Assembly: GCA_041600755.1 (NCBI GenBank) | Contig: JBFIJL010000001.1 | Location: 56,798 to 120,797, forward strand | From: Candidatus Saccharimonadales bacterium | Lineage (GTDB): Bacteria > Patescibacteriota > Saccharimonadia > Saccharimonadales > JAXHNE01 | Length of the DNA: 64,000 nt | Reading direction: 5' to 3' | Part shown: in pieces, positions 1-64,000 of the stretch | Layout: every line of letters starts with the position of its first letter | Position numbering within the stretch: the stretch's first letter is position 1 | Made by a program: the position numbers and the translations under genes | Notes under the pieces: generated by a model | Told to the model about the DNA's origin: nothing | The model's input: the letters and a program-made list of their open reading frames with translations, nothing else | Database searches by the model: none

Positions 1-12
1 TCAAATTCTTGG

Positions 13-69
13 CAAGAAAAAAGCCCTAGAATTATCTAAGGCTTTCATCATGGTGGAGCTGGCGGGCAC
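13..69 (-). repeat. Direct repeat: partial copy of the tmRNA 3' end (last 19 nt) plus 38 nt of downstream terminator; the 57 nt are identical to 185..241
   Basis: caagaaaaaagccctagaattatctaaggctttcatcatggtggagctggcgggcac occurs at 13-69 and 185-241. Revcomp of the end is GTGCCCGCCAGCTCCACCA, a tmRNA acceptor/CCA end. Copy 1 lacks the upstream T-stem partner, so it is a non-functional fragment. Confidence 0.8.
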
Positions 70-184
70 GAACACTTAATAAGCTGCTCGGCAACCTGGC
101 AAAAGCCAGGCTCGCAGGACAAGCAAGGAAAACTCAAATAGCCGCTGGCTATTTTCGCCCTCTCGGGCAGTGCCCAAACTTAAA

Positions 185-222
185 CAAGAAAAAAGCCCTA
201 GAATTATCTAAGGCTTTCATCA
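185..222 (-). terminator. Rho-independent terminator immediately 3' of tmRNA
   Basis: In RNA sense, directly after CCA: AAAGCCTTAGA-TAAT-TCTAGGGCTTTTTT (8-bp stem with one GU, 4-nt loop, T-run). Confidence 0.6.
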
Positions 223-602
223 TGGTGGAGCTGGCGGGCACCGCCCCCGCGTCCGTAAGTGTTTCAAGTAGTCTATCCTACAGGCTTAGATCATTTAATT
301 ACGATTGTTAGATGAAAAATAATCAAAAACTAACAAAAGTTCATCCAAAAGTCTTAGCAATTACTATGGATTCTCGTAACTGAGCAATCTGAAAAATAGC
401 GCTTTGCACAACTATCAGATATCGTCGGCAAAACGGCTTTTAACAATTAAGCAAAAGCTGGTGCGGCTACTGGCATGCGGAACATGCTAGCAACGCGCTG
501 TACAAAAGATGTTGCATCTAGTGATTTTTATCCTATAACGCGGGATTAGCGACCTGCTGATCTACCTGTAAACGAGCTAACGTCGAGCTTAAAGTCAGCC
601 CC
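223..602 (-). ncRNA. ssrA: tmRNA (SsrA), ~380 nt
   Basis: Revcomp 5' end is GGGGCTGACTTTAAGCTCGACG (E. coli starts GGGGCUGAUUCUGGAUUCGACG). The 3' end is ...GCGGGGGCGGTGCCCGCCAGCTCCACCA with a G3:U wobble in the acceptor stem (alanine identity). An internal tag-like ORF ends GCC GCA CCA GCT TTT GCT TAA (…AAPAFA*), stop at 447-449 on the minus strand. Confidence 0.85.
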
Positions 603-655
603 ATGTCAAAATTGCGCCATTTTACTGACGCAATTTTACTATACCACTTATGTAT

Positions 656-1432
656 TTAATTTGCAATGACTTCTTGTAGCCCAAACCACTGTTGTAGAGA
701 GAGTTCCTGGGGCCGTGCCGAAGGGTTTATGCCGGCCTTGTTTAGTAAAATTTTGACCTCATCTTTATCTAACTGCAAACCGGCGCTTAGTGAGTTCAAG
801 AGCGTTTTTCTACGATTACTAAATCCTGCCTTAACAATTCTAAAGAACTTCTTTTCGTCAATATCGCCAAATAATGGGTCTGTTCGGCGCTTTAATATAA
901 CTGTTTGTGAATCAACTTTTGGTGGCGGCGTAAAGAACTTTGCAGGCACCTCAATGCCGAGCTCACAATTCCAATAATATTGCGCACTAACGCTCAGCAT
1001 CGACATTTTGCCTGGAGCTGCACAGACACGCTGCGCAACTTCTTTTTGCACCAATAAAACTGCAATCTCGGGCGGATTACTAGACTCACTTATCGTACGA
1101 ATGAGCTTGCTCGTAAGATAGTAGGGGATGTTGGCAACAACCTTGTAGGGTGTGGAGACTTCAGAAAAGTTAAACTGCAAGATATCTTGTTGTACGGTCT
1201 TTACTGCTGGAAAGTTATGTTTCATGTCTATAGCCAGCTGCTCATCGAACTCAACAGCCGTAATGTGCGCGCCGGCGGCAATAAGCTCGCGAGTAAGTGT
1301 GCCAGGACCAGGACCAATCTCAACCACATTATCATCCTTGGCAACCATAGCCTCCGCCACTATCTGGGACAAAATAGTTTTGTCGGTAAGCCAGTGCTGA
1401 CCAAGTGATTTGTTGGTTACAGGCAAACTCAT
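656..1432 (-). CDS. rsmA: 16S rRNA (adenine1518/1519-N6)-dimethyltransferase RsmA/KsgA
   Basis: 258-aa ORF with N-term GQHWLTD (KsgA GQNFL-like), SAM-binding VVEIGPGPGTLT and NIPY motif. Confidence 0.85.
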   Translation of the reverse strand: MSLPVTNKSLGQHWLTDKTILSQIVAEAMVAKDDNVVEIGPGPGTLTRELIAAGAHITAVEFDEQLAIDMKHNFPAVKTVQQDILQFNFSEVSTPYKVVANIPYYLTSKLIRTISESSNPPEIAVLLVQKEVAQRVCAAPGKMSMLSVSAQYYWNCELGIEVPAKFFTPPPKVDSQTVILKRRTDPLFGDIDEKKFFRIVKAGFSNRRKTLLNSLSAGLQLDKDEVKILLNKAGINPSARPQELSLQQWFGLQEVIAN

Positions 1433-1848
1433 AAATCGAGCAAATCAAGTCCTATGGCTTCGTCATGACGTCGTGACAGCGATACATCGATCACATCAAG
1501 TTTAATTTCGCAGGTGCCGCTAACTGTTAACTCTTTGACATGCCCTCCAAGCCCGCACATTTTCTCGTCAGAAAAGCTGCCGTGAATATGTAGCTTTGGC
1601 TCGCCATCAACCCACGACACATTACCCTGCAAGCTAGTAATCTCTAGTAATTGATCAAAAATTTTCCAATCGTAATACTTCGTGTCTAACTGGTAAAACC
1701 CCAGCTCAACCGACAGAGATCCGCCCAAACCCGAAATCCATGCACCCTGAATATCTTCTTTTTTGACTAAGCTAGTAAGCGATGCAACGAGCTGCTCCCC
1801 CTTGCTAAGCCGAACTATGTATGACTGATCTTGTGCAATGTAATTCAT
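1429..1848 (-). CDS. PPC/DUF296 domain protein (AT-hook-associated predicted DNA-binding fold)
   Basis: 139 aa; the pattern YIVRLSKGEQLVASLTSL...GLGGSLSVELGF...LLEITSLQGNVS...LHIHGSF is typical of the PPC/DUF296 family. Confidence 0.5.
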   Translation of the reverse strand: MNYIAQDQSYIVRLSKGEQLVASLTSLVKKEDIQGAWISGLGGSLSVELGFYQLDTKYYDWKIFDQLLEITSLQGNVSWVDGEPKLHIHGSFSDEKMCGLGGHVKELTVSGTCEIKLDVIDVSLSRRHDEAIGLDLLDL

Positions 1849-1866
1849 ATCTCTTCTTAGTATAGC

Positions 1867-3114
1867 CTAGTACCAATGATTTACTTGCCAGAATGCATTT
1901 GCGCCACATGGACTGCCGTAGCGCCCAACCATGTAGCCTATTCCCCACCTAATTTGCACGGCTGGATCGGATTCCCAACCTGCTCCCATTTTACTACCTG
2001 GCAAGGCCTGAGGGATGCCGTACGCACCTGAGCTTCGATTGCGCGCCAGATGATTCCAGCCCGACTCCCGCTGGAAAATATCGTATATACAGCTGAATTG
2101 ATCGCCATACCCCATCTCTGCAGCAATCCTTTGCCCCAAAGCTACGTTTTCTGACGGATTACTAATCACAAATTTTGTACCTCGCACAACTACTTGCACT
2201 GCCGGTTCGCTCACAATAACTTCAGAAATTGCATTCCGCGCAACCTCGACGTCATTCTCTAGAACGATCTCATAAGTCACAACCTTCTCACCTGCTCGAC
2301 CGGCAGTTTTAATTGATTCGATTCCTCTTTGTATATTTGCATCGTCGATGTACTCAATTTGCATCGGAATTTCTTCCTCGACAGTCTCTAGTCTAGTTCC
2401 CACGCGCGCAACCGACACCTTGGTTGATGTTTGTAGTTTTGTGCCCAAAGCTGGCTCCAGCGTGTCATCTGGATTTATCTGTATCCCTTTTTCCTCCAAT
2501 AACTCATCGACTGTTGTCGCGTGAGTCCGAATTTGCACCAACTTGCCGTAAAGATTAAGCGAAACAAGGGTGGCACGATCAATAACAATCCGCTCCTCAA
2601 CTCCGCCAGATTTTATAACTTCCGCAGGCGTTTGCTCGGTTAGCGGCTGTCTCTCGACGATATCCTCTGGAAAGACCTCTACGCCAGCAGCTTTGGCAAC
2701 TGCCCGTGGAGAAGGCTCGGCGGTAAGCGTAACTGTACGGCTGCCCGTTTCATCTTCTACTAGAACAGGACGGGCTTTGTATACATTGATCTGGAAGTTA
2801 TTGTCTGTAATCTCGGCATCCAATGCGGGTTCAACTATATCGGCGCTTTCAACTTTAATTTCCAGCCGATTTAGCAGATCTGCCACGTCAACCGCCCTGG
2901 TTGGTACGACTCGCGACCTACCGTCAACAAAAAGTCGCACGACGCGTGTATCCTGCGCACCCTCAGTGCTTCCACCAAGTAACACCAATCCCATAAGTGT
3001 CACAAAAAATAACACCACAAAAACACTCACCGGAACCACGAATGGATGACGGCTCAGCAACTTCAGCTTGCGCTGCGTCTTCTTAGAGCGTAATTTTTTG
3101 AGTGCTTTCTTCAT
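1867..3114 (-). CDS. Membrane-anchored cell-wall protein with repeated DUF348-like segments, a G5 domain and a C-terminal lysozyme/transglycosylase-like domain (YabE/RpfB-like architecture)
   Basis: N-terminal TM helix after the KK-rich start (likely real start MKKALKK). G5-like stretch ...EKVVTYEIV...VVVRGTK. C-terminal IFQRESGWN...SSGAYGIPQALPGSKM...WGIGYMVGRYGSP resembles muralytic transglycosylase domains. Confidence 0.55.
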   Translation of the reverse strand: MKKALKKLRSKKTQRKLKLLSRHPFVVPVSVFVVLFFVTLMGLVLLGGSTEGAQDTRVVRLFVDGRSRVVPTRAVDVADLLNRLEIKVESADIVEPALDAEITDNNFQINVYKARPVLVEDETGSRTVTLTAEPSPRAVAKAAGVEVFPEDIVERQPLTEQTPAEVIKSGGVEERIVIDRATLVSLNLYGKLVQIRTHATTVDELLEEKGIQINPDDTLEPALGTKLQTSTKVSVARVGTRLETVEEEIPMQIEYIDDANIQRGIESIKTAGRAGEKVVTYEIVLENDVEVARNAISEVIVSEPAVQVVVRGTKFVISNPSENVALGQRIAAEMGYGDQFSCIYDIFQRESGWNHLARNRSSGAYGIPQALPGSKMGAGWESDPAVQIRWGIGYMVGRYGSPCGANAFWQVNHWY

Positions 3115-3198
3115 AAAATAGCCACTAGAGTAAAAACAATAACAACAAAATCTAGCAAGCACAAGTATACCAGATTTTAGGCCAATTCTCCAGTGGTG

Positions 3199-5421
3199 CT
3201 AAGTAATTTTTTCCAGTGGTGCAAACTGGATATTGAGCGTCTTATTACCTTTGGATTTGAAATAAATAGTCGCTGTATCGCCATCCATCGATATGATCTT
3301 GCCAATACCAAATAGCTGGTGTTTCACGGTGTCGCCTTCATCAAGGGTTGGGTACTCTTGGCTTTCGTCATAGCTTGGCATGTCGTCAACAAACTGCGGT
3401 GGACGGGGCGGCTTGGGCGCCTCGGTTGGTTTAGTATACCCAGACTGCTGCCTGTCAGCGAACGACTTGAAACTTCCACCAGACAATCCAGCCGCTCGTT
3501 CTGAATCGAGCAATGAACTGTCAATTTCACTCATAAACCTACTAGGTGGATTATGTTGCACTCCTCCGTATAACATTCTGCTCACGGCATGCATCATATA
3601 CAATTCTGATTTTGCACGAGTCATACCCACGTAACACAACCGACGCTCTTCTTCCATTTCTGACTGATCGTATAATGCCCTGGAATGTGGGAATAGCGAC
3701 TCCTCCATGCCCATCATGAACACCACCGGAAACTCCAGACCTTTTGCAGCATGGAGAGTCATAAGCGTAACTGCATTACTATTTTCATCAAAGCTATCCA
3801 GGTCGCTTACGAGCGCAATTTCCTCTAAGAATCCATCAAGTCCTACATCTTGGTATTGTTGTGCTACGCTCAAAAGCTCTTGTACGTTTTCTTTACGCGA
3901 TTCGCCCTGAGCTGAGCCGTCATCTATGAACGCCAAGTAGTCCAAACGCTTCACGAGAGCCTCCAGTAGCTCCGGAAGAGGTCGGTCATTCATGACTTCT
4001 CTGAAGCTGATCAGTAGGTCTGCTATGTCTCTGAAGCCCTTGATGGCTTTTGGTGTTAGTTTCATTGAGTCTACGTCAGCCAGTGCCTGAATTAGGGTAA
4101 CCCCACTCGCATTCATGTAATCATTAAATACTTGCAGCGATTTTGCACCAATGCCTCTCGTCGGTGTATTTACAATCCGCTGAAAACTCACCCGATCTTC
4201 GGGCTGATACAGCAAACGCAAGTACGCCATTATGTCCTTGATCTCCTTGCGATCATAAAATCTAACACCGCCAACAACACGATATGGCACTCCATAGCGT
4301 ACGAAAGCTTCTTCGATGGACCGACTCTGTGCATTCGTTCGGTAAAGAACTGCAAAATCCTTGAACTGCCGGAGTCCATGTTGCAGTGCAGTTTGTACTC
4401 GCGTCACAACGAGCTCTGCCTCTGCGCGCTCATTAAAAGCCTCGATAACCTTAACTGGCTGACCTTTAGCACCATCTGTCCATAGCTGTTTTTTGGAACG
4501 CTGCTCATTCTTGGTAATCACCGCGTGGGCGGCATCCAGAATTGCTTTGGTGCTGCGATAGTTTTGTTCCAGCTTGATTACAGACACGCCTGGATGATCA
4601 TTTTCAAAATTTAGAATATTGCGGAAATCTGCACCACGCCAAGAATAAATACTCTGCCAATCATCGCCAACAACAGCTATATTGTTTGCCGAGCTTGTGA
4701 GCAGTCGCACCAGCTTATACTGCGCAGCATTGGTGTCCTGATACTCATCAATCATCACGTATTTGAATTGCTTTTGCCACTTTGCGCGGATTTCTTCGTG
4801 GTACTCCATGAGATGCACTGTCTTAGAAATCAAGTCGTCAAAATCAAGTGCTCCGTTATCCTTAAGCATCTTTTCGTACAAGGGGTAGACTTTTGCGGCA
4901 GCGACTTGAGTTGGACTTTTAGTCGAGCCGGCAAATTTATCAGGTCCAATCAGGTCATTCTTGGCGCTACTAATAACATGGGATAGGCCACGGGCTGGAA
5001 AAGCTTTCTCGTCAAGCGACAAACGCTTACTGACTTGCTTAATGGCTGACTGTCGATCAGATTCATCAAAGATTACAAAATTTTTAGGCACACCAACGTG
5101 ATCGCCGTCTTGGCGAAGTAACCGCACACAAATACTGTGAAAGGTCCCCATATACGGCATAAAACTTCGGTTATCCGGGTTTTGTCCCAGTAGCTCTGCA
5201 ACGCGAGTTCGCATTTCACCCGCCGCCTTGTTCGTGAACGTCACCGACAATATGTTATATGGTGTAGCCTTTTTGGTATCGATAAGATAGGCAATGCGAT
5301 GAGTAAGGGTTTTTGTCTTGCCAGATCCGGCGCCGGCCTGAATCAGTAATGGACCTTCGGTCGTCTCGACCGCACGTCGCTGTTCATCATTTAATCCTGT
5401 AAGTAAGTCATTTTGCATGCT
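3199..5421 (-). CDS. uvrD: ATP-dependent DNA helicase UvrD/PcrA family
   Basis: LNDEQRRAVETTEGPLLIQAGAGSGKTKTLTHRIAYLI (motif I) and DEYQDTN (motif II). ~740 aa with a C-terminal extension (…GIGKIISMDGDTATIYFKSKG). Confidence 0.9.
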   Translation of the reverse strand, partial: SMQNDLLTGLNDEQRRAVETTEGPLLIQAGAGSGKTKTLTHRIAYLIDTKKATPYNILSVTFTNKAAGEMRTRVAELLGQNPDNRSFMPYMGTFHSICVRLLRQDGDHVGVPKNFVIFDESDRQSAIKQVSKRLSLDEKAFPARGLSHVISSAKNDLIGPDKFAGSTKSPTQVAAAKVYPLYEKMLKDNGALDFDDLISKTVHLMEYHEEIRAKWQKQFKYVMIDEYQDTNAAQYKLVRLLTSSANNIAVVGDDWQSIYSWRGADFRNILNFENDHPGVSVIKLEQNYRSTKAILDAAHAVITKNEQRSKKQLWTDGAKGQPVKVIEAFNERAEAELVVTRVQTALQHGLRQFKDFAVLYRTNAQSRSIEEAFVRYGVPYRVVGGVRFYDRKEIKDIMAYLRLLYQPEDRVSFQRIVNTPTRGIGAKSLQVFNDYMNASGVTLIQALADVDSMKLTPKAIKGFRDIADLLISFREVMNDRPLPELLEALVKRLDYLAFIDDGSAQGESRKENVQELLSVAQQYQDVGLDGFLEEIALVSDLDSFDENSNAVTLMTLHAAKGLEFPVVFMMGMEESLFPHSRALYDQSEMEEERRLCYVGMTRAKSELYMMHAVSRMLYGGVQHNPPSRFMSEIDSSLLDSERAAGLSGGSFKSFADRQQSGYTKPTEAPKPPRPPQFVDDMPSYDESQEYPTLDEGDTVKHQLFGIGKIISMDGDTATIYFKSKGNKTLNIQFAPLEKIT

Positions 5422-5439
5422 CATGTATTCTAACAGCAA

Positions 5440-6093
5440 CTACTGTGCAAAAAGGTTGTGATTTTTCTCAATCACTTGCGACATGAATGTCTCGAGGTTG
5501 GTTTTGGCTTGTAGAGCACGCGCTTCGCACACATTTGCCTTCGCCCCACAATCATTCTGATAGTCTGCGGTCGCCACGAACATGTACTCATGAAACTTTA
5601 TAGGCGCTAGCATCGCAAAGCGACGATAATCATCGCGCACAAACCATCCGGCATGCACACCAACGCTGTTGATTTCGACCCGCTGCAGAGTACAGGCTTC
5701 ACCTGCAAATTGTCGTAGTGCGCCATCGTAGACACAAGCTTGCTGCTCATCGTCAAATGGGTCGTAGGCGGGGTTTCTAGAATCGTAGACAGAAATTGTA
5801 AAGTCGCGCGTGGCATAGCGGCTCTGAATATCTAGGTTGGTGAGCGGCTCAGCGATAAATGGTGCTTGGTGAGAAGGGAAAACTATCCCAAATCCCTGTC
5901 GATCAAAGTAAAAAGCTTCAAATCCCTGGGGTGGCTGCAATGACCCGTCATTATAATCGCGAACAAGCTCAAGTGGAGCGACATGTTTTGGCTGCTGCTG
6001 CAAAGAAATCACTACCCACACGCTTGCTGCGCCAACGGCTACGATAACAAAAAAATATAGCCAGCGAACTGTTGATCGTGAGTAGCCTCGCAT
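5440..6093 (-). CDS. Hypothetical membrane-anchored protein
   Basis: One N-terminal TM segment (WLYFFVIVAVGAASVWVVISL) followed by a soluble domain; no recognisable family. Start trimmed to an internal Met to avoid overlap. Confidence 0.4.
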   Translation of the reverse strand: MRGYSRSTVRWLYFFVIVAVGAASVWVVISLQQQPKHVAPLELVRDYNDGSLQPPQGFEAFYFDRQGFGIVFPSHQAPFIAEPLTNLDIQSRYATRDFTISVYDSRNPAYDPFDDEQQACVYDGALRQFAGEACTLQRVEINSVGVHAGWFVRDDYRRFAMLAPIKFHEYMFVATADYQNDCGAKANVCEARALQAKTNLETFMSQVIEKNHNLFAQ

Positions 6094-6097
6094 GCCC

Positions 6098-6700
6098 CTA
6101 TAGGAACTCAAAAGGTAAATGAATGCCCGGGAGTAACAATTCCGCGTCAATAGCCAAATAAAGACCGATGATTACACACAAAACGAACAGACTTATGAAT
6201 AGCTCAATTCGCAAGCGACGTTTTGTCAGTTGTGCAATTGGCACGAAATAAGTCTTTTGCTCTATGTGATTATTCAAGGCTTCACGAATCTTTGGGTCTT
6301 CCTTCTTGGATTTCTTGGCCTTAATCGCGACATCGGCGAGCGCGTCAACAGCGGCAGAAGACATTGAAGGCGCATCGGTGGATGACTCCTTTTTGGTACT
6401 TTTAGTTTCAGCTTCATCGGACTTTGAATCAGTATCAGCTGGTTGTTCTGATTCTTCATTAGCCAGAGGCTTTATTGTTTTTTTGGGCTCAGATGGAGTC
6501 TGAGCTGCTTCTGTCTCTTCAACTGAAGACTCTTCTACTGCCTGATCAGTTTTAGGAGCATCTGCCATCATGGGATCCTTCATCAGTGAACGACCTTTTA
6601 AAATTACTGGTCGAGATGTGGCGCTAGCTGGTGACTTACCGGGAGCGGCAACATCAAAGACTCGCTTGGTTTCAGTGCTTGGTATACTCTTCTCTGCCAC
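6098..6700 (-). CDS. Hypothetical acidic protein with C-terminal TM anchor
   Basis: 200 aa; E/S/T/K-rich low-complexity N-terminal part and a C-terminal hydrophobic helix (LFISLFVLCVIIGLYLAI). Confidence 0.4.
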   Translation of the reverse strand: MAEKSIPSTETKRVFDVAAPGKSPASATSRPVILKGRSLMKDPMMADAPKTDQAVEESSVEETEAAQTPSEPKKTIKPLANEESEQPADTDSKSDEAETKSTKKESSTDAPSMSSAAVDALADVAIKAKKSKKEDPKIREALNNHIEQKTYFVPIAQLTKRRLRIELFISLFVLCVIIGLYLAIDAELLLPGIHLPFEFL

Positions 6701-6709
6701 AGCTTGGGC

Positions 6710-7510
6710 TTATCCGTTCTTCTCTTGAGTCATGTCGTATGCAGTACTTACCATGCTCGAAAATGCATGATAGTTAAGACTGGCGCCGCCGGGAAGCAAT
6801 CCATCAATACCGGGTACACTCAAATACGATTTAGCATTCTCGGCATTCGTGCTTCCACCATAAAGAATACGGACGGTCTCTGAAGCCTTTTTACCGTATA
6901 GATCCTTAATCACGTGTCGAATGTATGCAGCAATGTTTTCAACATCTTCAGCAGTTGCCACTTCGTGATTGGCGTAATTTTTGCCACCGCTAATAGCCCA
7001 CACTGGTTCGTAAGCAACTACCACTCGCTCGATGTCATCTGAAGTTAAATTACTAAGAGCCGACACAATCTGGTCGTGCACAACTTGCTTGGTTTCGCCT
7101 GCCAATTTTTCGTGTTTAGTTTCGCCAACACAAAGAATCGGTGATATATCATTACGAACGCACGATGCGACCTTATCTCGAACAACCTCAAGTGTTTCAC
7201 CGAATGCATTGCGACGTTCTGAGTGTCCAATAATCACATAATGCACAAGATCGCGAAGCATCGTAAAGCTCACCTCACCAGTAAATGCGCCTTCGTCCTT
7301 ATGGTAAGCGTTCTGAGCTGCTAGCCTAAACTTACGGCGGTCGATCTGCATAGTCAACGGCTGCAAGACTAAGGTGCTTGGAGCCAGCACTACTTCGACA
7401 TCACGATGAATCTTGATTCTCTCATGCAAACGATGAAGTAGCAGACTAGCCTGACTCGCATTCAGATGCATCTTCCAATTTCCTACGATGATTTTTTTTC
7501 TATTATTCAT
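6710..7510 (-). CDS. tpiA: Triosephosphate isomerase
   Basis: IIVGNWKMH N-terminus, ...GHSERR..., ...YEPVWAIG... motifs. Confidence 0.9.
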   Translation of the reverse strand: MNNRKKIIVGNWKMHLNASQASLLLHRLHERIKIHRDVEVVLAPSTLVLQPLTMQIDRRKFRLAAQNAYHKDEGAFTGEVSFTMLRDLVHYVIIGHSERRNAFGETLEVVRDKVASCVRNDISPILCVGETKHEKLAGETKQVVHDQIVSALSNLTSDDIERVVVAYEPVWAISGGKNYANHEVATAEDVENIAAYIRHVIKDLYGKKASETVRILYGGSTNAENAKSYLSVPGIDGLLPGGASLNYHAFSSMVSTAYDMTQEKNG

Positions 7511-7537
7511 AATTCTTATCCTTAGTATAGCATTCTG

Positions 7538-8833
7538 CTACGAATCCTTATTCTGGAGTGCCTCAACACCCGGTAATTGCTTGCCACTCATGAGCTCTAG
7601 ACTCGCACCACCACCTGTAGACACATGATTGAAGTGATCTAGTAAACCCTCCGACTCAACATAACCAACCGTATCTCCACCGCCAACAAGCGTAAATGGC
7701 TTATTTCCATAAGCTCCAAGCATGGCATTCATAATAACGTCGGTTCCATGGGCAAAAGGACCAACGGGGCCCTGCAATCCATCTTGCTCGGTTACGCCCA
7801 TGCCACCGTTCCAAACAACCGTTTCGGAAAGTTGCAAACATCCCGCAATGAACGATCCAGAGAAAGGTCCAATATCTAAAATCATCTCGTCGGCTGCAAT
7901 GGTAGTTGCGCTCTTACTGGCTCTTTTTGGATACGCCTCAATATCTGCAATCACATGTGCGTCCCAATCAACAATTCGAGTCGACGCAGACTTATCAATC
8001 TTTTTCGCTACCACGCCATCTTGGGGAATATAGAATACAAAGTTCTCCTTTGCGGTTCTAGCTTTCGCCTTTGCAATGATTTTTTTGGCGATCGGAACGT
8101 CCTCTGGTTCTACTAAGCTTTTTGCAACATCTATCCCTTCGGCCAATAAGAATGTATTGGCCATTGCGCCGCCAACCGCCACGATGTCTGCGATTTCTAT
8201 AAACCTATTCAAAATCTCTATCTTGTCGCTTATTTTTGCGCCACCAATAATTGCCATCAGCGGACGAGTTGGTCTTTCCATTACATCACTAATCGTTGTC
8301 ACTTCTTTTTCTAACAGCAAGCCCGCAACACTTTGGATATGTCTTGTTACTGCGTCAGTTGAGGCGTGAGCACGGTGCACAACACCAAAAGCATCCTGCA
8401 CAAAAACGTCCGCCAACGAGGCCAGCTGCCGTCCAAAACCATCATCGTTGGCTTCTTCGTCGTCATGATATCGTAAGTTTTCCAGCAATATAATCTCGTC
8501 CTGCTTTGCATGATTAATCAGTTCGACAACTTCTTCTCCGACACAATCTTTTGCTAGTGTAACGTCAGCTCCTGTCAACTTCTGCAACTGCTTAGCAACT
8601 GGCTTCATTGAAACCGACTGATCATCTGCACTTTTGGGTCTACCAAGATGCGAACAGATGACTATCTTGCAGTTCTGTTCACGCAAATATTGAATCGTGG
8701 GCAATGACTGCAAAATTCGATAATCGCTGGTGATTTTTCCATTCTCGAGCGGCACATTATAGTCAGCACGCAATAGGACAGTCTTACCGTGTATGTCGAT
8801 GTCTTTGATTGTTTTTTTATAAAATCCCACCAC
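7538..8833 (-). CDS. pgk: Phosphoglycerate kinase
   Basis: GKTVLLRADYNVP N-terminal motif; C-terminal GGGASLELM; 431 aa. Confidence 0.9.
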   Translation of the reverse strand: MVGFYKKTIKDIDIHGKTVLLRADYNVPLENGKITSDYRILQSLPTIQYLREQNCKIVICSHLGRPKSADDQSVSMKPVAKQLQKLTGADVTLAKDCVGEEVVELINHAKQDEIILLENLRYHDDEEANDDGFGRQLASLADVFVQDAFGVVHRAHASTDAVTRHIQSVAGLLLEKEVTTISDVMERPTRPLMAIIGGAKISDKIEILNRFIEIADIVAVGGAMANTFLLAEGIDVAKSLVEPEDVPIAKKIIAKAKARTAKENFVFYIPQDGVVAKKIDKSASTRIVDWDAHVIADIEAYPKRASKSATTIAADEMILDIGPFSGSFIAGCLQLSETVVWNGGMGVTEQDGLQGPVGPFAHGTDVIMNAMLGAYGNKPFTLVGGGDTVGYVESEGLLDHFNHVSTGGGASLELMSGKQLPGVEALQNKDS

Positions 8834-8850
8834 GGACTCCTTTACGTGAC

Positions 8851-10284
8851 CTACGTAATTACTCGAACTTTTACTGTGTCGGTTGTGCCAACAACTCCTG
8901 GATATTGACCACTTGCGGTAATGACCATATCGCCCTTGCTAAATACTCGGCTTTTTTGAAGCCAGGAAGTTAGTTTTGTTGCGGCTTTGGGATCATCGGG
9001 GCGGATAAAACTTTTAATTCCATAAGATATCGCTAATTGTTGCGCCACGCGCTCATCGGAAGTTACGGCGATGATTGGCAAGCCTGGTCGCCGTGAACTA
9101 ATGTTGATTGCCGTAGATCCAGATTTGGTTTCTGCGACAATTGCTTTTGCTCCAAGATTATCTGCGAGGCTGATGATCGCCAGCGATATTGCATTTTGCC
9201 GCGTTTTGTCATCATATTTAGGAAATGTAACTTGCAGTGGTGCATTTGCCTGTGAATACATGATCACGCGCTTCATGACACGCACTGCTTCAATTGGGTA
9301 CTTGCCAGCGGCTGTTTCGTCCGACAGCATTGTGGCATCAGCTCCGACTATTACAGCCGTCGCAACATCTGACACTTCGGCGCGCGTAGGCTCTGGGAAT
9401 TCCGACATACTTGCAAGCATTTGAGTAGCTACAATAGTTGGTTTGCCGTAACGCATTCCAAGGCCTATGATTTTGCGCTGCACAATTGGCACCGACTCAG
9501 GAGAAGTTTCAATCGCCAAGTCGCCGCGAGCGACCATTACAGCATCGGCTTCCTGGACTATCGCCTCTAGGTTATCTATCGCAGCATTTGTTTCTATCTT
9601 GGCAATGATCTTAGCTTTTGAGCCGTGATTCCGTAGAATTGTGCGAAGTTGACGAATATCTGCAGCAGTCTGGACAAAACTAAGTGCCATGTAATCAACG
9701 TCGTGTGCTGCACCAAAAACTACGTCTTTTTTGTCCTTGCCGGTTATTATGTCACCGCCAAAATCAGTATCCGGCAGGTTTATGCCTTTGCGCTTAATCA
9801 AAATTCCGTCGTTCTCCACTCGTACATGAACCATATCGTCGGAAACGCTGGTAATAGTAGTGCGCACTTTTCCATCATAAATATAAAGACGCTCTCCACG
9901 CTTCACTTTTTTTGATAAATCAAACTGTACTGGAATTGGACCACCTTCGCGGTACTCTCCCTTGTATTGCAGCTGTAGCTGCTGGCCAGCCTTCACGGTG
10001 ACTATGCCCTCAAAGTCACCAAGACGAATTTTTGGACCTTGTAAATCTTGAATGATTGCAACTGGCTTGCTAAGCTCTTTCGAAGCTTTTCTCGCCCAAT
10101 TAATACGAGTCAAGTGCTCATCATAATCGCCATGGCTAAAGTTGAGTCGAATTCCATTCGCGCCATTATCAATCAACGCTCGGACCAATTCATAGGTATC
10201 AGTCGCCGGGCCGGCCGTTGCGATAATCTTTGTTCGCTTGTAATCTTCCACGGCAACGCCCGGAGCTTTCATTGTGCTATTCAT
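8851..10284 (-). CDS. pyk: Pyruvate kinase
   Basis: KIIATAGPAT..., ...NFSHG..., KIIAKIE, MVARGDLAIE motifs; 477 aa. Confidence 0.9.
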   Translation of the reverse strand: MNSTMKAPGVAVEDYKRTKIIATAGPATDTYELVRALIDNGANGIRLNFSHGDYDEHLTRINWARKASKELSKPVAIIQDLQGPKIRLGDFEGIVTVKAGQQLQLQYKGEYREGGPIPVQFDLSKKVKRGERLYIYDGKVRTTITSVSDDMVHVRVENDGILIKRKGINLPDTDFGGDIITGKDKKDVVFGAAHDVDYMALSFVQTAADIRQLRTILRNHGSKAKIIAKIETNAAIDNLEAIVQEADAVMVARGDLAIETSPESVPIVQRKIIGLGMRYGKPTIVATQMLASMSEFPEPTRAEVSDVATAVIVGADATMLSDETAAGKYPIEAVRVMKRVIMYSQANAPLQVTFPKYDDKTRQNAISLAIISLADNLGAKAIVAETKSGSTAINISSRRPGLPIIAVTSDERVAQQLAISYGIKSFIRPDDPKAATKLTSWLQKSRVFSKGDMVITASGQYPGVVGTTDTVKVRVIT

Positions 10285-10404
10285 TACTACCAGTGTAGCG
10301 CCATCTTGAATTAGCGCAAGCGTTATCTTAGCAGAGAGTCACTGTTTTTATACAAATCTACAGCTAAACGCTGGTCATAGTTCGGGTGCTTACTTCTGTT
10401 TCTT

Positions 10405-10578
10405 TTCAGAAACTCACGGGGAATACTTGGGTATATTCTGCTTAAGCTGCGAGTGAGCGAGCTCCCTCGGTCTTGCCTGAATATCGACCCCTCGTTCGCT
10501 ATGCTCACTTATTTCGGGGTTCGCTTCCGCCAGGCAATACAAAGAAAAATAGACCAGCATTAGCTGATCTATTTTTCT
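10405..10578 (-). repeat. tRNA-Glu downstream segment. It begins with a 12-nt partial copy of the tRNA-Glu T-arm/acceptor 3' strand (ctcacggggaat) and ends with the tRNA terminator.
   Basis: ctcacggggaat at 10410-10421 matches tRNA-Glu 10586-10597 and is followed by gtatattctgc, a motif shared with the tRNA-Arg segment at 33485-33598 (tRNA-Gly segment at 39674-39727 has the variant ggtattctc). Terminator hairpin tagaccagc-att-agctgatcta plus T-run abuts the tRNA 3' end. Confidence 0.4.
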
Positions 10579-10653
10579 TGGTGATCTCACGGGGAATCGA
10601 ACCCCGATTGCCAGGATGAAAACCTGGTGTCCTAACCGTTAGACGATGAGACC
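10579..10653 (-). tRNA. tRNA-Glu (anticodon TTC)
   Basis: Revcomp GGTCTCATCGTCTAACGGTTAGGACACCAGGTTTTCATCCTGGCAATCGGGGTTCGATTCCCCGTGAGATCACCA: cloverleaf folds, anticodon loop TTTTCAT, CCA encoded. Confidence 0.85.
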
Positions 10654-10966
10654 ATATTTGAACATATTCATTGTAAGGTGCGGACTGGCAATCTGCCAGT
10701 ATGTCTTGTTTATCGTTCGATACAAGCATCGATAACTGGCTTCCTAGCCGCAAGACAATGAGACCATTGCTACAATGCTTTATGTAGATTTTAACCGCTC
10801 AAGTGTAGCATAACAGAGGCGGAAATGAAACACCCTACATTGTTTATATGCAGGGTGTTTCAAGAATGTTCTTACGAGATAGCGGTCAGTCAATACTCGT
10901 TTGTTGTACCTAGCTAAACTCTAGCATATTTTTGCGATTCTAGCTAGGTACTTATCCACAGCCCTC

Positions 10967-12559
10967 TTAGAGGAAGCGTCGTGAAAGAACAATTTTGTGA
11001 GCGAATCCTGCGGCAATTGTAGCTGCTGCAAAGATGCCGATCATATCTGCTGGGCCTGTCTTTGGAAGTTCAGGCGTAACACAGTCAGGGCTGTTCTTTG
11101 GCAAGTTTTCTTTGCCTGGGATTGGGCAGTTCTCAACTTCTTTTTCGGTGTTGATAACAACCTTACAGCTTTCGCCTGACTTGCTTTGCACTGCACCATC
11201 AACATTGAAGTCAACAGTTAGGGATGCAGCATAGTCGCCAGACTTAGCATATGTGTGCTCAACAACTGTCTTGTCGGTCACCATAACTTCAGTCTTGTCG
11301 CCAAAGTCATATCGGTATTGCTTGATAGTCGCACCGCCAGTAGCAGTAGCTTTCGCAGTGAACTGGTATTTTAGGTTTCCTAGTTTCTTTAGTTCAAGCA
11401 AATCACAGCTGTAAGTAGGCGTTACTTCATCACAGTTTTCTTTTGTGACGATAACTGTAGCGTCATCTTCCTGTTGAGTAACATCATCTGCTCGAACTCG
11501 AGCAATGTTCTTGAGCGTAGTGACACACTCTTCGAGCTCGCTTGCCGCTGCAATCTTGGTGTCGAACGTAATGTAGCCATTCGAACCGCTCGTGTATGAA
11601 CCAGCGTTTACGCCGTTTGAGTCAAACAAATCTTCGTCATCAAGTGCAAGTCCGTTTTTGTGAGCTGCGTCTACTAGCTTTACGCTTCCGTCGACAACAT
11701 CAAGGTTCGCAGGAAGCGTATCCTTAATGGTTGTATTGTTCAACTGTGCAGTTCCAACGTTCTTATATGTAATGAGCCACTTGGCTATGTCACCTGGTTT
11801 TGCGTGAGCTGAATCCTGGTATGATCCATCACCAACTTTCACTTTCTTCTCAAATTCAACGGCAGGGGCCTTTACTTTAACCTTGATGTACACGAACGCC
11901 TGGTATTCGAAACAACCTGGCAATACACCATTCAACTGATTGTAGCCAATCGTTGCGCCGTCAGTCACGATGCTATCGCTAAGAGCAAATCCCGTGCCAC
12001 CGTTATGACCAGTTACGAGCGTTGCAGAGCCTGGAATATATTCAAGACTGAAGGCGTTTTCGCCAACAAACTCAGATGTATCAGATACAACTGCAGGGGT
12101 TGCGTTACTTGCAGAGATATAGCTTGTAGCTTTTAGATTCTGTGCTGTTCCTGTAGGGAGCTTAAATCGCACTTTTGCGTCCTTTGCAACAGTAGGTCCG
12201 TCGTAGTTCTCGCCATTCAAGTCCTGGTTGCCGTTGTTGTGAACATACACACGAAGCGTAAGTTCATCTCCAGCGTCAACGCCGCCAAGAACATCCTTAT
12301 AGTTGTCTGCCGCATCGTTCCCAACACCTTCACGAGCATCAAAGAAATGCCGTTCATCACCGTAGTATGGCGTGTTGACGAACGAGTTGAATACGACCTT
12401 GTCGAATCCACCTCGGTCTGTAGTATTATTCCAATCCTTTATAGGGCGTTCTGGGAAGAAGCCGGCAAAAGCAATGGCAGGAACTGCGATTGCAGTTGCA
12501 GCAAAGATTGCAAGTGTTGCCTTTTTGCTGTTAGCCTTGATGTATTGTAGTACTTTCAT
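10967..12559 (-). CDS. Secreted surface protein with LPXTG cell-wall sorting signal
   Basis: N-terminal signal peptide (MKVLQYIKANSKKATLAIFAATAIAVPAIAFA). C-terminal LPKTGP + hydrophobic stretch + RRFL tail = classical sortase substrate. Confidence 0.75.
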   Translation of the reverse strand: MKVLQYIKANSKKATLAIFAATAIAVPAIAFAGFFPERPIKDWNNTTDRGGFDKVVFNSFVNTPYYGDERHFFDAREGVGNDAADNYKDVLGGVDAGDELTLRVYVHNNGNQDLNGENYDGPTVAKDAKVRFKLPTGTAQNLKATSYISASNATPAVVSDTSEFVGENAFSLEYIPGSATLVTGHNGGTGFALSDSIVTDGATIGYNQLNGVLPGCFEYQAFVYIKVKVKAPAVEFEKKVKVGDGSYQDSAHAKPGDIAKWLITYKNVGTAQLNNTTIKDTLPANLDVVDGSVKLVDAAHKNGLALDDEDLFDSNGVNAGSYTSGSNGYITFDTKIAAASELEECVTTLKNIARVRADDVTQQEDDATVIVTKENCDEVTPTYSCDLLELKKLGNLKYQFTAKATATGGATIKQYRYDFGDKTEVMVTDKTVVEHTYAKSGDYAASLTVDFNVDGAVQSKSGESCKVVINTEKEVENCPIPGKENLPKNSPDCVTPELPKTGPADMIGIFAAATIAAGFAHKIVLSRRFL

Positions 12560-12584
12560 GGTTGTCTCCTTTACTTATTCTGAC

Positions 12585-14141
12585 TTAGTCTTCTAGCTCA
12601 ACTTCAATTGGAGCGAGGCCGTTTGGTGCACTCGAGTATCTTCGACGCTGCTCGAATGTGAGTCCTGCAATGCCTCCGGCTGCAATGACTGACATTGGAA
12701 CCGGCACAGTGCCGTCACTTGGTGATTCAGGTGTATTAATTGGCTCATCAGGAGCTTCTGCTTCAGGGATGCTGGTCGTAGTGTTTGGGTTCTCACCTGG
12801 CAAGTAACCATCCTCGTCTTGACCTTCATTATCAGTGTCAGGAACATTCGGATTCTCGCCTGGATCTCCAGGTTCTTGATCCTCATAACCAGGAATTGTA
12901 GGAAGCGGTTTAGGTGTCTTGGGAGTCGTAGTGGTTGTTGTCTCTGGGGTAGTGGTCGAAGTGGTGGTTGTTGTCTCTGGAGCAGTAGTAGACGTGGTTG
13001 GTGGGGTTGTAGTTGGAGGAGGGGTCGTTGTTGTTGGTGGGGTTGTAGTTGTAGGAGTTTCCTCTTCTGGAGTTTCAGGGATTTCAACAGAATCAAACGG
13101 CTGGAAGCCACAGTCTACGCGTGCTGCAATAGTCTGTACATTGCCGTCTTCGTCCAAGAAGCTAATCAAAGCGATTGCGTCATTGGCGCCAACTGCACGG
13201 TCGAGGTCATATGCTAATACGCCGTTTGCGTTATAAGCCATGTTCTTGTAATTTGCGCTATCAGAATTGAGTGTTACAACCCGAATTTCTGTTATATCAG
13301 AATTAAATATACGAGTATCTTCAAGCATAGACTCAGGTACACCGGCGTTCTTCAATGCTTCCTTGAGTACATCGCCTTGGTTCTGCTCATAACCGTTTTG
13401 TGCAGTCAGCATGTTTTGACCCATTTCAATTGCGCCGTTAGTTGTAATTTCTGAACCATTCCATGTTCCACCATTAAGAGATGAACCACTCATTTCGTGC
13501 ACGCCTGGAAGTTCTGCGTCTTTATCGTTTATAAATGTAACGTCGTCCATAGAGAGACCTATCGATTCAAGTTTTTCAATCTGATCAAGTCGCATCTCGG
13601 CACGGTTTCGGTTGGTTAGTTCACCTGATGCTTCAGCTTCGGATGCATCATTGTCGGCTTGTGTAGTCTCGGTGGTCTCTGAAGTAGTGGTGGTTGACCC
13701 ATCAACAGCGCCAACGATTTCACGGTGCGCTGGCTTATCTGCTTCGTTTTTTGCAAAAGCAAAGATTCCAGCAGCAACAACTGCTCCAAGTGCAGTAGCG
13801 GCTATCAATTTTCTGCCTCGACTCCACTTGCCTTCAGGAGCAGCCTCATCGTCAGTAGCTTCATCGTAATCATTCTCGCGACGCTTTTCACGCTCACCGG
13901 CAAACTTGCCTTTTGTCCCTTGTTCAGGCACCAAAATAGGCTCAATTTCTTTTTGATCCTGATCAAAAAGCTTTACTTCATCCTTTTCGACACTACTCTT
14001 CAGCAATGCGCCACTTTCCATAAAAGTAGCAAGCTGCGCTGACATGGCCTGGACCTGTTCTCGAAGTTCAGCTATTTCTGCACGCATCTGGTTAAGTACT
14101 TCAGATTCTGGATACTGTTTTAAAATTTCTGGGTTGCTCAT
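12585..14141 (-). CDS. Membrane-anchored Thr/Pro-rich (mucin-like) surface protein
   Basis: TM helix near residue 115; long TTTTPPTTTTPPPTTTPPTT low-complexity linker encoded by DNA-level tandem repeats at ~12900-13080; C-terminal hydrophobic segment. Confidence 0.55.
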   Translation of the reverse strand: MSNPEILKQYPESEVLNQMRAEIAELREQVQAMSAQLATFMESGALLKSSVEKDEVKLFDQDQKEIEPILVPEQGTKGKFAGEREKRRENDYDEATDDEAAPEGKWSRGRKLIAATALGAVVAAGIFAFAKNEADKPAHREIVGAVDGSTTTTSETTETTQADNDASEAEASGELTNRNRAEMRLDQIEKLESIGLSMDDVTFINDKDAELPGVHEMSGSSLNGGTWNGSEITTNGAIEMGQNMLTAQNGYEQNQGDVLKEALKNAGVPESMLEDTRIFNSDITEIRVVTLNSDSANYKNMAYNANGVLAYDLDRAVGANDAIALISFLDEDGNVQTIAARVDCGFQPFDSVEIPETPEEETPTTTTPPTTTTPPPTTTPPTTSTTAPETTTTTSTTTPETTTTTTPKTPKPLPTIPGYEDQEPGDPGENPNVPDTDNEGQDEDGYLPGENPNTTTSIPEAEAPDEPINTPESPSDGTVPVPMSVIAAGGIAGLTFEQRRRYSSAPNGLAPIEVELED

Positions 14142-14295
14142 TGTAATGATTCCTCCCCGTAAGGGTTAATTACTATCTCCACCGTGCCACCTCTGTTAGT
14201 AGAGATATTCACGTTCAAAATCTATTCTATCACTAATAAACATAAATGTCAATAGATATCACAATAATATCGTCAATAGCACAAGCGTGATGAAT

Positions 14296-16512
14296 CTAGG
14301 CTTCTTTTTTGAGTTCTTCGGCGATCTGTTCTAGCTTTTTCTTGGCAAACGTAAAGCCAAAAGTGCTGCCCTTGCCTTCTTCGGTTTCAAAGATTATTGC
14401 ACCGCCTTGAGTCACTACAACCTTCTTGGCCATAAATAGACCAAGCCCAGTCCCGTCTGGCCGAGCTTTGCGTGCATTTCCAGCGCGGAAAAATTTGCTA
14501 AACAGATTATGTCGCTCGGATTTTGGAACACCCATACCGGTGTCTTTTACTGTATATTCGATAGTTTCACCCTTGTCCACCAATCCAACCTCAATTTTTC
14601 CACCAGCTGGTGTGTAGTAGATGGCATTGTCTATAAAGTTCATTATCACCTGGCGAATCTTGGTTTCGTCAATCATGACTGACGGGAAGTTCTTTGGCTT
14701 TTTAAAACTCAGTTTCAAATCGCGAGATTTAGCTGTTGGTTGTAGCTGTTCCACCTCTGTTTCAATCACTTTAGCAAGATCAGTTTCTTTAGGATCAATC
14801 ACGAATTTGCCAGTTTTGAGCCGAGATACGTTCAAGAGGTCGGCAATCAGGTACACCATGCGCTGTGAGCTCAGATACGCCTGTTCTAGCATCTTGTTTT
14901 GCTTGTCGTTCACTTCACCCACATCACCCTCAAGAACCATACTCAAATAGCCCTTGACGCTTGTAAGCGGCGTGCGCAGCTGATGCGACGCCATACTAAT
15001 GAACTCATCCTTAGTCTCATCCATCTGTTTGAGCTTTTCATTGGTCCGCTGAAGCTCTTTTGTGGCCGATTCCACCTTGTCCTGGAGTGTACTGGCAAAT
15101 TTCTCAATTTCCTCGTATCGCAAGGCATTTTGAATGGCAATCACTAGTTCGTTCAATATGATAGTCATCATGCGAATATCCTGCTTGTTGTATGGATTTC
15201 CGCTCTTTTTGGCCCCTAAGATAAGGTAACCTAAGCCTTCGAGGTTGGCTTCGCTCTCTGCTGCAAGCCGTCCGAGTACTGCAACATCATACTTTTGCAT
15301 CATGTGCTTTATTTCGCTAGATTCGTCCATTTCATCCGCAATAAATACATTCATGTTCTGTGAAGGCGTCAACTTACGAATCTTCTCTATATCCTCTTTG
15401 TGAAAGTCCTTCGGAACAGTACCTATGACACGTTGCGGTGAATATGCCGTTTCTTTCAGTCCAAACAGGCTAAACTGACTCTTTAGATTGGTGTCAATAA
15501 TCTCGGCACAGCGTCGAAGCAAAAGCTCGAGGTCGACAGTAGACACCAACTCTTTATTGAGCTGATCCAGAAAAACCTGAGGATCATAAGCATCCCTATA
15601 AAAAACGAAGTTAGTTTTTTTGTCGAAAAACCTCTTGAGTCCCTGAAACGACAAACCGATAAATAGTGCCGAAAGAGCGTAGAACACCTGCTCCGATAGT
15701 TTAATCTCATCCCCTGAAAAAATAACAACCGAAAGAGTCACTACGGTTAGAGAATATACAAGACCAAAGGTTAGTATTGATAAAAGATAGGCAGCTGATC
15801 GTGCAATAACAAGACGAACGTCAAATAAACCTTGTCTAAATAATCCATAAATTGTTAATCCTGTATAGAAAAACGGAGCACAATATCCAATAGCATAAAA
15901 CGTAGTATTGTCTCCAAATGCCAATGGAAGAACTATGATAAAAACTATTGCATGTACAATTGTAAGGGTTAAACCAGCCATAAGTGTAGACACCTGGCTT
16001 TTCAGCTTTTTATCTGCGCCACCTCTTAAAGATTTCGCGTTTTCTATATACACACTTGCGCAGACCAAAAGTGCGAGAACTGCCAGGATGGACGAGCCAG
16101 GCCCAGGTATATATTCTGCATTCCCTTCAAAAACGAACTCTCCAGATACAAATACAGTAGGCGAGGCTGCTATAGTTAATGCGGAAATTCCAAAGACTAT
16201 CTTTTGAAGTCTTTTGAACTGCTTCTTTTCAGGAAAATATAGACTAAAGAGATAGATGAAGAAAACTGACATTCCACCAAACATAAAACCAAGAATATTT
16301 GCAAAGTTAAAAAAATGCAGGTTTGAAACTGTTGCGTACGTATCTACATATAGAAGAAAAACATTAATCAGTGTCCATATGAAAATAGTACTGCACAATG
16401 CAGCAAATACTTTTTGTACACTAGAGTTTGACCGACGCCCTTCCAGCGCCATCCCAAGACTAATAAGAAGCTGGAAGACTGCAATTATCAACAATAGGGG
16501 TACTAAAAACAT
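14296..16512 (-). CDS. Sensor histidine kinase with multi-pass membrane N-terminal sensor region
   Basis: ≥7 predicted TM helices in the N-terminal ~380 aa. HisKA motif SHQLRTPLTSVKGY; HATPase_c (…DNAIYYTPAGG…DTGMGVP…GTGLGLF…). Confidence 0.85.
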   Translation of the reverse strand: MFLVPLLLIIAVFQLLISLGMALEGRRSNSSVQKVFAALCSTIFIWTLINVFLLYVDTYATVSNLHFFNFANILGFMFGGMSVFFIYLFSLYFPEKKQFKRLQKIVFGISALTIAASPTVFVSGEFVFEGNAEYIPGPGSSILAVLALLVCASVYIENAKSLRGGADKKLKSQVSTLMAGLTLTIVHAIVFIIVLPLAFGDNTTFYAIGYCAPFFYTGLTIYGLFRQGLFDVRLVIARSAAYLLSILTFGLVYSLTVVTLSVVIFSGDEIKLSEQVFYALSALFIGLSFQGLKRFFDKKTNFVFYRDAYDPQVFLDQLNKELVSTVDLELLLRRCAEIIDTNLKSQFSLFGLKETAYSPQRVIGTVPKDFHKEDIEKIRKLTPSQNMNVFIADEMDESSEIKHMMQKYDVAVLGRLAAESEANLEGLGYLILGAKKSGNPYNKQDIRMMTIILNELVIAIQNALRYEEIEKFASTLQDKVESATKELQRTNEKLKQMDETKDEFISMASHQLRTPLTSVKGYLSMVLEGDVGEVNDKQNKMLEQAYLSSQRMVYLIADLLNVSRLKTGKFVIDPKETDLAKVIETEVEQLQPTAKSRDLKLSFKKPKNFPSVMIDETKIRQVIMNFIDNAIYYTPAGGKIEVGLVDKGETIEYTVKDTGMGVPKSERHNLFSKFFRAGNARKARPDGTGLGLFMAKKVVVTQGGAIIFETEEGKGSTFGFTFAKKKLEQIAEELKKEA

Positions 16513-16552
16513 AACTACTTATGAGTATACATCCATGTCATATTAGACAAAA

Positions 16553-17380
16553 CTAAAGTTCATAGGTGGGCGCTGCAAACAAAGCCATATCATTGAATAC
16601 CTTTACATTATTGGGTGTTGTGGGTATTGATACGGGGCTATACTTGTGGTCAAATCCAAGCGTACCGTCAGTGTCGATAGTTGGCGTCTTGAGATCCTCG
16701 CGGCCAGCTACGGGCTCGTATTCAAGGCCAATCGCCCCCAATGAATGTACAGCCGGTTCGTTAAGATGAGCGAAGACTGCTGCTCGACCATCGGCTACTC
16801 CAGACTTTTCGATTACCTGGAATAATGCAATATATCCTAAATCTGAAACTCTTAGTCCGGTTTCTGTCTCAGACTTTTTCACCCTAAAGTTACTTTCAAC
16901 CGCTATGCATCTAGACAGGTCAACACCTCTGCTTGAGTAATACTCATGGACTTCATCCACAGTCAATCCCTGTCCGGAATCAATCAAATCATCAACGAGT
17001 GCTATACCTATCTCGTTTGAGTCACTATCTTCGACGTCTTCTTGTGACTGAGTTAGGACTTTAGAAGTCAGCCTGAATGCGTGAACAATCCCACGAGATT
17101 CTTCGCGCACGTCTACTAAAGCCAGAAACTTTGATTGATCTTCAAAATGCTCCATAACAGACGGCATTTCCGGGAATCTCTCAGCCTCTAGTGTTCTTAT
17201 CAGATTTGCATATGGCGTATCCTGACTTATCCATACGGCATTAATGGTCTTGGGATCATTTTCAGTGAATGAGTCTATCTCATCCACAAGAAGTTGTTCA
17301 AGGCTATTGAACTGCACTTCGCCTAACTTATAGTCCAGCTCAAAACCTTCTGCCGTGATTTCATTATTTGCTCTCATCAT
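16553..17380 (-). CDS. Hypothetical protein (acidic, 275 aa)
   Basis: No recognised motifs; stop/start overlap with the downstream gene at 17380. Confidence 0.4.
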   Translation of the reverse strand: MMRANNEITAEGFELDYKLGEVQFNSLEQLLVDEIDSFTENDPKTINAVWISQDTPYANLIRTLEAERFPEMPSVMEHFEDQSKFLALVDVREESRGIVHAFRLTSKVLTQSQEDVEDSDSNEIGIALVDDLIDSGQGLTVDEVHEYYSSRGVDLSRCIAVESNFRVKKSETETGLRVSDLGYIALFQVIEKSGVADGRAAVFAHLNEPAVHSLGAIGLEYEPVAGREDLKTPTIDTDGTLGFDHKYSPVSIPTTPNNVKVFNDMALFAAPTYEL

Positions 17381-18015
17381 TACTCCTCGTCCTTGACTAA
17401 ATTGTTTTTAGCTTGCATTTTCCGAATAAGCTTAGAAGCGCCAAATCTAGCACCCACTAAAGCAAATATTCCTGCGCCTATGTGTTCCGGTTCTGGCACC
17501 TCGATACCCTTGGCCATGAAATATCCCTGTACTGCGCAAAAGCCACTCAAACCCACTGCGCTCCTAGCCCCGTATCTTCGATTTTCTGCTTCTGTGCGGT
17601 TTGGGTTTTCCCTGTCAATAAGTAGCATACTGATCGCAGTCCCACCAACTAAGGCAGCTGCCCCTTTAGTGATTGAACTTGTTTTTGCATCTTTAGATAT
17701 TCCAACTTTTTCAAGAAGATTATTAGCTTTATCAAGACTCTTTTTTGCAACATTACTATCAAGTGCTCGAGCAGATGCAAAGCCTGCGGCTCCCTCTATG
17801 GCGAATGTTGCTGCGCCATAGGCACCTGCAGAGATAATCGGATTTCCATATGCTGCTTGCGCTGCACCAAATACACCAAAACGCATTGCTTCATTAGCAA
17901 ACGTCACCTCCGCAGCTATCACTAGTCCGCTAATTGCATCAAGCGCCTTGCTTCTTTCAGACTTCAGTTCAAAATTCTCTGAACCAGACTCAAGATCATA
18001 ATTAACATCAACCAT
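17380..18015 (-). CDS. Hypothetical Gly/Ala-rich membrane protein
   Basis: GxxxG/A-rich hydrophobic segments (FGVFGAAQAAYGNPIISAGAYGAATFAIEGAAGFASA); glycine-zipper-like. Confidence 0.4.
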   Translation of the reverse strand: MVDVNYDLESGSENFELKSERSKALDAISGLVIAAEVTFANEAMRFGVFGAAQAAYGNPIISAGAYGAATFAIEGAAGFASARALDSNVAKKSLDKANNLLEKVGISKDAKTSSITKGAAALVGGTAISMLLIDRENPNRTEAENRRYGARSAVGLSGFCAVQGYFMAKGIEVPEPEHIGAGIFALVGARFGASKLIRKMQAKNNLVKDEE

Positions 18016-18527
18016 TATTTATCTCCGATTAAATGCGCAGCATTCTGCCAGTCACTTGCTTGGAAAACAGCAACAACCATTGCGCACACTGGATGGTGTT
18101 TGCAGGTTTTACCTACGACTTTCATGTTAATTTCACCGAAATCAACGTTTCGAGTAGCCATCAGCGCCTCTAAGCTTTGTCGAATATCGCCTCTTACAGA
18201 TGACTCGCTATTGCCTTCATGCTCTACAAATAGACCCTTTTTGGATCCTTTTTCTTGCACCCAGCCAATGCCAGCCCATGCCTCTTCGTTGGGCTTTTCA
18301 ACTCGCTCTTCAGCCATGACAACATAAAGACGATCGCCCCAGCCACCTGGCATAATTTCGGCAGGGATTGGACCATGTTCATGAACCACAATATTAGTGT
18401 TTGGGGGAACTACTGAACTAAGTTTTAGTAAATTAAAATTAGCAATCCCCGCATCGTTCAATGCTGCGTCAAATGCTGCTAGTTTAGTTGGCCCCGACCC
18501 GATTCCTGGCGCTACATGAATATCCAT
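18015..18527 (-). CDS. pdaD: Pyruvoyl-dependent arginine decarboxylase (PdaD family)
   Basis: MDIHVAPGIGSGPTKLAAFDAALNDAGIANFNLLKLSSVVPP contains the conserved self-cleavage Ser-Ser context of PdaD proenzymes; size ~170 aa. Start moved to the internal Met preceded by AAGGAA. Confidence 0.65.
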   Translation of the reverse strand: MDIHVAPGIGSGPTKLAAFDAALNDAGIANFNLLKLSSVVPPNTNIVVHEHGPIPAEIMPGGWGDRLYVVMAEERVEKPNEEAWAGIGWVQEKGSKKGLFVEHEGNSESSVRGDIRQSLEALMATRNVDFGEINMKVVGKTCKHHPVCAMVVAVFQASDWQNAAHLIGDK

Positions 18528-18667
18528 ACTAATAATTCCTTTCAAATAAAAAACAGCATGTCGTTGCCTCAAATTGAGGACTGACATGCTGTTTTGTTTA
18601 CTAATGTACTGCCTTGCATGATACCACAAGCGGTGTATAATGTCAACTATATAATTAAAACAGAAAA

Positions 18668-19072
18668 TTGCAAACTATGAAAATTGCTATCATTGAAGAT
18701 GACCGACCTATAGCTAGTATGTATCAGCAAAAGCTGAAACTGGCGAACCATCAGGTGCGCTGCGCTTTTGACGGCGAGGAAGGATTGACCATGCTTGAGG
18801 ACTTCCAGCCAGACGTTGCGCTCGTTGACCTCAAAATGCCAAAAATGACCGGCGATGCAATGCTCGAAATTATCCGCAAGACTGAGTGGGGTGCAAGTCT
18901 ACGCGTAATCATCCTTACCAACATCAGCAAAGATGAAGCTCCCAACAACTTACGGTTCATGAGCATTGACAGGTACATCGTTAAGGCACACTACACGCCA
19001 AACCAGGTGCTGGCTGTAGTTAACGAAGTGCTCGGCATTAAGCCACAAAACTTATCCACCAAAACTCAGTAA
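18668..19072 (+). CDS. Stand-alone response-regulator receiver protein (CheY-like), paralog 1 of 4
   Basis: IAIIEDD...VALVDLKMP...VIILTN...YIVKA: acidic pocket, phospho-Asp, T and K positions conserved; no output domain. Confidence 0.8.
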   Translation: MQTMKIAIIEDDRPIASMYQQKLKLANHQVRCAFDGEEGLTMLEDFQPDVALVDLKMPKMTGDAMLEIIRKTEWGASLRVIILTNISKDEAPNNLRFMSIDRYIVKAHYTPNQVLAVVNEVLGIKPQNLSTKTQ

Positions 19073-19198
19073 AAAACCCAACAAAACCAACTTGTGCATC
19101 CATAAGCGCTTTGGTACTGTATAGTTTCCGCGCGAATTTAAACAGAGATTTTTACGAAGGAAAACTAACAACATAAACGACAGAGTTTTGGAGGATTT

Positions 19199-19576
19199 TT
19201 GGTGCAAAAAATAGCCATCGTGCAGCATGATGATGCAATACGCAACATGTACAAGCTCAAGTTTGAGCAAGGACGATTTAGGGTCAAAACCGCCCGCTGC
19301 GGTCAAACTGCATTGGACCTACTGCGTGATTTTTGGCCGGACGTCGTTCTTATGGACATGCACCTGCCATTTTTGAGTGGTCTTGAGGCTGTAGAAAGAC
19401 TCCAAAATTATCCGTTATTTTCTCGGCCTAAAATTATTTTGACTTCAAATCTTGACGAAGAACAGGCGGCCAAAAAGTTTGGACACCTTGGAATTGATGG
19501 CTACATCCTAAAAGCGAACCACACTCCTTCTGAAATTCTTGGTATAGTACAAGGTATGATTGGAGCAACAGCTTGA
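19199..19576 (+). CDS. Stand-alone receiver-domain protein, paralog 2 (divergent acidic pocket QHDD)
   Basis: IAIVQHDD...VVLMDMHLP...IILTSN...YILKA. 4-nt overlap with the next paralog (translational coupling). Confidence 0.75.
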   Translation: MVQKIAIVQHDDAIRNMYKLKFEQGRFRVKTARCGQTALDLLRDFWPDVVLMDMHLPFLSGLEAVERLQNYPLFSRPKIILTSNLDEEQAAKKFGHLGIDGYILKANHTPSEILGIVQGMIGATA

Positions 19577-19938
19577 AAAAAATTATCCTCGTCGAAGATG
19601 ATGAGATGTTGGCAGAAATATACCAAACTAGATTGCAACTTGCAGACTTTGAATGCAAACGAGCCAATAATGGACTGGCTGGACTGGAACTCATCCAAAA
19701 AGAACTACCTGACCTCGTATTACTTGATCTGATGATGCCGATAATGTCAGGCGATCAAGTGCTTGAAGCAATTCGTACCAGCGACTGGGGAAAAGACATG
19801 AAAGTCATAATCCTTACCAATATTAGTGAGGCAGAAGCACCAGACATTATTAACGAGCTCGGTATCGAACGCTACATCGTAAAAGCCAATATTGTCCACG
19901 ATCAACTGGTTGAGGCTGTTAACGAAGTCCTAAAATAG
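19573..19938 (+). CDS. Stand-alone receiver-domain protein, paralog 3
   Basis: IILVEDD...LVLLDLMMP...VIILTN...YIVKA. Confidence 0.8.
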   Translation: MKKIILVEDDEMLAEIYQTRLQLADFECKRANNGLAGLELIQKELPDLVLLDLMMPIMSGDQVLEAIRTSDWGKDMKVIILTNISEAEAPDIINELGIERYIVKANIVHDQLVEAVNEVLK

Positions 19939-19982
19939 TTCAGGCGCTTGAGTTTATCCTTGTGTTGCCCTAGAATCTAAAC

Positions 19983-20348
19983 ATGGCAACTAAGATAGCA
20001 ATTATTGAAGACGACCAAGCTATCTCCCAGATGTACCGCATCAAGTTCGAAGCCGAGGGTTACGAAGTAGAAACTGCGGAAAACGGAAAACTGGGCCTCT
20101 TATTGATTGAAAAAATGAACCCAGACATTATTTTGCTGGATCTTATGATGCCAGAGATGACTGGCGATGAAATGCTAGAAAAGCTTCGGGCTAGCGATTT
20201 CGGCAAAGACACTAAAGTCGTTATTCTTACCAACATGGGCGAACAAGAAGTGCCTCAGAAAGTCAAAGACCTTGGCGTGGTTGACGTCATCCTAAAAGCC
20301 GACATGACCCCTCGGCAAGTAGCCGAACTTGTAAAAGCCAATCTATAA
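19983..20348 (+). CDS. Stand-alone receiver-domain protein, paralog 4
   Basis: IAIIEDD...IILLDLMMP...VVILTN...VILKA. Confidence 0.8.
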   Translation: MATKIAIIEDDQAISQMYRIKFEAEGYEVETAENGKLGLLLIEKMNPDIILLDLMMPEMTGDEMLEKLRASDFGKDTKVVILTNMGEQEVPQKVKDLGVVDVILKADMTPRQVAELVKANL

Positions 20349-20467
20349 GCAGGCTTGATTTGCATAATCTCAATTTTACTGTATAGTTTATTTTCATGTA
20401 TTACTTAGTTATCAATAACACCAAGAAGAAGCTCCTGCCCTAGCCAGAGCTGTTTTTGATGCACTTC

Positions 20468-20497
20468 AAACCCCGCTCCGGCGGGGTTCTTTTTTTG
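20468..20497 (+). terminator. Rho-independent terminator after the receiver-protein array
   Basis: aaccccgc-tccg-gcggggtt followed by ctttttttg. Confidence 0.6.
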
Positions 20498-20589
20498 TCT
20501 TGAACAAAGAACTCACCTAGGGCCAGTCCACAAAGAAAAATCAATCAACAACCATACGAGCATCTTTTTCGCTCGCAAAAGGAAAATAT

Positions 20590-20979
20590 ATGAGAACTTT
20601 AGAACGACAATCAAATCAATTACATCTTCCATCGTGGATGCTCGAAGCAAGAATGAGACCTGAGCCACTCCGCGTCCATGGTAGGCCATTTGTATTCTGG
20701 TCTGCAAACGGCGAGGAAGAAGATCTTTACAACAACAATTGTGAAGTCATAGAGGTGTCCATCAGAGTCGGCAGAATTGCGATTCAAACCGTTTCCGCTA
20801 TTGGTCACAGAGGTATCGATCCTGCCTTTACTGGATCATACCCAGTAATCATAGGGTCAGACGAAGCAACCAACGAGTATATATTTGGTGTACGGCCAGA
20901 GCTTGAATTTCGGGTAGAGGCATTTTCTGACCTCGTACCAGAAGAATTTCAGATGACTGACTGGGGGCAGACATGTTAA
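20590..20979 (+). CDS. Hypothetical protein, first gene of a three-gene operon
   Basis: 129 aa; stop overlaps the start of the next ORF by 7 nt; no recognised motif. Confidence 0.45.
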   Translation: MRTLERQSNQLHLPSWMLEARMRPEPLRVHGRPFVFWSANGEEEDLYNNNCEVIEVSIRVGRIAIQTVSAIGHRGIDPAFTGSYPVIIGSDEATNEYIFGVRPELEFRVEAFSDLVPEEFQMTDWGQTC

Positions 20980-21719
20980 ATGCAGCAACTCAAGCCCATT
21001 TTGAGGCAATTCTATCAAATCCAGAGCGACTTACAGTCGTATCTGAACGAATCGCTTCATCTGTCAGTGCGGCACATGAGGATGGCAACTTCATTCTTGA
21101 ACGTGACGCTTCACAAATTTCACATCAACTTCGTGGCGGTATGGCGACTTTTTTACCAGCGACGACACCCCAGGGAACAGACAGCTTTCTGTACTACATG
21201 GGCGCCCAGTACCTACCCACCCAAAACTACCACAGTGAATATCCTGTAATAGAAGGTGGAACACTGATTGCTAACTCCGACAAAGAACTGCTCGCCTGCT
21301 CGCGTGGTCGCGCGTCTGACGTCGTTCAAAACCTTGGCAGACTGGCATTTATCCCAAGCAATGGGCTCATCATCTACACATCAAGGTCTACCCCAAGCGT
21401 GCGAGCACTTACCGGCGGCGGCGCAAAACTACTTCAGCGTAGAGACTTTCCAATGCTTGATGCACTCACTTGCGATTCTGCATGCCTACCCAGCCCCCAA
21501 GGACCCATCGCTACCATTGGAACTATTGCTGTCTTTGCGGACGGCAGCGACCGCATTGAATGCCCAGTCAATGAAGCATATGCCGACGGGGCACTAGCTG
21601 ATGCCTGCTTTTTGTTAACAAATGACTGTGACCGAGCTTACGAAATGGAATCCCGCCTTTCTGAAGACTTTAATGGCTCGGCTCAAACGGTCCGCGCAAC
21701 ACTCATAGGAGGTGCGTAA
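20973..21719 (+). CDS. Hypothetical protein, second gene of the operon
   Basis: 248 aa; overlaps the downstream gene by 8 nt; Cys-rich C-terminal third; no recognised family. Confidence 0.45.
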   Translation: MLNAATQAHFEAILSNPERLTVVSERIASSVSAAHEDGNFILERDASQISHQLRGGMATFLPATTPQGTDSFLYYMGAQYLPTQNYHSEYPVIEGGTLIANSDKELLACSRGRASDVVQNLGRLAFIPSNGLIIYTSRSTPSVRALTGGGAKLLQRRDFPMLDALTCDSACLPSPQGPIATIGTIAVFADGSDRIECPVNEAYADGALADACFLLTNDCDRAYEMESRLSEDFNGSAQTVRATLIGGA

Positions 21720-22677
21720 CATGCAACATATAGACGACATACTGTTATACAACAACCCGGCTGGTCAACCGGCCTTGTGTCCGGTACTTCAGATTGGGAC
21801 AGGAGCACCACACACCGTACTGGTTGCATTGCAGCATGGCTGGGAGCTCATTGGACTCGATACAGCCCTGCAAACTGTTGCGAACGCCCCAGAAGTTCAA
21901 GGAACAATTACGCTGCTAGCCGCAGCCAATCCACTTGGGTATCTAGATCGCAGTCGATTTGTCGCCGCTCAGCAAGATCCGATGTCTGGAATTACACAAA
22001 ACCTAAATAGAGTGCACCCCGGCAATACAACTGGCACAATTTCAGAACAATCGGCGGCGGCTATTGATGCCTATATTTCCGGCTTGCAACCTGATTTTGT
22101 TCTAGATTTACACGCCTATGCATCTCAATCAGTACCGCACGCAATCCTAGACCCTTGCGATGGCGAACTTCAACATGTCATGCAACGCTACCTTCAAACT
22201 GCGCAGATTGCCTGGTACCGTGAATTTGAAGGCGAAACACTTCAGGAACAAGTACTCACGAGTGCACTAAGCGCAGTCTGGCTAAACAGAGGCGTGCCAG
22301 CATTAACAATCGAGCTCGGGCCGCTAGACAGCTTTAGCGTCGAAGAATCTCAAGCTGCTCAGCAAACACTACGAAATATGCTCATAAGTATCGGCGCAAT
22401 GAATGGTGCAATCGCACCAACAACGTATTTGGATACTTCACAGCCATTTAGTAGGAACGAAATTCGATACACAGGAGCAGCTGGAGGCTATATCCGATAT
22501 CTCGTCCCTATCCTCACGCAAGTTCAGGAAGGTGAGGCTGTGGCTGAAATTATCGCACTTAATGGCAACATTGTAGATATAATGTATGCGGAAAATGATG
22601 GAGTGGTATTTATTTGGCACGATGAGTACCGCGTCATGAGTGGCTCGGTAATTGGAATTTTACTCACCACTCCCTAG
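21712..22677 (+). CDS. Succinylglutamate desuccinylase/aspartoacylase (AstE/AspA) family zinc deacylase-like protein
   Basis: HGWE (family HGNE zinc site), ...NLNRVHPG... (family DLNRxFPG), DLHAY (second His ligand); 321 aa. Confidence 0.5.
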   Translation: MRNMQHIDDILLYNNPAGQPALCPVLQIGTGAPHTVLVALQHGWELIGLDTALQTVANAPEVQGTITLLAAANPLGYLDRSRFVAAQQDPMSGITQNLNRVHPGNTTGTISEQSAAAIDAYISGLQPDFVLDLHAYASQSVPHAILDPCDGELQHVMQRYLQTAQIAWYREFEGETLQEQVLTSALSAVWLNRGVPALTIELGPLDSFSVEESQAAQQTLRNMLISIGAMNGAIAPTTYLDTSQPFSRNEIRYTGAAGGYIRYLVPILTQVQEGEAVAEIIALNGNIVDIMYAENDGVVFIWHDEYRVMSGSVIGILLTTP

Positions 22678-22706
22678 AGTCGAGGTTTATTGCTACAATA
22701 CAGGTT

Positions 22707-24029
22707 ATGAAGATAGCAATTCTGGGATTTGGAGCCCAAGGCAGATCAGCTTATGAGTACTGGAACACTCCAGACAACCAACTGACAATCTGCGATACAA
22801 ATACTGATTTAGAAGCACCTGGTGAGGCTTCAACAAAACTTGGTCCAAATTATCTCAATGATTTAGGCCAGTTTGACATGCTCATCAGAACACCAATATT
22901 ACACCCTCGAGATATCACATCCGCTAATCCAGAATCACCTGACATACTAGCTAAAGTCTGGTCCAATACCAATGAATTCATGAAAGTCTGTCCAACAAGA
23001 AATATCATTGGAGTCACGGGCACCAAAGGCAAAGGCACTACTAGCACCCTCATTACAAAAATGCTCGAAGCCGCAGGCAAAACTGTGCATCTTGGCGGCA
23101 ATATAGGTATTCCGCCGCTCGAAATGCTGCATAGCGACATTCAACCAGATGACTGGGTGGTGCTTGAACTGGCCAACTTCCAGCTCATAGATCTGCAAAT
23201 CTCACCGCACATTGCAGTGTGTCTCATGGTAGAGCCAGAGCACATGGACTGGCACGCAGATTTTAAAGAGTACAAAGCCGCCAAGAAGCAGCTTTTTGCG
23301 CATCAATCTACAAAAGACACTGCTATTTTCTACGCAGATAATGAAACATCGAGAGAGATTGCGAGTCAGTCGCAATCTATGTTGATTCCATACTTTGCAA
23401 AACCCGGCGCAGTTGTTGAAGATGAAACGATAAAAATTGACGGAAATGAAATTTGTTCAGTACATGAACTAAAGCTACTAGGGAAGCACAACTGGCAAAA
23501 TGTCTGCGCTGCGGTAACTGCATTTTGGCAAATATCTCAGGACACCCAAGCTATACGATGGACTATAGACACCTTCTCTGGTCTTGAACATCGCCTGGAG
23601 CATGTAAGCACTATTGAAAAAGTAGATTACTACGATGATTCCTTTGGCACCACCCCAGAAACAGCAGTTGTCGCAATTGAGGCATTCGAACAACCTAAAA
23701 TTGTCATTCTTGGTGGATCAGATAAGCATGCTTCATATGACAAGTTGGCAAGAACGGTCGTAAACCACAATGTTAGATCGGTGATAGTAATTGGAGACAC
23801 GGCTTCAGAAATATCTACAGCCTTGAAGAATGAAGGCTTTTCATCCATAGAATCCGGTCCCCAAACTATGCCAGAAATTGTTGCCTTGGCCAGATCACTT
23901 GCTCAACCCGGAGATGTGGTACTTCTTTCGACTGGCTGTGCAAGCTTTGGTCTATTCAAGAACTACAAGGATCGAGGCGATCAATTTACGCAAGCTGTTC
24001 GATCACTCTCGCAAGCTGACGCACGATAG
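22707..24029 (+). CDS. murD: UDP-N-acetylmuramoylalanine--D-glutamate ligase
   Basis: Mur ligase P-loop IGVTGTKGKGTTSTLI; N-terminal Rossmann MKIAILGFGAQGRSAYEYW typical of MurD; 440 aa. Confidence 0.75.
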   Translation: MKIAILGFGAQGRSAYEYWNTPDNQLTICDTNTDLEAPGEASTKLGPNYLNDLGQFDMLIRTPILHPRDITSANPESPDILAKVWSNTNEFMKVCPTRNIIGVTGTKGKGTTSTLITKMLEAAGKTVHLGGNIGIPPLEMLHSDIQPDDWVVLELANFQLIDLQISPHIAVCLMVEPEHMDWHADFKEYKAAKKQLFAHQSTKDTAIFYADNETSREIASQSQSMLIPYFAKPGAVVEDETIKIDGNEICSVHELKLLGKHNWQNVCAAVTAFWQISQDTQAIRWTIDTFSGLEHRLEHVSTIEKVDYYDDSFGTTPETAVVAIEAFEQPKIVILGGSDKHASYDKLARTVVNHNVRSVIVIGDTASEISTALKNEGFSSIESGPQTMPEIVALARSLAQPGDVVLLSTGCASFGLFKNYKDRGDQFTQAVRSLSQADAR

Positions 24030-24636
24030 CAGACTCAGGCTGTAGCACCACTACGTTGTGAATATTTGCAATTTGCTTAATCTCGTTTTCTATCCAGTGA
24101 TAATGCGTACAGCCCAAAACTATTACATCAGCTCCCTTATCGCAAACAGCTGAAATTGTTTCTGCAATTTTTTCTTCATTTAGAGTTGAGCTCTCGATAA
24201 GTGCCGCCCAGTCCGAGCAGTCTGGCTCGATCACTGTCAGATTCTTTGCATAATTCTGCTTTAACCAAGCATAACGCTTACTTTTAAGTGTCGCTGGTGT
24301 AGCGCAAATTGCTATGACTCCTGATTTTGATTGCATTGAAGCGGGCTTCACCATTGGTTCGATGCCAATAATTGGAATATCTGTGCTGGCTCTGAGAAAT
24401 TCGATAGAATTAGTCGTTGCTGTGTTGCAGGCTAAGACTATGACTTCGCAGCCCTTACTGACAAATTTTACGATAAATGGCAGCAGGAGTTCATTTAGCT
24501 GAGCTACTGATTTATTTCCATAAGGTATGTTTTCACTGTCTTCAAGATATATTACTTCATGTTCCGGATAGGCTCTTGAGATAGCATTGACTACCGATTT
24601 GCCACCAATACCAGAATCGAATACGCCAATTTTCAT
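23986..24636 (-). CDS. murI: Glutamate racemase
   Basis: KIGVFDSGIGGKSV..., ...IPYGNKS..., ...VLACNTAT..., ...LGCTHYH... motifs; 216 aa (short); 3' end overlaps murD 3' end convergently by 44 nt. Confidence 0.75.
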   Translation of the reverse strand: MKIGVFDSGIGGKSVVNAISRAYPEHEVIYLEDSENIPYGNKSVAQLNELLLPFIVKFVSKGCEVIVLACNTATTNSIEFLRASTDIPIIGIEPMVKPASMQSKSGVIAICATPATLKSKRYAWLKQNYAKNLTVIEPDCSDWAALIESSTLNEEKIAETISAVCDKGADVIVLGCTHYHWIENEIKQIANIHNVVVLQPESAIVRQLARVIEQLA

Positions 24637-24641
24637 ACTAC

Positions 24642-25448
24642 TTACTCTATAGATTTTCTAGCAGCCAAGATAACATTCTCGAACAGAGCACAAACAGTTA
24701 GGGGGCCGACTCCGCCCTTGACTGGAGTAAGTGTGAGATCATCTCGCTCATAAACAGTTTCATGCAAATCACCTACAGTTTTGCCGGATTCGCTAGCAAC
24801 ACCTGCATCAACTACAATTGCACCTTGCTTGATCATTTCTGGATAAAGAATTGCGGGGCTGCCGGTAGCGGTAATAATGACATCTGCATCCTGTACTTTA
24901 CCCGACAAATCCTCTACCTCTCTACCAACCACTTCTACATCAAACCCCGAAGCTATCATTAGTTTCTCGAGCGGAGCACCCACTAACTTGCCACGCCCAA
25001 TTAACAAAATGTGCTTACCGCGAAGATCAACATTGAAGCCGCTTAGAAGCCACAAAATAGCCGTAGGAGTTGCTGGATCCATAGTCGCATCTTTGCCAAG
25101 CGCATCTACGTCCTTAGCGGGTGCAACCATATCTACGATTTCATCAGTTTGACTCACATCTGTTATTGGTAGTTGCACAATGATTCCGTGCACAGAATCA
25201 TTTTCATTTAAAGATTGCAATGTGCTCGCAATTTCATCTTGTGAAACAGTATAACTTTCTACCAAAATACCAATGTCTGCACCGTAGCGCTTTTTGAGAT
25301 TTACATAGGTATTGATGACCGGATCGTCTTTGGTCTGGACAATGGCAAGTTTTGGAGTTACGCCTTCGGCTTGGATGAGACCACGAACTTGGTGGCCTTG
25401 ACGTTCTTTGATGAATGCAGCCAATTCGCTGCCACGGAGTAATTTCAT
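24642..25448 (-). CDS. folD: Bifunctional methylenetetrahydrofolate dehydrogenase/cyclohydrolase
   Basis: LLRGSELAAFIKERQ...PKLAIVQTKDDPVINTYVNLKKRYGADIGI...PVKGGVGPLTV motifs. Confidence 0.85.
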   Translation of the reverse strand: MKLLRGSELAAFIKERQGHQVRGLIQAEGVTPKLAIVQTKDDPVINTYVNLKKRYGADIGILVESYTVSQDEIASTLQSLNENDSVHGIIVQLPITDVSQTDEIVDMVAPAKDVDALGKDATMDPATPTAILWLLSGFNVDLRGKHILLIGRGKLVGAPLEKLMIASGFDVEVVGREVEDLSGKVQDADVIITATGSPAILYPEMIKQGAIVVDAGVASESGKTVGDLHETVYERDDLTLTPVKGGVGPLTVCALFENVILAARKSIE

Positions 25449-25520
25449 TTCCCTATTCTAACAGATAGAAAAAAATCGACATGATTTGAAAAAATATAGT
25501 CCTGGGCGTACTATTAAATT

Positions 25521-26993
25521 ATGTTAAAGCGGTTAAGGTATTTAACTTTAAGCTTCTCATTCCTCTTTGTTTTGTGCGGTCCAGGTTTTGTCCACGCTGA
25601 TTCGCCAGAGGCCCCGACAGATCCTAGCCTGCCGATAGTCCTTACAGAAATATATCCTAACGCACCTGGCAGCAAAGAGTCCGGAAACGATCCAACCAGC
25701 GACCCACTAGCAAATGAATACGTTGAACTATTCAATACAACGTCTATTTCTATCGAGCTGTCGTACTTTGTACTCAGCAGGGATGGCAGCGCAACGACAA
25801 CGTCACTTGATGGTCTCACGATTGAACCTCATGGTTACTTGGTGATTCTTCCAGATTTTAGTCTCATCAATGGTGGTGGCACCTTGCACCTCAGCTATGA
25901 ATACCCAGACCTTGACTCTAAAATCGACAGCTACACATATCCCGGCGATATCCCTGATACCCACTCCTGGTCTTTGATTGACAACATTTGGGAGCAGGCA
26001 GTTCCCTCTCCCAATGAAACCAACCCCCCTCCCATCCCCATAGACATTCCCGAGGAAGAGTCCAATGAAGAAGAGACTCCCGAAGAGCCAATCGAAACAT
26101 CCTGTCAAGTTGATGTGACTATCACGGAAATTGTAGCAAATCCAAAGGGGTCAGATAGTGATGGCGGTGAATTTATAGAGTTGTTTAATAACAACGACAA
26201 ACCGGCACTACTCACTGGCTGCATGCTTTCCACCGATAAAGCCCCTGCTATTCAACTAGCAGATATCTCATTGGAGTCAGGCGCATATATCGCAATTATG
26301 TTGAGCAATGACCTACTTAACGGTGGCGGTACAGTGCAGTTTACAAGCGACGACGAAGAAGATGTTGTTACTTACCCCGCACTCAGTGACGATGAATCAT
26401 GGTCACTGATTAATGGCGCATGGCAAATGTCCAAGGTATCAACGCCGAATGCCAAAAATGTATCGACGCCGGCAGAAGAGCCGACTGTCATAAAATCCAC
26501 TGCCCTTGAGCCCTGCCCAGAGGGAAAGTTTAGAAATCCAGAAACCAACAGATGCAAGACGATTGTCGAAACTGTCAGCGAGCTACTTCCCTGCAACCCC
26601 GGATCAACCAGAAATCCCGAGACTAATCGATGTCGTAAGATTGCCAGCTCGATATCTTCGACGCTCACACCATGCAAAGCTAATCAAGAGCGCAATCCTG
26701 AAACCAATCGTTGCAGATCAATTGCCTCAACGACAAGTAGTGAGCCAAAACCATGCGACGAAGGCTATGAAAGAAACTCAGAAACCAACCGCTGCCGCAA
26801 AGTTGCAGAAGTTCTTTCTGGAGCCACTATCGAGACTCCAGATAAAGAGGCAGGCTTGCATACAGGCGTATTTTTATTCATGTCTATACTCGTCATTAGC
26901 TATGGAGTCTATGAATATCGCCTGGACTTTCAAAATTTAATACATAAGATAAGAGAAAGAAGACTCATAAAATTCTTGCCAAAACAGAGGTAA
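25521..26993 (+). CDS. Secreted lamin-tail-domain (LTD) protein with C-terminal Cys-repeat region and TM anchor
   Basis: Signal peptide; two LTD-like segments (LTEIYPNAPGS...EYVELFN; ITEIVANPKGSDSDGGEFIELFN). Four repeats CxxxxxRNPETNRC(K/R); C-terminal TM (VFLFMSILVISYGVY). Confidence 0.7.
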   Translation: MLKRLRYLTLSFSFLFVLCGPGFVHADSPEAPTDPSLPIVLTEIYPNAPGSKESGNDPTSDPLANEYVELFNTTSISIELSYFVLSRDGSATTTSLDGLTIEPHGYLVILPDFSLINGGGTLHLSYEYPDLDSKIDSYTYPGDIPDTHSWSLIDNIWEQAVPSPNETNPPPIPIDIPEEESNEEETPEEPIETSCQVDVTITEIVANPKGSDSDGGEFIELFNNNDKPALLTGCMLSTDKAPAIQLADISLESGAYIAIMLSNDLLNGGGTVQFTSDDEEDVVTYPALSDDESWSLINGAWQMSKVSTPNAKNVSTPAEEPTVIKSTALEPCPEGKFRNPETNRCKTIVETVSELLPCNPGSTRNPETNRCRKIASSISSTLTPCKANQERNPETNRCRSIASTTSSEPKPCDEGYERNSETNRCRKVAEVLSGATIETPDKEAGLHTGVFLFMSILVISYGVYEYRLDFQNLIHKIRERRLIKFLPKQR

Positions 26994-27196
26994 TCTGCTA
27001 AAGTTTTCTTCAGCAATCTGCTCTGGTCTGCCTGAAGTTCGCAGCTGGATGCAGAGCACGGCGTAAATGAAGCGCGCACTGAGCCGTATACACAATACGG
27101 TGAAGGAGCACTGGAATTTACAACACAGCTCTGCGCCAGAAACTTCAGCGGTTCTCAAACTCCGTTTGATAACAGGCTGAAGTAGTGCGCACCTCA

Positions 27197-27273
27197 GGGC
27201 CAGTAGCTCAGCTGGTTAGAGCACCTGCCTCTTAAGCAGGGTGTCGAGGGTTCGAGTCCCTCCTGGCCCTCCA
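27197..27273 (+). tRNA. tRNA-Lys (anticodon CTT)
   Basis: GGGCCAGTAGCTCAGCTGGTTAGAGCACCTGCCTCTTAAGCAGGGTGTCGAGGGTTCGAGTCCCTCCTGGCCCTCCA folds as a cloverleaf; anticodon loop CTCTTAA. Confidence 0.85.
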
Positions 27274-27466
27274 TTAAAGAAGCATCTATCCTCGCCGATA
27301 GGTGTTTCTTTAATTTGTGATAAATTTCTAGGCATGAAGCGCTAGTTACACGAGACATACTCTGATGGTGGCCGATTTGCCAGTCACAAAACTACAGACT
27401 CATAGGAACAAATTGAGTCCCTCGTTGTCATCTAATACGCTTTTACTCTTTTGATATACTATCGAT

Positions 27467-27868
27467 ATGCGTGAAATCTATTTAGCAGGCAAAATCTCAA
27501 GTGACGAAAATTTAACTCGAACTTTTTCTGATGAGCTAGAGCTAAGAGGACATATGGTGCTTCAAAAATGGTGGGAATCCGATAGATTGCTAACCCCCTA
27601 CTTGGACAACATGGACACAACCGGTCCTGCTGCGCGGGCGATGATAGACGCTGCATACGAAAGCGATGTGACTATTCTGTTTCCTTCGGAGAGAATTATT
27701 GGCGCTGCTGTTGAATTTGGTGCAGCCATAGCCAGCACCAAGACAAATCCAGATAAGCTAGTTATAGCCGTGAATCCGTTTGATACCAGACAGTCCGTAT
27801 TCTACGGACATGAATCTGTGATTACGGTTAGTGGGATTGATCAAGTCAGAAAAATGGATTGGTTTTAA
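27467..27868 (+). CDS. Nucleoside 2-deoxyribosyltransferase-like protein
   Basis: 133 aa; N-terminal EIYLAGKIS matches the iYLAGp motif of the family; weak otherwise. Confidence 0.35.
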   Translation: MREIYLAGKISSDENLTRTFSDELELRGHMVLQKWWESDRLLTPYLDNMDTTGPAARAMIDAAYESDVTILFPSERIIGAAVEFGAAIASTKTNPDKLVIAVNPFDTRQSVFYGHESVITVSGIDQVRKMDWF

Positions 27869-28193
27869 GCATTCCATGACACACCCATTGCATAGTTTTT
27901 CCCCAAAACAACGAATCAGCAAAAAAAGAGCAACAAAAGTCATCGACACAATGGCATACATAGTAGGAGTCGGTGGAAACATCGCTGTTATTCCACAAAT
28001 CATTAAAGCCTGGGAGAGTAATGCACCCGGTCTTGCAGTGAGTACATGGTTATTATTCTCGATGATTGGACTAATCTGGCTAGCCTACGCGATACTACAC
28101 AATCAAAAACCACTTATTGTTGCGCAATCAGTTAGTATTGCAGCGAACATGCTAGTGGTATGTGGGTGGGCGTACAACAACTTAGCGCTTTAG
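27831..28193 (+). CDS. PQ-loop / SemiSWEET-like small membrane transporter (probable true start at internal Met ~27954)
   Basis: Three TM helices with the PQ motif in TM1 (NIAVIPQIIKAW); the core MAYIVGVGG...NNLAL is ~79 aa, typical SemiSWEET size. Confidence 0.5.
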   Translation: MGLIKSEKWIGFKHSMTHPLHSFSPKQRISKKRATKVIDTMAYIVGVGGNIAVIPQIIKAWESNAPGLAVSTWLLFSMIGLIWLAYAILHNQKPLIVAQSVSIAANMLVVCGWAYNNLAL

Positions 28194-28336
28194 GGAGCTG
28201 CTCAGTGCCAGGTATATATCCAAAGAAAACATTGCAATAACCTGTACATGAACTAGGTCCTGTGTGCTTGTCGCCTATTTAAGTTCACGAGCTTCATTCA
28301 AGACGGATATTAATAATTTTTTGGTAGACTCTAATT

Positions 28337-28870
28337 ATGGATAAGCCGCCTTCTTACTGTGAATACGTAGCCGACTTCGACGACCTGAACCTGCATAAAA
28401 AATATCATGATACGCAATATGGGTTTGAAATTAACACCGATAACGAGCTTTTTGGTAGGTTGATATTGGAAATTAACCAAGCAGGCCTGTCATGGGAGAC
28501 AATTCTAAAAAAGCAAAATAACTTTCGTAGTGCGTTTGCGAACTTCGATATTCAAACCATAGCCAATTTTTCTGCCAACGATATAAGCAAGCTACTGCAA
28601 AACTCTGGAATTATTAGAAATAAACTAAAGATTAACGCCGTCATTCATAATGCTCGGAAAGTTATTGAGCTACAGTCGGAACATGGGTCGTTCAAGGCTT
28701 GGCTCACTGAAAACTATGGCTTAAGTCTAGATGAATGGGTGAAGCTGTTTCGGGCACAATTTAAGTTTACGGGCGGAGAAATTACCAAAGAATTCCTGGT
28801 CAGCACTGGCTTTCTTCCAGGCGCACATATACCATCGTGCCCCATAGCCAATCGACTGAAAAATATCTAG
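28337..28870 (+). CDS. tag: DNA-3-methyladenine glycosylase I
   Basis: YHDTQYGFEINTDNELFGRLILEINQAGLSWETILKKQNNFRSAF matches the Tag family (HDxEWG / ELFExLxLExxQAGLSW). Confidence 0.8.
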   Translation: MDKPPSYCEYVADFDDLNLHKKYHDTQYGFEINTDNELFGRLILEINQAGLSWETILKKQNNFRSAFANFDIQTIANFSANDISKLLQNSGIIRNKLKINAVIHNARKVIELQSEHGSFKAWLTENYGLSLDEWVKLFRAQFKFTGGEITKEFLVSTGFLPGAHIPSCPIANRLKNI

Positions 28871-29324
28871 TCTAACTTCTGCTATGCTGAACGATACTGT
28901 TAATTGCGATCATATCTATTATATATGGCCAGGCGATCCTTATTTTTTGTGGCAGAGGGACTATACACGTCTAGCGATTTAGAACCTTTTGGACAAAACC
29001 CAATAGCCATACTTTTCAATTCACAGCAAAGAATTTTTACAAAACGGAACATTGCACCCCTTCTCTAGACCTGGAGGCGATTAAATGCGTTGAATCTGGC
29101 AAAAAAAGTGGGGGATATATTAGTTAGAATAATCAGAACCCAAGATAGTTTTGGGCAATGTTTGTGTTTTTTGTGCCAAGGAACTTTCTTGGAGATAATT
29201 CTACGACGAGCTACTTAATTAAATTAAAAACAGAAAAAGTAGAACATTTGCAGCGCCCTCCTCTATAGCGGCGGCTTTACTTGAAGAGTATAATTAAAGA
29301 TGCAACTAAACGAGGGAGGATTAT

Positions 29325-29657
29325 ATGTCTAAGTTTATCCTACTTTACAAAGGTCCAGCCACACCTACAGAGCAAATGAGCGCTGAACAAACAAAAAAAA
29401 TTATGGGGGCATGGCAAGCCTGGATGCAAAAGCTTGGTTCTGCAATGATCGACGTGGGTCAGCCGATGACCAACGGCAAGTCTATGGTCGACGACGGCTC
29501 GAAAGGTCATGCACTCGATCTAACAGGCTACAGCATCATCGAGGCCACAGATATCAACGAGGCAAGTAAGCTAGTGGAAGGTCATCCATTCTTGAGTGAT
29601 AAATCCGGTAAGTTTAGTGTGGAATTGTTTGAACTTGCTCCAGTACCTGACATGTAA
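29325..29657 (+). CDS. YciI-like (DGPF domain) protein
   Basis: 110 aa; KFILLYKG...HPFL pattern and size fit the YCII-related dimeric alpha/beta-barrel family; RBS GGGAGG upstream. Confidence 0.45.
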   Translation: MSKFILLYKGPATPTEQMSAEQTKKIMGAWQAWMQKLGSAMIDVGQPMTNGKSMVDDGSKGHALDLTGYSIIEATDINEASKLVEGHPFLSDKSGKFSVELFELAPVPDM

Positions 29658-29902
29658 CTTCTTCTTTAGATATTTTTTACGTCACTAAGATAGTAGTGAT
29701 CCGTTACCAGCCCTGTTCTCTGCATTCCGTAGTACATATGGCATGGGCAAGATAGCTGTCAGTGCATCTAGGGCAACATACAGTTAGGATCACACTACTC
29801 AAAATGGCATTGATGACGTCTTTACCTCAACTATAATTTCACATTCTGGCCTCCTGGCCATTTGCTCTTAAGCCTCTTGGCTATCTGCTATACTGATTCG
29901 TA

Positions 29903-30880
29903 ATGCTAATAAGTATCTTCTCTGTTGCTGTTGGTCTCGCGATCTTAATTCTGGGGGCAGAAGGGCTGGTTCGTGGAGCGGCATCACTGGCGGCCCGCTT
30001 TCATGTTTCGCCTCTTGTTATTGGCCTGACTATAGTATCCTTCGGAACATCTGCTCCGGAACTTACCGTCAACCTCATATCTGCCATAAATGGATCGTCT
30101 GAGCTGGCGATCGGCAACGTAATTGGTAGCAGCATTGCCAATATTCTACTCGTACTCGGCATTAGCTCGCTGATTGTGCCGCTCACCGTTAAGGCGTCTA
30201 CAATTTATAAAGAAATTCCATTTGCACTGCTCGGTGTCAGTTTGGTGTTTGTAATGGCGAATGACCATCTCTTTGATGGCACTGTCGGTAACGTATTGAG
30301 CCGCACAGATGGTATTGCGCTTATCTCTATGATGGGTATTTTTATATACTACATTTACGGACTTGCAAAAGACGAAAAGAGGCAACAAGAGCAAATAACT
30401 GAAGCTGGCGACGAGGCCAATCGCTACGACACCTTTGCATCTGTACTTCTAGCAGTCGGAGGGCTCGCAGGGCTCGTCCTGGGGGGTCGACTACTTGTCA
30501 ATGGAGCAGTTTCAATTGCCGGCTCGTTTGGAGTATCTGAATCGCTGATTGGGCTAACCGTAGTAGCCCTTGGGACCTCGCTACCAGAACTTGCCACCTC
30601 GATCATTGCTGCACTCAAAAAACACTCTGACATCGCAATTGGTAACGCTGTCGGATCTAACATCTTCAACGTATTTTTTGTACTTGGCACAACCAGTACA
30701 ATCTTGCCACTACCTTTCACGACTGCCATAAATGTTGACGTACTCTTCGCCGTTGCCGCTATGATCATGCTGTTTATTTTTATGTTTATCGGCAGCAAGC
30801 ATAAGCTTACAAAGTTTGAAGGTTCAATTCTTTTAAGTACTTATATCATCTATATGATTTCACTAGCAATAAGAAGCTAG
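29903..30880 (+). CDS. Na+/Ca2+ exchanger (CaCA family) membrane protein
   Basis: Two alpha-repeats GTSAPELTVN...GNVIGSSIANIL and GTSLPELATSI...GNAVGSNIFNVF; ~10 TM helices. Confidence 0.85.
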   Translation: MLISIFSVAVGLAILILGAEGLVRGAASLAARFHVSPLVIGLTIVSFGTSAPELTVNLISAINGSSELAIGNVIGSSIANILLVLGISSLIVPLTVKASTIYKEIPFALLGVSLVFVMANDHLFDGTVGNVLSRTDGIALISMMGIFIYYIYGLAKDEKRQQEQITEAGDEANRYDTFASVLLAVGGLAGLVLGGRLLVNGAVSIAGSFGVSESLIGLTVVALGTSLPELATSIIAALKKHSDIAIGNAVGSNIFNVFFVLGTTSTILPLPFTTAINVDVLFAVAAMIMLFIFMFIGSKHKLTKFEGSILLSTYIIYMISLAIRS

Positions 30881-30950
30881 ACTCATAAAGTCCGAAGCAC
30901 AAATAAAAACACCCCACCTAAGTGGGGTGTTTTTATGACTTGTTACTAAA

Positions 30951-31237
30951 TTAGTAACGAGGCCGGTCGTCACGACGTGGACGCTCTTCACGAGGTCGCG
31001 CTTCGTTAACGATAATGCTTCGTCCACCCATGTCTGAGTTGTTAAGCTGATCGATTGCTTTCTTAGCATCGTCGTCGCCTTCCATCTCGACAAAACCAAA
31101 TCCTTTAGATCGGTTTGTGTCACGGTCTACGATGACTTTAGCTGACTTTACTGCACCGATAGCTGCAAAAGCCTCTTCGAGTTGTGCATCGTCAACTGAG
31201 TACGGAAGACCGCCTACAAATAGATTAGTTGCCATTA
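30951..31237 (-). CDS. RRM-type RNA-binding protein
   Basis: MATNLFVGGLPYS (RNP2) ...KGFGFVEM (RNP1) with Arg/Asp-rich tail; RBS AAAAGGAGAATC upstream of the internal Met, so the longer ORF N-terminus is probably not translated. Confidence 0.8.
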
Positions 31238-31461
31238 TTGATTCTCCTTTTGTTCTACTAAGGAATCTTGCAACCCATTTTACTGAGAATTCAGATAGCT
31301 GCCCCTTGACGTGAACGTTGATTGTTAAACCTAGAACACTTCTTCTTACGAATTCGTAGCAGCTATTTTCTAGTACCAGCATTATAACAGTAGTCAGCAA
31401 TATCACCAACAAATAAATTTAACTTTATGTAAAGTGATTCTGCTTGGTATACTAGGATGCA

Positions 31462-31902
31462 ATGAGGGCAGCACGAGCAATTATTATCAAAGACGGCAAG
31501 CTTCTTGTCATGTTTCGCAACAAGCACGGAAACAAATACTACACATTGGTCGGTGGCAAGGTTGATGACGACGAGACCATTGAACAGGCGTTAATCCGTG
31601 AGACCCACGAAGAAACTGGCATGAAGATAATTGCCGCTACGCATGTCTTCACCGAGCTACATAAGCCACCATACAACGAACAATATATCTACTACTGTAA
31701 TTTCACTGAAGATTCCGACATGAAGATTCAAACCTATGCCGAGGAAGCAATCATGAACAAGATCGGCATCAATACCCATAAACCGATGTGGGTTGACCTG
31801 AGAAATATACGATCGATCCCTTTCCGCACCCCACAATTACTTGATGCAGTTCTGGGCGGAATAAAAGACGGCTTTCCCGAAACCCCACAACAAATTAACT
31901 AA
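31462..31902 (+). CDS. NUDIX hydrolase
   Basis: Nudix box GGKVDDDETIEQALIRETHEETG. Confidence 0.8.
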   Translation: MRAARAIIIKDGKLLVMFRNKHGNKYYTLVGGKVDDDETIEQALIRETHEETGMKIIAATHVFTELHKPPYNEQYIYYCNFTEDSDMKIQTYAEEAIMNKIGINTHKPMWVDLRNIRSIPFRTPQLLDAVLGGIKDGFPETPQQIN

Positions 31903-31913
31903 AAGGAGTTGTT

Positions 31914-32414
31914 ATGCAGCGAACTACATACTTGGCCGGTGGTTGCTTCTGGGGGCTAGAGGAGCTATTCAGAGCGGAGCCAGGCGTCATTCAAACCGAG
32001 GTTGGCTACTGTGGAGGAAGTAATGAAAATCCAACTTACGAAAATCATCCAGGTCACGCAGAAACCTTGGCAGTCACCTATGACGATGCAGCGACAAGCC
32101 TAGAGTTGCTTTTGGATTTCTTTTTTCGCATACATGATCCAACAACACTCAATCAACAGGGCAATGACCGCGGCACCTCATACCGCTCTACGATTTTCTA
32201 TCAAAGCGATGAAGAACTATCAATCGCCAAGATGATGATTGCGCGAGTTGATGCATCGGATCGCTGGCCGCACCCCGTAGTTACATCACTTGAACCGTTC
32301 ACCAAATTCTGGACCGCCGAAGATTATCACCAGGATTATTTGCAAAAAAATCCTGGTGGCTATACCTGTCATTCGCTCAGGTTTGAAGATGTTTTTCCTG
32401 ACACTGCCCAATAG
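31914..32414 (+). CDS. msrA: Peptide methionine sulfoxide reductase MsrA
   Basis: GGCFWGLEELF active-site motif; ...HDPTTLNQQGNDRGTSYRS...; RBS AAAAGGAG upstream. Confidence 0.85.
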   Translation: MQRTTYLAGGCFWGLEELFRAEPGVIQTEVGYCGGSNENPTYENHPGHAETLAVTYDDAATSLELLLDFFFRIHDPTTLNQQGNDRGTSYRSTIFYQSDEELSIAKMMIARVDASDRWPHPVVTSLEPFTKFWTAEDYHQDYLQKNPGGYTCHSLRFEDVFPDTAQ

Positions 32415-32422
32415 ACAGATAT

Positions 32423-32938
32423 CTAAAGTTTTCTACTGTCATACGCCCAATGAAGCAATGCCTGACGTTGACGCGGGCGGCATGATTCATCACCTACGTT
32501 ACAGTTTTTCTTTAGCTGCGACACGTGACGTCGCATTGCCTTCCAGCGCTTGATTTGCCTCTCGTCTTCTTTGGTTATTCTTCGCCCCAGATAGTATCGG
32601 CAATACCACAAAAACCAACCTTTTGGGTCTTCAAAGTATATCCATCCCCTTTTTTGCCACTCTTCTAAAGATTTACTAGCGTTAATTTTGAAATAATTCA
32701 ACTGCTTATCTGAAGTTCCAATTTTTGAAAACCTCACTCCGTCAAACCATTCATCTGGAAACTCATGGGGTGGTTCTGTGAAATAGTCACCCCCAAATAC
32801 TCCAAGACTCAGCATTTCGCTTGGAGTTAAATCTGGAGTAAAGTTGTGTGAAAAATGCTTACCAGCCGATTCGGTCAATGTATACGAATACCCTGATTGA
32901 TACAGCTCGTTGACTTCGACAACTGAGCCTTTCTGCAT
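32423..32938 (-). CDS. Hypothetical protein (171 aa, Trp/Tyr-rich)
   Basis: No recognised family; 1-nt stop/start overlap with the upstream 2H phosphoesterase gene. Confidence 0.4.
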   Translation of the reverse strand: MQKGSVVEVNELYQSGYSYTLTESAGKHFSHNFTPDLTPSEMLSLGVFGGDYFTEPPHEFPDEWFDGVRFSKIGTSDKQLNYFKINASKSLEEWQKRGWIYFEDPKGWFLWYCRYYLGRRITKEDERQIKRWKAMRRHVSQLKKNCNVGDESCRPRQRQALLHWAYDSRKL

Positions 32939-33465
32939 CAGACAAGCTCGATTAATTCAACAACTTGTCGCATGCGGTGATTGTCGTCAGGAAACATATC
33001 AATAAGTCCAACTGACTTTAGCGTAAACTGTTCACCCTCTTGGACGCGCCCGCTACGCTGAGCAGTCACATGGGGAGTATTATTTTCACCTGTGTAATGA
33101 GACTCAACAAACTTTATGCCTAGAGGCAAGAAACTGTTGATGACTGCTTGGTGCTGGAACAGTAAGTCCTCGTTGGCTTCAACAAGATTCGCTCGTGTTG
33201 CTCCCCATACTACCTCGTGGGACGCAACACGTTTGCGCCGTATGTTGAATTTGATGTCTCGAAATACTTCAATAACTTCTGGGGCTTCAGCATCAACGCC
33301 AAATGCCGGCGCAATCGTACAGTGCAGCGGCCATTCGCTTGCAAGAAACAACGATCCTTTTGCTGTACGGTCAATAAATCCAACGATACACCATTTTTGT
33401 GAATAGGCAGTCATGCTCTTAATAATAACAAAACTCAACCATTGGTTGAGTTCAATTTGGTGCAC
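32938..33465 (-). CDS. 2H phosphoesterase superfamily protein (LigT-like 2'-5' RNA ligase / cyclic phosphodiesterase)
   Basis: Two H-x-T-x motifs (PLHCTIAPAF and TPHVTAQRS) spaced as in LigT/2H enzymes. Confidence 0.6.
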   Translation of the reverse strand: MHQIELNQWLSFVIIKSMTAYSQKWCIVGFIDRTAKGSLFLASEWPLHCTIAPAFGVDAEAPEVIEVFRDIKFNIRRKRVASHEVVWGATRANLVEANEDLLFQHQAVINSFLPLGIKFVESHYTGENNTPHVTAQRSGRVQEGEQFTLKSVGLIDMFPDDNHRMRQVVELIELV

Positions 33466-33484
33466 CCGGTAGGATTACATAGTA
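33466..33484 (-). repeat. Partial direct copy (19 nt) of the tRNA-Arg(TCG) 3' end, located 115 bp downstream of the gene
   Basis: tggtgcacccggtaggatt is identical to 33599-33617; the copy boundary falls in the T-loop. Confidence 0.75.
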
Positions 33485-33598
33485 TATTCTGCCCGTATTG
33501 CCTGTAAATTCAGGCGGGAGAATATCGAACCTTGACGGTTCGACTTGCCTAGGCAAGTAAACCAAGTAAAATACCCATCCAAAGATGGGCACTTTACT
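33485..33598 (-). repeat. tRNA-Arg downstream segment between the 3'-end copies (contains the tRNA terminator and the shared motif gtatattctgc)
   Basis: Terminator cccatc-caaag-atggg + T-run abuts the tRNA; segment also has gtattgcctg, which appears inverted in the tRNA-Glu segment. Confidence 0.45.
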
Positions 33599-33675
33599 TG
33601 GTGCACCCGGTAGGATTCGAACCTACGACACCTGGTTCCGAAGACCAGTGCTCTAATCCGCTGAGCTACGGGTGC
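33599..33675 (-). tRNA. tRNA-Arg (anticodon TCG)
   Basis: Revcomp GCACCCGTAGCTCAGCGGATTAGAGCACTGGTCTTCGGAACCAGGTGTCGTAGGTTCGAATCCTACCGGGTGCACCA; anticodon loop CTTCGGA. Confidence 0.85.
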
Positions 33676-33709
33676 ATATTGCGACTAACGGAGGTAAATT
33701 ATAGCAGGT

Positions 33710-34303
33710 TTATTCTGTTTTGTCTTTTTTTTGGTCTGTGGGAGGTAGCTGCTTTTGATCGTTCAACTCTAAAGTTTTAGTCAGGACATCCAACACGCTT
33801 CTGGCATGTTCTTTGCTCATGCCGACTCGAGATACAATAATTGGCTGATTGCCAGGTCCGGAGCCCTGCATGAAATTCATGATGACGCCATAGTTGTTCA
33901 CGCTTACGTGCACCATATCTGTGTAAGAAATCTTGAGCTCATCTGGAGACACGATCGCCGTGCCCTTCACAAAAGAATCATTTGTTGACTCGCCGCCAGA
34001 CAGTGAGGTCTTATCAAACTCTGCCAATTCCCAGACTCTAACTGCTTCGTCTTCTTTGATGCTGAAATGACTAATTAGAAGTAGAAGTATGTCTTCGCTA
34101 GGACGTTTTACTCCGAGCTCAATATCGCTTAACTGAGATGGGTCAACTTCAACAGCACCCGAAACTTCAGCGAGAGATTCCTGTAGATTCACACGAAGTT
34201 GTTTCAGGTAACGACCGAGTCGTTTATAAGGATATTGCTCTTGTTGCTTTCCCATTGCACCATAATGGTACGAAAGTGTGAGCCAGGTTGCAAGCAGAAC
34301 CAT
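33710..34303 (-). CDS. Membrane-anchored HTH (XRE-like) domain protein
   Basis: N-terminal hydrophobic segment, then YLKQLRVNLQESLAEVSGAVEVDPSQLSDIELGVKRPSEDILLLLISHF (helix-turn-helix-like). Confidence 0.4.
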   Translation of the reverse strand: MVLLATWLTLSYHYGAMGKQQEQYPYKRLGRYLKQLRVNLQESLAEVSGAVEVDPSQLSDIELGVKRPSEDILLLLISHFSIKEDEAVRVWELAEFDKTSLSGGESTNDSFVKGTAIVSPDELKISYTDMVHVSVNNYGVIMNFMQGSGPGNQPIIVSRVGMSKEHARSVLDVLTKTLELNDQKQLPPTDQKKDKTE

Positions 34304-34347
34304 AAAACAAACTAGAAAAATACTCCAACTCGTGCCAGACTAGTGCC

Positions 34348-35376
34348 ATGTTGGTGCTTAATAACGTCCCTTTGCAAGCCTATTCAACCATGCGACTTGG
34401 TGGTGAGGCGGCATATCTTGTAGAAGTAACGAACAAGTTCGAAATCAGTGAAGCTGTTACATGGGCAGAAAACAGAAATCTACCCGTTACTACCGTAGGT
34501 GAAGGAAGTAACGTTATCTGGAGCGATGACGGCTTTCCAGGCCTTGTAATAGTTAACAAAATACCAGGATTTGAAGTTCAAGAGCGAGATGATGAAAACG
34601 TCTACATAACTGTTGGTGCAGGCGAGAATTGGGATGAAGTCGTTAAACGAAGCGTCGAGCTGGGCTTATCGGGCATCGAAACACTCTCTCTTATACCGGG
34701 GACTGCTGGCGCAACACCAATACAGAATGTTGGCGCCTACGGCACAGAAATAGCCGACGTTTTGGTGACCATTGAAGCCTACGACGTAACCGCTAAATCT
34801 CTTGTTACGCTGCGTGCCAGCGATTGCGATCTTGGCTACAGAACTAGTATGTTCAAAACAACCAAGAAAGATGCGTACATCATCTCTGCCATAACGATTA
34901 GACTTTCAAGAATAAACATGGAGCCTCCATTTTACGCATCACTTCAAACCTACATTGAAGCTCACGACATCTCTAACTTATCTCCATCGGCAATTCGCGA
35001 AGCAGTTATTTCAATCAGGACAAGCAAGCTTCCAGATCCAAAATCTATCGCAAACAATGGGTCTTTTTTTCAAAATCCAATAATCACAGCTGAGGTGCAG
35101 CGCAATATTCTTGCAAGGTTTCCTGACATTCCATACTGGCAGGCCGGCGACGATGGAAGCTACAAGCTTTCTGCAGCTTGGCTTGTAGAACAAGTTGGTT
35201 TTAAAGATTTTCACGATACAGTAACCGGCATGGGTACATGGAGCAAGCAACCACTCGTGCTCGTAAATGAGCATGCGAAATCAACGGCAGATTTATTAAA
35301 GTTCCGAGATAAAATTACAGATGCTGTTCACCAAAAATTCGGCATTAAACTAATCCAAGAGCCAGAATTGAAGTAG
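34348..35376 (+). CDS. murB: UDP-N-acetylenolpyruvoylglucosamine reductase
   Basis: FAD-binding N-terminal domain YSTMRLGGEAAYLVEV...VTTVGEGSNVIW; C-terminal MurB substrate domain; 342 aa. Confidence 0.8.
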   Translation: MLVLNNVPLQAYSTMRLGGEAAYLVEVTNKFEISEAVTWAENRNLPVTTVGEGSNVIWSDDGFPGLVIVNKIPGFEVQERDDENVYITVGAGENWDEVVKRSVELGLSGIETLSLIPGTAGATPIQNVGAYGTEIADVLVTIEAYDVTAKSLVTLRASDCDLGYRTSMFKTTKKDAYIISAITIRLSRINMEPPFYASLQTYIEAHDISNLSPSAIREAVISIRTSKLPDPKSIANNGSFFQNPIITAEVQRNILARFPDIPYWQAGDDGSYKLSAAWLVEQVGFKDFHDTVTGMGTWSKQPLVLVNEHAKSTADLLKFRDKITDAVHQKFGIKLIQEPELK

Positions 35377-35379
35377 TCC

Positions 35380-35817
35380 ATGGACGAAAGCAAACAGTTT
35401 GAAGCATTGAACGAGCTCAATAGTATTGAAGACTTGAGCCAAATCAGACACCTAGTGGCTCGAACTGCCGTGCAGCGAACAGTTCTCGAACTTTGGCACC
35501 CCTGCAGTTCGAAGGCCGAGACTATATGGCAAAGCGAAATGGTAAAAAATGCCTATCGACGTCTCGTTCAAATAGATTTTTATAATCCATCTATCGACGA
35601 AATCGATCCAGCCAACGAAGCCCAGAAGAGAAATGATCAATACCTTCAAATTCTTGATTTTCGTGGCTGTCCACTAGAGCCGGCAGCGCTCGCACCGCTC
35701 CAGCCAGATTCATTTTTGAGCTTGCCACGTGACTTATTTATCGAAAGCCAACAAATGAGATTATCTCTTACTGCAATCTATGGTCATGAATCACCACTCA
35801 GTGATGACCTTGCGTAG
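35380..35817 (+). CDS. Hypothetical protein (145 aa)
   Basis: No recognised motif; follows murB after a 3-nt gap. Confidence 0.4.
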   Translation: MDESKQFEALNELNSIEDLSQIRHLVARTAVQRTVLELWHPCSSKAETIWQSEMVKNAYRRLVQIDFYNPSIDEIDPANEAQKRNDQYLQILDFRGCPLEPAALAPLQPDSFLSLPRDLFIESQQMRLSLTAIYGHESPLSDDLA

Positions 35818-35823
35818 TCTGCT

Positions 35824-37083
35824 CTAGCTTGGCAATGGAAACCCTTTTGCAAAATCTATCACTTCATTGCGAATAGATTGCAATTTGTCTTGATTCTCGT
35901 AATTTTTTATAGCCTGGTTGATCCATTCAGCAACCAGTACCATTTCCGCTTCTTTCATTCCACGCGTCGTGAGTGCTGGCGTGCCTAGGCGTAGACCACT
36001 CGGATCGAATGGCTTACGCGTATCAAAAGGCACCGTGTTCTTATTTGCAGTAATGCCGACAGCGCCAAGTGCATTCTCTGCCTGCTTGCCAGTAATGCTT
36101 TTATTTTGCAAGTTTATCAGCAGTAGATGATTGTCTGTGCCACCGGTTATCAGCTGGAAATCCTTTTTATTGAGCTCATCTGCCAACACCTGTGCGTTTT
36201 TCACCACCTGTGCTCCATATTGCCTAAACTCATCAGTTGCCGCTTCCTTGAGCGCCACTGCGATCGCTGCGGTCTGATGATTGTGTGGACCGCCCTGAAG
36301 CCCAGGAATTATCGCCCGATCAATCAACGATGGGATGTTCTCTTTGGTTCGCTCCACCTTCTTTAGTGGCGTCGATGGGTTCCCATTACTCATAATCAGT
36401 GCTCCACGTGGGCCTCGAAGAGTTTTATGAGTAGTCGTAGTAATCACATCTGCAATGCCCGCTGGCGAAGGATGTACGCCCGCTACAACTAATCCTGCAA
36501 TGTGCGAAATATCTGCCAAAAACCATGCGCCAACAGAATCAGCAATTTCACGCAGTCGTTGCCAATCAAAAATTCTTGGATAGGCCGTAGCCCCGGCAAT
36601 CAATAAACGTGGCTTATGTTCAAGAGCCAGCGCAGCTATGGCATCATAGTCAAGATACCCATCCTTGCCTGTCTGATAACCAACTGAATTGTAAAGTGTG
36701 CCTGAAAAATTCACTTTCAATCCATGAGTTAAATGTCCGCCAAAATACATATCTAGCCCCATGACTGTGTCACCCGGATCTAACAACGCATAATAGGCTG
36801 CGAGATTCGCAGGAGAACCTGAATAAGCCTGAACGTTCACATGATCGACTCCAAAAAGCTTCTTGGCGCGATCACGTGCAATGTTCTCTACCTGATCCAC
36901 ATACTCACATCCACCGTAGTATCGTGATCCTGGATAACCTTCTGAGTATTTATCTGTAAGTCGAGAGCCAAGTGCCTTCAACACCGCTCCAGACGTATGA
37001 TTTTCACTAGGAATCATTTCAAGACCCTCGGCTTGTCGTGCAGTTTCTTTCGCAATAAGTGTTTCAATCTCTGTATCGTGCAT
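35824..37083 (-). CDS. glyA: Serine hydroxymethyltransferase
   Basis: LEMIPSENHTSGAVLKALGSRLTDKYSEGYPGSRYYGGCEYVD and the PLP-lysine region TTTTHKTLRGPRG. Confidence 0.9.
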   Translation of the reverse strand: MHDTEIETLIAKETARQAEGLEMIPSENHTSGAVLKALGSRLTDKYSEGYPGSRYYGGCEYVDQVENIARDRAKKLFGVDHVNVQAYSGSPANLAAYYALLDPGDTVMGLDMYFGGHLTHGLKVNFSGTLYNSVGYQTGKDGYLDYDAIAALALEHKPRLLIAGATAYPRIFDWQRLREIADSVGAWFLADISHIAGLVVAGVHPSPAGIADVITTTTHKTLRGPRGALIMSNGNPSTPLKKVERTKENIPSLIDRAIIPGLQGGPHNHQTAAIAVALKEAATDEFRQYGAQVVKNAQVLADELNKKDFQLITGGTDNHLLLINLQNKSITGKQAENALGAVGITANKNTVPFDTRKPFDPSGLRLGTPALTTRGMKEAEMVLVAEWINQAIKNYENQDKLQSIRNEVIDFAKGFPLPS

Positions 37084-37208
37084 AAAATCTCCTGTGTTTA
37101 ATAGCCTGAAAATTAAGTGGAAAACTATATCATGAGTCTATTTTAGCACTACCCACAGCACAAGAATCATTATTGATTCTAATATCACATTTGATATAAT
37201 TACAGACT

Positions 37209-38729
37209 ATGATGAACACCAACGAAAAAATAGGCAATCTTATTTACCAACTACGACAAGAGCGCGGTTTAACTCAAGCAGAGTTTGCGCGCAAGATGGG
37301 CACCAGCCAAAGTGCCATAAACCGCATCGAAAAAGGTAGACAAAATCTCAGCCTAGAAACACTTGGACGAATAAGTGACGTATTACAGAAACCAATAATC
37401 ACTATTTCAGGCCAGTCAATAAACTTTCGGGTTGAAGGTGGACACGAGCTTTCAGGCACCATAGAAACAAAAAGCGCAAAGAATAGCGCAGTTGCTTTGC
37501 TGTGCGCAAGCTTACTAAACAAAGGGACGACAAAGCTTATTAACGTTCCTCGCATTGAGGAAGTAAATCGTATAGTTGAAGTGCTTCAGAGTATTGGAGT
37601 GAGCATAAAATGGTTCAACGGAAACTCTCTCGAGATTAAGCCGCCAGAAACACTGGACCTTAGCAACATTGACGCACAGTCGGCACGACGCACCAGAAGC
37701 GTAATCATGCTTGCAGGACCCCTGCTGCACGAATTCAAAGAATTCAAAATACCATATGCCGGTGGATGCAAGCTCGGCAAACGATCTGTTCAGGCCCACC
37801 TATACGCTCTTGAGGACTTTGGGGTTGAAACAGACGTTGTAGTTGGTCACTACAAAATGACTGTCAAAGACCCCTCGGCTGCCGATGTCGTTCTATACGA
37901 AATGGGTGAAACACCGACTGAGAACATCTTGATGGCTGCGGCTCGCGCAACCGGCACATCAACTATCAAAATGGCGTCGTCAAACTATAACATTCAAGAC
38001 CTTTGTTATTTCCTTAAGAAATTAGGCGTGAAGATTCAGGGCATTGGCACATCAAATCTTACTATTACTGGTGTTCCAGAAATCAGAAAGAATATTTCAT
38101 ACCATGTATGTGAGGACCCGCTCGATTCAATGTTCTTCATATCTGCGGCAGTTGCAACTAATTCGCAAATTACCATTACCAACACACCAACAGATTTTCT
38201 TGAAGTTGAGCTTATGAAGCTCGATAAAATGGGACTTGAAATCAAACGAGAGAACACTCACACCAGCCCCAATGGCTGGACCCACCTTGAGGACATAACA
38301 ATCCACAAGCACGATGGAAAATTAAAAGCTCCTGTAGAAAAATTACATCCTTTGCCTTTCCCAGGATTACTCCCAGACAACTTGCCGTTCTTTGTGCCAA
38401 TAGCAGCTGTAGCCAAAGGCCAGACATTGCTGCACGATTGGATGTACGAAAACCGAGCCATATACTTTACTGAACTCAGTCGACTTGGGGCAAACGTGGA
38501 GCTAATCGATGCACACCGAGTTTACGTCAAAGGCGCCACCAAGTTCTCACCGGCCGACATTACATGCCCACCCGCACTTCGTCCTGCTGCAATCCTACTC
38601 ATCGGCATGCTTGCAGCCGACGGTACAAGCAAGCTACGTAATATCTACTCTATTGCGCGCGGTTATGAAAACATAGCTGAACGCCTCAATAGCATCGGTG
38701 CAAAAGTCGAAGTTCTCAACGAACTTTAA
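37209..38729 (+). CDS. murA: UDP-N-acetylglucosamine 1-carboxyvinyltransferase fused to an N-terminal XRE-type HTH domain
   Basis: Residues ~5-70: LIYQLRQERGLTQAEFARKMGTSQSAINRIEKGRQNLSLETL (HTH_XRE). Remainder is EPT-fold MurA (KSAKNSAVALLCASLL...; total 506 aa vs ~420 for MurA alone). Confidence 0.7.
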   Translation: MMNTNEKIGNLIYQLRQERGLTQAEFARKMGTSQSAINRIEKGRQNLSLETLGRISDVLQKPIITISGQSINFRVEGGHELSGTIETKSAKNSAVALLCASLLNKGTTKLINVPRIEEVNRIVEVLQSIGVSIKWFNGNSLEIKPPETLDLSNIDAQSARRTRSVIMLAGPLLHEFKEFKIPYAGGCKLGKRSVQAHLYALEDFGVETDVVVGHYKMTVKDPSAADVVLYEMGETPTENILMAAARATGTSTIKMASSNYNIQDLCYFLKKLGVKIQGIGTSNLTITGVPEIRKNISYHVCEDPLDSMFFISAAVATNSQITITNTPTDFLEVELMKLDKMGLEIKRENTHTSPNGWTHLEDITIHKHDGKLKAPVEKLHPLPFPGLLPDNLPFFVPIAAVAKGQTLLHDWMYENRAIYFTELSRLGANVELIDAHRVYVKGATKFSPADITCPPALRPAAILLIGMLAADGTSKLRNIYSIARGYENIAERLNSIGAKVEVLNEL

Positions 38730-38772
38730 TCCAAAATATGATATAAATAGATATTTCTGACTTGCTCTAATA

Positions 38773-39048
38773 TCATTTTTTCATATGCTTCACTACGATA
38801 TAGGTTCCTAACCATGAACCTGCTGCAAGTGGAATTATATACAGATAGTTTTTTACGTAGCTAATTACACCCAGTGCAAGCAAAAAATGCATTGCAGCAC
38901 CCGTAGTGGCCGACTTAAAGGCATCCCGGTTGACTACAGCTATCGTATAGTACGCGTACAGTCCATCCACTAAAGTGTATGCAACAAATACTCCAATTAC
39001 TAAAAGTAAATTATAGCCATCCATTAAAGTTATCATATCAAAAAACAA
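38773..39048 (-). CDS. Small membrane protein (91 aa)
   Basis: Three hydrophobic helices; basic C-terminus. Confidence 0.4.
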   Translation of the reverse strand: MFFDMITLMDGYNLLLVIGVFVAYTLVDGLYAYYTIAVVNRDAFKSATTGAAMHFLLALGVISYVKNYLYIIPLAAGSWLGTYIVVKHMKK

Positions 39049-39079
39049 AAACTTCTCCGATGAGAAGTTTTATGTAATT

Positions 39080-39157
39080 TGGGGCGAATGAGGGGAATCG
39101 AACCCCCGACCTTCTGAACCACAACCAGACGCTCTAACCAACTGAGCTACATCCGCC
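39080..39157 (-). tRNA. tRNA-His (anticodon GTG) with genomically encoded G-1
   Basis: Revcomp G-GCGGATGTAGCTCAGTTGGTTAGAGCGTCTGGTTGTGGTTCAGAAGGTCGGGGGTTCGATTCCCCTCATTCGCCCCA; extra 5' G pairs with discriminator C73; anticodon loop TTGTGGT. Confidence 0.85.
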
Positions 39158-39229
39158 AAGATATACGCGCTGAACTCCGCAATTATAGCCTTTTACCCCA
39201 ATAAAATCAATTATACATATACAAAATTA

Positions 39230-39307
39230 TGGTACCCCGGGAGGGACTCGAACCCCCGACCTAATGGTTAGAACCCACTTGCTCTAATCCAGCTGAGCTA
39301 CCGGGGC
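39230..39307 (-). tRNA. tRNA-Arg (anticodon TCT)
   Basis: Revcomp GCCCCGGTAGCTCAGCTGGATTAGAGCAAGTGGGTTCTAACCATTAGGTCGGGGGTTCGAGTCCCTCCCGGGGTACCA; anticodon loop GTTCTAA. Confidence 0.8.
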
Positions 39308-39314
39308 GTACCTT

Positions 39315-39632
39315 TTAATGTGAAATTTGACGCAAGTGATGCGCAATTACATCTGCTGCAGGTATATAGTCTTTCGACCATTGCTGTGCTATAGAATCAT
39401 CATCCTTGACGATCATCGCTACTGGGAGCGTCTCTGGCATTATGTCATAGAAGTCACGAACCTTTTCACCGTCTGGCGTACGCACATTAAGCACGACTAC
39501 CTGGTGTGGACAATGTTGAGCTATCTCGGATTTGAGCCGCTCAAACTTTCGTGTTTCCATCATCGAGGCATTGCTCAAAACATAAAGTGCAGCGCCTTCA
39601 TTGTCTGAAATGCTAGTGAAATCTAAACCCAT
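39315..39632 (-). CDS. Hypothetical protein (105 aa)
   Basis: No recognised motif; good-length ORF between tRNA genes. Confidence 0.35.
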   Translation of the reverse strand: MGLDFTSISDNEGAALYVLSNASMMETRKFERLKSEIAQHCPHQVVVLNVRTPDGEKVRDFYDIMPETLPVAMIVKDDDSIAQQWSKDYIPAADVIAHHLRQISH

Positions 39633-39653
39633 TAATGCTCCGATTTTATACCT

Positions 39654-39672
39654 TGGTGCGGGTGGAGAGAAT
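39654..39672 (-). repeat. Partial direct copy (19 nt) of the tRNA-Gly 3' end, 55 bp downstream of the gene
   Basis: tggtgcgggtggagagaat is identical to 39728-39746; boundary again in the T-loop; followed by ggtattctc (related to gtatattctgc in the Arg/Glu segments). Confidence 0.75.
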
Positions 39673-39727
39673 ACTTTGGTATTCTCATTCCCTTACAGAA
39701 AATATTCAAGTGAACTTGACTGCTTTC

Positions 39728-39802
39728 TGGTGCGGGTGGAGAGAATCGAACTCTCGTTTCCAGCTTGGAAGGCTAGCATATTAACCACTATAAGACACCC
39801 GC
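39728..39802 (-). tRNA. tRNA-Gly (anticodon TCC)
   Basis: Revcomp GCGGGTGTCTTATAGTGGTTAATATGCTAGCCTTCCAAGCTGGAAACGAGAGTTCGATTCTCTCCACCCGCACCA; anticodon loop CTTCCAA. Confidence 0.75.
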
Positions 39803-39854
39803 GTACTGTATTAACTCGCGTATTATATCAATTTTACCTGCTATCTGGAAGAGT

Positions 39855-40412
39855 CTAAGTGATTATTCGCTCGAGAAGATCGCCAAGTACATATGAGAGC
39901 ACTGCAGCTATCACTCCAAGAATCACAGTTTCGGCTATCGCTTTTGGAACGCTAGACTTCGCAACTTTACTTTTCAGTAATCCAATACCTACGAATGCAA
40001 GTGTAGTTAGCCCACATGCTATTGCGAATAAATTATCGACCCCTGTGTCAAAAATAGTCGCATAGGTGTATGCCATCAGAGGCACAAGTCCAACAACTAT
40101 AAATGAAATATAAGTCGTAACCCCATTGATCACCGGAGAAGGTTCATCGCTTGTTGACTGCCCTTTCTTCGCCATTAGCTCATGTTCTGATTTCGTAGAC
40201 AAATATGAGCCAACCCCCATCGAGAAACCATCAGCGATCAAGTTAGCAAATCCTAGGACTAATAAGATTTTAATATCGAATCGAGCACCCGTAGCGCCGG
40301 CTACCACAGCAAAAGTAGTAACAGCACCATCAATGCCCCCATAGACAAACTCACTTAAATAATCTTCAAAATGTTGCCTAATGCCCGCAACTAGGCCAGT
40401 TTTCTTTTTCAT
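39855..40412 (-). CDS. VIT1/CCC1-family (DUF125) membrane transporter-like protein
   Basis: YGGIDGAVTTFAVVAGATGA N-terminal signature plus 4-5 TM helices. Confidence 0.6.
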   Translation of the reverse strand: MKKKTGLVAGIRQHFEDYLSEFVYGGIDGAVTTFAVVAGATGARFDIKILLVLGFANLIADGFSMGVGSYLSTKSEHELMAKKGQSTSDEPSPVINGVTTYISFIVVGLVPLMAYTYATIFDTGVDNLFAIACGLTTLAFVGIGLLKSKVAKSSVPKAIAETVILGVIAAVLSYVLGDLLERIIT

Positions 40413-40429
40413 ATACGTTTATTGTACCA

Positions 40430-41080
40430 TCAGATGATAATTTGCAGCATACCCAATAAAGCAACAACTGTCAGAGGCACGAAAAGATTGTCCGAACCCC
40501 AAGGTGCAATGTTCTCGATATACGCCGAGACAAACGGAATAATGAATAACGCGGGTAGTGATATAGGTGTAAAGCCGACCTCGCCTCGAACAAACAGCCA
40601 AACTAGAATGTTGAATGACATCACAATAAAGGTGGCAGTACCAATGACCGACTTCTTATTCCATAACACTTTGTAAGTATTTTTGCTTCCGTAGCGCGTG
40701 CCGATAACCGCCGCAAGACCATCGGCTAAAGCTATGTGCAAAACTGCAGCCGTAAATACGAGCTTACTTGGCTGCAGGGTAGCCAGGAGTCCAATCGTCG
40801 CGGGCGCCACTAGATCTCCCCAGCTTTTGCGCCTAACCGAATAAACGCTATGAAAAATACCAGAAAAGCGCATAAATATAATGAAAACTACCGCCAAGAA
40901 GGCCACAAACTGAATCTGTCGCCAGGTCATGAAAAATGGCCAAAACGCCCCAAAACTTCCGATTAGAATGTGCATGAACTTACGAGAGCCTTCACCTTTG
41001 AGTATCTTTTTCTTCCACAGGTACTCATTCAGTAGAAGTGTCGCAAATACAAACGTGAGCGTGCTGAATACGACAATCAT
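40430..41080 (-). CDS. Integral membrane protein of the CTP-dependent polyprenol/dolichol kinase-like (DUF92/CdsA-like) superfamily
   Basis: Multi-TM; ...RKFMHILIGSFGAFW... and ...VLHIALADGLAAVIGTRYGS... resemble the cytidylyltransferase-like family. Confidence 0.4.
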   Translation of the reverse strand: MIVVFSTLTFVFATLLLNEYLWKKKILKGEGSRKFMHILIGSFGAFWPFFMTWRQIQFVAFLAVVFIIFMRFSGIFHSVYSVRRKSWGDLVAPATIGLLATLQPSKLVFTAAVLHIALADGLAAVIGTRYGSKNTYKVLWNKKSVIGTATFIVMSFNILVWLFVRGEVGFTPISLPALFIIPFVSAYIENIAPWGSDNLFVPLTVVALLGMLQIII

Positions 41081-41436
41081 GGCTACAGTATAGCAACCAT
41101 GGCAAATTGTTGCATTTCTTTAGATTGGAAATATTTCACAATCATGCCATTGCGTCGATGCTTCTGCCAATAGGCGATGGGCTTTGTGAATAAATTGCAC
41201 CAGATGTATTTACATTGCTCGACGATGGACTTGCTTATGTCAAAGATGGCGACGAAGTTTTTCAAAAACCAGGTGGCTCCGCCAGCATGGCCCCGATTCC
41301 GCCCAACCTACTAGATGCGGTAATTGAGTCCGCAGACGAATACCCTGGCGAGTGTATTTTTATAGAGTCTGGGTAGATTTAGGGTTAAACCATGAAGCCG
41401 TAAACACATTCCTCAGTCTGTGAGATAATTATCTGG

Positions 41437-41985
41437 ATGAACAAATACCAACTCTCCAACAAAGAACTTCCTGCAAGCTTTCGTATTGATAGAGCCAGGG
41501 AGAGTGACTTCTCAGAATTCATGCAAGTATATGAAAAGTCTTTTAGAGATGCATACGAAACTAAAGAAGTTCCAATTAGCCAACTTCATCATAGTCACTT
41601 TATTAAATCTAACATCTCCGAACAGATTCACAATGCATTTTTTGGAGTCAATTCAATTAGTGATTTTGCATATGTCAATGATCGTGTAATCGGTGGTATT
41701 TCTACAACCTGGATTCCTAAAATGCAGGCTGTGGAGCTGCACGGGCTATACATTGACCCTGCCTATCAAAAGCTTGGAGTCGGGACGCAGTTACTGATTC
41801 GTCAATTGAGAATTAATAGCTCCAGACGAATATATCTTGATGTTGCAAAATCATTTAAATTCCAGCAGATCATGTACGAAAACTATGGATTTAAAAAACA
41901 AATCATTGGGGGAAATAAATCATTTTCATGGCCTTCTTGGTCGAGCGAATACAAAATAAAGACTATTAGGATGTGGAAGAAATGA
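41437..41985 (+). CDS. GNAT family N-acetyltransferase
   Basis: Motif A ...LYIDPAYQKLGVGTQLL... Confidence 0.65.
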   Translation: MNKYQLSNKELPASFRIDRARESDFSEFMQVYEKSFRDAYETKEVPISQLHHSHFIKSNISEQIHNAFFGVNSISDFAYVNDRVIGGISTTWIPKMQAVELHGLYIDPAYQKLGVGTQLLIRQLRINSSRRIYLDVAKSFKFQQIMYENYGFKKQIIGGNKSFSWPSWSSEYKIKTIRMWKK

Positions 41986-42737
41986 CCAAGTGGAATTCAG
42001 TTTTTGAAATAAGTGCAGGTCTTGAAGGTCTTGAAAGAATGCCTAATAAACTTGTGGAATCGTCGAGTACGATAAAACTTCCTATAATGCTACTGGTTCT
42101 TGAAAAGATTGATTCAGGAAAGCTGCATTATTGGTCGCGATTCAAAATTTATCAACGACATTTTTCAAGTGGATCAGGCATCTTAAACTGGATGAACAAA
42201 AAATCAATCTCTGTCTTTGAGGCTCTACGCTTAATTGCAAAATATAGTGATTGTGTAGCAACAAACGTCTTAATAGATTACCTGGGTGGAGCAAAACAAA
42301 TTAATAAACAAATGGCTGATCGAGGCTATAAAACAAGATTACATATGGACGTTCTCGATTTCGAAGAAGATGATGAATCGATGCCTCATATTGGCACCAC
42401 TAGTGCGCACGAAATGATGGAATTAATGCAAGATGTATTCGAGCGCACTAAACGCAGAGACAAGCTGGCGGTTCGTTTAATATTCAGAAATATAGACACG
42501 TCTTGGTTTGAACTCGGACTAGGAAAAGATATACCCTCCCTGTACCACAAGACTGGTTCAATGATCGCTGTAGGCCCAACAAAAGATACAGTATTTAACG
42601 TTGTAGGTGTAGTAGACGGTTCTCCAAGAGTTTATTTTGCCTATCTTAGCAGGGGTCATCTAACAGAAACTACAACTGCAAACGAGCAAAAATCGGAACT
42701 TGCGAACGAACTATGGAGCTTGATCGAGCGCTTGTGA
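41973..42737 (+). CDS. Class A beta-lactamase-like serine hydrolase
   Basis: S-x-x-K (SSTIKLPIML) and KTG (YHKTGS) motifs in the correct order/spacing; lacks an obvious signal peptide. Confidence 0.55.
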   Translation: MEEMTKWNSVFEISAGLEGLERMPNKLVESSSTIKLPIMLLVLEKIDSGKLHYWSRFKIYQRHFSSGSGILNWMNKKSISVFEALRLIAKYSDCVATNVLIDYLGGAKQINKQMADRGYKTRLHMDVLDFEEDDESMPHIGTTSAHEMMELMQDVFERTKRRDKLAVRLIFRNIDTSWFELGLGKDIPSLYHKTGSMIAVGPTKDTVFNVVGVVDGSPRVYFAYLSRGHLTETTTANEQKSELANELWSLIERL

Positions 42738-42786
42738 TTTTAGTTTTGCCGTAATCATGTAAAAGTCGCTAACCATCACTCATTAA

Positions 42787-42803
42787 TTGGTCGGGGTGAG
42801 AGG
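42787..42803 (-). repeat. Partial direct copy (17 nt) of the tRNA-Pro 3' end (outer copy)
   Basis: ttggtcggggtgagagg is identical to 47667-47683 (the same sequence at the tRNA-Pro 3' end). Confidence 0.7.
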
Positions 42804-42950
42804 GATCGCTAGAGTACTCACACTTCAGCTTCCCTGCGCTCGAGGCCAAGCAAGGAAAACTCAATATGCCACAGGCATATTTCGCCTGTCGGTTCGAGTC
42901 CCTAAACTCAAAGCAAATAAAAATACACAGACATATGCCTGTGTATTTTT
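42804..42950 (-). repeat. Ancestral tRNA-Pro downstream segment, now displaced; its internal ~50 nt are homologous to tmRNA downstream segment 70-184
   Basis: ctcgaggccaagcaaggaaaactcaatatgccacaggcatatttcgcc matches ctcgcaggacaagcaaggaaaactcaaatagccgctggctattttcgcc at 112-160. Palindromic terminator acacagacatatgcctgtgt + T-run abuts the 10-nt tRNA-end copy at 42951-42960. Confidence 0.5.
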
Positions 42951-43252
42951 ATTGGTCGGGTCAGAACGACACTCAGCGAACCTACCTACAAGCCAGCCTT
43001 TATGGGATTTTGCGAAACCATCAACAATTTAGGGATAAGGTCGAGAAGCTACAACGCATTGTCGATAACGCCGTAAAGCCAGAGGGCTTGGAGCTTATCA
43101 AGTTCGTGTAGCGTATAATGTAGATAATATGAGCGACGCCGACGAAACCAAAGAAAACGCAATGCTTCAAGAAAGTGAAGTTGTAGAGTTGCCACCGCAA
43201 CAATCAGCGACCGATACGAGCAACTGGGACAATAAAGTCTTTACTGACCCAA

Positions 43253-44530
43253 GTGGTGAAAAGTATATCCGAACTCTACCTAACGAAGATAGCGAATAGT
43301 CATAACGGGTACAATTTTATGCCAACTATTGACCAGCAGATTGCACAAGAAGAAGCACGAATAAAAAGTACTCTTGGAAACTTCTCTTCAATTATTACCA
43401 ACGCCCAAAAATCTACTAAAGAGAGCCATAATTACAAAATCCTTACAATTCAATTTGATGAGTGTAGGCTTGTTGCCTACGTTCTTGAACACTTGCTGAA
43501 TTGCAAAACAGCTTGGCTTCCTATAGAGAAAGTTCATTGGTGGTCTAGCTTCTCGTACGACGGAGTATACTGTTCAATTGCTCATCAAAAGTTCGGATTT
43601 AATTTGTATATCTCTGGTGGACTAAATAAAAACGATGCTGACAAGTTAGCTAAAAAGTTAATAGCTGAGTTAGAGACAATCGTTGCAACGCTAAGCAAAG
43701 TTACGACGCTCTATGCGAAAAAAGCCGTGAAGGTTGGTAATATCATCCTTCACAATAAGATGCAAAGCCTTGAGGATAGGTACGTATATTATCGTGATGC
43801 TAGCTTTGTTGAGCTTGATACCAAAGCAGAACTTGACAGTATAATGGGCGAAAATGATGGAGAAGTCGTTGAGTTGGGTGTACACGACGAAAAAGACGAC
43901 AAGGACTTAGACAAGAAAGTAGTCGAGACTATGGAGCGTCTTGCTGTATATAGGCGAAAATCGAGTGTTCATCTCTATAATCAGGAGGTTGCAATCATAT
44001 ACTTCTTGAGCTTGGTTGAGCACATATGCCTACTTCTTTATGCGTTTAATCACGATGGAGGCAGTGTAGTTGATTTAGCGATGAAGGGTTGGGGCGAAAA
44101 GTTTGAAAAGGTTATTGGTACTGCGGATAAAGATATTGAAGAGGGGTATCTGTATCTAAGGAAAGTCGCCCTATATAAACGAAACCCTATCACTCACGGC
44201 TTCTTAACTCCTAAGATGACCGAAGCGAGCTTCTACTTTAAGCCAGCACGGCAACGGACGCCAATAAACTTATTTGATGGAGAGCTTTTGGGTGAATATG
44301 GCTACGAGGTAGATTTAGCAAAACTTGACAAGCTACTGGCAGATATAAGGAAAAGTCCGAAGTTTCACAACGCTATGCGCTATATAGGAAATAGTGAGTT
44401 TGATATTAGCTATGATACTGGCAGTATGGCAGAGTTTGAATTAGTGAATAAGATGACCGAAGGCGATTTAGTGGAATACCTCGATGCAGTATCGTGGAGA
44501 TATAATAACGCCGCTAATATGGACTGGTAA
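43253..44530 (+). CDS. Hypothetical island cargo protein (425 aa)
   Basis: Long clean ORF, AT-rich, no recognisable catalytic motif; preceded by ~290 bp non-coding. Confidence 0.5.
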   Translation: MVKSISELYLTKIANSHNGYNFMPTIDQQIAQEEARIKSTLGNFSSIITNAQKSTKESHNYKILTIQFDECRLVAYVLEHLLNCKTAWLPIEKVHWWSSFSYDGVYCSIAHQKFGFNLYISGGLNKNDADKLAKKLIAELETIVATLSKVTTLYAKKAVKVGNIILHNKMQSLEDRYVYYRDASFVELDTKAELDSIMGENDGEVVELGVHDEKDDKDLDKKVVETMERLAVYRRKSSVHLYNQEVAIIYFLSLVEHICLLLYAFNHDGGSVVDLAMKGWGEKFEKVIGTADKDIEEGYLYLRKVALYKRNPITHGFLTPKMTEASFYFKPARQRTPINLFDGELLGEYGYEVDLAKLDKLLADIRKSPKFHNAMRYIGNSEFDISYDTGSMAEFELVNKMTEGDLVEYLDAVSWRYNNAANMDW

Positions 44531-44739
44531 GCCCCCACCCATCGAACACGTCATTTTAGAAAAGCTTGTAAACGCACTTGTAGGCTAAAAATACGTCAGT
44601 GACAAAAAATGGTTTGTTTTGCCGTTTTACCCAACAATTATGAACAGAGGTCGGAGTTAAAAAATCGCCCAACAAACCAGAAGAACAGTAACAGGGGTGG
44701 ACTGTTGGCTACTTACAAAATCTGTTGGGAATAAAAGAT

Positions 44740-45402
44740 TTAGTTCTTGATGAGATGCTTCGTAAATCCGTTTTCCACAAGAACATTAAAGGACTGCCAA
44801 ACACTCTCTGGAATATCCTGTTCAATCTGAAAGCCTAGTGATGGAAAGACTTTAATACGCTGTAAGTCACCAACCATAATGTTTATAAACTGTTCTTTAG
44901 AGCTACTATCGGTTAACATATCGTCATAGCTGAGAGCAGGAGACGTGACGATAACCTCAGTGGAGCTATCTGACCATTGCTTCTTAAATGTTGCATATGC
45001 CCTACGCTCCATATAGGGTTTTGTAACGATAATTAAAGACTTGGGCTGTACGCTTTTACTGTCGAGTAGTTCTTGTGTAAATCGAATATTTTCACCTGTG
45101 TTTGTAGACTTTTCCTCGATAAGGATTTTATCTTCAGACACTCCATTGCCGATAGCAATATCCCTAAATAATTCTGCCTCAGTCGTATTGTTGCTGTGCT
45201 GGGTTATCTTGCCGTAACCACCCGAAAATATAAGCAAATCACTATAACCATCAAGAAAGAGTTGGCTCGCTCGCTCGGCAACCCTGCTTTCTGATGAACC
45301 TAGCCCTAATATTACATCGGCTTTCTCAATCGGCATATTGAGTAGCATATAGTCGAATACGACTTTTGCGTGCTCGTCTACGTTCATTAAATCTCTTTCC
45401 AA
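44740..45402 (-). CDS. DUF218 (YdcF/ElyC-like) domain protein
   Basis: ...VILGLGSSESRVAERASQLFLDGYSDLLIFSGGYG...EKSTNTGENIRFTQELL matches the DUF218 core. Confidence 0.55.
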   Translation of the reverse strand: MERDLMNVDEHAKVVFDYMLLNMPIEKADVILGLGSSESRVAERASQLFLDGYSDLLIFSGGYGKITQHSNNTTEAELFRDIAIGNGVSEDKILIEEKSTNTGENIRFTQELLDSKSVQPKSLIIVTKPYMERRAYATFKKQWSDSSTEVIVTSPALSYDDMLTDSSSKEQFINIMVGDLQRIKVFPSLGFQIEQDIPESVWQSFNVLVENGFTKHLIKN

Positions 45403-45803
45403 AAGCAGGTGTAATCACTGCCCTTAGTAAAGCCCAATTGGTTATATCGACTATCTAAGTCGGCATTTCCTACTGGCGTGTAGACTAGCACTTGAGAGTG
45501 ACCACGACCCCTTAGAACCTCTACGGCTTTATCGTGGAGAGCTTTGGTTACGTCTCCGTTTGCTAGATGTACAGCAAAACGAAATAGCCAAGCAACACGA
45601 CCATCGTCGACAAGAGATACAGTGCCCACAATCTTTTCGTCTTCAACAGCAACAAGGATTGCATCGGTGTCTACTTCAATCTTTTTTCTAAGTCTGTCGC
45701 TAGCGTCACGCGCTTCGTCGAACTGACCACCAAGCGTATCGCTATCTAAGTAGAGAGCTTTGAGTTGCTCGTAATCAGATGGCTCGTAACTCCTTATAAT
45801 CAT
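45387..45803 (-). CDS. GNAT family acetyltransferase
   Basis: 138 aa, ...ILVAVEDEKIVGTVSLV...RGRGHSQVL... acetyl-CoA-binding-like motif; 16-nt overlap with the DUF218 gene. Confidence 0.5.
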   Translation of the reverse strand: MIIRSYEPSDYEQLKALYLDSDTLGGQFDEARDASDRLRKKIEVDTDAILVAVEDEKIVGTVSLVDDGRVAWLFRFAVHLANGDVTKALHDKAVEVLRGRGHSQVLVYTPVGNADLDSRYNQLGFTKGSDYTCFWKEI

Positions 45804-45850
45804 AGTTTTATTATATACCAGAAAACCGTTGAACCTATTTACAAGCTATA

Positions 45851-47679
45851 ATGATGGACAGTATGGCTACAGGAGATAAGAAAACCAGAACACGCAAGAA
45901 GCAAGTGCTTGTACCGCTTAGTGATAAGCAGTTGAAGCAAGCCGAGAGTGTAGTAGCCGAAAGCCTAAAAGATAACCCTGAACTGTTCAACCTGCCAGAG
46001 AGTAGATACACGGTTGAGGGTCTCGTAGACTTCTACGTGCAGTCGATAGCGGGTAGCAGAAAGATACTACCTAAAGAGAAACGACGCTATGTAGTCTACT
46101 TACGTAAATCCACTGATGACGAACGTAAACAAGTGAGGTCGATTGACGACCAGAGAAAAGAGTGCCTAGATTTAGCCAAGAGGCTTGATATTAAAGTACG
46201 ACCTGAGGATATTTTCGAGGAAAGACAGTCGGCAAAAATCTCTGGCAAACGTGACATATTCAATGACATTATGGAGGGTTTTGAGAGAGGTAAATATCAC
46301 GGTTAAATCTCGTGGTCACCTGACCGATTGTCACGCAATATGTTAGGGGTGGCCAGATTATCGAGCACGTAGATTACGAGAAGATACAGGATTTACTATT
46401 CTGCACTTACGCTTTCGACAACACACTAAACGGCAAAATGATGCTTGGTATTTTGTTTGCTACGTCAAAGCAATATAGCGACAAACTAGCGGTTGATGTG
46501 GCTCGTGGCATTACAGGTGCTATCCACGAGGGCAAGTATGTTGGTCTAGTCAAAAAGGGCTACTATGCTGACACTGACAATGGACGGTTTATGCCAGACG
46601 GCGTACATTGGCAGTTATTACGCCAAGCCGTTGTTATGCGACTAAAAGACCGCAAGACCAATCAAGAGATAGCAGACTTCTTAAACGCCTCAAACTTTAG
46701 CTTTCGCAAAAGCCAAGATGACCCCTACAAAAAAGCAAAAATGGACAAAAAGACAGTTGCAACAATGTTTGCCGACCCCTTTTACACGGGTGCTTACAAG
46801 TATGGCGATAACATAGCCAACCTAAAAGACACCTATAACTTTTTGCCCCTGATGACACCCGACGAGTTTATAGCGTTAAGCAAGAATATGTCGGATAGTT
46901 TCAATAAAGAGTTTGTTGGTCGCAGTAACGTTGCTAAACGGCTAGATTTCGGATTGCTTCGAGAAAAGGTTATTTGCGACTATTGCGATAAACCGATGGG
47001 CTTCCAGAGGACAAAGATACCAAGAGGCAAAAACCAAGGTCGCTATATGATAAGTTTCTATTGCCGAGATAATGGTCAGGGCTGTCTACGTCATAATAAC
47101 GAAGAAGCTATAAAACAGTACGGAAAGAAGCTCAGCAAGAGTGTTAGGCTCAAAGATATAACGCCACACATCGCTTGGACGATACAGAACTGCACTAAAG
47201 ACAGCAAGAAAGCCTACGACTACTACATTGAACGTCTGAAAAGTGAGGTTGCCGTTAAACGTGAGACTGCTAAACGCAAGCTGGCTGATGCTAAAAAAGA
47301 AGTTGCTAAGCAAGAAGAGATGCTAGCCCAGTATCAGAACTTTCAAGTAAAGCACCCTGAAGATTATCAGAAGTACCACAAGAATAAGCTAGAGGAGCAT
47401 CAACAACTCCTTGATGTACATAGTGTAAGTGTCTCTAAACTAGAGAAAGAACTCGAAAAACTCAAACAAGATTTACCAACCCGCAAAGAGTTTGCTGAAC
47501 TCGTCCAATCGTATCTGTTAATACTACGTACAACCCGTGATTTGGTGGAAGAGGACGAAGTGTACAAAGAGATGGTGTTGAACCTGCGTGTTAGGGACGA
47601 CTCCGCCCCTGTTATAAAGCTAAATCCACCATACGATATGATGGTGGATTTTAGCGAAAATACTTCTTGGTCGGGGTGA
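45851..47679 (+). pseudogene. Large serine recombinase (integrase) disrupted by an in-frame TAA (46304-46306) and a frameshift (~46335-46365)
   Basis: N-terminal YVVYLRKSTDDERKQVRSIDDQ (catalytic Ser region); after the TAA the same frame continues ISWSPDRLSRN (resolvase DRLxR motif). A different frame then reads GGQIIEHVDYEKIQD...MMLGILFATSKQYSDKLAVDVARG, followed by the recombinase domain and Cys zinc ribbon (CDYCDKPMG...FYCRDNGQGC) and a coiled coil. Last codons TSWSG* are encoded by the tRNA-Pro 3' end. Confidence 0.6.
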
Positions 47680-47742
47680 GAGGACTCGAACCTCCGACCT
47701 CACGGTCCCAAACCGCGCGCGCTAGCCAACTGCGCCACACCC
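47668..47742 (-). tRNA. tRNA-Pro (anticodon TGG)
   Basis: Revcomp CGGGGTGTGGCGCAGTTGGCTAGCGCGCGCGGTTTGGGACCGTGAGGTCGGAGGTTCGAGTCCTCTCACCCCGACCA; anticodon loop TTTGGGA. Confidence 0.85.
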
Positions 47743-47813
47743 CGTTAGTCTAGTGGCTTTTGCCACTAGAAAACTTACAGTATTATAACAGAAATTATTG
47801 TACTGACCAGTGT

Positions 47814-48299
47814 TTATTCAGTTACTTGACCGACGGCGTCCGTGTTGAAATCAACAAACTGCACATAGTAGTCCCACTGGGCAATTGTAGCTGCGTCAAG
47901 TTCTTTCGCCATATCGATCACCGCACGAACTGCTGTTTCGTCTACCTTAACGCTCTCCCCAACGTTCAACTCTGGAGTTCCGGCTTCTTGTGTTAGCTTG
48001 GTTTCGACATAAATTATTTGAGCTTGTGACAAGTCGACATCATTCAAGATTCCAAATGTCTGAACTGCTTTACGAGCCATCTTAGTGTATGAATCGCCAG
48101 ATTGAGCGACATAAGCGTACGGACCAGTTTCAGCTTCTGTCGCCTCCTCTGAATCGTCAACCTCGGCCTCATGAACCGCAGCTGCAGCCTCGTCGGCATG
48201 CTCTTCACCCTCATGAGCAATTGTTCTTGGTGCCGTAGCAAATCCAATTACAAAGACACCTACAAATAGCGCAACAAATATTGCTGTTAGTTTTTTCAT
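47814..48299 (-). CDS. Secreted acidic protein with LysM-like segment
   Basis: Signal peptide MKKLTAIFVALFVGVFVIGFATA; YAYVAQSGDSYTKMARKAV resembles the LysM core (YtVkkGDTLssIA). Confidence 0.4.
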   Translation of the reverse strand: MKKLTAIFVALFVGVFVIGFATAPRTIAHEGEEHADEAAAAVHEAEVDDSEEATEAETGPYAYVAQSGDSYTKMARKAVQTFGILNDVDLSQAQIIYVETKLTQEAGTPELNVGESVKVDETAVRAVIDMAKELDAATIAQWDYYVQFVDFNTDAVGQVTE

Positions 48300-48360
48300 C
48301 TCCAATACCCTCACTTCTTGCCCACCACGTTATTTTGGTTATGCCTACTATTCTAGCAGA

Positions 48361-49155
48361 TTATTGCGCTTCTAGCACACGTATTCGCTTGATGCTTTTT
48401 GCCAGCTGCGTGGACTCGTCCACGGACACCAGCAATGCATTAAACTGCAGATCACCCGACTCTTCTAGAGCGTTGGAATTCTTCTTGTCGTCACGCCATC
48501 TATCAATAATTACCTGAGTTTTCACTCCAAGGCTTGCATGCAAGACCCCACACATTCCTACGTCAGACTGGAAAGCAGTGTTGCCCGGCAAAATCATCTC
48601 ATCTGCTGTTGGAACATGCCAATGATCGCCAATCACCATGCTTACTCTGCTGTCTACATACTGACCAAAAACAACTTTTTCGCTGCTGTAATCACCGTGG
48701 ATATTTACAACTCTGGCTGCCACCGGCACATCAGATGTCTTGGCTAATATCTCATCTATTTTTTGCAGTGGGTTTGTAGACTCGACCTTCATGCCTACGG
48801 TTTGTCCGAGTATAGAGATCACCAAAACTCGACCTTTTGGCGTGTCGATGAATTTCCAACCTGGGCCAGGGCACACCGGCATATTTGCAGGCCCGATAAC
48901 TGGCTCGTTCTGATCCTTCAGCAAATCGTGAAGCTCGCTTCGTTTAGGGGTGTGATTTCCCCCAGTGAAAAAGTCCACTCCTATATTTTGAAGCTGTCGC
49001 ATATCTGCAACCTTCATACTCTTTCCGTCACTGACGTTTTCGGCTTGGGCGATAACCAAGTCTATGGAATGTTGCGACTTAAGATTCGGCAACACCGATT
49101 CCACGATCTCTATGCCCTTATCGCCCATGATGTCGCCGATGTATAAAATATTCAT
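48361..49155 (-). CDS. ymdB: YmdB-family metallophosphoesterase (2',3'-cyclic-nucleotide phosphodiesterase)
   Basis: MNILYIGDIMGDKG...TGGNHT...VVNIHGD...GDHWHVPTAD metallophosphatase motifs; located downstream of rny (with two intervening genes) (conserved rny-ymdB pairing in Firmicutes). Confidence 0.75.
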   Translation of the reverse strand: MNILYIGDIMGDKGIEIVESVLPNLKSQHSIDLVIAQAENVSDGKSMKVADMRQLQNIGVDFFTGGNHTPKRSELHDLLKDQNEPVIGPANMPVCPGPGWKFIDTPKGRVLVISILGQTVGMKVESTNPLQKIDEILAKTSDVPVAARVVNIHGDYSSEKVVFGQYVDSRVSMVIGDHWHVPTADEMILPGNTAFQSDVGMCGVLHASLGVKTQVIIDRWRDDKKNSNALEESGDLQFNALLVSVDESTQLAKSIKRIRVLEAQ

Positions 49156-49748
49156 TATTGCCTGTCCTTTAGGTAGGGCGGAGTTTCTCTATTGAACACA
49201 ACCTCATTAACGCCACCTATAGAGTCACCTTCAGTCCATTTCTTGTAATCATATGCGTAGGCGTTGTCCACACTGCCTGTGACAGCTTTGCTCCATTCAA
49301 AACCAAGCTCATCTGCAACCTTTTTGATGCCCGCTTCATTATTGCCCTCGATTTCGATATAAGGACTGAGCCATGGCCATTCATCTAACACTATTTCTAT
49401 ACCATTCATGCTCCACTCTTCACGCTTCGACTCCTGCACACTTATCGACTCATATCCAAGCGCATTCAAAAGCTGAATAGAGTTATCGTATGAATCAACA
49501 ACGATCTCAATTTCATTATCGTAATCACCGTCACCATCACTCTTGTATGTAATGGTGACCTTATTGCCTTCATCGCGAACTCTCAACCTCTGACCATTAA
49601 CCTTAAAAAAATCGCTTTTGACGGAGTCAAATATAGTGCGACGCATCAGCCTCATTGGTTGCTCGCAGGTTGCACCAATAGACTTCAGCTTTTCTCGCAC
49701 ATCATCAAAATCCACATTCAAAAATTTAACTTCTATTTCTTGCTGCAT
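49155..49748 (-). CDS. CYTH-domain protein (triphosphate tunnel metalloenzyme / class IV adenylate cyclase-like)
   Basis: N-terminal EIEVKFL signature (CYTH ExExK) and size ~195 aa. Confidence 0.65.
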   Translation of the reverse strand: MQQEIEVKFLNVDFDDVREKLKSIGATCEQPMRLMRRTIFDSVKSDFFKVNGQRLRVRDEGNKVTITYKSDGDGDYDNEIEIVVDSYDNSIQLLNALGYESISVQESKREEWSMNGIEIVLDEWPWLSPYIEIEGNNEAGIKKVADELGFEWSKAVTGSVDNAYAYDYKKWTEGDSIGGVNEVVFNRETPPYLKDRQ

Positions 49749-49757
49749 GCGTTCATT

Positions 49758-50390
49758 CTACCATTTGACATCTTGTTTAGAGTCTCCGGACAGAAGAGAA
49801 AATAATTCAGTCAGAAACTGTGCGTTAGCAATATGATCCAGGGCAAAATCGTAAACCTCCTCATCGCTTAGGTCTTGTAGCGATCCATCAAATGGCTCAG
49901 CAAACTTGTAATTTGGCGAGTGTGTGCGCTTCACCTCTCCATCCCTCATAAAAAGCAGCGGAGCATTTAACTCTGCGGCCCCAGAGAACATACTCATGCC
50001 AGGATCTATTTTCATTTGACCATAATTTAAGACAAGTGCATTTGCGTCACGCTTATACGCAAAGTAATATAGCTCTAGTCTAGTTCCACCGTTCGGTAGA
50101 ATGGTCTCATAATTGGCCCAAATTCTACTGTACCTACCAATACCTTTTTCTATGCGATTTTCATAGAACAATCGTACTTGTCCGCCTTCTCTGTTTGGAC
50201 CTTGATGATACGATCTGCGAGTAAAATCATCTTCACCCAAAAGCTCAACTCGCTCCAAACCTTCCCTGAGCTCATCAAATACCTCTTGATACTCTTGGAA
50301 AAGCTCGATAAACAGCGTTCTAACCGAGTAGTCCTCTGTAGTTGTCACTTCGTCCCACCCCCAGTCTGGTAGTTTTTCTGGGGAACTCAT
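49758..50390 (-). CDS. Hypothetical protein (210 aa)
   Basis: No recognised motif; sits between the CYTH gene and rny. Confidence 0.4.
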   Translation of the reverse strand: MSSPEKLPDWGWDEVTTTEDYSVRTLFIELFQEYQEVFDELREGLERVELLGEDDFTRRSYHQGPNREGGQVRLFYENRIEKGIGRYSRIWANYETILPNGGTRLELYYFAYKRDANALVLNYGQMKIDPGMSMFSGAAELNAPLLFMRDGEVKRTHSPNYKFAEPFDGSLQDLSDEEVYDFALDHIANAQFLTELFSLLSGDSKQDVKW

Positions 50391-50402
50391 TTGCTCGTCC
50401 TT

Positions 50403-51917
50403 CTATTTAGCGAATTCTATTGCTCGTGTTTCACGAATGACATTTACTTTGACGGTCCCTGGATATTGCATAGTTGATTCGATCTTGTTGGCGATATCAC
50501 GCGCCAATCGAATTGCTGACAAATCGTCAATTTCACCAGGCTTCACAAACACCCGAACTTCACGTCCAGCGCTAATTGCATAAGACTTCGTGATGCCCGG
50601 GAAGCCATTTGTGATGTTTTCGAGGTCACGCATGCGCTCTGCAAAGTTTTCTGCAGACACGTTGCGCGCACCAGGCCGAGCGGCACTAATTGCATCAACA
50701 ACGCGCACAATCAATGCTTCTGTAGTTGTAGCCTCCATGTCATCGTGATGTGCTTCTGCGGCGTGGCATACTGCCTCTGGAGCACCGTACTTACGGAGCA
50801 TCTCGCCGCTTATGTGATGGTGCTTGCCTTCCATCTTGTGTGTAAGGGCCTTGCCAAGGTCATGTACGAGCGCTGCGTACTTGGCAATCTTCACATCCGC
50901 ACCAAGCTCTTCGGCGATAATCCCGGCAATATGTGCCATCTCGGTACTGTGTTTGAGTACGTTTTGTCCATAGCTTGTTCGGTATTTGAGTTCACCAAGC
51001 AGCTGCAATACTTCTTTTGGAATGCCAATAATGCCCACTTCTCGGGCTGCATCTTCACCGGCTCGCATAACGTCTTTTTGGACCTGCTTTTGAGCTTTCT
51101 CGACAATTTCTTCGATTCGGCCTGGGTGAATGCGACCATCCTTCATGAGCATCTCAACGGTAACTCGCGCGACTTCACGGCGAATTGGATCAAAACTGCT
51201 TAACACAATCATTCCTGGAGTATCATCAACCATGATGTCAACACCGGTTGCGCGCTGCAGCGCCTGGATGTTGCGACCCTCCTTGCCAATGAAGCGACCT
51301 TTCATGTCGTCGTCAGAAAGCTTAACGGCACTCACTGTGCGCTCAGCTGTAACTTCACTGGCCATGCGCTCCATCGCTCCGACCAAAATTGCAGAGGCCT
51401 TTTCTTCGGCATCTTCTTTCGCCTCATTCTGAAGCTTAGAAACCAAACCAGTTAGATCTTCACGAATGTCGCGCTCGGTCATTTTCATAAGCTTCTCGGC
51501 TGCATCTTCTTTTTTCAGCTTAGCAACTTTTTCCAACTTTTCTTGCTGCTTGACACGAATGTCGCGAATCTCGTTCTTGAGGCTCTCTACTTCGTCTTCG
51601 CCTTTCCGAAGTCGCTCAGCTCGCTTATCCAGCTCGTCCAGTTTGTTGTCGAGTGTTTGTTCGCGCTTGGCAAGGCGTTGCTCGGTTTCTTTTAATTCTT
51701 TTCGACGAGACTCTTCGTCTTTACGGGCTTGGTCACTAACTTTGGCGGCCTCTTTTTTTGCTTCTTCCAACGCTTTTTCGGCTTCTTTTTTAGCCTTGGC
51801 TCTTTCTTTGTCGGCGGCAGATTTTGCAGCCCCCATTTTTTTGCTCGTAACTGCATTGCTTGCGCCAAATCCAGCAACTACTCCGCCGATGGCGAGTATT
51901 ATCGTCAGTGGTTCCAT
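50403..51917 (-). CDS. rny: Ribonuclease Y
   Basis: N-terminal TM, Lys/Glu-rich coiled coil, KH domain (FIGKEGRNIQAL...), HD domain (…HSTEMAHIAGIIAEELGADVKIAKYAALVHDLGK). Confidence 0.9.
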   Translation of the reverse strand: MEPLTIILAIGGVVAGFGASNAVTSKKMGAAKSAADKERAKAKKEAEKALEEAKKEAAKVSDQARKDEESRRKELKETEQRLAKREQTLDNKLDELDKRAERLRKGEDEVESLKNEIRDIRVKQQEKLEKVAKLKKEDAAEKLMKMTERDIREDLTGLVSKLQNEAKEDAEEKASAILVGAMERMASEVTAERTVSAVKLSDDDMKGRFIGKEGRNIQALQRATGVDIMVDDTPGMIVLSSFDPIRREVARVTVEMLMKDGRIHPGRIEEIVEKAQKQVQKDVMRAGEDAAREVGIIGIPKEVLQLLGELKYRTSYGQNVLKHSTEMAHIAGIIAEELGADVKIAKYAALVHDLGKALTHKMEGKHHHISGEMLRKYGAPEAVCHAAEAHHDDMEATTTEALIVRVVDAISAARPGARNVSAENFAERMRDLENITNGFPGITKSYAISAGREVRVFVKPGEIDDLSAIRLARDIANKIESTMQYPGTVKVNVIRETRAIEFAK

Positions 51918-52097
51918 CTTTTTTCCTTTCGTTAAAACCTCTGAAACCGCCAGCATCACTATCACTTCATTAGTTGGTCGAAATCAGAGAAAATCAAAAA
52001 TTCAGTGGACTCTCAAAATAAATCCTACCCATAACTATACGTGCCCGCGGCCTCATTCGCAATCAAAACTATTGCAACATATCGACCCGTTGTTTAA

Positions 52098-52916
52098 CTA
52101 CTGCTGTACAGCAAACACGATGATGCGCTGGTCGTATGAGCTTTCTGCGTAATTTACATTCCCCGTACAGGTTATTAGGCTTAGACCGGGCACACCTTGC
52201 TCGGCAGATATTAAAGCAGCATTCATGTTCACCTCGCTGGTCGGTGATATCTCGCTTCTCACAACTCGATAATTAAACACCTTGCCGTCGCCACGCTCAA
52301 CCTCAATCACGTCTCCTGCTACTAAATCTCTAATACCGTAGAAGACCCCTTTCGTACTTGGGCCATGCACATGACCATCAATTAATACGGCGCCATGCTC
52401 ACCAGGCTTAGAACTGCCTTCATACCATCCAGTGTCATATATATTTGAAGGTGCTTCTAGCTCATTCTTAGAGTTGACTCCCAGCTGCAATATACGAGCC
52501 TCGACTCCAAGTTTCTTTATCCTTATAAATCTTGGCTGATCTGGCGCCACAGCATAACTTCCGACATTGCTTGGTGGCGTCTCATCTGGTACAACGCGAT
52601 CCGAGCTACCCTCCTCTGCACTTTGTTGCAGGTTATGAATCTGGGCTTCAACTTGCTGATTTACCTGGTCGCCTTGCAACGCGACGAATGCTCCAATTAC
52701 AAATATTGCGCACGCCATCACCGGAAATGTGAGCTTCATTAATGCAAAACGCCTTTTTATAGCCCTCTTCGTTGACTCATACTCGTAGAATACCTTCCGT
52801 GTGATTGTCGCCCTTTCTTCGTAAGGACGCCTTACGATTCGCTGCGCACCACGGCCACGAAGCGCCACAGACGGGCGCTTCGCATAGTCGAATTTGTCTC
52901 GAGATGTACGTTGCAT
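52098..52916 (-). CDS. Sortase family transpeptidase
   Basis: N-terminal TM; catalytic His (LIDGHVHGP), TLxTC-type Cys motif (LSLITCTG) and downstream Arg (DQRIIVFAV). Confidence 0.75.
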   Translation of the reverse strand: MQRTSRDKFDYAKRPSVALRGRGAQRIVRRPYEERATITRKVFYEYESTKRAIKRRFALMKLTFPVMACAIFVIGAFVALQGDQVNQQVEAQIHNLQQSAEEGSSDRVVPDETPPSNVGSYAVAPDQPRFIRIKKLGVEARILQLGVNSKNELEAPSNIYDTGWYEGSSKPGEHGAVLIDGHVHGPSTKGVFYGIRDLVAGDVIEVERGDGKVFNYRVVRSEISPTSEVNMNAALISAEQGVPGLSLITCTGNVNYAESSYDQRIIVFAVQQ

Positions 52917-52945
52917 ATTATTGACTGCTCAGTTCGTCTTTATGG

Positions 52946-54610
52946 CTATGCGGAAAACTTGCTGTAGCGTCGACCAAGGAACATGATCGCTCCGGCTGCC
53001 AAGGTGGCTGCAGCGAACATGATGGTAGGGCTGGCGCCAAGTAGACCAAAGCCAGTGTCTGGAGCAGTTGGTGCAGATACGACAGTAATCTCTACATCGT
53101 TACCATCACCACCTACATAACTTACTCTAAAAACTCCACCATTAGCTTCAAAAGTTTCACCCTCGGGCAAGTTTTGGAAGGTTCCCTGAACCGCATCTGT
53201 ACCTTCGTTGTTTATGACAACAAACTTCGTTCCAGCAGCAGGTAAATAATCCCCACTAGGGAAGCTCAGACTTAGTTTAGCGTCGAACAGATGCACATCC
53301 TCGAAGTCTGCAGCTTCAGCATCTGCATTTGTCACCTGCAGCTGGTCATAGCCAGTGCAGGCATCAGCGCCAGCAACTTCTACTATAAAGTTAGCAGCGC
53401 TCATATTTACTCCATCGGTTTTGAGACAGCCAGGGCTATTGCCTACAGCGACATTACTATTCGGATGAGCATTAAAGCCATTAACCACAGTACCTGAACC
53501 CATTAAAGTTGATCCATCATGCAACTCCACGAAGCCGGTAGTACCGTTTACCACTAGGGTGTCCCCAGGAATTACAGAATTAAAGCTAGTATTTTCATCA
53601 CTAGGCGCTATTGTTATTGTTTTATTCTTATACGCTAACGTTTCGTTATTGTAAACAATTGTTCCAGTAGACGATGACGTTTGAATTAAGCTATTCCCGC
53701 CTAGTACCATGTTTTCGAAAACTATCCTCTGCGTGAAGTACGTTGACATATAGGTGTCATCGGTTAGGGTAACGGCACCTGTGAAAGTTGTTGTACTTAC
53801 GCTAATTGGAGCGATTTTTGATACAGCAACGCCTCCGCCACCACCCCCAGAGCATCCGCCAATATATAGAGCTGATTCTGGTAGGCTGCCTGCGATAGAT
53901 ATAGGCTCAGCGTATGCTGTATTAGCTCTGACTATTAGCAGCCCGCCGTCAGATATCGTGGTCGAACCGGCACTAGTTCCTAGTGCGGTACTGTCTTCTG
54001 CGCATGCTACGTCCAACCTACCCAAATCAGCAACTGTAATGTTTCCGGTGAAAGTATTCTTAGCATTTAAGGTTAGGGTAGCGCTCACTAATACATCAAA
54101 TCCACCACTCCCACTTACGATTCCGTCAATTGTAGTATCTCCACTAACGTCAACCGTGTTCGCACCCAGGGCAACGTCACCATCAAGGTTAACTCGGCCA
54201 AAATCAACACCCGCTGTAATAGTAAGGTCGTTTTCTATTGTTAATCCTGCTGTTGTGGAAATAATGTCACCACTTAAAGAAAAAGCAGTGCCGGAAATTG
54301 TAGCAGCATCAGAGTTTGAAGCGTCTTCTGTCCAAGTAATGCTGGTGAATGTAGCACCCACCATGTCGTTTACTGGGTCTTTGACATTAAAGTCTACTGT
54401 TGATGCATCAAAAACTAATGCATCACCAGTTGTATCGAGCTGGTCAACAGAACAGCTCCAGTTACCAGCGGTTGAGAAGTTAGCGTCAGCGCCGCCGCCG
54501 GTCCAGGTGCAGGTGTCAGCTGCCGCGCTAACCATGACTGGCGCAAAGACAAAGAGTGACGACATCCCCAGTACAATGGATGTGCTTAAATTTACTACTC
54601 GTTTTAGCAT
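52946..54610 (-). CDS. Large secreted Gly/Thr/Ser-rich beta-type surface protein with C-terminal sorting-signal-like tail
   Basis: Signal peptide; repetitive G/T/S/V-rich body; C-terminus ...APTAPDTG + hydrophobic helix + RRYSKFSA (LPXTG-like architecture with a non-canonical APDTG motif). Confidence 0.55.
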   Translation of the reverse strand: MLKRVVNLSTSIVLGMSSLFVFAPVMVSAAADTCTWTGGGADANFSTAGNWSCSVDQLDTTGDALVFDASTVDFNVKDPVNDMVGATFTSITWTEDASNSDAATISGTAFSLSGDIISTTAGLTIENDLTITAGVDFGRVNLDGDVALGANTVDVSGDTTIDGIVSGSGGFDVLVSATLTLNAKNTFTGNITVADLGRLDVACAEDSTALGTSAGSTTISDGGLLIVRANTAYAEPISIAGSLPESALYIGGCSGGGGGGVAVSKIAPISVSTTTFTGAVTLTDDTYMSTYFTQRIVFENMVLGGNSLIQTSSSTGTIVYNNETLAYKNKTITIAPSDENTSFNSVIPGDTLVVNGTTGFVELHDGSTLMGSGTVVNGFNAHPNSNVAVGNSPGCLKTDGVNMSAANFIVEVAGADACTGYDQLQVTNADAEAADFEDVHLFDAKLSLSFPSGDYLPAAGTKFVVINNEGTDAVQGTFQNLPEGETFEANGGVFRVSYVGGDGNDVEITVVSAPTAPDTGFGLLGASPTIMFAAATLAAGAIMFLGRRYSKFSA

Positions 54611-54675
54611 TTTATTATCCTTTTGTATTAATTTTTTTATTTTTTGTAGTTAATATTGCTAACATGCTAGCGCTT

Positions 54676-55734
54676 TTATAAATTCATGTCAAATGCTCGG
54701 CTTGATGATGGAGTTGGTCCAGACGGTGTCTGCAGCGAATTTTGGGATGCATTTTCACTGGTGCTGCCCTTCTCCACCGCAAAGACTGCTAGCTGTTTTG
54801 TTGACGAGCTATTGGATTCATACGATGCCATTGTAGACAGCAGATTTAATCCCGGTTGGCTAGCTACAGCTGATTGGGTTAATTCCTGAAAATTTACTGC
54901 ATTCCTGTCATAGGTTTGCATTTTTGCAACGTAATAATGCCTGATGGTACCGTCTCCAAGCCGCACCTGAAAAGTGTCGCCTACAACTAAGCGTGTTAAA
55001 TCATAAAAGACTCCTTGTTTTTCTACGCCGCGCACATGGCCGATGAGTAACGAAGCGCCAGTCTCTCCTGGCTTTGCACTATTTTCGTACCAGCCAACGT
55101 CGTAAATATTCTGAGGCGATTTAGGCTCGCTATTCTGGCGCGTCGTCAATCGAGTTATTCTGGCGTTTATGCCAAGCTTTGTAATTATTAAATTCTGCGG
55201 AAGATCAGACGCCACGGCGTAGTTTTCTTGACCGTACGGCTGCTTGCTGCTTGGTGTGTCACCGTTATCTTCTAATATTTCCTGTAAATCTCTGGTTGCA
55301 GTCACAGAAGCCTGGCGACGATTAGACACCAATACTGTGAGTGAAATGATCAGAATAATGGCAATGAAAGCCACTTTGGGAATCTGTGTAATTTTTGGAA
55401 GCTTCAGATTTAGCTTTTTGAATTTGGTTGTCAACTTGTTCGCCTGTAGCTTAGCTTTTGTCTGCCAACTTGACGAAACTTGAGTTGACGGCGACTCTTC
55501 TCGTCGTGATGCACGATTGCCGAGCGCAATCATATATTCTTGCTCGGTTCCAGGAAGAATCCCAGATGAACGTCGGGCGTACTGTGCTTGTGGGTGCCGA
55601 CGTGGAACCTGCTTGCCAGGCGTGGGCTGCAAAATATGTGGCTTCTTTACCTGGGGAAGTGGGGGTGCAACAAAAACACCATCCATCGAAGATGTTCTGA
55701 CTGGTCGACTTGGTCGAGTAGGTTTGTGCTGCAT
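54676..55734 (-). CDS. Sortase-homologous protein lacking the catalytic cysteine (pseudo-sortase)
   Basis: Aligns with the adjacent sortase: LLIGHVRGV (His kept); the LSLITCTG position reads LNLLSTMA (Cys→Thr/Ser) and DQRIIVFAV reads TKQLAVFAV (Arg→Lys); long Pro/Gln-rich N-terminal region and a TM helix. Confidence 0.6.
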   Translation of the reverse strand: MQHKPTRPSRPVRTSSMDGVFVAPPLPQVKKPHILQPTPGKQVPRRHPQAQYARRSSGILPGTEQEYMIALGNRASRREESPSTQVSSSWQTKAKLQANKLTTKFKKLNLKLPKITQIPKVAFIAIILIISLTVLVSNRRQASVTATRDLQEILEDNGDTPSSKQPYGQENYAVASDLPQNLIITKLGINARITRLTTRQNSEPKSPQNIYDVGWYENSAKPGETGASLLIGHVRGVEKQGVFYDLTRLVVGDTFQVRLGDGTIRHYYVAKMQTYDRNAVNFQELTQSAVASQPGLNLLSTMASYESNSSSTKQLAVFAVEKGSTSENASQNSLQTPSGPTPSSSRAFDMNL

Positions 55735-55789
55735 GTTTATTTTTAGTTTACAGCTTCTACTTTACAAGAATTATTGTAAAGTGACAATG

Positions 55790-56179
55790 CTAGCGCTTTT
55801 GTACAGTGATATGCGGATCAGATCCATAAACAGGAACAATAAACGCTGATCCTGAACCCTCAGCCAATAATTTAACACCACGAATAAGCCAATCGTCCCC
55901 GCTGACACCTGCAATAGGGATTGAATAGCTGTTGGCAATAGCGTTAACGACCGACGCACCAATGCGCAACCCAGTGAAGCTTCCTGGGCCGCTATAAAAA
56001 ACAATGCCATTTATATTTTTCAAGCTTTGAGATTGACGAAGCAATATAGTGTCGATGCGATTCGATATAGTTTCGCCTAGCATACGATGCGCCTTCCACA
56101 CCTCAGAATCAATAACGTTACCTTCTTGCAATAAGTGTAGCTCCGCGTCGGGCTGATCAGTTCGAATAGCCAATATCAC
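55790..56179 (-). CDS. tsaB: tRNA threonylcarbamoyladenosine biosynthesis protein TsaB-like (short, N-terminal domain only)
   Basis: MILAIRTDQPDAELHLL...YSGPGSFTGLRIGASVVNAIANSYSIPIAGVS matches the YeaZ/TsaB N-terminal half; 129 aa. Confidence 0.6.
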   Translation of the reverse strand: MILAIRTDQPDAELHLLQEGNVIDSEVWKAHRMLGETISNRIDTILLRQSQSLKNINGIVFYSGPGSFTGLRIGASVVNAIANSYSIPIAGVSGDDWLIRGVKLLAEGSGSAFIVPVYGSDPHITVQKR

Positions 56180-56196
56180 GTAATGTACACCTATTA

Positions 56197-57288
56197 CTAA
56201 AGTCCTGAACCACTAGTGGACACACTGCAGTCCGTTAAAACCTCAATGCTGACGGATACATTTCTCTCTGAGCCACTATTGCCATCATTTGAATATACAT
56301 AGCTCTTGGGCTGCTGGTACTTGAACCTATTCTGAGGAACGCCACGCTTTACAAGTTCATCCTCGATTTTTTTGGCACGTTGCTCTGCTAAAATCTTACC
56401 AGCTGAACTTTGAGATGATTCATACGCACTGCCCTGTAGTGATATGTTGAAAGCCTTGGATGAATTCTCGTTATATATACGAGCTAGTTCGTCTAGATGA
56501 TCCACTTCAACGTCTGGGTACTTAAACTGGGTGGAGTCTGGCAAGAAAAAGTACGATTGGACGCTATAGCTAGTTATTGAAACCGCCAACTCATTGCCTT
56601 CATCGTCATAATTCTTTTCATATCCAATTGGCTGAAGAGGAATGATTTTTTTAATGTCATCGTGAGTCAGGCAGGCCAGATCATTGACCGGCTGAATTGC
56701 TGTCGGCGCCTCCTCTTGAACCTCTTCTTCTTTGTTGGAATTACTGCTTTCACTAGGAATTAGTTTTAAATCATCTCCAACGAATACAGCTGTAACTTCC
56801 CAAGTGTCATCATTTTTTTCAACGTGTGTTCTGATTTGACCCACCTTGGCACCGCTCAACTCATACAAATAATAGCGAGTACTGTCCTTTGTTGCTGAGT
56901 CAATTAGCTTAAAGCCGTCACCACGTACGCTTTCAGATATTCCAGCAAAGAATTTCTCTGTACTGGCGTCACCTTCGGCAAGATTCTTGACTTCTTCGAC
57001 AGTACCCTTCTGAAGAGTGGTAACAAAGAAGTCCGAAGCTGCACGAGCACGTGCGGCCTGCAATCCAGTCAGCACCATGAAGACAAATATTAATCCTATG
57101 ATCACCGCCAATGCACCAATGGCAATTAAGACAACCTTCAAAATTGAGTTTTTCTTATGAACCGGGTTCGGGACAGTTAGCGGGGGTTGAGGGGGTTGTA
57201 TTGGTTGAGATGGCTGTACTGGTTGAGGGGGTTGTATTGGTTGAGGGGGCTGTATTGGTTGAGGCGTTGGGGTGTTCTGCTGATCCAT
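56197..57288 (-). CDS. Proline-rich membrane protein with C-terminal OmpA-like domain
   Basis: N-terminal PQPIQPPQP repeats (DNA tandem repeats ~57170-57280), TM helix, C-terminal ...LAEQRAKKIEDELVKRGVPQNRF... (OmpA/MotB-like peptidoglycan-binding motif). Confidence 0.5.
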   Translation of the reverse strand: MDQQNTPTPQPIQPPQPIQPPQPVQPSQPIQPPQPPLTVPNPVHKKNSILKVVLIAIGALAVIIGLIFVFMVLTGLQAARARAASDFFVTTLQKGTVEEVKNLAEGDASTEKFFAGISESVRGDGFKLIDSATKDSTRYYLYELSGAKVGQIRTHVEKNDDTWEVTAVFVGDDLKLIPSESSNSNKEEEVQEEAPTAIQPVNDLACLTHDDIKKIIPLQPIGYEKNYDDEGNELAVSITSYSVQSYFFLPDSTQFKYPDVEVDHLDELARIYNENSSKAFNISLQGSAYESSQSSAGKILAEQRAKKIEDELVKRGVPQNRFKYQQPKSYVYSNDGNSGSERNVSVSIEVLTDCSVSTSGSGL

Positions 57289-57339
57289 AAAAAATACTCC
57301 TTATATACTCTTAACAAAATAATAACATAACCGAAATTA

Positions 57340-57795
57340 TCAAATTTTATTCGCCAGCAAATAAGCTAGCGAGGATTCGTACTCAAGATGTATTTCTCGC
57401 ACTGAATCATCTACTGCACTCAAACGTATTGCAAGTCGATTTTCTGGAAGCACATGCTGAGCTCCGTCAGCCCACTCTACGACTACTACCGCACTGGGGT
57501 CTCCAACGAGATCTTCTAGCTCGTGTGCATTCAACCCAGGGTCATTAAGCCTATAGAAATCAAAATGATGAATTTCAAACTTTGGTGTTTCGTATACTTT
57601 GCTAACTGTAAAGGTTGGGCTTGATACTGCATCAGAACTTCCCGCTCCGCGAGCTAGTCCACGCGTAAAAGTTGTCTTGCCGCCGCCAAGATCTGCAATA
57701 AGCTCTATCACTTCACCTCCTTGCAAGCGCTGACCAATATTCATAGCAAAAGCTTCGGTTTCCTCTGGTGATACGGTCGTGATCGTGTATTTCAT
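57340..57795 (-). CDS. tsaE: tRNA threonylcarbamoyladenosine biosynthesis protein TsaE (YjeE ATPase)
   Basis: P-loop LIADLGGGKTTFTRGLARG and overall 151-aa size. Confidence 0.8.
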   Translation of the reverse strand: MKYTITTVSPEETEAFAMNIGQRLQGGEVIELIADLGGGKTTFTRGLARGAGSSDAVSSPTFTVSKVYETPKFEIHHFDFYRLNDPGLNAHELEDLVGDPSAVVVVEWADGAQHVLPENRLAIRLSAVDDSVREIHLEYESSLAYLLANKI

Positions 57796-57870
57796 AACTT
57801 TAGAGACTAATAATAGCCTGAAAACTCACTTCGCACCAAACACACAGGATGCGGTACAATAAACTGCGAA

Positions 57871-58404
57871 ATGCTACAGCTTAGTGCCGCCTACTACAAT
57901 CGACCAATCATGAGCCTTCGTACCGGGGGTGAAATTGCCACTGCCATAGAGCCATTAATTGACCCTAATAACCTAAAAATCGTCGGCTACTTTTGCCAAG
58001 ATAAATTTAGTGGCGCAGAGCTCATCCTATTGAGCCAGGATATTCGTGACGTATTGCCTCAAGGTTTTGCGGTCAATGATCATGATGTGCTTGCTGAAGC
58101 CGAAGACCTTGTCAGGCACAAAAAAATTATCGAAATCCGATACCAACTACTCGGCCAGCCAGTTATTGCAGGTAAAAGAAAAAGGCTCGGCAGGGTTGTA
58201 GATTACGCTGTAGAAGCGGAGACAATGTACGTTCAAAAACTATACGTTGGTCAGCACCTGCTTAAAAGCTTCACGAATGGGCAGCTCAGCGTGACTCGGG
58301 ACCGAATAGTTGAAATCTCACCAAAACACATTCAAGTCAAAGATCCAAAAGAGAAAATTAAGCAAACCAATTCGGTTCGACGCGTCGCACCCGCTACGAC
58401 TTAA
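57871..58404 (+). CDS. PRC-barrel-like domain protein
   Basis: Two PRC-barrel-like halves (…IMSLRTGGEIATAIEPLID…; …VIAGKRKRLGRVVDYAVEAE…). Confidence 0.35.
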   Translation: MLQLSAAYYNRPIMSLRTGGEIATAIEPLIDPNNLKIVGYFCQDKFSGAELILLSQDIRDVLPQGFAVNDHDVLAEAEDLVRHKKIIEIRYQLLGQPVIAGKRKRLGRVVDYAVEAETMYVQKLYVGQHLLKSFTNGQLSVTRDRIVEISPKHIQVKDPKEKIKQTNSVRRVAPATT

Positions 58405-59009
58405 TCAGTCTGTTCATCTAAAACTGATTTAATATCCCCATAATTAAAGCCTTGTCTAGCCAGGAATTGCATAAATTTTTGCTTGTCTGCCTTAAAGCGC
58501 GATAAGTGTTTTTTACGATCAACAAGTGCACGAAGCACCTCCAGCTCATCTGTCTCATCTTCCCTGAGCGCTTCATCAATAATATTCGAAGCTACTCTTT
58601 TTTGCTGCAACTCCATGCGCAGCTTTCGCTCGCTAGTTGGCTTTAGTAATCTACGATTCTCAATCCAGCGACGTGCGAATGAACTATCGTCGATCAGCTT
58701 CAGTGATTCTAGTTTTTTGAGCAATGACTCTGCCGTTTCTGAATCTGTTTTTTTACGGTCTAAATAACTTTGCAGCTCCCACCTACTTCTCGGACGCGTC
58801 GCCAGTAAACCCAACAAGCGATCATATAGCTTGCCGTCTTCTGAGGCTTTTTTAAGTTTGGCAATGTCCGACTCCTGCAACTCATCGCCAATACGTAGTC
58901 CTGCCTCCAGCAGGCCATCTTGACTGAGTGAGAAACTGTACTTCTCGTCTATAAAAATCGAAAACCGTGACTTATTTTTAACCTGCACGGAAATTGCAGT
59001 TACCTTCAA
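58401..59009 (-). CDS. recX: RecX-like regulatory protein
   Basis: Helical-repeat, Arg/Lys-rich 202-aa protein two genes downstream of recA (separated by a membrane-hydrolase-like gene and a small ORF); ...AESLLKKLESLKLIDDSSFARRWIENR... resembles RecX repeats. Confidence 0.55.
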   Translation of the reverse strand: MKVTAISVQVKNKSRFSIFIDEKYSFSLSQDGLLEAGLRIGDELQESDIAKLKKASEDGKLYDRLLGLLATRPRSRWELQSYLDRKKTDSETAESLLKKLESLKLIDDSSFARRWIENRRLLKPTSERKLRMELQQKRVASNIIDEALREDETDELEVLRALVDRKKHLSRFKADKQKFMQFLARQGFNYGDIKSVLDEQTD

Positions 59010-59458
59010 GCAACACTCCAGAACATCGCAGCAAGCACAACTCCAATCACTAACTCAATATATATGCCGCTTTTAAATTCATAACGTTGGATATCTTTAT
59101 GAAACTGCGACAATCTGCCTTTTGGAGCAGGAGGCAACTTGCCAAATTGCTCTTGTATGGAAAATTTATAAAGCCAAACAAAATCAGGAGATAGCGCTAC
59201 CAACATGCACACTCCAACTAGCCACGGTTGAGCCATGAATGCAAACGCCAGTAAAGCAAGAGCGATAAAAGTATCGATGCGCGTCACAGTAGTAAAAATT
59301 TCAGGGCGTCTTCCGATGCTTTTATCAAACTTCACACCAAAGTGCGGCAGTGCATCGAGCACGAAGTGGCTCAAAAAGGCCAACGGCACGGCGGCAAATG
59401 GGTTTGTGATCGTTAGCCCAATCAGCCCACCGGTCAAAAAATGATTCGTCCCAGTCAT
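59006..59458 (-). CDS. Membrane-bound metal-dependent hydrolase-like protein (DUF457/YdjM-like)
   Basis: MTGTNHFLTGGLIGL...LSHFVLDALPHFG N-terminal His-rich motif and 3-4 TM helices as in YdjM. Confidence 0.4.
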   Translation of the reverse strand: MTGTNHFLTGGLIGLTITNPFAAVPLAFLSHFVLDALPHFGVKFDKSIGRRPEIFTTVTRIDTFIALALLAFAFMAQPWLVGVCMLVALSPDFVWLYKFSIQEQFGKLPPAPKGRLSQFHKDIQRYEFKSGIYIELVIGVVLAAMFWSVA

Positions 59459-59724
59459 TATTCTACAGTCTCGACCTCAACTGAAGATCGGACCCAAACT
59501 CTACCCAAAACTTGACCAGTATCATCAAGCTTCTCAATACATGACACACCCTGAACCGATACGTCATCTGCTCTTTTATGCGTTTCAAGGAAAAGCAACG
59601 CCGCTTCCGAGCGCGACTCTTCATGATCAATATCTGCCGCAACCCTAGGTTTAATAGATGATCTATCTAGGAATAATCTATGCGGAAAATCTGTATTCGG
59701 AGTTTTATGCTGCTCCGATGCCAT
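59458..59724 (-). CDS. Small hypothetical protein
   Basis: Start trimmed to the internal Met so as not to overlap recA. Confidence 0.3.
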   Translation of the reverse strand: MASEQHKTPNTDFPHRLFLDRSSIKPRVAADIDHEESRSEAALLFLETHKRADDVSVQGVSCIEKLDDTGQVLGRVWVRSSVEVETVE

Positions 59725-59725
59725 A

Positions 59726-60769
59726 CTATGCCTCAGCCTTTGCTGCTGCAGCGCGAACTTTTTTATCAATTTCTTTTAGTACTTTTGGATTTTCTTCTAG
59801 GTATGTCTTGGTTGCTTCACGACCTTGGCCGATTTTTGCATCAGCGTAGGCGTACCAAGCACCGGCTTTTTCGACGATGTCGTATTTAACAGCGAGGTCA
59901 AGTACATCTCCAGAAATCGAGATTCCCTTGTTGTACATGATGTCAAATTCAGCAACGCGGAACGGAGGCGCGATCTTGTTCTTTACCACTTTTACCTTAA
60001 CGTGGTTACCAATAATGTCGTCACCATTTTTGATTTGGGCAGCCCGGCGAATATCCATGCGAACGCTTGCGTAAAACTTCAGTGCATTTCCGCCAGTAGT
60101 GGTTTCTGGATTACCAAACATAACACCAATCTTCATGCGTATCTGGTTGATGAAGATAACTGTAGTCTTGCTGCGAGAAATTACGCCCGTTAGCTTACGT
60201 AGCGCCTGGCTCATCAAACGAGCCTGGAGCCCCATGTGGCTATCGCCCATGTCGCCTTCGATTTCTGCACGTGGCGTTAGCGCTGCAACAGAGTCAACAA
60301 CAATCAAATCGACTGCATTTGAACGAACAAGAGTCTCGACAATTTCTAGCGCCTGCTCACCATTATCTGGCTGCGAAAGAAGTAGGTTATCGACATCTAC
60401 GCCAATTCGGCGAGCATAAGACGGGTCAAGTGCGTGCTCTGCGTCAATAAATGCAGCAGTGCCACCAGTTTTCTGAACTTCTGCAATGGCGTGAAGCGTA
60501 AGCGTTGTTTTACCACTAGATTCTGGACCATAGACCTCTACGATTCGTCCACGCGGAATTCCTCCGCCGAGTGCCAGGTCAAGCCCTAGACTACCTGTGC
60601 CAGTTGTTTCTACGTCAATCTTGTGCGATTCGCCAAGCTTCATGATTGAGCCTTTGCCGAACTGTTTTTCAATTTGATCAAGCGCCAAGCCCAAGGCTTT
60701 ATTTTTTCCTTCAGAATCTCCAGTTACGTCTTTTCCAATAACTTTTTTCTCTTTTTCAGCCTTTGCCAT
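59726..60769 (-). CDS. recA: Recombinase RecA
   Basis: [17 protein letters not shown] (Walker A), ...IDAEHALDP..., ...VDSVAAL..., L2 loop region; 347 aa. Confidence 0.95.
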
Positions 60770-60795
60770 AAGTTGTATTCCCTCCGTCAGTAGTT

Positions 60796-62616
60796 ATGAG
60801 TCTTATTATAACATCCAGGTGTAGACCAGACACCAATAAAGCTTTATACTTACCAACCGTAAGCACTATGAGAATTTCAGATTCATTCGTCGAACAACTA
60901 CTCCAAAAAATGGACGTCAAGAAAGATCAACTTGATGATCTGCATGCACGTGTCAAAGAAGAAAAGAAGCCACTTCAGGATGTTGTATTATCCTCAAATC
61001 TGATAAGCGAAGCTGAGCTAACTAAGGCCTATGCCGAAGAAATTGATGTACCGTTTGTAGAAATTGACGTCAAAGGCCTCAACAAAGAACTCCTTCACCT
61101 TGTGCCTGAGAGAATTGCTCGTCAATATAGCGCTGTCATTACAGGAGTCGACGACGATGGCTCCAAGCAAATTGCACTAGCCGATCCAGATGACGTTCAG
61201 GCAATTAACTTCCTGCAGAAACTACTTGGCAGTCAAATTATTATAAGCGTCGCTACGCGAACCAACATACTAAACGCACTTGATCAATACCGCGGAAACA
61301 TTGGCAGCGAAATCACCAAAGCCGCTGGCGAAACAGGCGATGATGAAGATGACGAGGACGTCAGCGATGAAGATGTGGCTGAGGATTCACCAATTGCCCA
61401 AACCGTAAACTTGATCATCGAGTATGCGATCAAGTCTGGGGCCAGCGATATTCATATCGAACCTCGCGACAAGCATTTGCAAATCCGCTATCGAATCGAT
61501 GGCGTACTGCGCGAAGCCAATAAATTACCACGCAAGACTCAATCAGCCCTAGTGTCACGTATTAAAATTTTATCTAACCTGAAGATTGACGAACGCCGCG
61601 CACCACAAGACGGTCGCTTCAAAATAAATCTCAACGACCGGATTTTTGCATTCCGCGTCTCTACCCTCCCAGTTCAAGATGGCGAAAAGGTAGTTATGCG
61701 TGTACTTGACGAGTCGAGTGAACCGCTCAGCCTTCAAAAGCTTGGCTTCTGGGGATTGGCACTTGAAAATATTCAAAAAGCCATCAAGCAGCCTCACGGG
61801 ATGCTTCTTGTTACCGGCCCAACAGGATCTGGTAAATCTACTACGCTGCACAGTGTTCTGAATATTCTAAATAAGCCCGACGTCAACATTTCCACCGTTG
61901 AAGATCCTGTAGAATACCGGCTAGAAGGCGTCAATCAAACTCAGGTGAACGTCAAGGCTGGTATGACTTTTGTAAATGGTCTGCGTGCACTTCTCAGACA
62001 AGATCCGAACGTCATCATGGTGGGGGAAATTCGTGACGGCGAAACTGCAGGTCTTGGTGTTCAGGCTGCGCTAACTGGCCACCTCGTGTTCTCAACTCTG
62101 CACACCAACAACGCTGCCACTTGTTTGCCGCGTCTCCTTGACATGAACATCGAGCCCTTCCTGATTGCCAGCGTGGTTCGCGTTGTTATAGGTCAACGTC
62201 TTGTGCGTCGTATTGTGCCTGAAGAATGCGAAGAGTACGAACCAGATGCCAAGCAAAAGGCTGAAATTGAGCGTGCATTTGGAATCAAAACTGCAGCCGA
62301 TTGGAAGCAGATTCAAGATCTTGTAGACAAGGCACGTGAGGCATTTGATACACCAAAATCAAACAAAATAACTTTCTGGCGACCAAAGAGCGACCTTAAA
62401 GACACCCACACTGGCTACCGAGGGCGAATGGGCATCTATGAAGTGCTTGCGATTAGTAGTGAAATCGAAAAAATGATTGTCGCAAATGCAACTAGTGATG
62501 ACATTCAAAATCAAGCAATAAAGGACGGCATGTCCACCATGCAGCTTGATGGTCTTATTAAAGCCGCGATTGGCATGACGAGTATTGAAGAGATCCTGCG
62601 AGTAACCAGAGAGTAG
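60796..62616 (+). CDS. pilB: Type IV pilus assembly / type II secretion ATPase (PilB/GspE family)
   Basis: Walker A LVTGPTGSGKSTTL, Asp box, Walker B ...VIMVGEIRD..., His box ...GHLVFSTLHTN...; N1 domain with EAELTKAYAEEIDVPFVEI. Confidence 0.9.
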   Translation: MSLIITSRCRPDTNKALYLPTVSTMRISDSFVEQLLQKMDVKKDQLDDLHARVKEEKKPLQDVVLSSNLISEAELTKAYAEEIDVPFVEIDVKGLNKELLHLVPERIARQYSAVITGVDDDGSKQIALADPDDVQAINFLQKLLGSQIIISVATRTNILNALDQYRGNIGSEITKAAGETGDDEDDEDVSDEDVAEDSPIAQTVNLIIEYAIKSGASDIHIEPRDKHLQIRYRIDGVLREANKLPRKTQSALVSRIKILSNLKIDERRAPQDGRFKINLNDRIFAFRVSTLPVQDGEKVVMRVLDESSEPLSLQKLGFWGLALENIQKAIKQPHGMLLVTGPTGSGKSTTLHSVLNILNKPDVNISTVEDPVEYRLEGVNQTQVNVKAGMTFVNGLRALLRQDPNVIMVGEIRDGETAGLGVQAALTGHLVFSTLHTNNAATCLPRLLDMNIEPFLIASVVRVVIGQRLVRRIVPEECEEYEPDAKQKAEIERAFGIKTAADWKQIQDLVDKAREAFDTPKSNKITFWRPKSDLKDTHTGYRGRMGIYEVLAISSEIEKMIVANATSDDIQNQAIKDGMSTMQLDGLIKAAIGMTSIEEILRVTRE

Positions 62617-62618
62617 TC

Positions 62619-63833
62619 ATGAAATTCACTTATACAGCAATAAATGCCGACGCCAAACGGACATCAGGATCAATCGAAGCTCCCAACCAGACTCTTGCAA
62701 ATGAGTACCTACAAAAACGTGGCCTAAAGCCACTGGTAGTCAAACAAGCGAAGAAAGGTGGGATTGACCTCAAGAACCTCTCAATCGGCAACAAAATAAA
62801 ACTACGCGATCTTGTCATATTCACCCGCCAGCTTTCAACAATGATTAACGCAGGAGTGCCGCTTGTTAAATCCTTAGCAACCCTCAATCAGCAGACTGAA
62901 AATCCAAAATTCAAAGAACACATCGATGACATAACCAAAGAAGTTGAAGGCGGCATGTCCTTTGCTGACACTCTCGAAAAACACAAAGAAGTATTTTCCC
63001 CAATTTATATAAATATGGTGCGAGCTGGTGAAGCGGGAGGAATCCTAGATGATATTCTAAAGAAACTTGCCATACAGCAAGAAAAAGACGCCTCGATTCG
63101 CGCTAAGTTCAAGAGCGCTATGACCTATCCTATAATTTTGCTATCAATCACACTACTGGTTTTCCTTGGACTCATGTTAATTGCCATGCCTAAAATTGGT
63201 GGCATTATTACCGATCTTGCTGGACCCGACGCAGAACTACCCCAGCTCACTCAAATTATGCTTAATATAAGCGCTGCAATGGTTAATTTCTGGTACATTA
63301 TCATCTTTGGTGGCATTGGGCTTGGAATCTTCCTTAAGCGCTATACCAAAACTGAGCGCGGCCGCATGCAAAAAGACAAGTTCCTGCTAAAAGTACCGGT
63401 GCTGGGTGTTGTTGTTACCAAGGTCGCAATTGCCAGATTTTCACGTATTTTCGCGTCGCTCATGAGTGCTGGTGTATCTGTTACAGAAACACTGATTGTC
63501 ACCTCTGGCGCAATCGGCAATGCAGTCATCGAGCAAGAACTGAAACAGGCTGCGAAAGAAGTAACCAACGGCCGACAGCTTTCTGAACCACTGCTTGAGA
63601 GTAAAATATTTCCACCAATTGTTGGGCAAATGTTATCAATTGGTGAAGAAACGGGTCAAACAGATCAGATTTTAATAAAGGTTGCTGATTTTTATGAAGA
63701 AGAGATTGATGCAGTGGTTGAAAGCCTAAGTTCAATATTGGAGCCGATCATGATCGTCGTCATGGGTGCAATGGTTGCGCTAATTGCTGCCAGTGTCATC
63801 GGCCCTATCAGCAGCCTCTCGAGTCAGATATAG
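62619..63833 (+). CDS. pilC: Type IV pilus inner-membrane platform protein (PilC/GspF family)
   Basis: Two GspF repeats (…FTRQLSTMINAGVPLVKSL… and …FSRIFASLMSAGVSVTETL…) and 3 TM helices; 404 aa. Confidence 0.9.
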   Translation: MKFTYTAINADAKRTSGSIEAPNQTLANEYLQKRGLKPLVVKQAKKGGIDLKNLSIGNKIKLRDLVIFTRQLSTMINAGVPLVKSLATLNQQTENPKFKEHIDDITKEVEGGMSFADTLEKHKEVFSPIYINMVRAGEAGGILDDILKKLAIQQEKDASIRAKFKSAMTYPIILLSITLLVFLGLMLIAMPKIGGIITDLAGPDAELPQLTQIMLNISAAMVNFWYIIIFGGIGLGIFLKRYTKTERGRMQKDKFLLKVPVLGVVVTKVAIARFSRIFASLMSAGVSVTETLIVTSGAIGNAVIEQELKQAAKEVTNGRQLSEPLLESKIFPPIVGQMLSIGEETGQTDQILIKVADFYEEEIDAVVESLSSILEPIMIVVMGAMVALIAASVIGPISSLSSQI

Positions 63834-63941
63834 AAAAATATACTTGCAAGCCATTGCGCTTATGGTAGTCTATAGACATAAGTCTACACATGTGACTTCA
63901 AACGTAACATTACAAATAAATTCAAGGAGGGTGGGAACCCA

Positions 63942-64000
63942 TGCTTAAAACATTAAAAAATAGTAAAGGTTTTACAATTATCGAACTTTTGATCGTGATT
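63942..64000 (+). CDS. Type IV pilin/pseudopilin (5' partial, truncated by window end)
   Basis: MLKTLKNSKGFTIIELLIVI: class III signal peptide with the G|FTxxE prepilin cleavage/methylation motif; RBS AGGAGG upstream. Confidence 0.75.

Follow-up and report, generated by a model that had tools for sequence, protein, structure and literature searches.

Short, gene-less inserts stand directly behind the 3' ends of tRNA and tmRNA genes in a Candidatus Saccharimonadales bacterium and in its relatives, and the reading to which we give roughly even credence is that they are non-autonomous mini integrative cassettes, members of a family that appears to be widespread in Saccharibacteria and so far undescribed. 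This reading is built on their anatomy, family relationships, target-specific inverted arms, foreign terminators, turnover between species and conserved structure, all of them observed directly. The stretch of DNA analysed (the window) is 64,000 nucleotides long with 44.7% G+C, and holds seven tRNA genes and one tmRNA gene, all of which score as intact.

Followed in the direction of the tRNA, a typical unit begins with the 3' end of the gene (X) and a foreign hairpin terminator. Next comes X', an inverted and degenerate version of the T-arm and acceptor 3' strand of that tRNA, and then a small hairpin formed by T-loop sequence (TCGAACC...GGTTCGA). A 50-90 nt body precedes the second copy of X, after which there is another terminator. 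The typical terminator has an A/T-rich stem, often extended so that the CCA of the tRNA pairs with a TGG after it, and most units are then followed by an intrinsic terminator. The mini-units are non-coding and, at 55-154 bp, too short for a gene.

Tail copies behind tRNA and tmRNA genes

The tRNA-Gly(tcc) gene (39728-39802, reverse strand; called by ARAGORN, 62.5 bits for the Rfam tRNA model) is intact and ends in the 19 nt ATTCTCTCCACCCGCACCA (proximal X, 39728-39746, reverse strand, read from the sequence), which comprise T-loop positions A58-U60, the 3' strand of the T-stem, the 3' strand of the acceptor stem, the discriminator and CCA. A second copy (distal X, 39654-39672, reverse strand), identical at 19/19 positions, lies on the same strand 55 bp downstream of the gene. 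This exact copy, which the sequence-only reading had picked out, is real: within the window TGGTGCGGGTGGAGAGAAT is present at 39654-39672 and 39728-39746 and nowhere else, even when up to 3 mismatches are allowed, and its failure to appear in 100 dinucleotide-preserving shuffles (0 matches) rules out a chance repeat. An assembly artefact is ruled out by the like architecture found in many independent assemblies.

Between its two copies of X the Gly unit has no body, only two hairpins. The left part of the spacer holds hairpin 1 and then a T-run (39697-39727, reverse strand; TCAAG-TTCA-CTTGA inside GAAAG/TTTTC), predicted to be a weak terminator-like element for tRNA-Gly. Hairpin 2 (39667-39686, reverse strand) has the form GAGAATAC-CAAA-GTATTCTC, its left arm being a residual X' and its right arm running from the last two bases of the spacer 6 nt into the distal copy. 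The whole 74-nt unit folds with z=-4.4 as RNA and z=-3.3 as DNA. The motif ggtattctc in the spacer, previously proposed to be related to a motif of the Arg and Glu segments, is the complement of GAGAATACC and does align with the right-end motif GCAGAATATACC. Since the right end of the Gly unit, AGAATACCAAAGT then ATTC, aligns with that of the inserts that we call family A (AGAATATACCCAAGT then ATTC at tRNA-Glu), the Gly unit can be read as a family A-type unit that has been stripped down. Among the inserts, which span 55-170 bases, it is the smallest and the oldest.

A search with the serine hydroxymethyltransferase (SHMT) gene of the window (35824-37083) gave 80 loci of relatives. Almost all of these carry the label Saccharibacteria or Saccharimonadales, and the top match has 80% amino-acid identity. 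The Gly unit is orthologous in the closest relative, MAG ASO77 (L001), at an SHMT identity of only 80%; the spacer is 87% identical between the two and the distal copies are alike at 18/19 positions, while the T-stem of the L001 tRNA-Gly has since changed, so that the two L001 copies differ at two positions. Substitutions fall at 0 of 42 paired and 8 of 32 unpaired positions (p=7e-4): the stem of hairpin 1 is identical with differences confined to the loop, and hairpin 2 has an invariant stem around a loop that reads CAAA in the window and CTTA in L001. Given this orthology, and with all eight substitutions unpaired, the Gly unit is not recent but old and constrained. The earlier suggestion of a recurrent 3'-end-targeting recombination system thus stands over evolutionary time, whereas its description as active or recently active is not supported for the Gly locus, given this orthology, or for the sole recombinase of the window, which is a pseudogene.

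Homology and synteny between the window and L001 stop exactly at the CCA of the distal Gly copy, and from there to tRNA-Arg(tct) the DNA of the two is unrelated. In the window this interval contains a 105-aa open reading frame (ORF; 39315-39632, reverse strand) with no Pfam match and no homologue in the relatives searched; in most relatives tRNA-Gly and tRNA-Arg(tct) are directly adjacent. The unit itself is confined to the window and L001, 2 of about 37 relatives, and at the tRNA-Gly of a further locus (L141) there is a decayed unit in the form of a body-less triple copy. Distal copies are better conserved than expected of neutral relics, as the Gly copy is across species, which indicates a function beyond that of a scar; with the conserved hairpins, this leaves room for a role as RNA or as a protein-binding or folded DNA site. 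As to polymorphism between strains, records of the neighbouring VIT1 protein come from just one contig.

When the 3' part of each of the eight tRNA and tmRNA genes was compared with the rest of the window, a copy of the gene's own 3' end was recovered at five, the tmRNA, Glu, Arg(tcg), Gly and Pro genes, as the sequence-only reading had counted; none was found in the window for tRNA-Lys, tRNA-His or tRNA-Arg(tct). The direct repeats match the 3' part of the target at 19/19 positions for Gly, Arg and tmRNA and 16/16 for Pro, and extend over 12 nt for Glu. A 13-nt tRNA-Lys-like match at 24497-24509 lies inside coding sequence and was taken as chance.

Behind the tmRNA gene (223-602) stands a unit of family B (13-222, reverse strand; X' and body 70-184), whose distal X is a 19-nt copy at 51-69, 153 bp from the tmRNA end. 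This is the sole case in which the terminator is duplicated too: its 38 nt recur in full (185-222 and 13-50), so that the direct repeat is 57 nt long (13-69 and 185-241), 19 nt of tmRNA plus the whole 38-nt terminator; the window edge cuts what comes after. The tRNA-Glu gene (10579-10653) is followed by a decayed family A unit (10413-10578, reverse strand) with a degenerate, partial distal copy of 12 nt (10413-10424) at a distance of 154 bp. Another family A unit (33458-33598, reverse strand) follows tRNA-Arg(tcg) (33599-33675), with a 19-nt distal copy (33458-33476) 122 bp away, and shows the full order of foreign terminator, X', the hairpin P0 (TCGAACC/GGTTCGA), P1 (ATATTC/GAATAT) and distal copy, with a further terminator after the unit (33453-33431).

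Directly after the Arg unit comes a 175-aa ORF (32938-33465) without Pfam match, which is extra relative to L001 and absent there. With this ORF and the one at 39315-39632, the tRNA-distal copies seem to mark the edge of variable DNA. Elsewhere in the window, 37209-38729 (forward strand) encodes a 506-aa protein in which an N-terminal Xre-type HTH is joined to an EPSP-synthase/MurA-type domain, a fusion also called in L141.

Among the relatives, at least 15 of the 197 tRNAs in the 80 loci have a copy of their own 3' end just downstream; an apparent Arg-ccg copy in L072 turned out to be an adjacent tRNA gene. Thirteen of these copies are exact over 15-21 nt and end at CCA, and the distances are mostly 147-169 bp, with two of about 56 bp (as at Gly) and one of 2.2 kb. 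Four further units in relatives were found by body homology. The copies are enriched in the window (5/8 against 15/197; Fisher p=2.5e-4), which bears out the earlier claim that the pattern is recurrent and not chance. The targets of units include Arg, Lys, Gly, Pro, His and Trp tRNAs and tmRNA. In a pattern scan of metagenomes, real units made up 3 of 24 hits.

Comparison of presence and absence in related genomes, proposed earlier as a check, reveals turnover at single genes. At tRNA-Lys the window has no unit where L001 has one of family A, and tRNA-Arg(tcg) is followed by a family A unit in the window and by a family D unit in L001, with flanking genes conserved.

Inverted arms, terminators and body families

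X' is closer to the reverse complement of its own tRNA's 3' end than to that of others (p=1.2e-5); the tmRNA unit has GGGCACTGCCC as X', to be set against the unusual T-arm GGGCGGTGCCC of the tmRNA. X' is often paired with the distal X in minimum-free-energy folds. With X'-to-X complementarity of only about 75%, no sense-strand wobble bias found in X', and an RNAduplex energy test that could not tell cognate pairs from non-cognate ones, a folded site made of X' and X is plausible rather than demonstrated.

Outside the tmRNA locus, the terminators after the proximal and the distal copy resemble each other no more than random pairs do (p=0.34). This implies that the tRNA-proximal terminator came in with the insert, and thereby favours integration of a pre-formed element over local duplication; duplication in situ of X together with its terminator finds no support on the same ground outside the tmRNA locus, where the 57-nt repeat would also fit a local duplication. 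An elaborated version, in which X-terminator-X'-X'' formed in place by two template switches (at the terminator hairpin and at the T-arm hairpin) as an inverted triplication, and bodies were inserted later into the spare T-loop, strikes us as very improbable. It would account for the unbroken palindrome that runs from the terminator stem via CCA/TGG into X', for the second turn at the T-arm, for the inclusion of the whole terminator in the tmRNA repeat and for body-less triple copies such as that at the L141 tRNA-Gly. The unlike terminators speak against it, as does the fact that X'' is usually exact and X' about 75% identical, which under neutrality would make them of different ages, and it leaves unexplained why the same body families recur at different tRNAs.

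The segments between copies are indeed related to one another, which the sequence-only reading had made a test of its view: Glu and Arg share one family, tmRNA and Pro another, and the Gly right end resembles the first. Family A comprises the window Glu and Arg units, the L001 Lys unit, a unit at a metagenomic tRNA-Trp and those of the metagenomic contig L132; its motifs are GGTTCGATATTC ... GCAGAATATAC, and it has two invariant stems, the 'gtatattctgc' motif being the 3' strand of one of them. Family B includes the window tmRNA and Pro units together with L016 Pro and L079 Arg, family C has nine copies that occur only in relatives, and family D is represented by L001 Arg-tcg and L079 Arg-tct. 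All nine family C bodies are oriented alike relative to the tRNA, and an invertible switch is therefore ruled out.

The structure of the units is under selection. In family C a three-hairpin structure has 95% of its cells paired, as against 74% in shuffles and about 40% in slid controls, and 20 of its 32 pairs change on both sides; the fold of the Gly unit and its substitutions at unpaired positions point the same way.

Such constraint also raises the question whether the units are kept by the host as functional structured nucleic acids, a small RNA or a cis element ending in a mimic of the tRNA 3' end, with mobility secondary or ancient, a reading that we consider unlikely. Besides the strong covariation, family C conserves a G-U pair on the tRNA-sense strand, and the Gly unit has been kept in two species that differ in it at unpaired positions only. 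At tRNA-Pro the distal X has stayed exact though the locus is old enough to be common to L141, and the two units of L132 have an identical 19-nt X and diverged bodies. The terminators that follow most units would be in keeping with a transcript, as would a promoter-like site inside the Arg family A body (TTTACA-16-TATACT, 33508-33481, reverse strand) that faces outward, so that a transcript from it would begin with the first bases of the distal X; a discrete RNA starting near the GAATATAC motif, or covering body and X, would follow if the RNA reading were true. On the other hand, promoter-like matches do not exceed the level seen in shuffles, and the -35 of other family A copies is weaker than that of the Arg unit; a strong terminator stands directly upstream of each unit, no Rfam family matches, and X' shows no wobble bias. 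Non-homologous bodies occupy one and the same tRNA in different species and most tRNAs have no unit, which selfish elements fit better than a host function.

Searches for a known RNA family gave the same answer at each scope. Rfam 15 returned only tRNA and tmRNA in the window at E<=1, and no match to family C in L033 at E<=10, and a known RNA family was accordingly dropped as the identity of the units.

The tRNA-Pro island and the search for an enzyme

The longest interval in the window lies at tRNA-Pro (47668-47744), whose 16-nt copy (42788-42803) is 4864 bp away. The far end of the locus is a family B mini-unit (42788-42952, reverse strand) with terminator, X', body and the exact 16-nt copy, and between it and the gene is an island of about 4.7 kb (42953-47667, reverse strand) that carries a large serine recombinase pseudogene, a GNAT gene, a DUF218 gene and a 425-aa ORF of unknown function. 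The pseudogene (45887-47679, forward strand; Pfam PF00239, Resolvase, and PF07508, Recombinase) has an in-frame stop and a frameshift relative to the 619-aa protein P0001. Saccharibacteria often have an intact homologue of about 603 aa (333 hits), and in three loci the intact gene is convergent with tRNA-Pro(tgg) and runs into it, the overlap being 12 nt for L139 and L141 and 58 nt for L137. In L141 the composite is like that of the window: island, degenerate tRNA-like segment, terminator, X', body and an exact 17-nt copy.

The degenerate tRNA-like segment of the window (42953-42982) reads as the P half-site of an attR. It shares with tRNA-Pro only the core CCCGACCA(A), and its GGTTCG lies 5 bp farther from the core than in tRNA-Pro, the offset expected under the published model of a serine-recombinase attP half-site; it is thus probably such a half-site. 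The junctions of the island are distinct from those of the mini-unit, and the two therefore form two layers at one hot spot. The segment from RNase Y to tRNA-Pro stands in opposite orientation in L137 as compared with L139 and L141, with the recombinase on either side, which suggests an inversion with an end point at the hot spot.

Islands at the same sites invite the reading that the units are passive scars, the fused attL-side and attR-side arms that were left when larger prophages or islands lost their interiors to deletion. We find this quite unlikely. It is consistent with the Pro island of the window, with the composite in L141 and with a 2.2-kb insert in L070, which carries a methyltransferase and an HExxH protein and no recombinase, and ends in a family C right end (about 27 nt shared) and a 15-nt copy. 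Remnant partial tRNAs are, moreover, known from island hot spots, and decay is plain in some units (window Glu, L010 and L038 Arg, L141 Gly). Random deletion, however, would not yield a narrow 147-169 bp class, covarying hairpins and a constant order of parts; the L070 island and family C have only those 27 or so nt in common, the serine-recombinase island has distinct junctions of its own, and the viral contigs and phage records searched held no larger element with mini-unit arms. A 430-aa protein of L070, considered as a relative of the 425-aa island ORF, is unrelated to it.

A Pfam scan of 32 ORFs of the window found nothing recombinase-related other than two fragments of the Pro pseudogene, none of 29 others being a recombinase or integrase, and the same 32 ORFs gave no match to TnpA- or TnpB-type genes. 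There are hairpins near the ends of the bodies. An IS200/IS605-type element was rejected: subterminal hairpins with neither target duplication nor inverted terminal repeats would be expected of it, yet the units are flanked by direct repeats of 15-57 nt. When viral contigs were scanned for exact motifs of families A, B and C, all hits lay in coding DNA and were put down to chance. The Glu and Pro units had no BLAST match among 50,697 phage records, and no relative of the Pro-island recombinase was found in the viral contigs. For none of the families did the collections searched yield a copy that was free, phage-borne or plasmid-like.

Integration model, related systems and significance

If the units are mini integrative cassettes, a small pre-formed DNA element, carrying X, its own terminator, a target-matched X' and usually a structured body, would recombine with a chromosomal tRNA gene inside X. 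The gene would be left intact, ending now in the element-borne X and a foreign terminator, and the host's original 3' end would be pushed to the far side, so that the insert comes to be flanked by direct repeats reaching from the start of the element's non-tRNA sequence (T-loop nt 54-61) to CCA. Crossover need not, then, have taken place at the shared T-loop boundary, which may simply mark the start of that non-tRNA sequence. X' and the distal X would form an imperfect hairpin around the body, resembling an attC- or CTX-type folded attachment site or else the arms of a duplex attP. As the units encode nothing, they must be moved in trans by a recombinase; integration would presumably proceed via a circular intermediate, and the folded form may be DNA or RNA. 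The Gly unit would be a stripped and ancient example that retains a terminator-like hairpin, the residual X' (GAGAATAC), a 4-nt loop and X, kept under structural constraint. Against the cassettes it counts that none of the scanned ORFs supplies a recombinase that can be assigned to the units, that the collections searched gave no free copy, and that distal copies are conserved beyond what neutral relics would be. For duplex recombination, 75-190 bp would also make a very small circle.

A second arrangement found in relatives also counts against them, in that it duplicates the 5' part of the tRNA, unlike classical tRNA-integrating elements. In these 'type 2' units a duplicate of tRNA nt 1-53 comes first and a family C body second; what is left of the T-loop, a short palindrome and an AT-rich stretch that looks like a promoter then lead up to the intact tRNA, so that the layout mirrors that of the 3'-end units (L008, about 1985-2167; L033, 9557-9738; L073, about 4195-4330, reverse strand; L023, about 19450-19640; L079, 4673-4759, reverse strand). 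The displaced copy retains the upstream module that is usual in its clade and that also precedes ordinary tRNAs. Both unit types could be derived from one circle containing a 5' segment, body, X, loop and X', where recombination on one side of the body would give one type and on the other side the other type.

The module itself is a conserved leader or promoter of about 130 nt with hairpins, found before several tRNA genes of one clade (L033, 9400-9556 and 13605-13758; L023, 19290-19450; L073, 4331-4500, reverse strand; L079, 2540-2685 and, on the reverse strand, 779-900), and had no Rfam match in the L033 stretch searched.

Units also occur in series. In L033 two stand in tandem, and in the metagenomic contig L132 (1760-2600, reverse strand) two family A-type units enclose an ORF for a 65-aa Cys-rich protein, each ending in the same 19-nt tRNA-like tail X. 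No tRNA gene was found on this 10-kb contig. A stand-alone RNA gene was considered for L132 and rejected, given the degenerate X and foreign terminator upstream and no tRNA on the contig; it is better read as the distal part of an array.

Several known systems share features with these units. Williams is said to have described, in 2002, a T-loop sublocation class among integrative elements that target tRNA and tmRNA genes, and like such elements the units show a direct repeat of a tRNA 3' segment and a gene restored by the element. They differ in being 55-170 bp long, in having no genes and hence no integrase or recombinase of their own as classical tRNA-integrating elements do, in the target-specific inverted arm and covarying body, and in the mirror form that in some relatives replaces the 5' part of the tRNA. 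CIMEs of Streptococcus are kilobases long, derive from identifiable ICEs, are flanked by att sites and have no recombination genes, and are presumed to be moved in trans; the units are like them, and by analogy like MITEs, in having attachment-site-like flanking repeats and no recombination genes, and unlike them in lacking an identified parent element or recombinase. The integron attC site and the folded single-strand attP of CTX phage place an imperfect inverted repeat around a variable structure, with a core of 7 nt in attC. The X'...X repeat, around a variable structured region at the distal end of the cassette, resembles attC, and units with or without an ORF in arrays resemble integron cassettes; unlike attC, the repeats of the units are 15-21 nt of tRNA, strand-specific X':X pairing gave no signal and the scanned ORFs of the window include no IntI or XerCD gene. 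Only the Pro island is like large serine recombinase (LSR) islands, with a Resolvase and Recombinase gene that converges on and overlaps the tRNA and with short-core junctions, whereas the mini-units have longer repeats and no recombinase. Partial tRNAs beside stacked integrative elements are an established hallmark, and targets of the tycheposons and islands of Prochlorococcus include tRNA-Pro(tgg), Arg(tct) and tmRNA (bioRxiv 10.1101/2020.12.28.424599). The units resemble these in being stacked, in their remnant partial tRNAs and in their overlapping targets.

It is possible, and we put it forward tentatively, that these are a new class of gene-less structured mini-cassettes in Saccharibacteria, which recognise tRNA and tmRNA genes by built-in direct and inverted copies of the segment from T-arm to CCA and replace the 3' or the 5' part of the gene, acting either as an attC-like site for a host recombinase or as a self-spreading RNA that mimics a tRNA end, with tRNA ends serving as integron-like docks for small ORF cassettes. 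If either the hairpin-site or the RNA-guided reading were true, the units would amount to a compact, naturally retargetable system specific for tRNA genes. In any event they are unannotated structured motifs that can confuse the annotation of tRNAs and islands.

Saccharibacteria and other CPR bacteria have tiny genomes with few recognised mobile elements, and how they gain and lose genes is poorly understood. Units stand at about 8% of the sampled tRNA genes of relatives and at five of eight in the window, and versions with cargo and a serine-recombinase island occupy the same sites. Together these suggest that tRNA 3' ends are main docks for genome flux in these bacteria.

Follow-up and report, generated by a model that had tools for sequence, protein, structure and literature searches.

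A putative small integrative element at a tRNA-Pro gene of Saccharibacteria, with attP inside its large serine recombinase gene

Results

We consider it very probable, on comparative evidence, that positions 42961-47666 of the window (the whole stretch of 64,000 nucleotides that was analysed) constitute a small integrative element of about 4.7 kb, one of a Saccharibacteria family mobilised by a large serine recombinase (LSR). The attP site appears to lie within the recombinase ORF, and integration would remove the last 49 amino acids of the enzyme. Comparison established where the element ends, that attP is placed within the gene, that circular relatives exist, how the att sites are laid out, what cargo is carried and which lesions the gene has; from this we infer that recombination at these att sites occurs.

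Island boundaries

The tRNA-Pro(tgg) gene is located at 47668-47744 on the minus strand (ARAGORN; Rfam tRNA, 63.2 bits), and its 3' end, consisting of the CCA and the start of the acceptor stem, is the attB-derived arm of the right junction. Two copies of a core repeat, TTGGTCGGG, are found on the plus strand: the left copy (42952-42960) where the old tRNA terminator meets the island, and the right copy (47667-47675) where the 3' end of the recombinase gene runs into the tRNA. In the whole window this 9-mer is found only three times, each time at one of the sites discussed here, and 0.14 occurrences would be expected. An earlier note, made from the DNA sequence alone, had described a 10-nt recurrence of the tRNA end; the recurrence is there, but it is 9 nt long and occupies 42952-42960, the tenth base being T and not G. 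A hairpin terminator (42916-42953), called from its fold and arm complementarity, adjoins the left core, which agrees with the note. It is AT-rich, has 19-bp arms that are 95% complementary and folds at -20 kcal/mol on the tRNA strand (z = -6.4); it would have followed tRNA-Pro before the insertion as the left arm of attB. Related islands, too, directly adjoin a terminator.

The homology of a sister island (L038) to the window begins exactly at 42953 and continues with 88% identity up to 44536. A metagenome contig (L074) has both island ends joined, being colinear over the 47675|42961 junction with 86% identity over 446 nt. These two results, together with matches of the displaced recombinase tail to recombinases of circular elements (below), are why the left end is placed at 42953, and the first two imply that the short core, not a longer 17-nt repeat further to the left, bounds the island. 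The core TGGTCG(G) is common to both junctions in about 35 related islands, with a shared core of 6-10 bp; such a short core fits a serine integrase and not the long identity block of the tyrosine type. From these comparisons we take the island to be real, with its insertion point between tRNA-Pro and the terminator formerly 3' of it.

The GC content of the island is 42.1% compared with 44.9 +/- 1.2% in same-size stretches elsewhere, so the AT-richness noted earlier by eye is only marginally borne out. The tetranucleotide distance, on the other hand, is a clear outlier at 0.246 (elsewhere 0.143 +/- 0.015, maximum 0.171), and by this measure the composition of the island is foreign. An empty site was not found in a close relative, as even the nearest genomes share only about 55% identity in the flanking protein.

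Outside the island, positions 42787-42915 form what seems to be an older scar, recognised by a repeat and by paralogy. It consists of a 112-nt structured segment preceded, at 42787-42803, by 17 nt that repeat the tRNA-Pro 3' end exactly, TTGGTCGGGGTGAGAGG; this copy was found just where the note had it and extends to 20 of 22 nt. When up to 3 mismatches are allowed, 0.05 copies of the tRNA end are expected in shuffled sequence. The segment (42804-42915) has no Rfam family; its paralogue is situated at the tmRNA gene, where no island is attached. A layout like that of 42787-42951 is also present beside the island of another genome (L008). We regard 42787-42951 as a structure separate from the island and presumably older, judging from the nesting and from the decay of the tRNA-end copy in related loci. 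The model of an island nested inside an ancestral tRNA-Pro arrangement is supported by the start of the L038 homology and the L074 junction.

Recombinase gene and its displaced 3' end

The recombinase gene (45851-47679, plus strand; Pfam Resolvase and Recombinase) is now a pseudogene. In the integrated form its stop is a TGA at 47677-47679, inside the tRNA, and the claim that the tRNA end encodes its C-terminus is thus upheld. When compared with four intact homologues, the gene is interrupted just past the catalytic domain, by a TAA in the reading frame (46304-46306) and by the loss of 1 nt near 46346 (GAGGG to GGGG). Because of this nonsense codon and deletion, the window's copy of the element is probably immobile and fixed in place. 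The catalytic domain PF00239 is matched on 45851-46303 (24.7 bits, cut-off 23.3) and the Recombinase domain PF07508 on 46348-47676 (27 bits, cut-off 21.1); the latter is precomputed for most of the homologues, of which there are more than 400. The catalytic motif YLRKSTDD...Q is invariant in the alignment, as are four Cys (C373, C376, C402 and C407 of the full-length recombinase P0094). In the AF2 model, beta strands at 371-401 are followed by long helices at 447-555, which are arranged as a long helical hairpin. Pfam Zn_ribbon_recom gave no match in the recombinase; a zinc ribbon with an inserted coiled coil is predicted from the Cys conservation and the model. The enzyme is a large serine recombinase, which agrees with the note. 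Residues 371-590 (zinc ribbon and coiled coil) of the window's copy derive from another lineage.

The displaced 3' end of the gene is found at 42953-43111 on the plus strand, identified by frame continuity and by matches to the full-length recombinases P0094 and P0093. The core encodes W-S-G and is followed by a 49-codon tail (QNDTQRTY...PEGLELIKFV; 42962-43108) and then a stop. In BLASTP the tail with the junction matches P0094 (E = 3e-9) and the tail alone matches P0093 (E = 5e-4), and the matches are to the C-terminus of full-length recombinases on two circular elements of 4,553 and 6,904 bp. The tail frame continues the recombinase frame through the core in 38 of 41 related islands, where chance would give one third, and the dN/dS of the tail is 0.03-0.35; this argues that attP lies inside the recombinase gene and that integration truncates the protein. 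The AF2 confidence for the tail is too low (pLDDT 31-65) for the model to indicate any contacts of the tail. The attP position inside the ORF, the pseudogene state and the displacement of the C-terminal 49 codons are points beyond the earlier note.

The 3' end of the gene also contains a hairpin, AAATCCACCAT...ATGGTGGATTT, at 47622-47651 on the minus strand, with a fold of -26.5 kcal/mol (z = -4.2) and a terminator-like call at 47644-47626 on the minus strand. In the integrated state it follows tRNA-Pro on the tRNA strand at a distance of about 20 nt. It is the conserved left part of attP, kept in L001 and L074 and functionally in L013. The reconstructed attP is present intact in L074, L001, L075 and L100.

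Geometry of the att sites

The right arm of attP carries the motif CGAACCT (42977-42983, plus strand), separated by 25 bp from the core's first T. The same heptamer occurs in the tRNA at 47687-47693, 20 bp from the first T. GAACC was found at +25 from TGG in all 39 distinct attP arms, and on the tRNA-side arm, the one covered here, 32 of 34 islands show the 5-bp shift between +25 in attP and +20 in the tRNA. Large serine integrases have the outer (ZD) motif 5 bp nearer the centre in attB than in attP (PMC3783163), and the offset of GAACC on the tRNA-side arm corresponds to this ZD-motif shift. Most family members target tRNA-Pro, while Gln, Val or Leu tRNAs are the targets in some.

Cargo and the element family

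A 56-aa ORF (43129-43299, plus strand; tblastn) is a core gene of the element family. By tblastn it is directly 3' of the tail in most related islands and follows the tail in every circular or attP-form contig checked. It has no match in Pfam, PHROG or PADLOC, and we regard its product as a candidate accessory or directionality factor. The 6.9 kb circle carries an HTH_17 gene, which is likewise only a candidate directionality factor.

The cargo genes are those that the earlier note had listed. A 403-aa protein (425 aa when started from the GTG at 43253) is encoded at 43319-44530 on the plus strand; the 425-aa ORF has no match in Pfam. Its N-terminal domain is predicted to be alpha/beta and its C-terminal domain helical and HEPN-like, the latter carrying a conserved RNPxxHG (Rx4H) motif; the protein looks like a HEPN nuclease, predicted to be of RNase or abortive-infection type. 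On the minus strand are a DUF218 protein (44740-45402; Pfam PF02698, E = 1e-22) and a GNAT acetyltransferase (45387-45803; Pfam PF00583; acetyltransferase in PHROG), and these two genes are absent from the other islands. The family cargo consists mostly of anti-phage defence genes.

The family is widespread in Saccharibacteria, and its elements are 3-11 kb and carry no phage or conjugation genes. Two circular forms were assembled, which may be excision products or episomes. Contigs L001 and L002 are permuted, each of 4680 nt with 127-nt terminal overlaps, and give the 4,553-bp circle; L119-L122 are also permuted, and the 127-nt overlap of L120 gives the 6,904-bp circle.

Discussion

Alternative explanations

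The exact and highly non-random 17-nt copy suggests another reading, namely a single 4.9 kb element bounded by 17-nt repeats (42787-42803 and 47667-47683), in which the 9-nt match at 42952 is due to chance or is internal. T-loop-reaching identity blocks of such length are typical of tRNA-integrating islands. Nevertheless, we consider this extremely improbable: the L038 homology starts at 42953 and not at 42804, the attP-form contig L074 joins 47675 to 42961, about 35 related islands end at the short core and then the in-frame tail, and the 42804-42915 segment has its tmRNA-gene paralogue without an island. In addition, Pfam detects no tyrosine integrase (Phage_integrase) among the island ORFs, and the gene beside the tRNA is a serine recombinase. 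With the short core as the boundary, it could still be argued that the tail is a small gene in its own right or an attP arm that codes for nothing, that the recombinase ends near the core, and that the long forms P0093 and P0094 arose by accidental read-through. Of the attP-form contigs, L074 is nearest to the window's element, and in it the recombinase and tail frames differ by one base, so that a simple translation of the tail as a recombinase extension would not occur; most database homologues are 603-607 aa; and the C-termini of the integrated state differ, one extreme being a stop within the tRNA and the other read-through of the antisense tRNA. Against this, besides the frame continuity, no start codon belongs to the tail frame itself, and in L074 a stop closes that frame five codons upstream of the core. 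Its conservation as protein, with many synonymous changes, reaches 40 codons past the att arm of about 30 bp, and it is in frame in four independent attP-form molecules (L001/L073, L075, L100 and L119-L122). An independent tail is therefore very unlikely, and we retain the tail as the displaced end of the recombinase.

Two further alternatives concern the activity of the elements. The window's element would still be active if the TAA and the 1-nt deletion were sequencing or assembly errors. The deletion is in a G run, which is a homopolymer context, the core repeats are perfect, and the tail and the cargo genes are undamaged, as is the 56-aa ORF. We find this unlikely, as there are two independent lesions within 45 nt, Pro193, invariant in the aligned homologues, is Leu here, and a substitution from TTA/TTG to TAA is atypical of homopolymer error. 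For the family as a whole, the elements may be small plasmids that integrate occasionally, the chromosomal islands being dead ends and not a stage in a regular cycle of integration and excision. The assembly of two different circles, one of them in several samples, and the damaged LSR genes in several integrated copies, the window's included, would be accounted for. On the other hand, no replication gene or initiator was recognised in either circle, and in most integrated copies the LSR, of about 600 aa, is undamaged, with the tail intact at the other island end and under purifying selection, which is hard to explain unless they return to the circle. The plasmid reading is thus rather unlikely.

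Proposed mechanism

In the free circle, attP would occupy the 3' end of the LSR gene and consist of the conserved hairpin, the TGGTCGG core of 7-9 bp and a right arm with GAACCT. The attB would be the junction of the tRNA-Pro 3' end with its terminator, where the tRNA supplies the core (the CCA end and the first acceptor-stem bases) and its T-loop supplies GAACC 20 bp out; the 5-bp offset is the one from which LSRs distinguish attB and attP. A crossover within the core would keep the tRNA intact, with the hairpin of the LSR gene taking the place of the terminator, and would carry the last 49 LSR codons, along with the conserved 56-aa gene, over to the opposite island end. As the tail is separated by integration, the integrated element would encode a tail-less LSR (...SWSG*) and the circle a full-length one. 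The tail-less enzyme would still be able to excise, and the tail or the 56-aa protein may have a role in directionality. In the window's copy, the nonsense mutation and the frameshift later inactivated the recombinase.

A broader reading, which we put forward only tentatively and regard as doubtful, is that the recombination event itself sets the direction of the next reaction and that the clade reads the CCA end and the T-loop GAACC. In the circle, the C-terminal helix of the full-length LSR, possibly with the co-transcribed 56-aa protein, would tune the coiled coil in favour of integration, and in the integrated form the tail-less enzyme would have a different directionality. If this is true, it would be a self-rewiring serine integrase without a separately regulated directionality factor; the near-universal tRNA feature would explain how the clade hops among the tRNAs for Pro, Gln, Val and Leu, and the clade would be a potential programmable landing-pad system for Saccharibacteria and beyond.

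Comparison with known systems

The large serine integrases of phages and ICEs (phiC31, Bxb1, Listeria A118/LI, SPbeta SprA) have the same architecture of Resolvase, Recombinase and zinc-ribbon/coiled-coil domains, and likewise use short att sites with few shared bases at the crossover and an attP outer motif 5 bp further out. In sequence the family is distant: its identity to any LSR in annotated phage and plasmid collections is at most 26%, and a PDB sequence search gave one match only, to a catalytic domain (E = 2e-4). Unlike those systems, attB here is the 3' end of a tRNA gene, a usage of serine integrases "not reported previously" according to a 2020 survey (PMC7192596). The attP is also within the integrase ORF, so that integration changes the protein, and the elements are just 3-11 kb without phage or conjugation genes.

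In SSV1-type archaeal viruses and plasmids, integration into a tRNA gene partitions the integrase gene (PMC8371274). The likeness covers the attP in the integrase ORF, the tRNA gene target and the split int gene once integrated. The SSV-type enzymes are archaeal tyrosine recombinases, and the split gives two large fragments. Here, in contrast, the enzyme is a bacterial serine recombinase with Saccharibacteria hosts; all catalytic and DNA-binding domains stay in one piece, and only the last 49 residues, behind a linker predicted to be disordered, are removed. For mycobacteriophages, Broussard et al. reportedly described in 2013 an integration-dependent immunity in which attP lies within the repressor gene. 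There too, site-specific recombination in a coding sequence cuts off a C-terminal segment, and the free and integrated isoforms differ. In that system, the remodelled gene is a repressor, the integrase is of the tyrosine type and the removed segment is a degradation tag, while here the remodelled gene is the recombinase itself.

The phiRSM-type recombinases of filamentous Ralstonia phages form a clade of site-specific small serine integrases (PMC7192596). They resemble the present family in being serine-family recombinases with a short core at a tRNA gene 3' end, but they are resolvase-sized, without Recombinase, zinc-ribbon or coiled-coil domains, and no split of the recombinase gene is described. 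The phiRSM-type recombinases target a tRNA gene. Classical tyrosine-integrase islands likewise use the tRNA 3' end, direct repeats and accessory or defence cargo; in the class with a T-loop crossover, the direct repeat spans about 17-25 nt between the T-loop and the 3' end. The neighbouring 17-nt scar has the T-loop-to-CCA identity block exactly as in such islands, whereas the present island has only a 9-bp repeat at its ends and its crossover at the CCA/acceptor end and not in the T-loop.

Significance

A clade of several hundred members would systematically use tRNA 3' ends as attB. Serine integrases are valued genome-engineering tools whose directionality control is an active question, and a natural pair of isoforms, one for each state of the element, would offer a ready-made experiment on the effect of the C-terminal extension on directionality. 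The window's copy is a decayed example, and its value is as an entry point to the family. We found no earlier defined integrative vehicle for Saccharibacteria, where genetic tools are scarce, and the elements appear to move anti-phage defence genes among these ultra-small episymbionts.

Boundaries and composition of the island

The tRNA-Pro(tgg) gene is located on the minus strand at 47668-47744, and its 3' end reads TTGGTCGGGGTGAGAGG on the plus strand. The earlier note had reported two copies of this end to the left of the island. The 17-nt copy at 42787-42803 is exact (20 of 22 positions match when it is extended), but the supposed 10-nt copy is the 9-mer TTGGTCGGG at 42952-42960, the next base being T and not G. 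This 9-mer occurs three times in the 64 kb, always at the sites in question, when 0.14 occurrences were expected from shuffles. It is adjoined by an AT-rich hairpin of 19 bp (42916-42953), which has a folding energy of -20 kcal/mol on the tRNA strand (z = -6.4). Between the short repeats there are a 56-aa ORF, a 425-aa ORF (403 aa from its first ATG), a DUF218 protein, a GNAT protein and a Resolvase + Recombinase protein, the TGA of the last falling within the tRNA.

Three independent results indicate that the left end of the island is at 42952-42960 rather than at the 17-nt repeat. L038, a 4.4 kb contig that carries a whole sister island with an intact recombinase and a 425-aa gene 94% identical to ours, aligns with the window at 88% identity over 42953-44536, and the similarity sets in exactly at the core. 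The metagenome contig L074 is colinear with the in-silico join 47675|42961 (86% over 446 nt) and thus carries the fused island ends, which is the attP form. Homologous recombinases on three further Saccharibacteria contigs (L003, L006 and L008) run into tRNA-Pro, and a TGGTCGG copy followed by a conserved ORF is found 3.8-6.2 kb away. The proposal that the island is bounded by a short repeat and nested beside an older scar is therefore upheld by these contigs. The GC content of the island is 42.1%, compared with 44.9 +/- 1.2% in equal-sized windows elsewhere, and its tetranucleotide distance of 0.246 is a clear outlier against 0.143 +/- 0.015. From these values, the earlier description of the island as AT-rich is only weakly true, while a foreign origin is well supported.

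The empty site is predicted to read ...GTGTATTTTTA-TTGGTCGGG-GTGAGAGGACTCGAACC..., with 42960 joined to 47676. Exact-sequence look-ups of two flanking proteins and a metagenome scan with the terminator and core junction gave no match, and no near-identical empty or filled site was found in them; the relatives reached via the YmdB-like flank are only ~55% identical. In the related locus L012, tRNA-Pro is directly followed by a terminator, but the locus is too distant to count as an empty site. A candidate second island at tRNA-Lys (10-nt match, 2.6 kb downstream) was dropped as chance.

Scars beside the island and at other tRNA genes

The island does not include 42787-42951. The 112-nt segment in this region has a paralogue downstream of the tmRNA gene (~75-80% over 75 nt), and a copy of the tmRNA 3' end forms the boundary of that paralogue. 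The layout of tRNA, terminator, short segment and 17-19-nt 3'-end copy is repeated at tRNA-Arg(tcg), tRNA-Gly and partly tRNA-Glu. At tmRNA (1-602), tRNA-Arg(tcg) (33458-33675), tRNA-Gly (39654-39802) and partly tRNA-Glu (10413-10653), the terminator is followed by a 55-120-nt segment and then by an exact 19-nt copy of the gene's own 3' end; the tmRNA repeat covers 57 nt, terminator included. The Glu, Arg and Gly segments have a common CAGAATATAC..GTA beside the copy. The identity of the copies ends at the T-loop in every case, which is the pattern expected of T-loop crossover islands and not of the large serine recombinase (LSR) of this island. Such scars are rare elsewhere, with one in ~100 other tRNA contexts of the fetched Saccharibacteria loci.

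At least eight other loci have a related module next to their islands, ~190 nt in length and containing a long conserved palindrome. It was located directly left of the islands at L008:7022-7216, L041:4830-5025, L043:3397-3585, L048:3199-3389, L101:3528-3718, L006:5437-5633 and L066:5938-6137. In order, the module has a copy of the tRNA-Pro 3' end that is decaying (..GAAAGGAC), ATCG, small hairpins, the palindrome CCAAACCTTCGAC...GTCGAAGGTTT, whose inner stem shows compensatory changes, and a terminator. The motif common to the Pro and tmRNA scars (42863-42881 and 120-160, minus strand) is a small hairpin, also with compensatory changes (ATATGCC..GGCATAT vs AATAGCC..GGCTATT), and the TTGAGTTTTCC after it is terminator-like on the tRNA strand. 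No Rfam family was found for either scar at permissive thresholds. An 18-mer common to both gave three matches in IMG/VR, which we regard as chance because there is no extended similarity around them.

Interpretation of the scar segment as a decayed tRNA-Pro copy is argued against by the paralogue at the tmRNA gene, and interpretation as an LSR att remnant by the absence of GAACC at +25, the att motif described below. We tentatively take the scars to be what is left of, or miniaturised forms of, another class of element that integrates at tRNA genes. Beyond the scar, the left flank (41437-42737) encodes a GNAT and a class-A beta-lactamase-like protein. Its GC content of 38.4% is below that of the island, and it may itself be acquired DNA.

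The recombinase and its relation to known integrases

According to sequence and site criteria, the recombinase can be classed as a large serine integrase. Only distant LSRs are present in the annotated phage and plasmid collections, with identities of at most 26%, and no relative was found in IMG/VR. The use of tRNA genes by serine integrases accounted for 14 of 297 cases in a 2020 survey, which called it unreported and needing proof (PMC7192596). Our literature searches returned no description of an attP inside a serine integrase gene, nor of these elements. SSV-type tyrosine integrases of archaea are a known case of attP lying within the integrase gene; the difference is that in the present family the gene is that of a serine integrase.

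The window copy (45851-47679, plus strand) was compared with four intact homologues. It has TAA at 46304-46306 where the homologues have TTA or TTG, a Leu where Pro is invariant, and one base lost near 46346 (TTAGAGGGTGG to TTAG-GGGTGG). Sequencing error is a possible source of these lesions; in our reading, the gene has become a pseudogene and the island can no longer move. The recombinase is also a mosaic. Residues 1-370 and 591-608 are 93-100% identical to the homologue P0001, whereas residues 371-590 (zinc ribbon and coiled coil; window 46960-47620) are 51% identical to P0001 and 96% to P0024. It is a naturally occurring exchange of the domain responsible for recognising the outer att motifs and for control of directionality.

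The recombinase gene extends across attP

Past the left core, 49 codons (42962-43108) are in frame with the core-encoded W-S-G. More than 400 homologues of the recombinase exist. Most have 603-607 aa and terminate in ...NTSWSG* at a stop codon within the tRNA, or else their frame continues through the antisense tRNA. Two homologues, P0093 (651 aa) and P0094 (652 aa), extend into a tail matching the 49 codons of the window; when the window tail was compared with the long homologues by BLASTP, E was 3e-9 with the junction included and 5e-4 for the tail by itself. P0094 is encoded on two contigs of 4680 nt, each a circular permutation of the other; their ends overlap by 127 nt, and the circle has 4,553 bp. 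P0093 is found on permuted contigs from several samples, and a 127-nt overlap in one of them gives a 6,904-bp circle.

In nearly all of the 80 metagenome loci fetched, an antisense tRNA adjoins the 3' end of the recombinase gene; it is mostly tRNA-Pro (tgg, cgg, ggg) and sometimes tRNA-Gln, Val or Leu. Both junctions were found in 41 islands, and relative to the shared core the frame of the tail equals that of the recombinase at the tRNA junction in 38 of them (chance 1/3); for the other 3, the script had chosen a spurious core. Pairwise dN/dS values of the tail are 0.03-0.35. From the frame agreement and these values, we conclude that the tail is translated with the recombinase and that the two parts of the gene are contiguous in the circular form only. 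A conserved ORF of 55-92 aa follows the tail in most islands and in every circle. Integration would thus strip the tail from the recombinase and leave it, together with this ORF, at the far end of the island. A switch between full-length and tail-less isoforms is an attractive, if speculative, idea.

An exception is L074, the attP-form contig nearest to the element of the window, where the recombinase and tail frames are offset by one base (L074:1280-1600). Its tail has a dN/dS of 0.05 against the window, indicating strong purifying selection. The offset could reflect a frameshifted variant, recoding or an assembly chimera.

Cargo and circular forms

The ORFs between tail and recombinase were surveyed in 35 non-redundant islands. 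The cargo includes AAA_15/AAA_21 ATPases (Gabija, OLD and PARIS-like according to PADLOC), ThsB-TIR, SMODS with AGS_C, DNA methylases, restriction enzymes, HNH, MazG, NUDIX and RNase_T proteins, and a recurrent HTH_23 protein. The 403-aa protein of the window has only seven homologues in 5.8 billion sequences, with an invariant RNPxxHG motif. It is probably a HEPN-type nuclease of the abortive-infection kind, for which no supporting HMM match was obtained. The 425-aa, DUF218 and 56-aa proteins had no match in PADLOC or PHROGs, a lenient Pfam search and a PDB profile search with the 425-aa family gave none, and DUF218 and GNAT occur in no other sampled island.

The 4,553-bp circle (L001) and the 6,904-bp circle (L119-L122) carry HTH proteins (HTH_31, HTH_23-like), a GIY-YIG nuclease and proteins without assignment, and an HTH_17 excisionase-like gene sits just upstream of the recombinase. 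No replication gene was recognised in them, and they may be either excision products or episomes.

att sites and replacement of the terminator

The shared core is 6-10 bp long (TGGTCG(G) for tRNA-Pro, TGGTGG for Val and TGGCTG for Gln), and in each case it corresponds to the CCA end and the first acceptor-stem bases. GAACC(T) starts 25 bp from TGG in all 39 distinct attP right arms, regardless of frame or surrounding coding sequence, while the T-loop GAACC starts at 20 bp in the tRNAs; this 5-bp difference between attP and tRNA was present in 32 of 34 islands, evaluated on the tRNA-side arm. Judged on that arm, the arrangement is the same as for the Listeria integrase, in whose attB the motif for the zinc-ribbon domain is "shifted by 5 bp toward the center" (PMC3783163).

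At L091/L092:5256-6778 and L044:5599-11812, the 3' end of the recombinase is joined to a second attP-type arm instead of a tRNA, with GAACC at +25 on both sides, which points to elements in tandem or nested in one another, or to two elements having recombined. A Saccharibacteria genome syntenic with the window (YmdB-like gene beside tRNA-Pro; L013:10852-12586) has a more distant 571-aa serine recombinase, also antisense into tRNA-Pro, with a coding hairpin doubling as terminator directly after the tRNA.

In an AF2 model of P0094 (pLDDT 78), the junction lies in a disordered linker (residues 596-621) and the tail forms one long helix (609-651, low confidence). The model thus places the split of the gene where sequence change would be tolerated. 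Within the coding sequence (...LNPPYDMMVDF...), a conserved hairpin makes up the left part of attP. Once integrated, this hairpin is located ~20 nt downstream of the tRNA with a terminator-like score on the tRNA strand, and it stands in for the original terminator, which was displaced by 4.7 kb on insertion.

Follow-up and report, generated by a model that had tools for sequence, protein, structure and literature searches.

A tRNA-Pro-integrated element of a Saccharimonadales bacterium carries a gene of an unnamed family of putative HEPN-type RNase effectors

Here, we describe a gene within a 64,000-nucleotide stretch of Candidatus Saccharimonadales DNA (referred to below as the window) whose product is, with a probability of roughly 0.6, an RNase effector of the HEPN type that acts in a conflict or defence system. 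The family to which it belongs is unnamed, and in its own subclade the protein appears to be paired with a small acidic protein. The gene is best read as a member of an unannotated family of HEPN-like (Csx1-type) effector proteins. The first-pass annotation had presented it as island cargo of unknown function, and this observation essentially stands, with corrections to the start codon, to the upstream region, which holds a partner ORF, and to the recombinase of the island, which is broken.

On the forward strand, an ORF of 425 codons that begins with GTG runs without interruption through positions 43253-44530. That this intact ORF is a coding one, as first proposed, is borne out by comparison with its orthologue on a metagenomic contig (L009), to which it is 93% identical in protein and 91.5% in nucleotide sequence. 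For codon 23 and all later codons, dN is 0.028 and dS is 0.367, giving a dN/dS of 0.076, and the differences at codon positions 1, 2 and 3 number 20, 10 and 68, respectively (68 of 98 at third positions). The first 22 codons behave like non-coding DNA in the same comparison, with a dN/dS close to 1.0 (about 1.03) and 2, 6 and 2 differences at the three positions. Since, in addition, the more distant homologues P0002-P0006 begin at a Met aligned with M23, the coding sequence most likely starts at the ATG at position 43319 and would encode 403 aa. The length of 425 aa given earlier thus holds for the ORF and probably not for the protein. Residues 1-20 of the 425-aa ORF also show a pLDDT of only ~50 in the AlphaFold (AF2) model. 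Residue numbers in this work follow the 425-aa ORF, with M23 as the likely start. The AT-rich codon usage noted before is confirmed in a weaker form: the GC content of the gene is 40.1% compared with a window mean of 44.7%, corresponding to the 3rd percentile of equal-sized windows, so the compositional deviation is real, yet modest. A scan for promoters and terminators near the gene yielded nothing beyond chance. The coordinates of all features are collected in Table 1.

Table 1. Positions of the gene, its predicted domains and motifs, and the surrounding element, in window coordinates.
Feature	Position	Strand	Basis or remark
HEPN-like protein, likeliest true coding sequence	43319..44530	+	403 aa plus stop, start ATG 43319; dN/dS, homologue starts, AF2
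5' ORF extension (GTG start)	43253..43318	+	probably untranslated; overlaps 3' end of the small 56-aa ORF
N-terminal alpha/beta domain	43385..43618	+	residues ~45-122; four-stranded antiparallel beta-meander with E92-K93..W96 and H111-x-K113-F-G115 motifs
E256-H257 ('LEH' motif)	44018..44023	+	near end of helix 213-263; candidate HEPN acidic residue
R310-N311-P-I-T-H315-G316	44180..44200	+	HEPN-type Rx4H motif, read from sequence
Beta-hairpin, residues 324-339	44222..44269	+	directly after the motif; AF2 model
C-terminal N-M-D-W	44516..44527	+	directly before the stop codon; final block at pLDDT ~96
Small acidic ORF, 56 aa	43129..43299	+	ends 19 nt upstream of the ATG; candidate antitoxin or regulator
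Conserved frame WSGQNDTQRTY...KFV, stop	42953..43111	+	starts at the second TGGTCGGG; L009 conservation
Left direct-repeat copy	42787..42803		displaced tRNA-Pro 3' end
Right direct-repeat copy	47667..47683		inside tRNA-Pro, its 3' end
tRNA-Pro(tgg), integration target	47668..47744	-	ARAGORN; Rfam tRNA, 63 bits
DUF218 gene (44740-45402) and GNAT gene (45387-45803), variable cargo	44740..45803	-	Pfam
Large serine recombinase pseudogene	45863..47679	+	Pfam Resolvase, Recombinase, Zn_ribbon_recom

The evidence supports the gene as cargo of a small element that is integrated at tRNA-Pro and is now immobile. A 17-nt direct repeat, TTGGTCGGGGTGAGAGG, occurs in two exact copies in the window and bounds an element of 4.9 kb, in support of the tRNA-Pro island that had been called from this locus. 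The arrangement is that of a tRNA-integrated serine-recombinase island, with the recombinase adjoining the tRNA gene and the repeat of the tRNA 3' end located at the far boundary. The gene order within the element is small ORF, target gene, DUF218 and GNAT genes on the opposite strand, and large serine recombinase. The L009 element has the same layout and likewise runs into a tRNA-Pro 3' end, and there an unrelated 238-aa gene replaces the DUF218/GNAT segment. What this element family conserves is therefore the recombinase together with the small ORF and the target gene. The DUF218 gene contains a 21-residue sub-threshold match to RnlB_antitoxin, the only signal of this kind. An HTH-MurA fusion protein encoded nearby is 85% and 77% identical to proteins from Ca. 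Saccharibacteria MAGs.

The recombinase is a pseudogene: its reading frame is interrupted by a stop codon at 46304-46306 and shifted near 46342-46345 relative to the intact 604-aa recombinase of L009, which tblastn aligns with the window in two frames at 82% and 71% identity. Only because of these two lesions in a gene of the 604-aa type is the target gene, as had been stated, the largest intact gene on the island. The recombinase terminates in WSG and a stop codon on the same TGGTCGGGG sequence with which the frame at 42953-43111 starts. Homology with L009 begins exactly at this frame, and its reading frame is conserved. Judging from the sequence, the frame may possibly serve as an alternative C-terminal tail of the recombinase, joined to it in the excised circle.

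The position of the target gene raises the question of whether its product assists the large serine recombinase as an accessory factor, for example as a recombination directionality factor or an integration helper. The gene adjoins such a recombinase in three contexts, namely the window, L009 and L001-L004, where it lies 16 bp after the recombinase stop codon. However, this role is very improbable, since the majority of the family is not accompanied by a recombinase and the gene has survived that of its own element. Among 95 neighbouring ORFs in ten other genomes, a Resolvase domain was found in only one, and seven loci (L005, L006, L007, L008, L020, L022 and L023) contain no serine recombinase. 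The two recombinases concerned share only 26% identity. Moreover, the target gene is coding and under strong purifying selection although the recombinase of the island is dead.

Immediately upstream of the target gene, where a non-coding region of its own had been described, lies a small ORF encoding an acidic protein, so that the supposed isolation of the gene does not hold. Between the window and L009, this ORF differs at 8, 5 and 26 codon positions 1, 2 and 3, respectively, with 19 synonymous and 11 non-synonymous codon changes. This third-position bias, together with the excess of synonymous changes, demonstrates that the small ORF is a real coding gene under purifying selection. The L009 copy encodes 53 aa. 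In L026, a further copy precedes the P0002 homologue by 8 nt and shows 61% identity across 49 residues (E 2e-17). The ORF is thus conserved in three loci, the window, L009 and L026, all in the closest subclade; it is absent from the more distant loci, and a partner conserved upstream throughout the family was not found. Within this Saccharibacteria subclade the gene does not stand alone, contrary to the earlier impression, and the small acidic protein is the likeliest candidate for a neutraliser or regulator of the target protein.

To define the family, several protein and profile collections were searched. The window protein gave zero matches at E<=0.1 against Pfam, PADLOC, PHROGs and NCBIfam, and a model matching the family is absent from PADLOC-DB v2, PHROG and NCBIfam. 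Plasmid-borne homologues are labelled 'hypothetical protein' in RefSeq. The earlier statement that the function is unknown therefore agrees with the lack of an assigned function in these four libraries. A word-indexed search of 5.8 billion proteins retrieved only 8 relatives, all close homologues, and a second one using a 115-sequence profile added little (only 9 proteins). A profile search reading all 1.84 billion cluster representatives recovered 926 of them at E<=1e-3 and 331 at E<=1e-30, and the members found in this way are nearly all 370-400 aa long. Since these 926 representatives are spread across many phyla despite the lack of a library model, the family is, as judged from sequence relationships, real, horizontally scattered and unnamed. 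Matches in genomes came from Eubacteriaceae, Paceibacterota, Gordonia, Streptomyces, Shewanella, Hyphomicrobiales, Lysobacterales, Acetobacteraceae and an unclassified gammaproteobacterial MAG. Homologues were also found on six plasmids, and family members on conjugative plasmids adjoin Phd/PemK modules. In terms of a phage origin, no family member was found in 50,697 phage genomes, nor in IMG/VR with motif patterns. Sequence searches of the PDB with 9- and 115-sequence profiles and with a C-terminal consensus fragment returned chance matches or nothing, the longer family members contain no recognisable extra domains, and literature searches on the C-terminal motif and on HEPN combined with serine recombinases found nothing relevant.

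The alignment of 115 sequences reveals a set of strictly conserved residues. K93, K113, G115, E256, H315 and G316 are invariant, and at least 90% of the sequences retain E92, W96, G162, N168, Y177, S253, H257, W280, K283, L302, R310 and N311 as well as the N-M-D at the C-terminus. The signature RNxxxHG is present in 150 of 156 members, and 134 of the 156 end in N-M-[DE]-[WYF]-COOH at the extreme C-terminus. The first-pass annotation had seen no recognisable catalytic motif. This statement is wrong, and the idea of a sequence without any pointer to a mechanism is not supported either, since R310-N311-x3-H315-G316 is nearly invariant and is of the HEPN-type RNx3H form.

The depth of the alignment had a large effect on the predicted structure: with 9 sequences AlphaFold gave a pLDDT of 76, and with 115 sequences it reached a pLDDT of 91.9 and a pTM of 0.85. 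The model shows two modules, with a predicted N-terminal alpha/beta domain connected through a long helical stalk to a C-terminal helical region. In the N-terminal domain, short helices precede a beta-meander formed by residues 86-121. Two long helices follow (residues 126-161 and 213-263), and E256-H257 are located near the end of the latter. After short helices spanning residues 272-287, the helix 293-314 ends in R310-N311, and H315-G316 are placed in the subsequent loop. Beyond the beta-hairpin, four more helices lead to the NMDW tail. The structure prediction suggested earlier as a check thus produced a confident model, but the accompanying structural search did not identify a relative: Foldseek comparison of this model with the PDB and BFVD gave nothing below E 0.1, and only weak RnlA matches recurred.

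HEPN domains have been described as four-helix up-down bundles that act as metal-independent endoribonucleases through the R and H of a conserved Rx4-6H motif. A polar residue, usually N, D or H, directly follows the R, the motif is placed at the end of core helix-3 and the start of the following loop, and a second conserved acidic residue, often within Ex3[KR], is found near the motif in helix-2 (Anantharaman et al. 2013, PMC3710099). The published description also includes an insert between H2 and H3 and, in Csx1, a beta-hairpin after the motif. In the window protein, R310-N311-x3-H315 agrees with the motif in its residues, and in the AF2 model also in its location across a helix end and the adjoining loop. 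The invariant E256 lies in the long helix preceding the motif helix. Its context differs from Ex3[KR], a motif which is absent from the protein.

Profile comparisons provide a second line of evidence. When 115 members were scanned singly against Pfam, Csx1_HEPN was the model most often matched, along with HEPN_MAE_28990 and Cas_Csm6_HEPN. The consensus of the C-terminal half matched HEPN_Swt1 (E 0.012), HEPN_RiboL-PSP (0.024), Csx1_HEPN (0.023-0.09) and Cas_Csm6_HEPN (0.011), in each case across the motif. Overall, the Pfam HEPN E-values range from 0.006 to 0.09, with every Pfam match below the gathering score. Against PADLOC, 12 of 13 matches of C-terminal fragments are to CARF-HEPN, Csx1 or Csm6 models. 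In each of these 12, the alignment is with the C-terminal (HEPN) portion of the model and either includes the motif or borders directly on it. Among the consensus fragments, the best match (1.7e-4) extends over 128 residues including the LEH helix and the motif, and the best match of a single member has an E-value of 2.3e-5, or ~3e-3 after correction for the 115 proteins scanned. The N-terminal half gave no HEPN match in Pfam or PADLOC. The window protein itself and the consensus of its own subclade have no direct HEPN match, so that the link runs via family homology, and none of the HEPN models reached its curated threshold. Because the layout of motif, helices and hairpin corresponds to the published description and weak HEPN matches recur, we consider HEPN homology of the C-terminal region probable, with good though not full confidence, and infer an HEPN domain of the Csx1/Csm6-like structural type.

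A different interpretation would be that the protein has a new fold, in which RNx3HG and the Glu form an active site or a ligand-binding site unrelated to HEPN; it could then be another hydrolase or a regulator and not an RNase. Such a fold would be in line with the sub-threshold level of all HEPN profile matches, with the lack of a significant structural neighbour in PDB or BFVD despite a pLDDT of 92, and with the invariant K93 and K113 and the C-terminal NMDW, which have no counterpart in described HEPN families. Nevertheless, the matches that recur are almost exclusively to independent HEPN models of two libraries and cover or abut the motif, and the predicted layout of motif, helices and hairpin agrees point by point with the HEPN/Csx1 description. 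Whole-chain Foldseek queries, moreover, frequently fail to detect HEPN domains, which are short and divergent helical bundles. A non-HEPN activity in a new fold is quite unlikely, and the HEPN assignment is retained in the following.

The genomic neighbourhoods of the homologues were then inspected, as had been suggested for the candidate defence gene, and they turned out to be for the most part mobile or defence-type contexts, including ApeA, AbiV/AbiJ, HEPN_LA2681, RT_UG13b and restriction-modification genes, insertion sequences, PRTRC/ICE-like regions, plasmids and serine-recombinase elements. Among the close relatives, P0003 (52% identity) starts 16 bp after the stop codon of a large serine recombinase and is the last gene before a tRNA-Asn, in an element which also carries terminase, ParB-methylase and type I restriction-modification genes; serine recombinases thus flank the family gene both at tRNA-Pro and at tRNA-Asn. 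P0006 adjoins AbiV-HEPN and AbiJ_NTD3 genes, and P0004 lies in a variable region with a patatin and an MmeI-type enzyme. Of the distant relatives, P0139 is found among AbiV-HEPN, Schlafen-AlbA, KAP NTPase, PIN and Ymh genes. P0008 belongs to a PRTRC/ICE-like region with a Cap4 nuclease and UvrD, and P0007 adjoins IS110 and IS3 transposases. In Eubacteriaceae, the family gene is situated 7 bp upstream of a UG13b reverse transcriptase (PADLOC RT_UG13b, 5e-138), a group predicted to be defensive by Mestre et al. The Shewanella member is directly preceded by an ApeA gene; HEPN_LA2681 proteins are neighbours twice, in Gordonia and in the gammaproteobacterial MAG, and the homologue of a Hyphomicrobiales MAG has a terminase next to it. 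Matches to type II and IIG restriction-modification, Mrr, ArdA, nSTAND3 and PDC-S73 also occur among the 95 ORFs that surround the gene in ten genomes. Ordinary loci exist as well, such as a Psychrobacter homologue among metabolic genes and the unremarkable L005. Taken together, the homologues occur overwhelmingly in mobile or defence-type neighbourhoods, an association that is qualitatively strong and, as evidence of function, circumstantial. Of the earlier designation as an accessory or defence gene, the status as island cargo and the defence-type contexts of the homologues are supported, while the case for defence itself is circumstantial.

The same contexts bear on the possibility that the small acidic and the HEPN-like protein constitute a toxin-antitoxin addiction pair, which mainly stabilises a mobile element or plasmid and is not directed against phages. 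An acidic ORF of 53-64 aa is conserved 8-19 nt upstream of the family gene in the window, L009 and L026, the target gene has stayed intact on an island with a dead recombinase, and members occur beside Phd/PemK on conjugative plasmids and at the tRNA-proximal ends of serine-recombinase elements. However, only the closest subclade (at least 61% identity) possesses the small ORF, a conserved neighbour is lacking at about 20 other loci, and many homologues are embedded in clusters of bona fide defence genes. As an alternative to an effector of conflict or defence we regard such a pair as rather unlikely; at the same time, addiction and abortive infection are not mutually exclusive, and the evidence fits addiction to the element just as well as it fits defence.

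For the preferred reading as an HEPN-type effector, a mechanism can be outlined. By analogy with other HEPN RNases, the C-terminal domain would act as a metal-independent endoribonuclease using R310, N311, H315 and E256, and the protein would probably be active as a dimer and remain inactive until a signal is received. The N-terminal domain would likely be the sensor or an autoinhibitor, and in the Saccharibacteria subclade the small acidic protein may also hold the RNase inactive. Once triggered, for instance by an infecting phage or when the element is lost, the protein would cleave cellular or invader RNA and in turn arrest growth. The protein could in this way function as a defence effector of the abortive-infection type or, equally, as an addiction toxin stabilising the element.

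With less than even confidence, a more far-reaching proposal can be put forward, in which the gene would be the first representative of an anti-phage or abortive-infection system that consists of a single protein and has not been described before. Such a protein would unite a Csx1-like HEPN RNase, a new sensor domain formed by a beta-meander and a conserved NMDW tail, the last as a possible plug or docking motif. It would have spread horizontally over at least Saccharibacteria, Paceibacterota, Firmicutes, Actinobacteria and Proteobacteria, and its Saccharibacteria versions would reside on miniature tRNA-targeting serine-recombinase elements, together with a small acidic antitoxin. If the HEPN reading is correct, ~900 sequence clusters that are now labelled 'hypothetical protein' would gain a testable mechanism, namely HEPN RNase activity, and a new sensor-effector architecture would be added to the single-gene defence and toxin modules. 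It would also place a conflict-system gene under selection in the very small genomes of episymbiotic Saccharibacteria. Concrete mutagenesis targets for the activation mechanism are offered by the NMDW tail and by the Lys residues that are invariant in the N-terminal domain.

A comparison with known systems shows several partial likenesses. The lactococcal-type HEPN Abi proteins (AbiV, AbiJ, AbiU2 and AbiD/F) resemble the family in their proposed mode of action, as standalone HEPN RNase effectors on mobile DNA that would work through abortive infection, and AbiV and AbiJ genes are among the neighbours of family members. Unlike these proteins, the family has no profile match to their Pfam families and differs in the N-terminal domain and the C-terminal tail. 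ApeA, an HEPN defence protein encoded by a single gene, is likewise one polypeptide of ~400-450 aa in which a non-catalytic domain at the N-terminus is followed by an HEPN-type domain with RNxxxH, and both are found in defence islands. In contrast, neither the window protein nor the 115 members match ApeA_NTD1 or HEPN_Apea in Pfam. Kinship with ApeA gained no support from hhalign either, in which the ApeA neighbouring the Shewanella member aligned only over the 20-residue motif (P=0.12). A comparison with a single neighbouring HEPN_LA2681 sequence likewise found nothing.

RnlA/LsoA (RNase LS) is similar in combining one or more alpha/beta N-terminal domains with a C-terminal HEPN domain (a putative one in the family), in its location on mobile elements and in the presence of a small partner protein, which neutralises RnlA and is a candidate here. 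RnlA chains recur among the weak Foldseek matches (E 0.4-2.4, TM 0.14-0.18), and at the sequence level hhalign against E. coli RnlA gave nothing (P=0.41), so that sequence kinship was discarded. In RnlA systems the antitoxin RnlB/LsoB is adjacent, whereas here there is nothing RnlB-like downstream and the candidate partner lies upstream.

Finally, the family can be set against the HEPN domains of Csx1 and Csm6, the ancillary RNases of type III CRISPR systems (PF09455 and PF09659). These proteins possess a CARF domain that senses cyclic oligoadenylate, whereas the family has no CARF match and its N-terminal domain is an antiparallel beta-meander and not Rossmann-like. The family also differs in lacking a CRISPR association, in extending ~110 residues beyond the motif to end in NMDW, and in not reaching any curated cut-off. 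Despite these differences, both have R-N-x3-H at a helix end with a beta-hairpin directly after it, an insert before the motif helix and a conserved acidic residue upstream, and it is with Csx1 and Csm6 that the best and most recurrent HMM matches were obtained.

At its C-terminal end, the serine recombinase ORF closes with ...ENTSWSG* (window 47655-47679; L009 4360-4399), and its stop codon is provided by the 3′ end of tRNA-Pro (TGGTCGGGGTGA). L009 is a metagenomic contig with an intact recombinase and a 93%-identical orthologue of the cargo gene. At the opposite end of the island, a frame reading WSGQNDTQRTY...KFV* (window 42953-43111; L009 1-210) begins at a second TGGTCGGG, at position 42953. 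Comparison of the window with L009 showed that this frame is kept in L009, and the homology between the two sequences starts exactly at 42953, where the frame opens. Should circularisation of the element occur, its recombinase frame would be expected to run on into this tail of about 50 residues, and integration would then switch the C-terminus of the recombinase. Such a switch would place attP within the serine recombinase gene itself.

Between the 17-nt tRNA-Pro repeat and this point lies a short stretch containing a T-arm-like sequence and a hairpin, in which neither ARAGORN nor Rfam made a call. It may be what is left of a previous integration or of a tRNA-like sequence. Since the recombinase in the window is a pseudogene, while the cargo gene is still under purifying selection, the island is immobilised.

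Features of the island and its surroundings (window coordinates)
Feature	Position	Remarks
MurA (EPSP_synthase fold)	37209-38729	fused N-terminal XRE-type HTH domain
Three clustered tRNA genes (His, Arg-tct, Gly)	39080-39802	~3 kb upstream of island
GNAT gene and 254-aa class-A beta-lactamase-like gene	41437-42737	latter: Beta-lactamase2, 1e-28
150-nt stretch	42804-42952	from 17-nt tRNA-Pro repeat to start of L009 homology
T-arm-like GGTTCGAGTCCC	about 42891-42902	inside 150-nt stretch
Hairpin with T-run	about 42918-42950	inside 150-nt stretch
N-M-[DE]-[WYF] tail	44516-44527	window copy
Large serine recombinase pseudogene	45863-47679	in-frame stop 46304-46306; frameshift near 46342-46345

Just beyond the repeat-bounded island, the GNAT and beta-lactamase-like genes have the lowest GC content of the region (37-39.5%), and this segment may be an older acquisition. 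Further upstream, the HTH-MurA fusion is common to all Saccharibacteria-type homologues among the matches listed (120/120).

In the HEPN-like family to which the cargo protein belongs, N-M-[DE]-[WYF]-COOH forms the exact C-terminal end of 134 of the 156 members. It is unusual to find an invariant tetrapeptide at the very end of a protein, and this hints that the tail serves as a plug or docking motif, or that the C-terminal carboxylate itself has a role.

The gene of the family homologue P0003 (L001 8708-11460; L002 8288-11040) is terminal, flanked by a 425-aa serine recombinase on one side and tRNA-Asn on the other, in a larger element that also holds a terminase, a ParB-methylase and a type I restriction-modification system. 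Separately, a Beta-lactamase2 gene was found near this element too. The P0003 locus is a second, independent pairing of tRNA-targeting serine-recombinase elements with the HEPN-like family. In a Eubacteriaceae MAG (L010 351-2864), a defence-associated reverse transcriptase of group UG13b (5e-138 against the PADLOC model) lies 7 bp downstream of a family member; this arrangement, seen in one locus only, may represent a two-gene system of reverse transcriptase and HEPN-like protein.

Follow-up and report, generated by a model that had tools for sequence, protein, structure and literature searches.

Several sortases are known to form dedicated pairs with their substrates, as SrtB with its iron-uptake substrate, class C sortases with pilins, and class D sortases. 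The bacterial envelope also harbors pseudoenzymes such as the degenerate LytM-domain factors EnvC and NlpD, which activate amidases. Dedicated sortase-substrate gene pairs are likewise described in a review (PMC8225981), which also mentions Bacillus subtilis YwpE, a truncated ORF resembling sortases that has no known role, and gives LPXTG as the motif recognized by P. acnes SrtF. This SrtF, of Propionibacterium/Cutibacterium acnes (Di Girolamo et al., 2019), is the type example of class F in those passages of two articles that cite it (PMC8225981; PMC13251363). Moreover, the engineered Staphylococcus aureus SrtA variants F40 and A1-22 accept APxTG, with low activity (PMC8248031).

The locus considered here belongs to a soil member of the Saccharibacteria (Saccharimonadales; Patescibacteria/CPR). 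Three co-directional ORFs, all on the minus strand and each recovered at the coordinates that the earlier note had given, encode an intact sortase (SRT), an adhesin-like protein with a sorting-signal tail (SUB) and a Cys-less sortase homolog (PSRT). The most probable reading, which we put at roughly 60%, is that of a cell-surface sorting locus in which SRT anchors SUB and PSRT is a non-catalytic ligand binder. Briefly, SUB would leave the cytoplasm via Sec and stay attached to the membrane through the hydrophobic segment and basic residues at its C-terminus, whereupon SRT would most likely cleave it between Thr and Gly of the APDTG pentapeptide and link it to the cell wall. PSRT would be a type II membrane protein with the sortase beta-barrel and the active-site His still in place; it could bind a sorting-signal peptide or a peptide of the wall or lipid II, and it might act as trans-membrane adaptor, holdase or sensor independently of the adjoining SUB-SRT pair. 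The features are the following.

50403..51965, minus strand: rny (RNase Y), downstream edge of the conserved slot
52098..52916, minus strand: SRT, 272 aa, intact sortase, closest to class F; His182, Cys250, Arg264
52946..54610, minus strand: SUB, 554 aa; signal peptide, predicted beta-helix, APDTG tail
52949..53050, minus strand: SUB hydrophobic segment (residues 521-546) and basic tail RRYSKFSA (547-554), from the sequence
53051..53065, minus strand: SUB APDTG pentapeptide (residues 516-520); Thr519 and Gly520 invariant in homologs
54521..54610, minus strand: SUB predicted Sec signal peptide (residues 1-30, ...VMVSA/AA), by sequence inspection
54676..55734, minus strand: PSRT, 352 aa, Cys-less and Arg-less sortase-fold membrane protein; predicted pseudo-sortase of the 'HAQ' clade
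54784..54801, minus strand: PSRT TKQLAV, Gln314 at the catalytic Arg position, Lys313 adjacent (alignments)
54826..54843, minus strand: PSRT LLSTMA, degenerate 'TLxTC' strand, Thr301 at the Cys position (alignments)
55027..55047, minus strand: PSRT LIGHVRG with His233; His invariant in the HAQ clade and in HCR sortases
55324..55374, minus strand: PSRT TM anchor (residues 121-137), by sequence inspection; AF2 helix 115-138
55501..55539, minus strand: PSRT cytoplasmic motif EYMIALGNRASRR (residues 66-78), clade-specific
55591..55668, minus strand: PSRT Pro/Gln-rich insertion (residues 23-48), a gap in 16/16 orthologs (alignment A1)
55790..56179, minus strand: tsaB-like gene (Pfam TsaD; synteny), upstream edge of the conserved slot

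The locus and its two sortase-fold proteins

The slot between tsaB and rny is common to Saccharibacteria and, judged by synteny, houses sortase genes throughout the group. The rny gene is 74-91% identical to the slot-flanking genes of other loci, and its orthologs carry the Pfam domains RNase_Y_N/KH/HD. No sortase homolog besides SRT and PSRT was found within the window, that is, the whole 64-kb stretch of DNA that was analyzed. Promoter and terminator scans of the locus gave nothing beyond chance level, so that the operon structure stays putative.

Both SRT and PSRT match Pfam Sortase PF04203 (74.4 and 47.6 bits, cut-off 26.6) and share 35% identity over 227 residues (E 7e-39), which agrees with the homology of the 352-aa protein to the adjoining sortase claimed in the earlier note. 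For both, the best-matching NCBIfam class is class F (NF033748), with 110.8 bits for SRT and 87.2 bits for PSRT, followed by class E with 34 and 23 bits; albeit, the assignment is one of closest match, as both scores stay below the curated class F cut-off of 166. As in class F sortases, an N-terminal membrane anchor, which in SRT is a hydrophobic segment at residues 62-80, precedes a C-terminal sortase barrel, and SRT has the full triad, His182, Cys250 and Arg264 aligning with the His-Cys-Arg (HCR) residues of the family. P. acnes SrtF differs in its LPXTG motif from the [A/T/V/S]PxTG found on the substrates here.

The AF2 model of PSRT gives pLDDT values of 84-96 for the sortase domain, and the top 50 Foldseek matches in the PDB are all sortases, with E values down to 4.8e-9. 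The TM helix is preceded by Lys-rich residues, predicting an N-terminus inside the cell. The N-terminal extension that had been reported for PSRT as long and Pro/Gln-rich comprises about 115 residues ahead of the TM helix; it holds a Pro/Gln-rich insertion at residues 23-48, surrounded by an otherwise conserved cytoplasmic part. This insertion is specific to the PSRT of this genome and lacking in orthologs, and lineage-specific low-complexity insertions are found at both ends of the protein.

How closely is PSRT tied to its neighbors? Between tsaB and rny, PSRT stands without SUB-SRT in 11 of 15 orthologous loci and the PSRT-SUB-SRT triple is found in 4, these triples being spread over the two subclades into which PSRT falls (trees by neighbor joining only). 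PSRT thus outlasts the active SUB-SRT pair. The paralog is not tied to the adjoining pair, and its solitary state at most orthologous loci argues against a role specific for SUB or SRT. EnvC and NlpD may serve as a model for such a protein: like PSRT they kept an enzyme fold, lost the catalytic residues, are conserved and act in the cell envelope. However, fold and chemistry are different, PSRT is often found without an adjoining active sortase, and any partner enzyme is putative. YwpE is likewise a sortase homolog of doubtful catalytic function, but PSRT is full-length and membrane-anchored, carries specific Cys and Arg substitutions and belongs to a conserved clade.

The solitary loci could also be read differently. 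It is possible, though on balance rather unlikely, that PSRT has nothing to do with sorting and that its barrel was re-used as an extracellular module binding peptidoglycan or surface peptides of the cell itself or of a host. As part of this alternative, the TM helix would couple PSRT to its cytoplasmic motif, and in an episymbiotic bacterium the protein could be a sensor of, or an anchor for, envelope or host contact. Consistent with this idea are, in addition to the 11 slots from which SUB-SRT was lost, 1) the cytoplasmic motif EY[MIL]x[SA]LGxRASRR, which 16 of 18 HAQ-clade proteins have and all 132 Cys-containing active relatives lack, a related motif (..Q[ED]EY[IL].SL) occurring in the sister HER clade; 2) the invariant, clade-specific ectodomain residues R199, S202, P204, N218, R277, N308 and Q314; 3) two contigs of 331 kb and 203 kb with a lone PSRT, on which no SRT or SUB homolog appears among the top 120 matches listed. 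It should be noted, however, that sortases and substrates could sit elsewhere in these genomes and that a host-related ligand is purely putative. Moreover, PSRT retains nearly all family-signature residues, including those around the active-site strands, and that almost all of them, with the strands and the His, are still invariant speaks more for a retained ancestral ligand site than for a new one. PSRT most likely functions by binding a ligand or as an adaptor, without catalysis.

The predicted surface protein and its sorting signal

The C-terminus of SUB reads ...VSAPTAPDTG-FGLLGASPTIMFAAATLAAGAIMFLG-RRYSKFSA, so the succession of APDTG, TM segment and basic tail noted earlier for the 554-aa protein is directly visible. 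At the other end, residues 1-30 follow the basic-hydrophobic-VSA/A pattern of a signal peptide, and AF2 places an N-terminal helix there, with a junction of low confidence after it (residues 25-28). In the model (pLDDT 89) the protein folds into an all-beta solenoid, and its C-terminal end forms a single helix (residues 521-553). The best Foldseek matches in the PDB are Ag43 and other autotransporter passengers, at an E value of 7e-5 and a TM score of only about 0.23. Similarly, the Pfam PATR score of 14.5 bits stays under the 27-bit cut-off, and among the at least about 120 SUB homologs in the matches listed some carry PATR, several of them as a precomputed PF12951 annotation. Pfam detected no outer-membrane beta-barrel translocator domain at the C-terminus of SUB, where the sorting signal and the single helix are found instead.

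SUB resembles the substrates of dedicated pairs in that, with a variant pentapeptide, it directly adjoins its own sortase; in at least 25 loci a Cys-containing sortase gene directly follows the SUB gene. Unlike in those pairs, the substrate is predicted to form a beta-helix as in autotransporter passengers, its motif starts with a small residue rather than with Leu or Asn, and the host is a CPR bacterium.

Is APDTG a sorting signal at all? SUB could merely be anchored in the membrane by its C-terminus, its adjacency to SRT being coincidental. Some observations fit this improbable alternative: the LPXTG-anchor models of NCBIfam and Pfam give no match to the SUB tail at E ≤ 0.1, position 1 of the pentapeptide is not Leu, and no natural APxTG-specific sortase was found in the literature searched. 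Against it, across 40 homologs Thr519 and Gly520 do not change and Pro517 is kept in at least 90%, while the flanking residues vary; the complete tail of [A/T/V/S]PxTG motif, hydrophobic segment and basic residues is kept in about 70 of 85 homologs; the order of SUB and sortase recurs, as described above; and unrelated proteins adjoining these sortases have a tail of the same kind. SUB would most likely be processed by SRT between Thr and Gly. Across the SUB family position 1 is Ala in 29, Thr in 24, Val in 8, Ser in 5, Pro in 3 and Leu in 1 case. [A/T/V/S]P[D/N/S]TG therefore appears to be the normal sorting signal of the lineage and APDTG no oddity of SUB. The earlier note was right that position 1 is Ala in place of the canonical Leu, but this deviation is lineage-wide and not peculiar to SUB.

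From these motifs we infer that the sortase of the lineage may itself be specific for APxTG or TPxTG. As the window also encodes an unlinked protein at 10967-12559 that ends in ...ELPKTG, a hydrophobic segment and a basic tail, confirming the LPKTG described before, a preference of SRT for APxTG over LPxTG is only putative. The SrtA variants F40 and A1-22 share the replacement of Leu by Ala at motif position 1, but they are laboratory-evolved, whereas here APxTG/TPxTG appears natural and lineage-wide, the specificity of SRT being deduced from the tails.

Catalytic residues and conservation of the Cys-less homolog

Pairwise alignment sets LSLITC(250)TG of SRT against LNLLST(301)MA of PSRT and DQRIIVFAV, with Arg264, against TKQLAVFAV, with Gln314, so that the triad positions are H182/C250/R264 in SRT and H233/T301/Q314 in PSRT. 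The Thr/Ser in place of the TLxTC Cys pointed out in the earlier note is thereby borne out, Thr301 facing Cys250. By contrast, the Lys proposed to replace the conserved Arg is Lys313, one residue before Gln314, and this position is Gln in 94% of orthologs. His233 is invariant across the clade. At the Arg position Gln is found in 100% of the HAQ clade and Arg in 100% of the 132 Cys-containing (HCR) relatives. Where the Cys would be, 16 of 19 HAQ-clade members have Ala, the orthologs reading LNLLT[A/S]V. A Cys elsewhere in the active site, which might have substituted for the missing one, does not exist in PSRT, as the whole protein has zero Cys; 15 of 18 clade members also lack any Cys, and the remaining Cys sit in the TM helix.

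Because the nucleophilic Cys and the catalytic Arg are both replaced, by Thr/Ala and by an invariant Gln, PSRT is predicted to be unable to perform thioacyl transpeptidation; with two of three catalytic residues gone, it probably binds rather than cuts. For the same reason the database label of its ortholog MDZ7786474.1, which NCBI calls a 'class F sortase', is probably wrong. Could PSRT nevertheless be an enzyme, using Thr301 or Ser300 together with His233 as another nucleophile, or acting as a hydrolase and not as a thioester-forming transpeptidase? The earlier note had left room for a different nucleophile, and the invariant His233, the Ser300-Thr301 at the former TC of this genome's copy and the existence of other Cys-less relatives with Ser or Thr and a retained Arg (HSR, HTR) would be compatible with it. 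Such an activity is quite improbable, given that Ala at the Cys position of those 16 of 19 members leaves no conserved side-chain nucleophile, that the Arg is replaced too, that PSRT has no Cys anywhere and that, according to the review, all characterized sortases use His-Cys-Arg (PMC8225981).

The loss is also shared by relatives. All 17 PSRT orthologs, at 47-56% identity, are of the H-[A/S/T]-Q type, the His being kept and the catalytic Cys and Arg absent, and their alignment has 51 invariant columns. Synonymous divergence (dS) among the orthologs has reached saturation, against a dN of 0.27-0.52 and a protein identity of about 50-65%. Across the same three genomes identity amounts to 54-60% for PSRT, 53-69% for SRT, 43-54% for SUB and 45-52% for tsaB; PSRT is conserved to the same degree as its neighbors. 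Its two lost catalytic residues and the low-complexity insertions at both ends of this genome's copy might suggest a functionless relic of a decaying sortase duplicate, but this is highly improbable and contradicted by intact ORFs in at least 18 lineages with their invariant columns, by saturated synonymous sites beside the retained protein identity, by conservation matching that of the active neighbors and by retention of PSRT where SUB-SRT was lost. PSRT thus appears to be maintained by purifying selection, and the clade-specific cytoplasmic motif is a feature that it has gained. The Cys-less paralog is conserved in relatives and is no recent pseudogene absent from them, and with neither such a pseudogene nor a displaced Cys found, the earlier picture, in which a sortase that is intact and a substrate with a sorting signal accompany a catalytically dead paralog, is supported.

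Within this class-F-like sortase radiation the Cys was lost recurrently, at least about six times, the Cys-less types including HER, HSR, HAR, HFR, NAQ and others. As a tentative and wider proposal, the HAQ clade could be the first recognized pseudo-sortase family, bitopic, with a dead barrel that binds sorting-signal or wall peptides and a cytoplasmic motif that relays or scaffolds this binding, set within at least six nucleophile losses across Saccharibacteria whose active sortases naturally use [A/T]PxTG. If true, such natural use would represent a specificity so far gained only by directed evolution of SrtA.

Among the Cys-less relatives, the HSR and HTR types have Ser or Thr and kept the Arg.

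A sortase fold without two of the three catalytic residues

A His-Cys-Arg triad is the defining mark of sortases, which by default, in database annotation too, are taken to be enzymes. The locus considered here appears to join an ordinary module of sortase and substrate, whose motif is lineage-specific, to a member of a conserved family of sortase homologues that look catalytically dead. Its three ORFs are co-directional, with intergenic gaps of 65 bp between PSRT (the pseudo-sortase) and SUB (the surface protein) and of 29 bp between SUB and SRT (the intact sortase), and no other sortase homologue is found within the 64-kb window.

Features of the locus, and residues of SRT and PSRT aligned at the triad positions
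56179-55790, minus strand: tsaB-like gene (Pfam TsaD), upstream flank
55734-54676, minus strand: PSRT, 352-aa ORF
54610-52946, minus strand: SUB, 554-aa ORF
SUB tail (from the sequence), minus strand: APDTG at residues 516-520, hydrophobic segment 521-546, then RRYSKFSA
52916-52098, minus strand: SRT, 272-aa ORF
51965-50403, minus strand: RNase Y gene (rny), downstream flank
His position: His182 in SRT, His233 in PSRT
Cys position: Cys250 in SRT, Thr301 in PSRT
Arg position: Arg264 in SRT, Gln314 in PSRT

SRT (74.4 bits) and PSRT (47.6 bits) both exceed the Pfam Sortase cut-off of 26.6 bits and share 35% identity across 227 residues (BLASTP, E 7e-39). In NCBIfam both proteins score highest against class F (110.8 bits for SRT, 87.2 bits for PSRT), below the 166-bit cut-off, and neither reaches the cut-off of any curated sortase class. 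What class F sortases do physiologically has been described as unknown (PMC13251363). Since searching PDB sequences with a PSRT profile yielded two weak sortase matches only (4d70, E 1.3e-4; 24rr, E 6.5e-3), confirmation of the fold had to come from a structural search. The AlphaFold2 model of PSRT has a disordered N-terminus, a transmembrane helix at residues 115-138 and a sortase domain at about 178-322 with pLDDT 84-96, and in Foldseek its best 50 PDB matches, with E values down to 4.8e-9, all belong to sortase classes A, C, D and E. Together with the residues at the triad positions, this shows that PSRT is a sortase-fold protein with sortase-like membrane topology that has lost two of three catalytic residues.

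An earlier note, made from the window sequence alone, had described a Cys-less sortase homologue with Thr or Ser in place of the Cys and Lys in place of the conserved Arg. The first part holds, as Thr301 lies opposite Cys250 of SRT, but the second is one residue out: the Arg position holds Gln314, and the Lys is the residue before it, 313, where 94% of the orthologues have Gln. Of the possibilities that the same note had allowed for, a Cys elsewhere in the protein was rejected, as the 352 residues contain no cysteine at all, and a different nucleophile is unlikely in view of Ala at the Cys position of most orthologues. With this one residue corrected the earlier observation stands, and its reading, with PSRT predicted to be catalytically dead, is supported and extended. 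According to a review the His-Cys-Arg triad is found in all sortases (PMC8225981), and no description of pseudo-sortases, Cys-less sortases or Saccharibacteria sortases was found in the literature searched. One Cys-less, Arg-less orthologue (P0013, MDZ7786474.1; 5926-6843 of locus L004 of a relative) carries the NCBI label "class F sortase", indicating that public annotation treats the PSRT family as active enzymes.

Conservation of PSRT and recurrent loss of the cysteine

Is PSRT a relic? Among 5.8 billion proteins searched, 17 orthologues of PSRT were detected, 47-56% identical to it and all with His-[Ala/Ser/Thr]-Gln at the triad positions, and the Cys position is Ala in 16 of 19 members of this clade, called HAQ after its triad residues. 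An alignment of 17 sequences (the window PSRT and 16 orthologues) contains 51 invariant columns. Synonymous sites are saturated in essentially all orthologue pairs, with dN of 0.27-0.52; since Nei-Gojobori dS is at saturation or undefined for nearly every pair, purifying selection is argued qualitatively and not as a dN/dS ratio. Synonymous saturation at these dN values is incompatible with neutral decay. That the paralogue might be a recent pseudogene absent in relatives, the other reservation of the earlier note, is excluded by this saturation and by the conservation among the orthologues. Among the three genomes with all three genes, identity is 54-60% for PSRT, 53-69% for SRT, 43-54% for SUB and 45-52% for tsaB.

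A site-by-site comparison of 18 clade members with 132 Cys-containing relatives revealed that PSRT retains nearly all family-signature residues (P179, K186, R192, P207, D212, GWY214-216, S219, KPG221-223, GA226-227, GH232-233, F243, GD252-253, GLN295-297 and T300). Gln314, which replaces the Arg, is invariant in the clade, and the clade has gained invariant residues of its own (R199, S202, P204, N218, R277, N308) as well as a cytoplasmic motif, EY[MIL]x[SA]LGxRASRR (PSRT residues 66-78), which 16 of the 18 clade members have and all 132 active relatives lack. The Pro/Gln-rich N-terminal extension noticed earlier is present at residues 23-48 and is an insertion limited to the window genome, as is a Ser/Thr/Pro-rich C-terminal tail. 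Taken together, these features mark PSRT as a pseudoenzyme that has probably acquired a separate function, rather than as a relic.

Loss of the Cys is recurrent in the sortase family of PSRT. A full HMMER search of 1.84 billion cluster representatives with the PSRT profile gave 7,972 relatives at E <= 1e-3, and the triad was tabulated for the best 150 of them aligned with the PSRT orthologues; the full His-Cys-Arg triad is present in 132 of the aligned sequences. HAQ proteins form a monophyletic group; the sister clade, HER, has Glu at the Cys position, keeps the Arg and sits alone after tsaB in three loci (L005-L007). Further Cys-less types are HSR (5), HAR (2), HTR, HNR, HYR, HFR, HWK, QYR, SAS, AAR and YYT, and one relative (L038) also lacks the His (NAQ). 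Fitch parsimony on a neighbor-joining tree, the only kind of tree built, gives at least six changes between Cys and non-Cys, and an active and a Cys-less paralogue stand in tandem, independently, in L013 (HCR and HFR), L036 (HCR and HSR) and L041. In many other Saccharibacteria, some of the loci just named included, Cys-less sortase homologues lie in or near the slot, the chromosomal site between tsaB and rny: L005-L007 (about 5800-6940), L011, L013 (6480-7388), L018, L019, L036 (1763-2740), L038 (1783-2829), L039 and L081. Their residue in place of the Cys is Glu, Ala, Phe, Val, Leu, Ser or His; most of them keep the His and Arg, and several stand in tandem with an active sortase.

SUB and the sorting signals of the lineage

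SUB has a signal-peptide-like N-terminus and is modeled by AlphaFold2 as an all-beta solenoid with a mean pLDDT of 89. The best PDB matches to this model are the beta-helices of Ag43 and other autotransporter passengers (E 7e-5, with a TM score of only about 0.23), and some SUB homologues carry the Pfam PATR repeat. Unlike autotransporters, SUB lacks a beta-barrel translocator and ends in a sorting signal instead. The APDTG, transmembrane segment and basic tail reported in the earlier note in place of a canonical LPXTG are indeed present, and the pattern GGDGNDV..LTV...[A/T/V/S]P[D/N/S]TG followed by a hydrophobic segment and a basic tail recurs in about 70 of about 85 full-length SUB homologues. 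The first residue of the motif in SUB homologues is A in 29, T in 24, V in 8, S in 5, P in 3 and L in 1, and an alignment of 40 sequences shows no variation at Thr519 and Gly520 and at least 90% conservation of Pro517. Tails of this type (APSTG, APLTG, APDTG, APNTA) also occur on unrelated, non-SUB proteins adjoining these sortases; of 18, ten have Ala as first residue and one has Leu. The counts from the SUB family and from unrelated proteins suggest that the non-Leu motif is the normal sorting signal of this lineage.

The window also encodes a PKD/DUF11 surface protein (10967-12559, minus strand) without a sortase nearby, whose canonical LPKTG signal, likewise reported before, was confirmed, so that both motif types coexist in one genome. 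Its upstream neighbor (12585-14141, minus strand), a 518-aa protein with a long Thr/Pro-rich linker, ends in a hydrophobic segment and QRRRY without an xPxTG motif. In L074 (4160-8709, plus strand), L082, L086 and L091, tandem paralogous surface proteins adjoin Cys-containing sortases and share a near-identical tail of APNTA, IQRFILANPVIVAALGITTAAAIF and RRQLGKK; this Ala-first APNTA recalls the LPNTA motif of class D substrates.

By analogy with dedicated sortase-substrate pairs, SRT would cut SUB between the Thr and Gly of APDTG and anchor the product to the wall. APxTG recognition has been described for the engineered SrtA variants F40 and A1-22, of low activity (PMC8248031); the literature searched mentions APxTG for engineered SrtA alone, and no natural APxTG or TPxTG motif was found there. 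If the active enzymes of this lineage do prefer [A/T]PxTG, they would be natural non-LPxTG sortases, useful for protein ligation.

The slot between tsaB and rny and possible roles of PSRT

Loci of relatives were collected from a scan in which each GTDB species was represented by one genome (24 loci) and from one metagenome scan (79 loci), with additional ones from nine exact-protein look-ups. The flanking gene order recX, 177-aa gene, tsaE, tsaB, slot, rny is conserved across Saccharibacteria, with CYTH and/or ymdB downstream of rny in most loci, and the slot nearly always holds sortase-family genes. SUB followed by a Cys-containing sortase is the usual arrangement (at least 25 loci), and in several loci (L009, L032-L034, L066) the pair lies exactly between tsaB and rny. 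The order PSRT-SUB-SRT occurs in four loci of the HAQ clade (the window, L027, L028/L029 and L109), and PSRT without adjoining SUB or SRT in eleven (L001-L004, L025, L030, L110-L114), where its immediate neighbors are mostly tsaB and rny; rny was not detected in L001, and in L112 and L114 the downstream gene is incomplete in the sequence. The triple arrangement is found in both subclades of a neighbor-joining tree of the HAQ clade, and the SRT copies of the triple loci are mutual closest relatives. The most economical account starts from an ancestral PSRT-SUB-SRT cassette, with repeated loss or relocation of SUB-SRT and PSRT staying in place. In L027 an IS200/IS605-type Y1 transposase gene (4597-5208, minus strand) lies between the PSRT and SUB orthologues, indicating that the cassette can be interrupted there with both genes kept.

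What could a sortase fold without its nucleophile do? PSRT would be unable to form the thioacyl intermediate and may work by binding. The reading we favor is that PSRT serves as a ligand-binding adaptor, holdase or sensor, with a sorting-signal or wall peptide as putative ligand, because the active-site strands, the signature residues, the fixed Gln and the cytoplasmic motif are kept. As PSRT is usually found without SUB-SRT, any partners would be encoded elsewhere in the genome, or its function would be independent of sorting; the latter is the main rival reading. The better retention of PSRT compared with the active pair speaks against a role bound to SUB or SRT in particular. As weak negative evidence, no SRT or SUB homologue was among the matches listed for the 331-kb and 203-kb contigs that carry PSRT alone.

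Saccharibacteria spend their lives attached to other bacteria, and little is understood of their surface biology. An adhesin-like lineage-wide substrate, its own sortase and a dead-sortase family are candidates for surface assembly or host contact. PSRT, under strong selection although its sequence predicts a dead enzyme, hints that the sortase fold is also used without catalysis, which would be new to the literature searched.

Several minor features of the locus and its flanks were observed. Consensus scans of 51800-57400 gave promoter and terminator matches not above shuffled expectation (14 vs 9.0±3.5 and 5 vs 4.7±2.1). One sigma-70-like match of this regionally unenriched kind (54664-54692, minus strand; TTGACA, 17-nt spacer, TAGCAT, 10/12) covers the final PSRT codons, with the SUB start about 55 bp downstream. 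The tsaB-like gene is short: its 129 aa match the 264-position TsaD profile of Pfam at positions 25-99 only; it has 126-130 aa and the same partial coverage in all relatives examined. Between tsaE and tsaB the window encodes a 363-aa protein (56197-57288, minus strand) with an N-terminal PQPIQPP repeat, a transmembrane segment and, at its C-terminus, a weak match to an OmpA-like (peptidoglycan-binding) domain (23.7 bits, below cut-off). Homologues at this position were seen only in PSRT-SUB-SRT triple loci (the window, L027, L028); in loci with PSRT alone, tsaE directly abuts tsaB.
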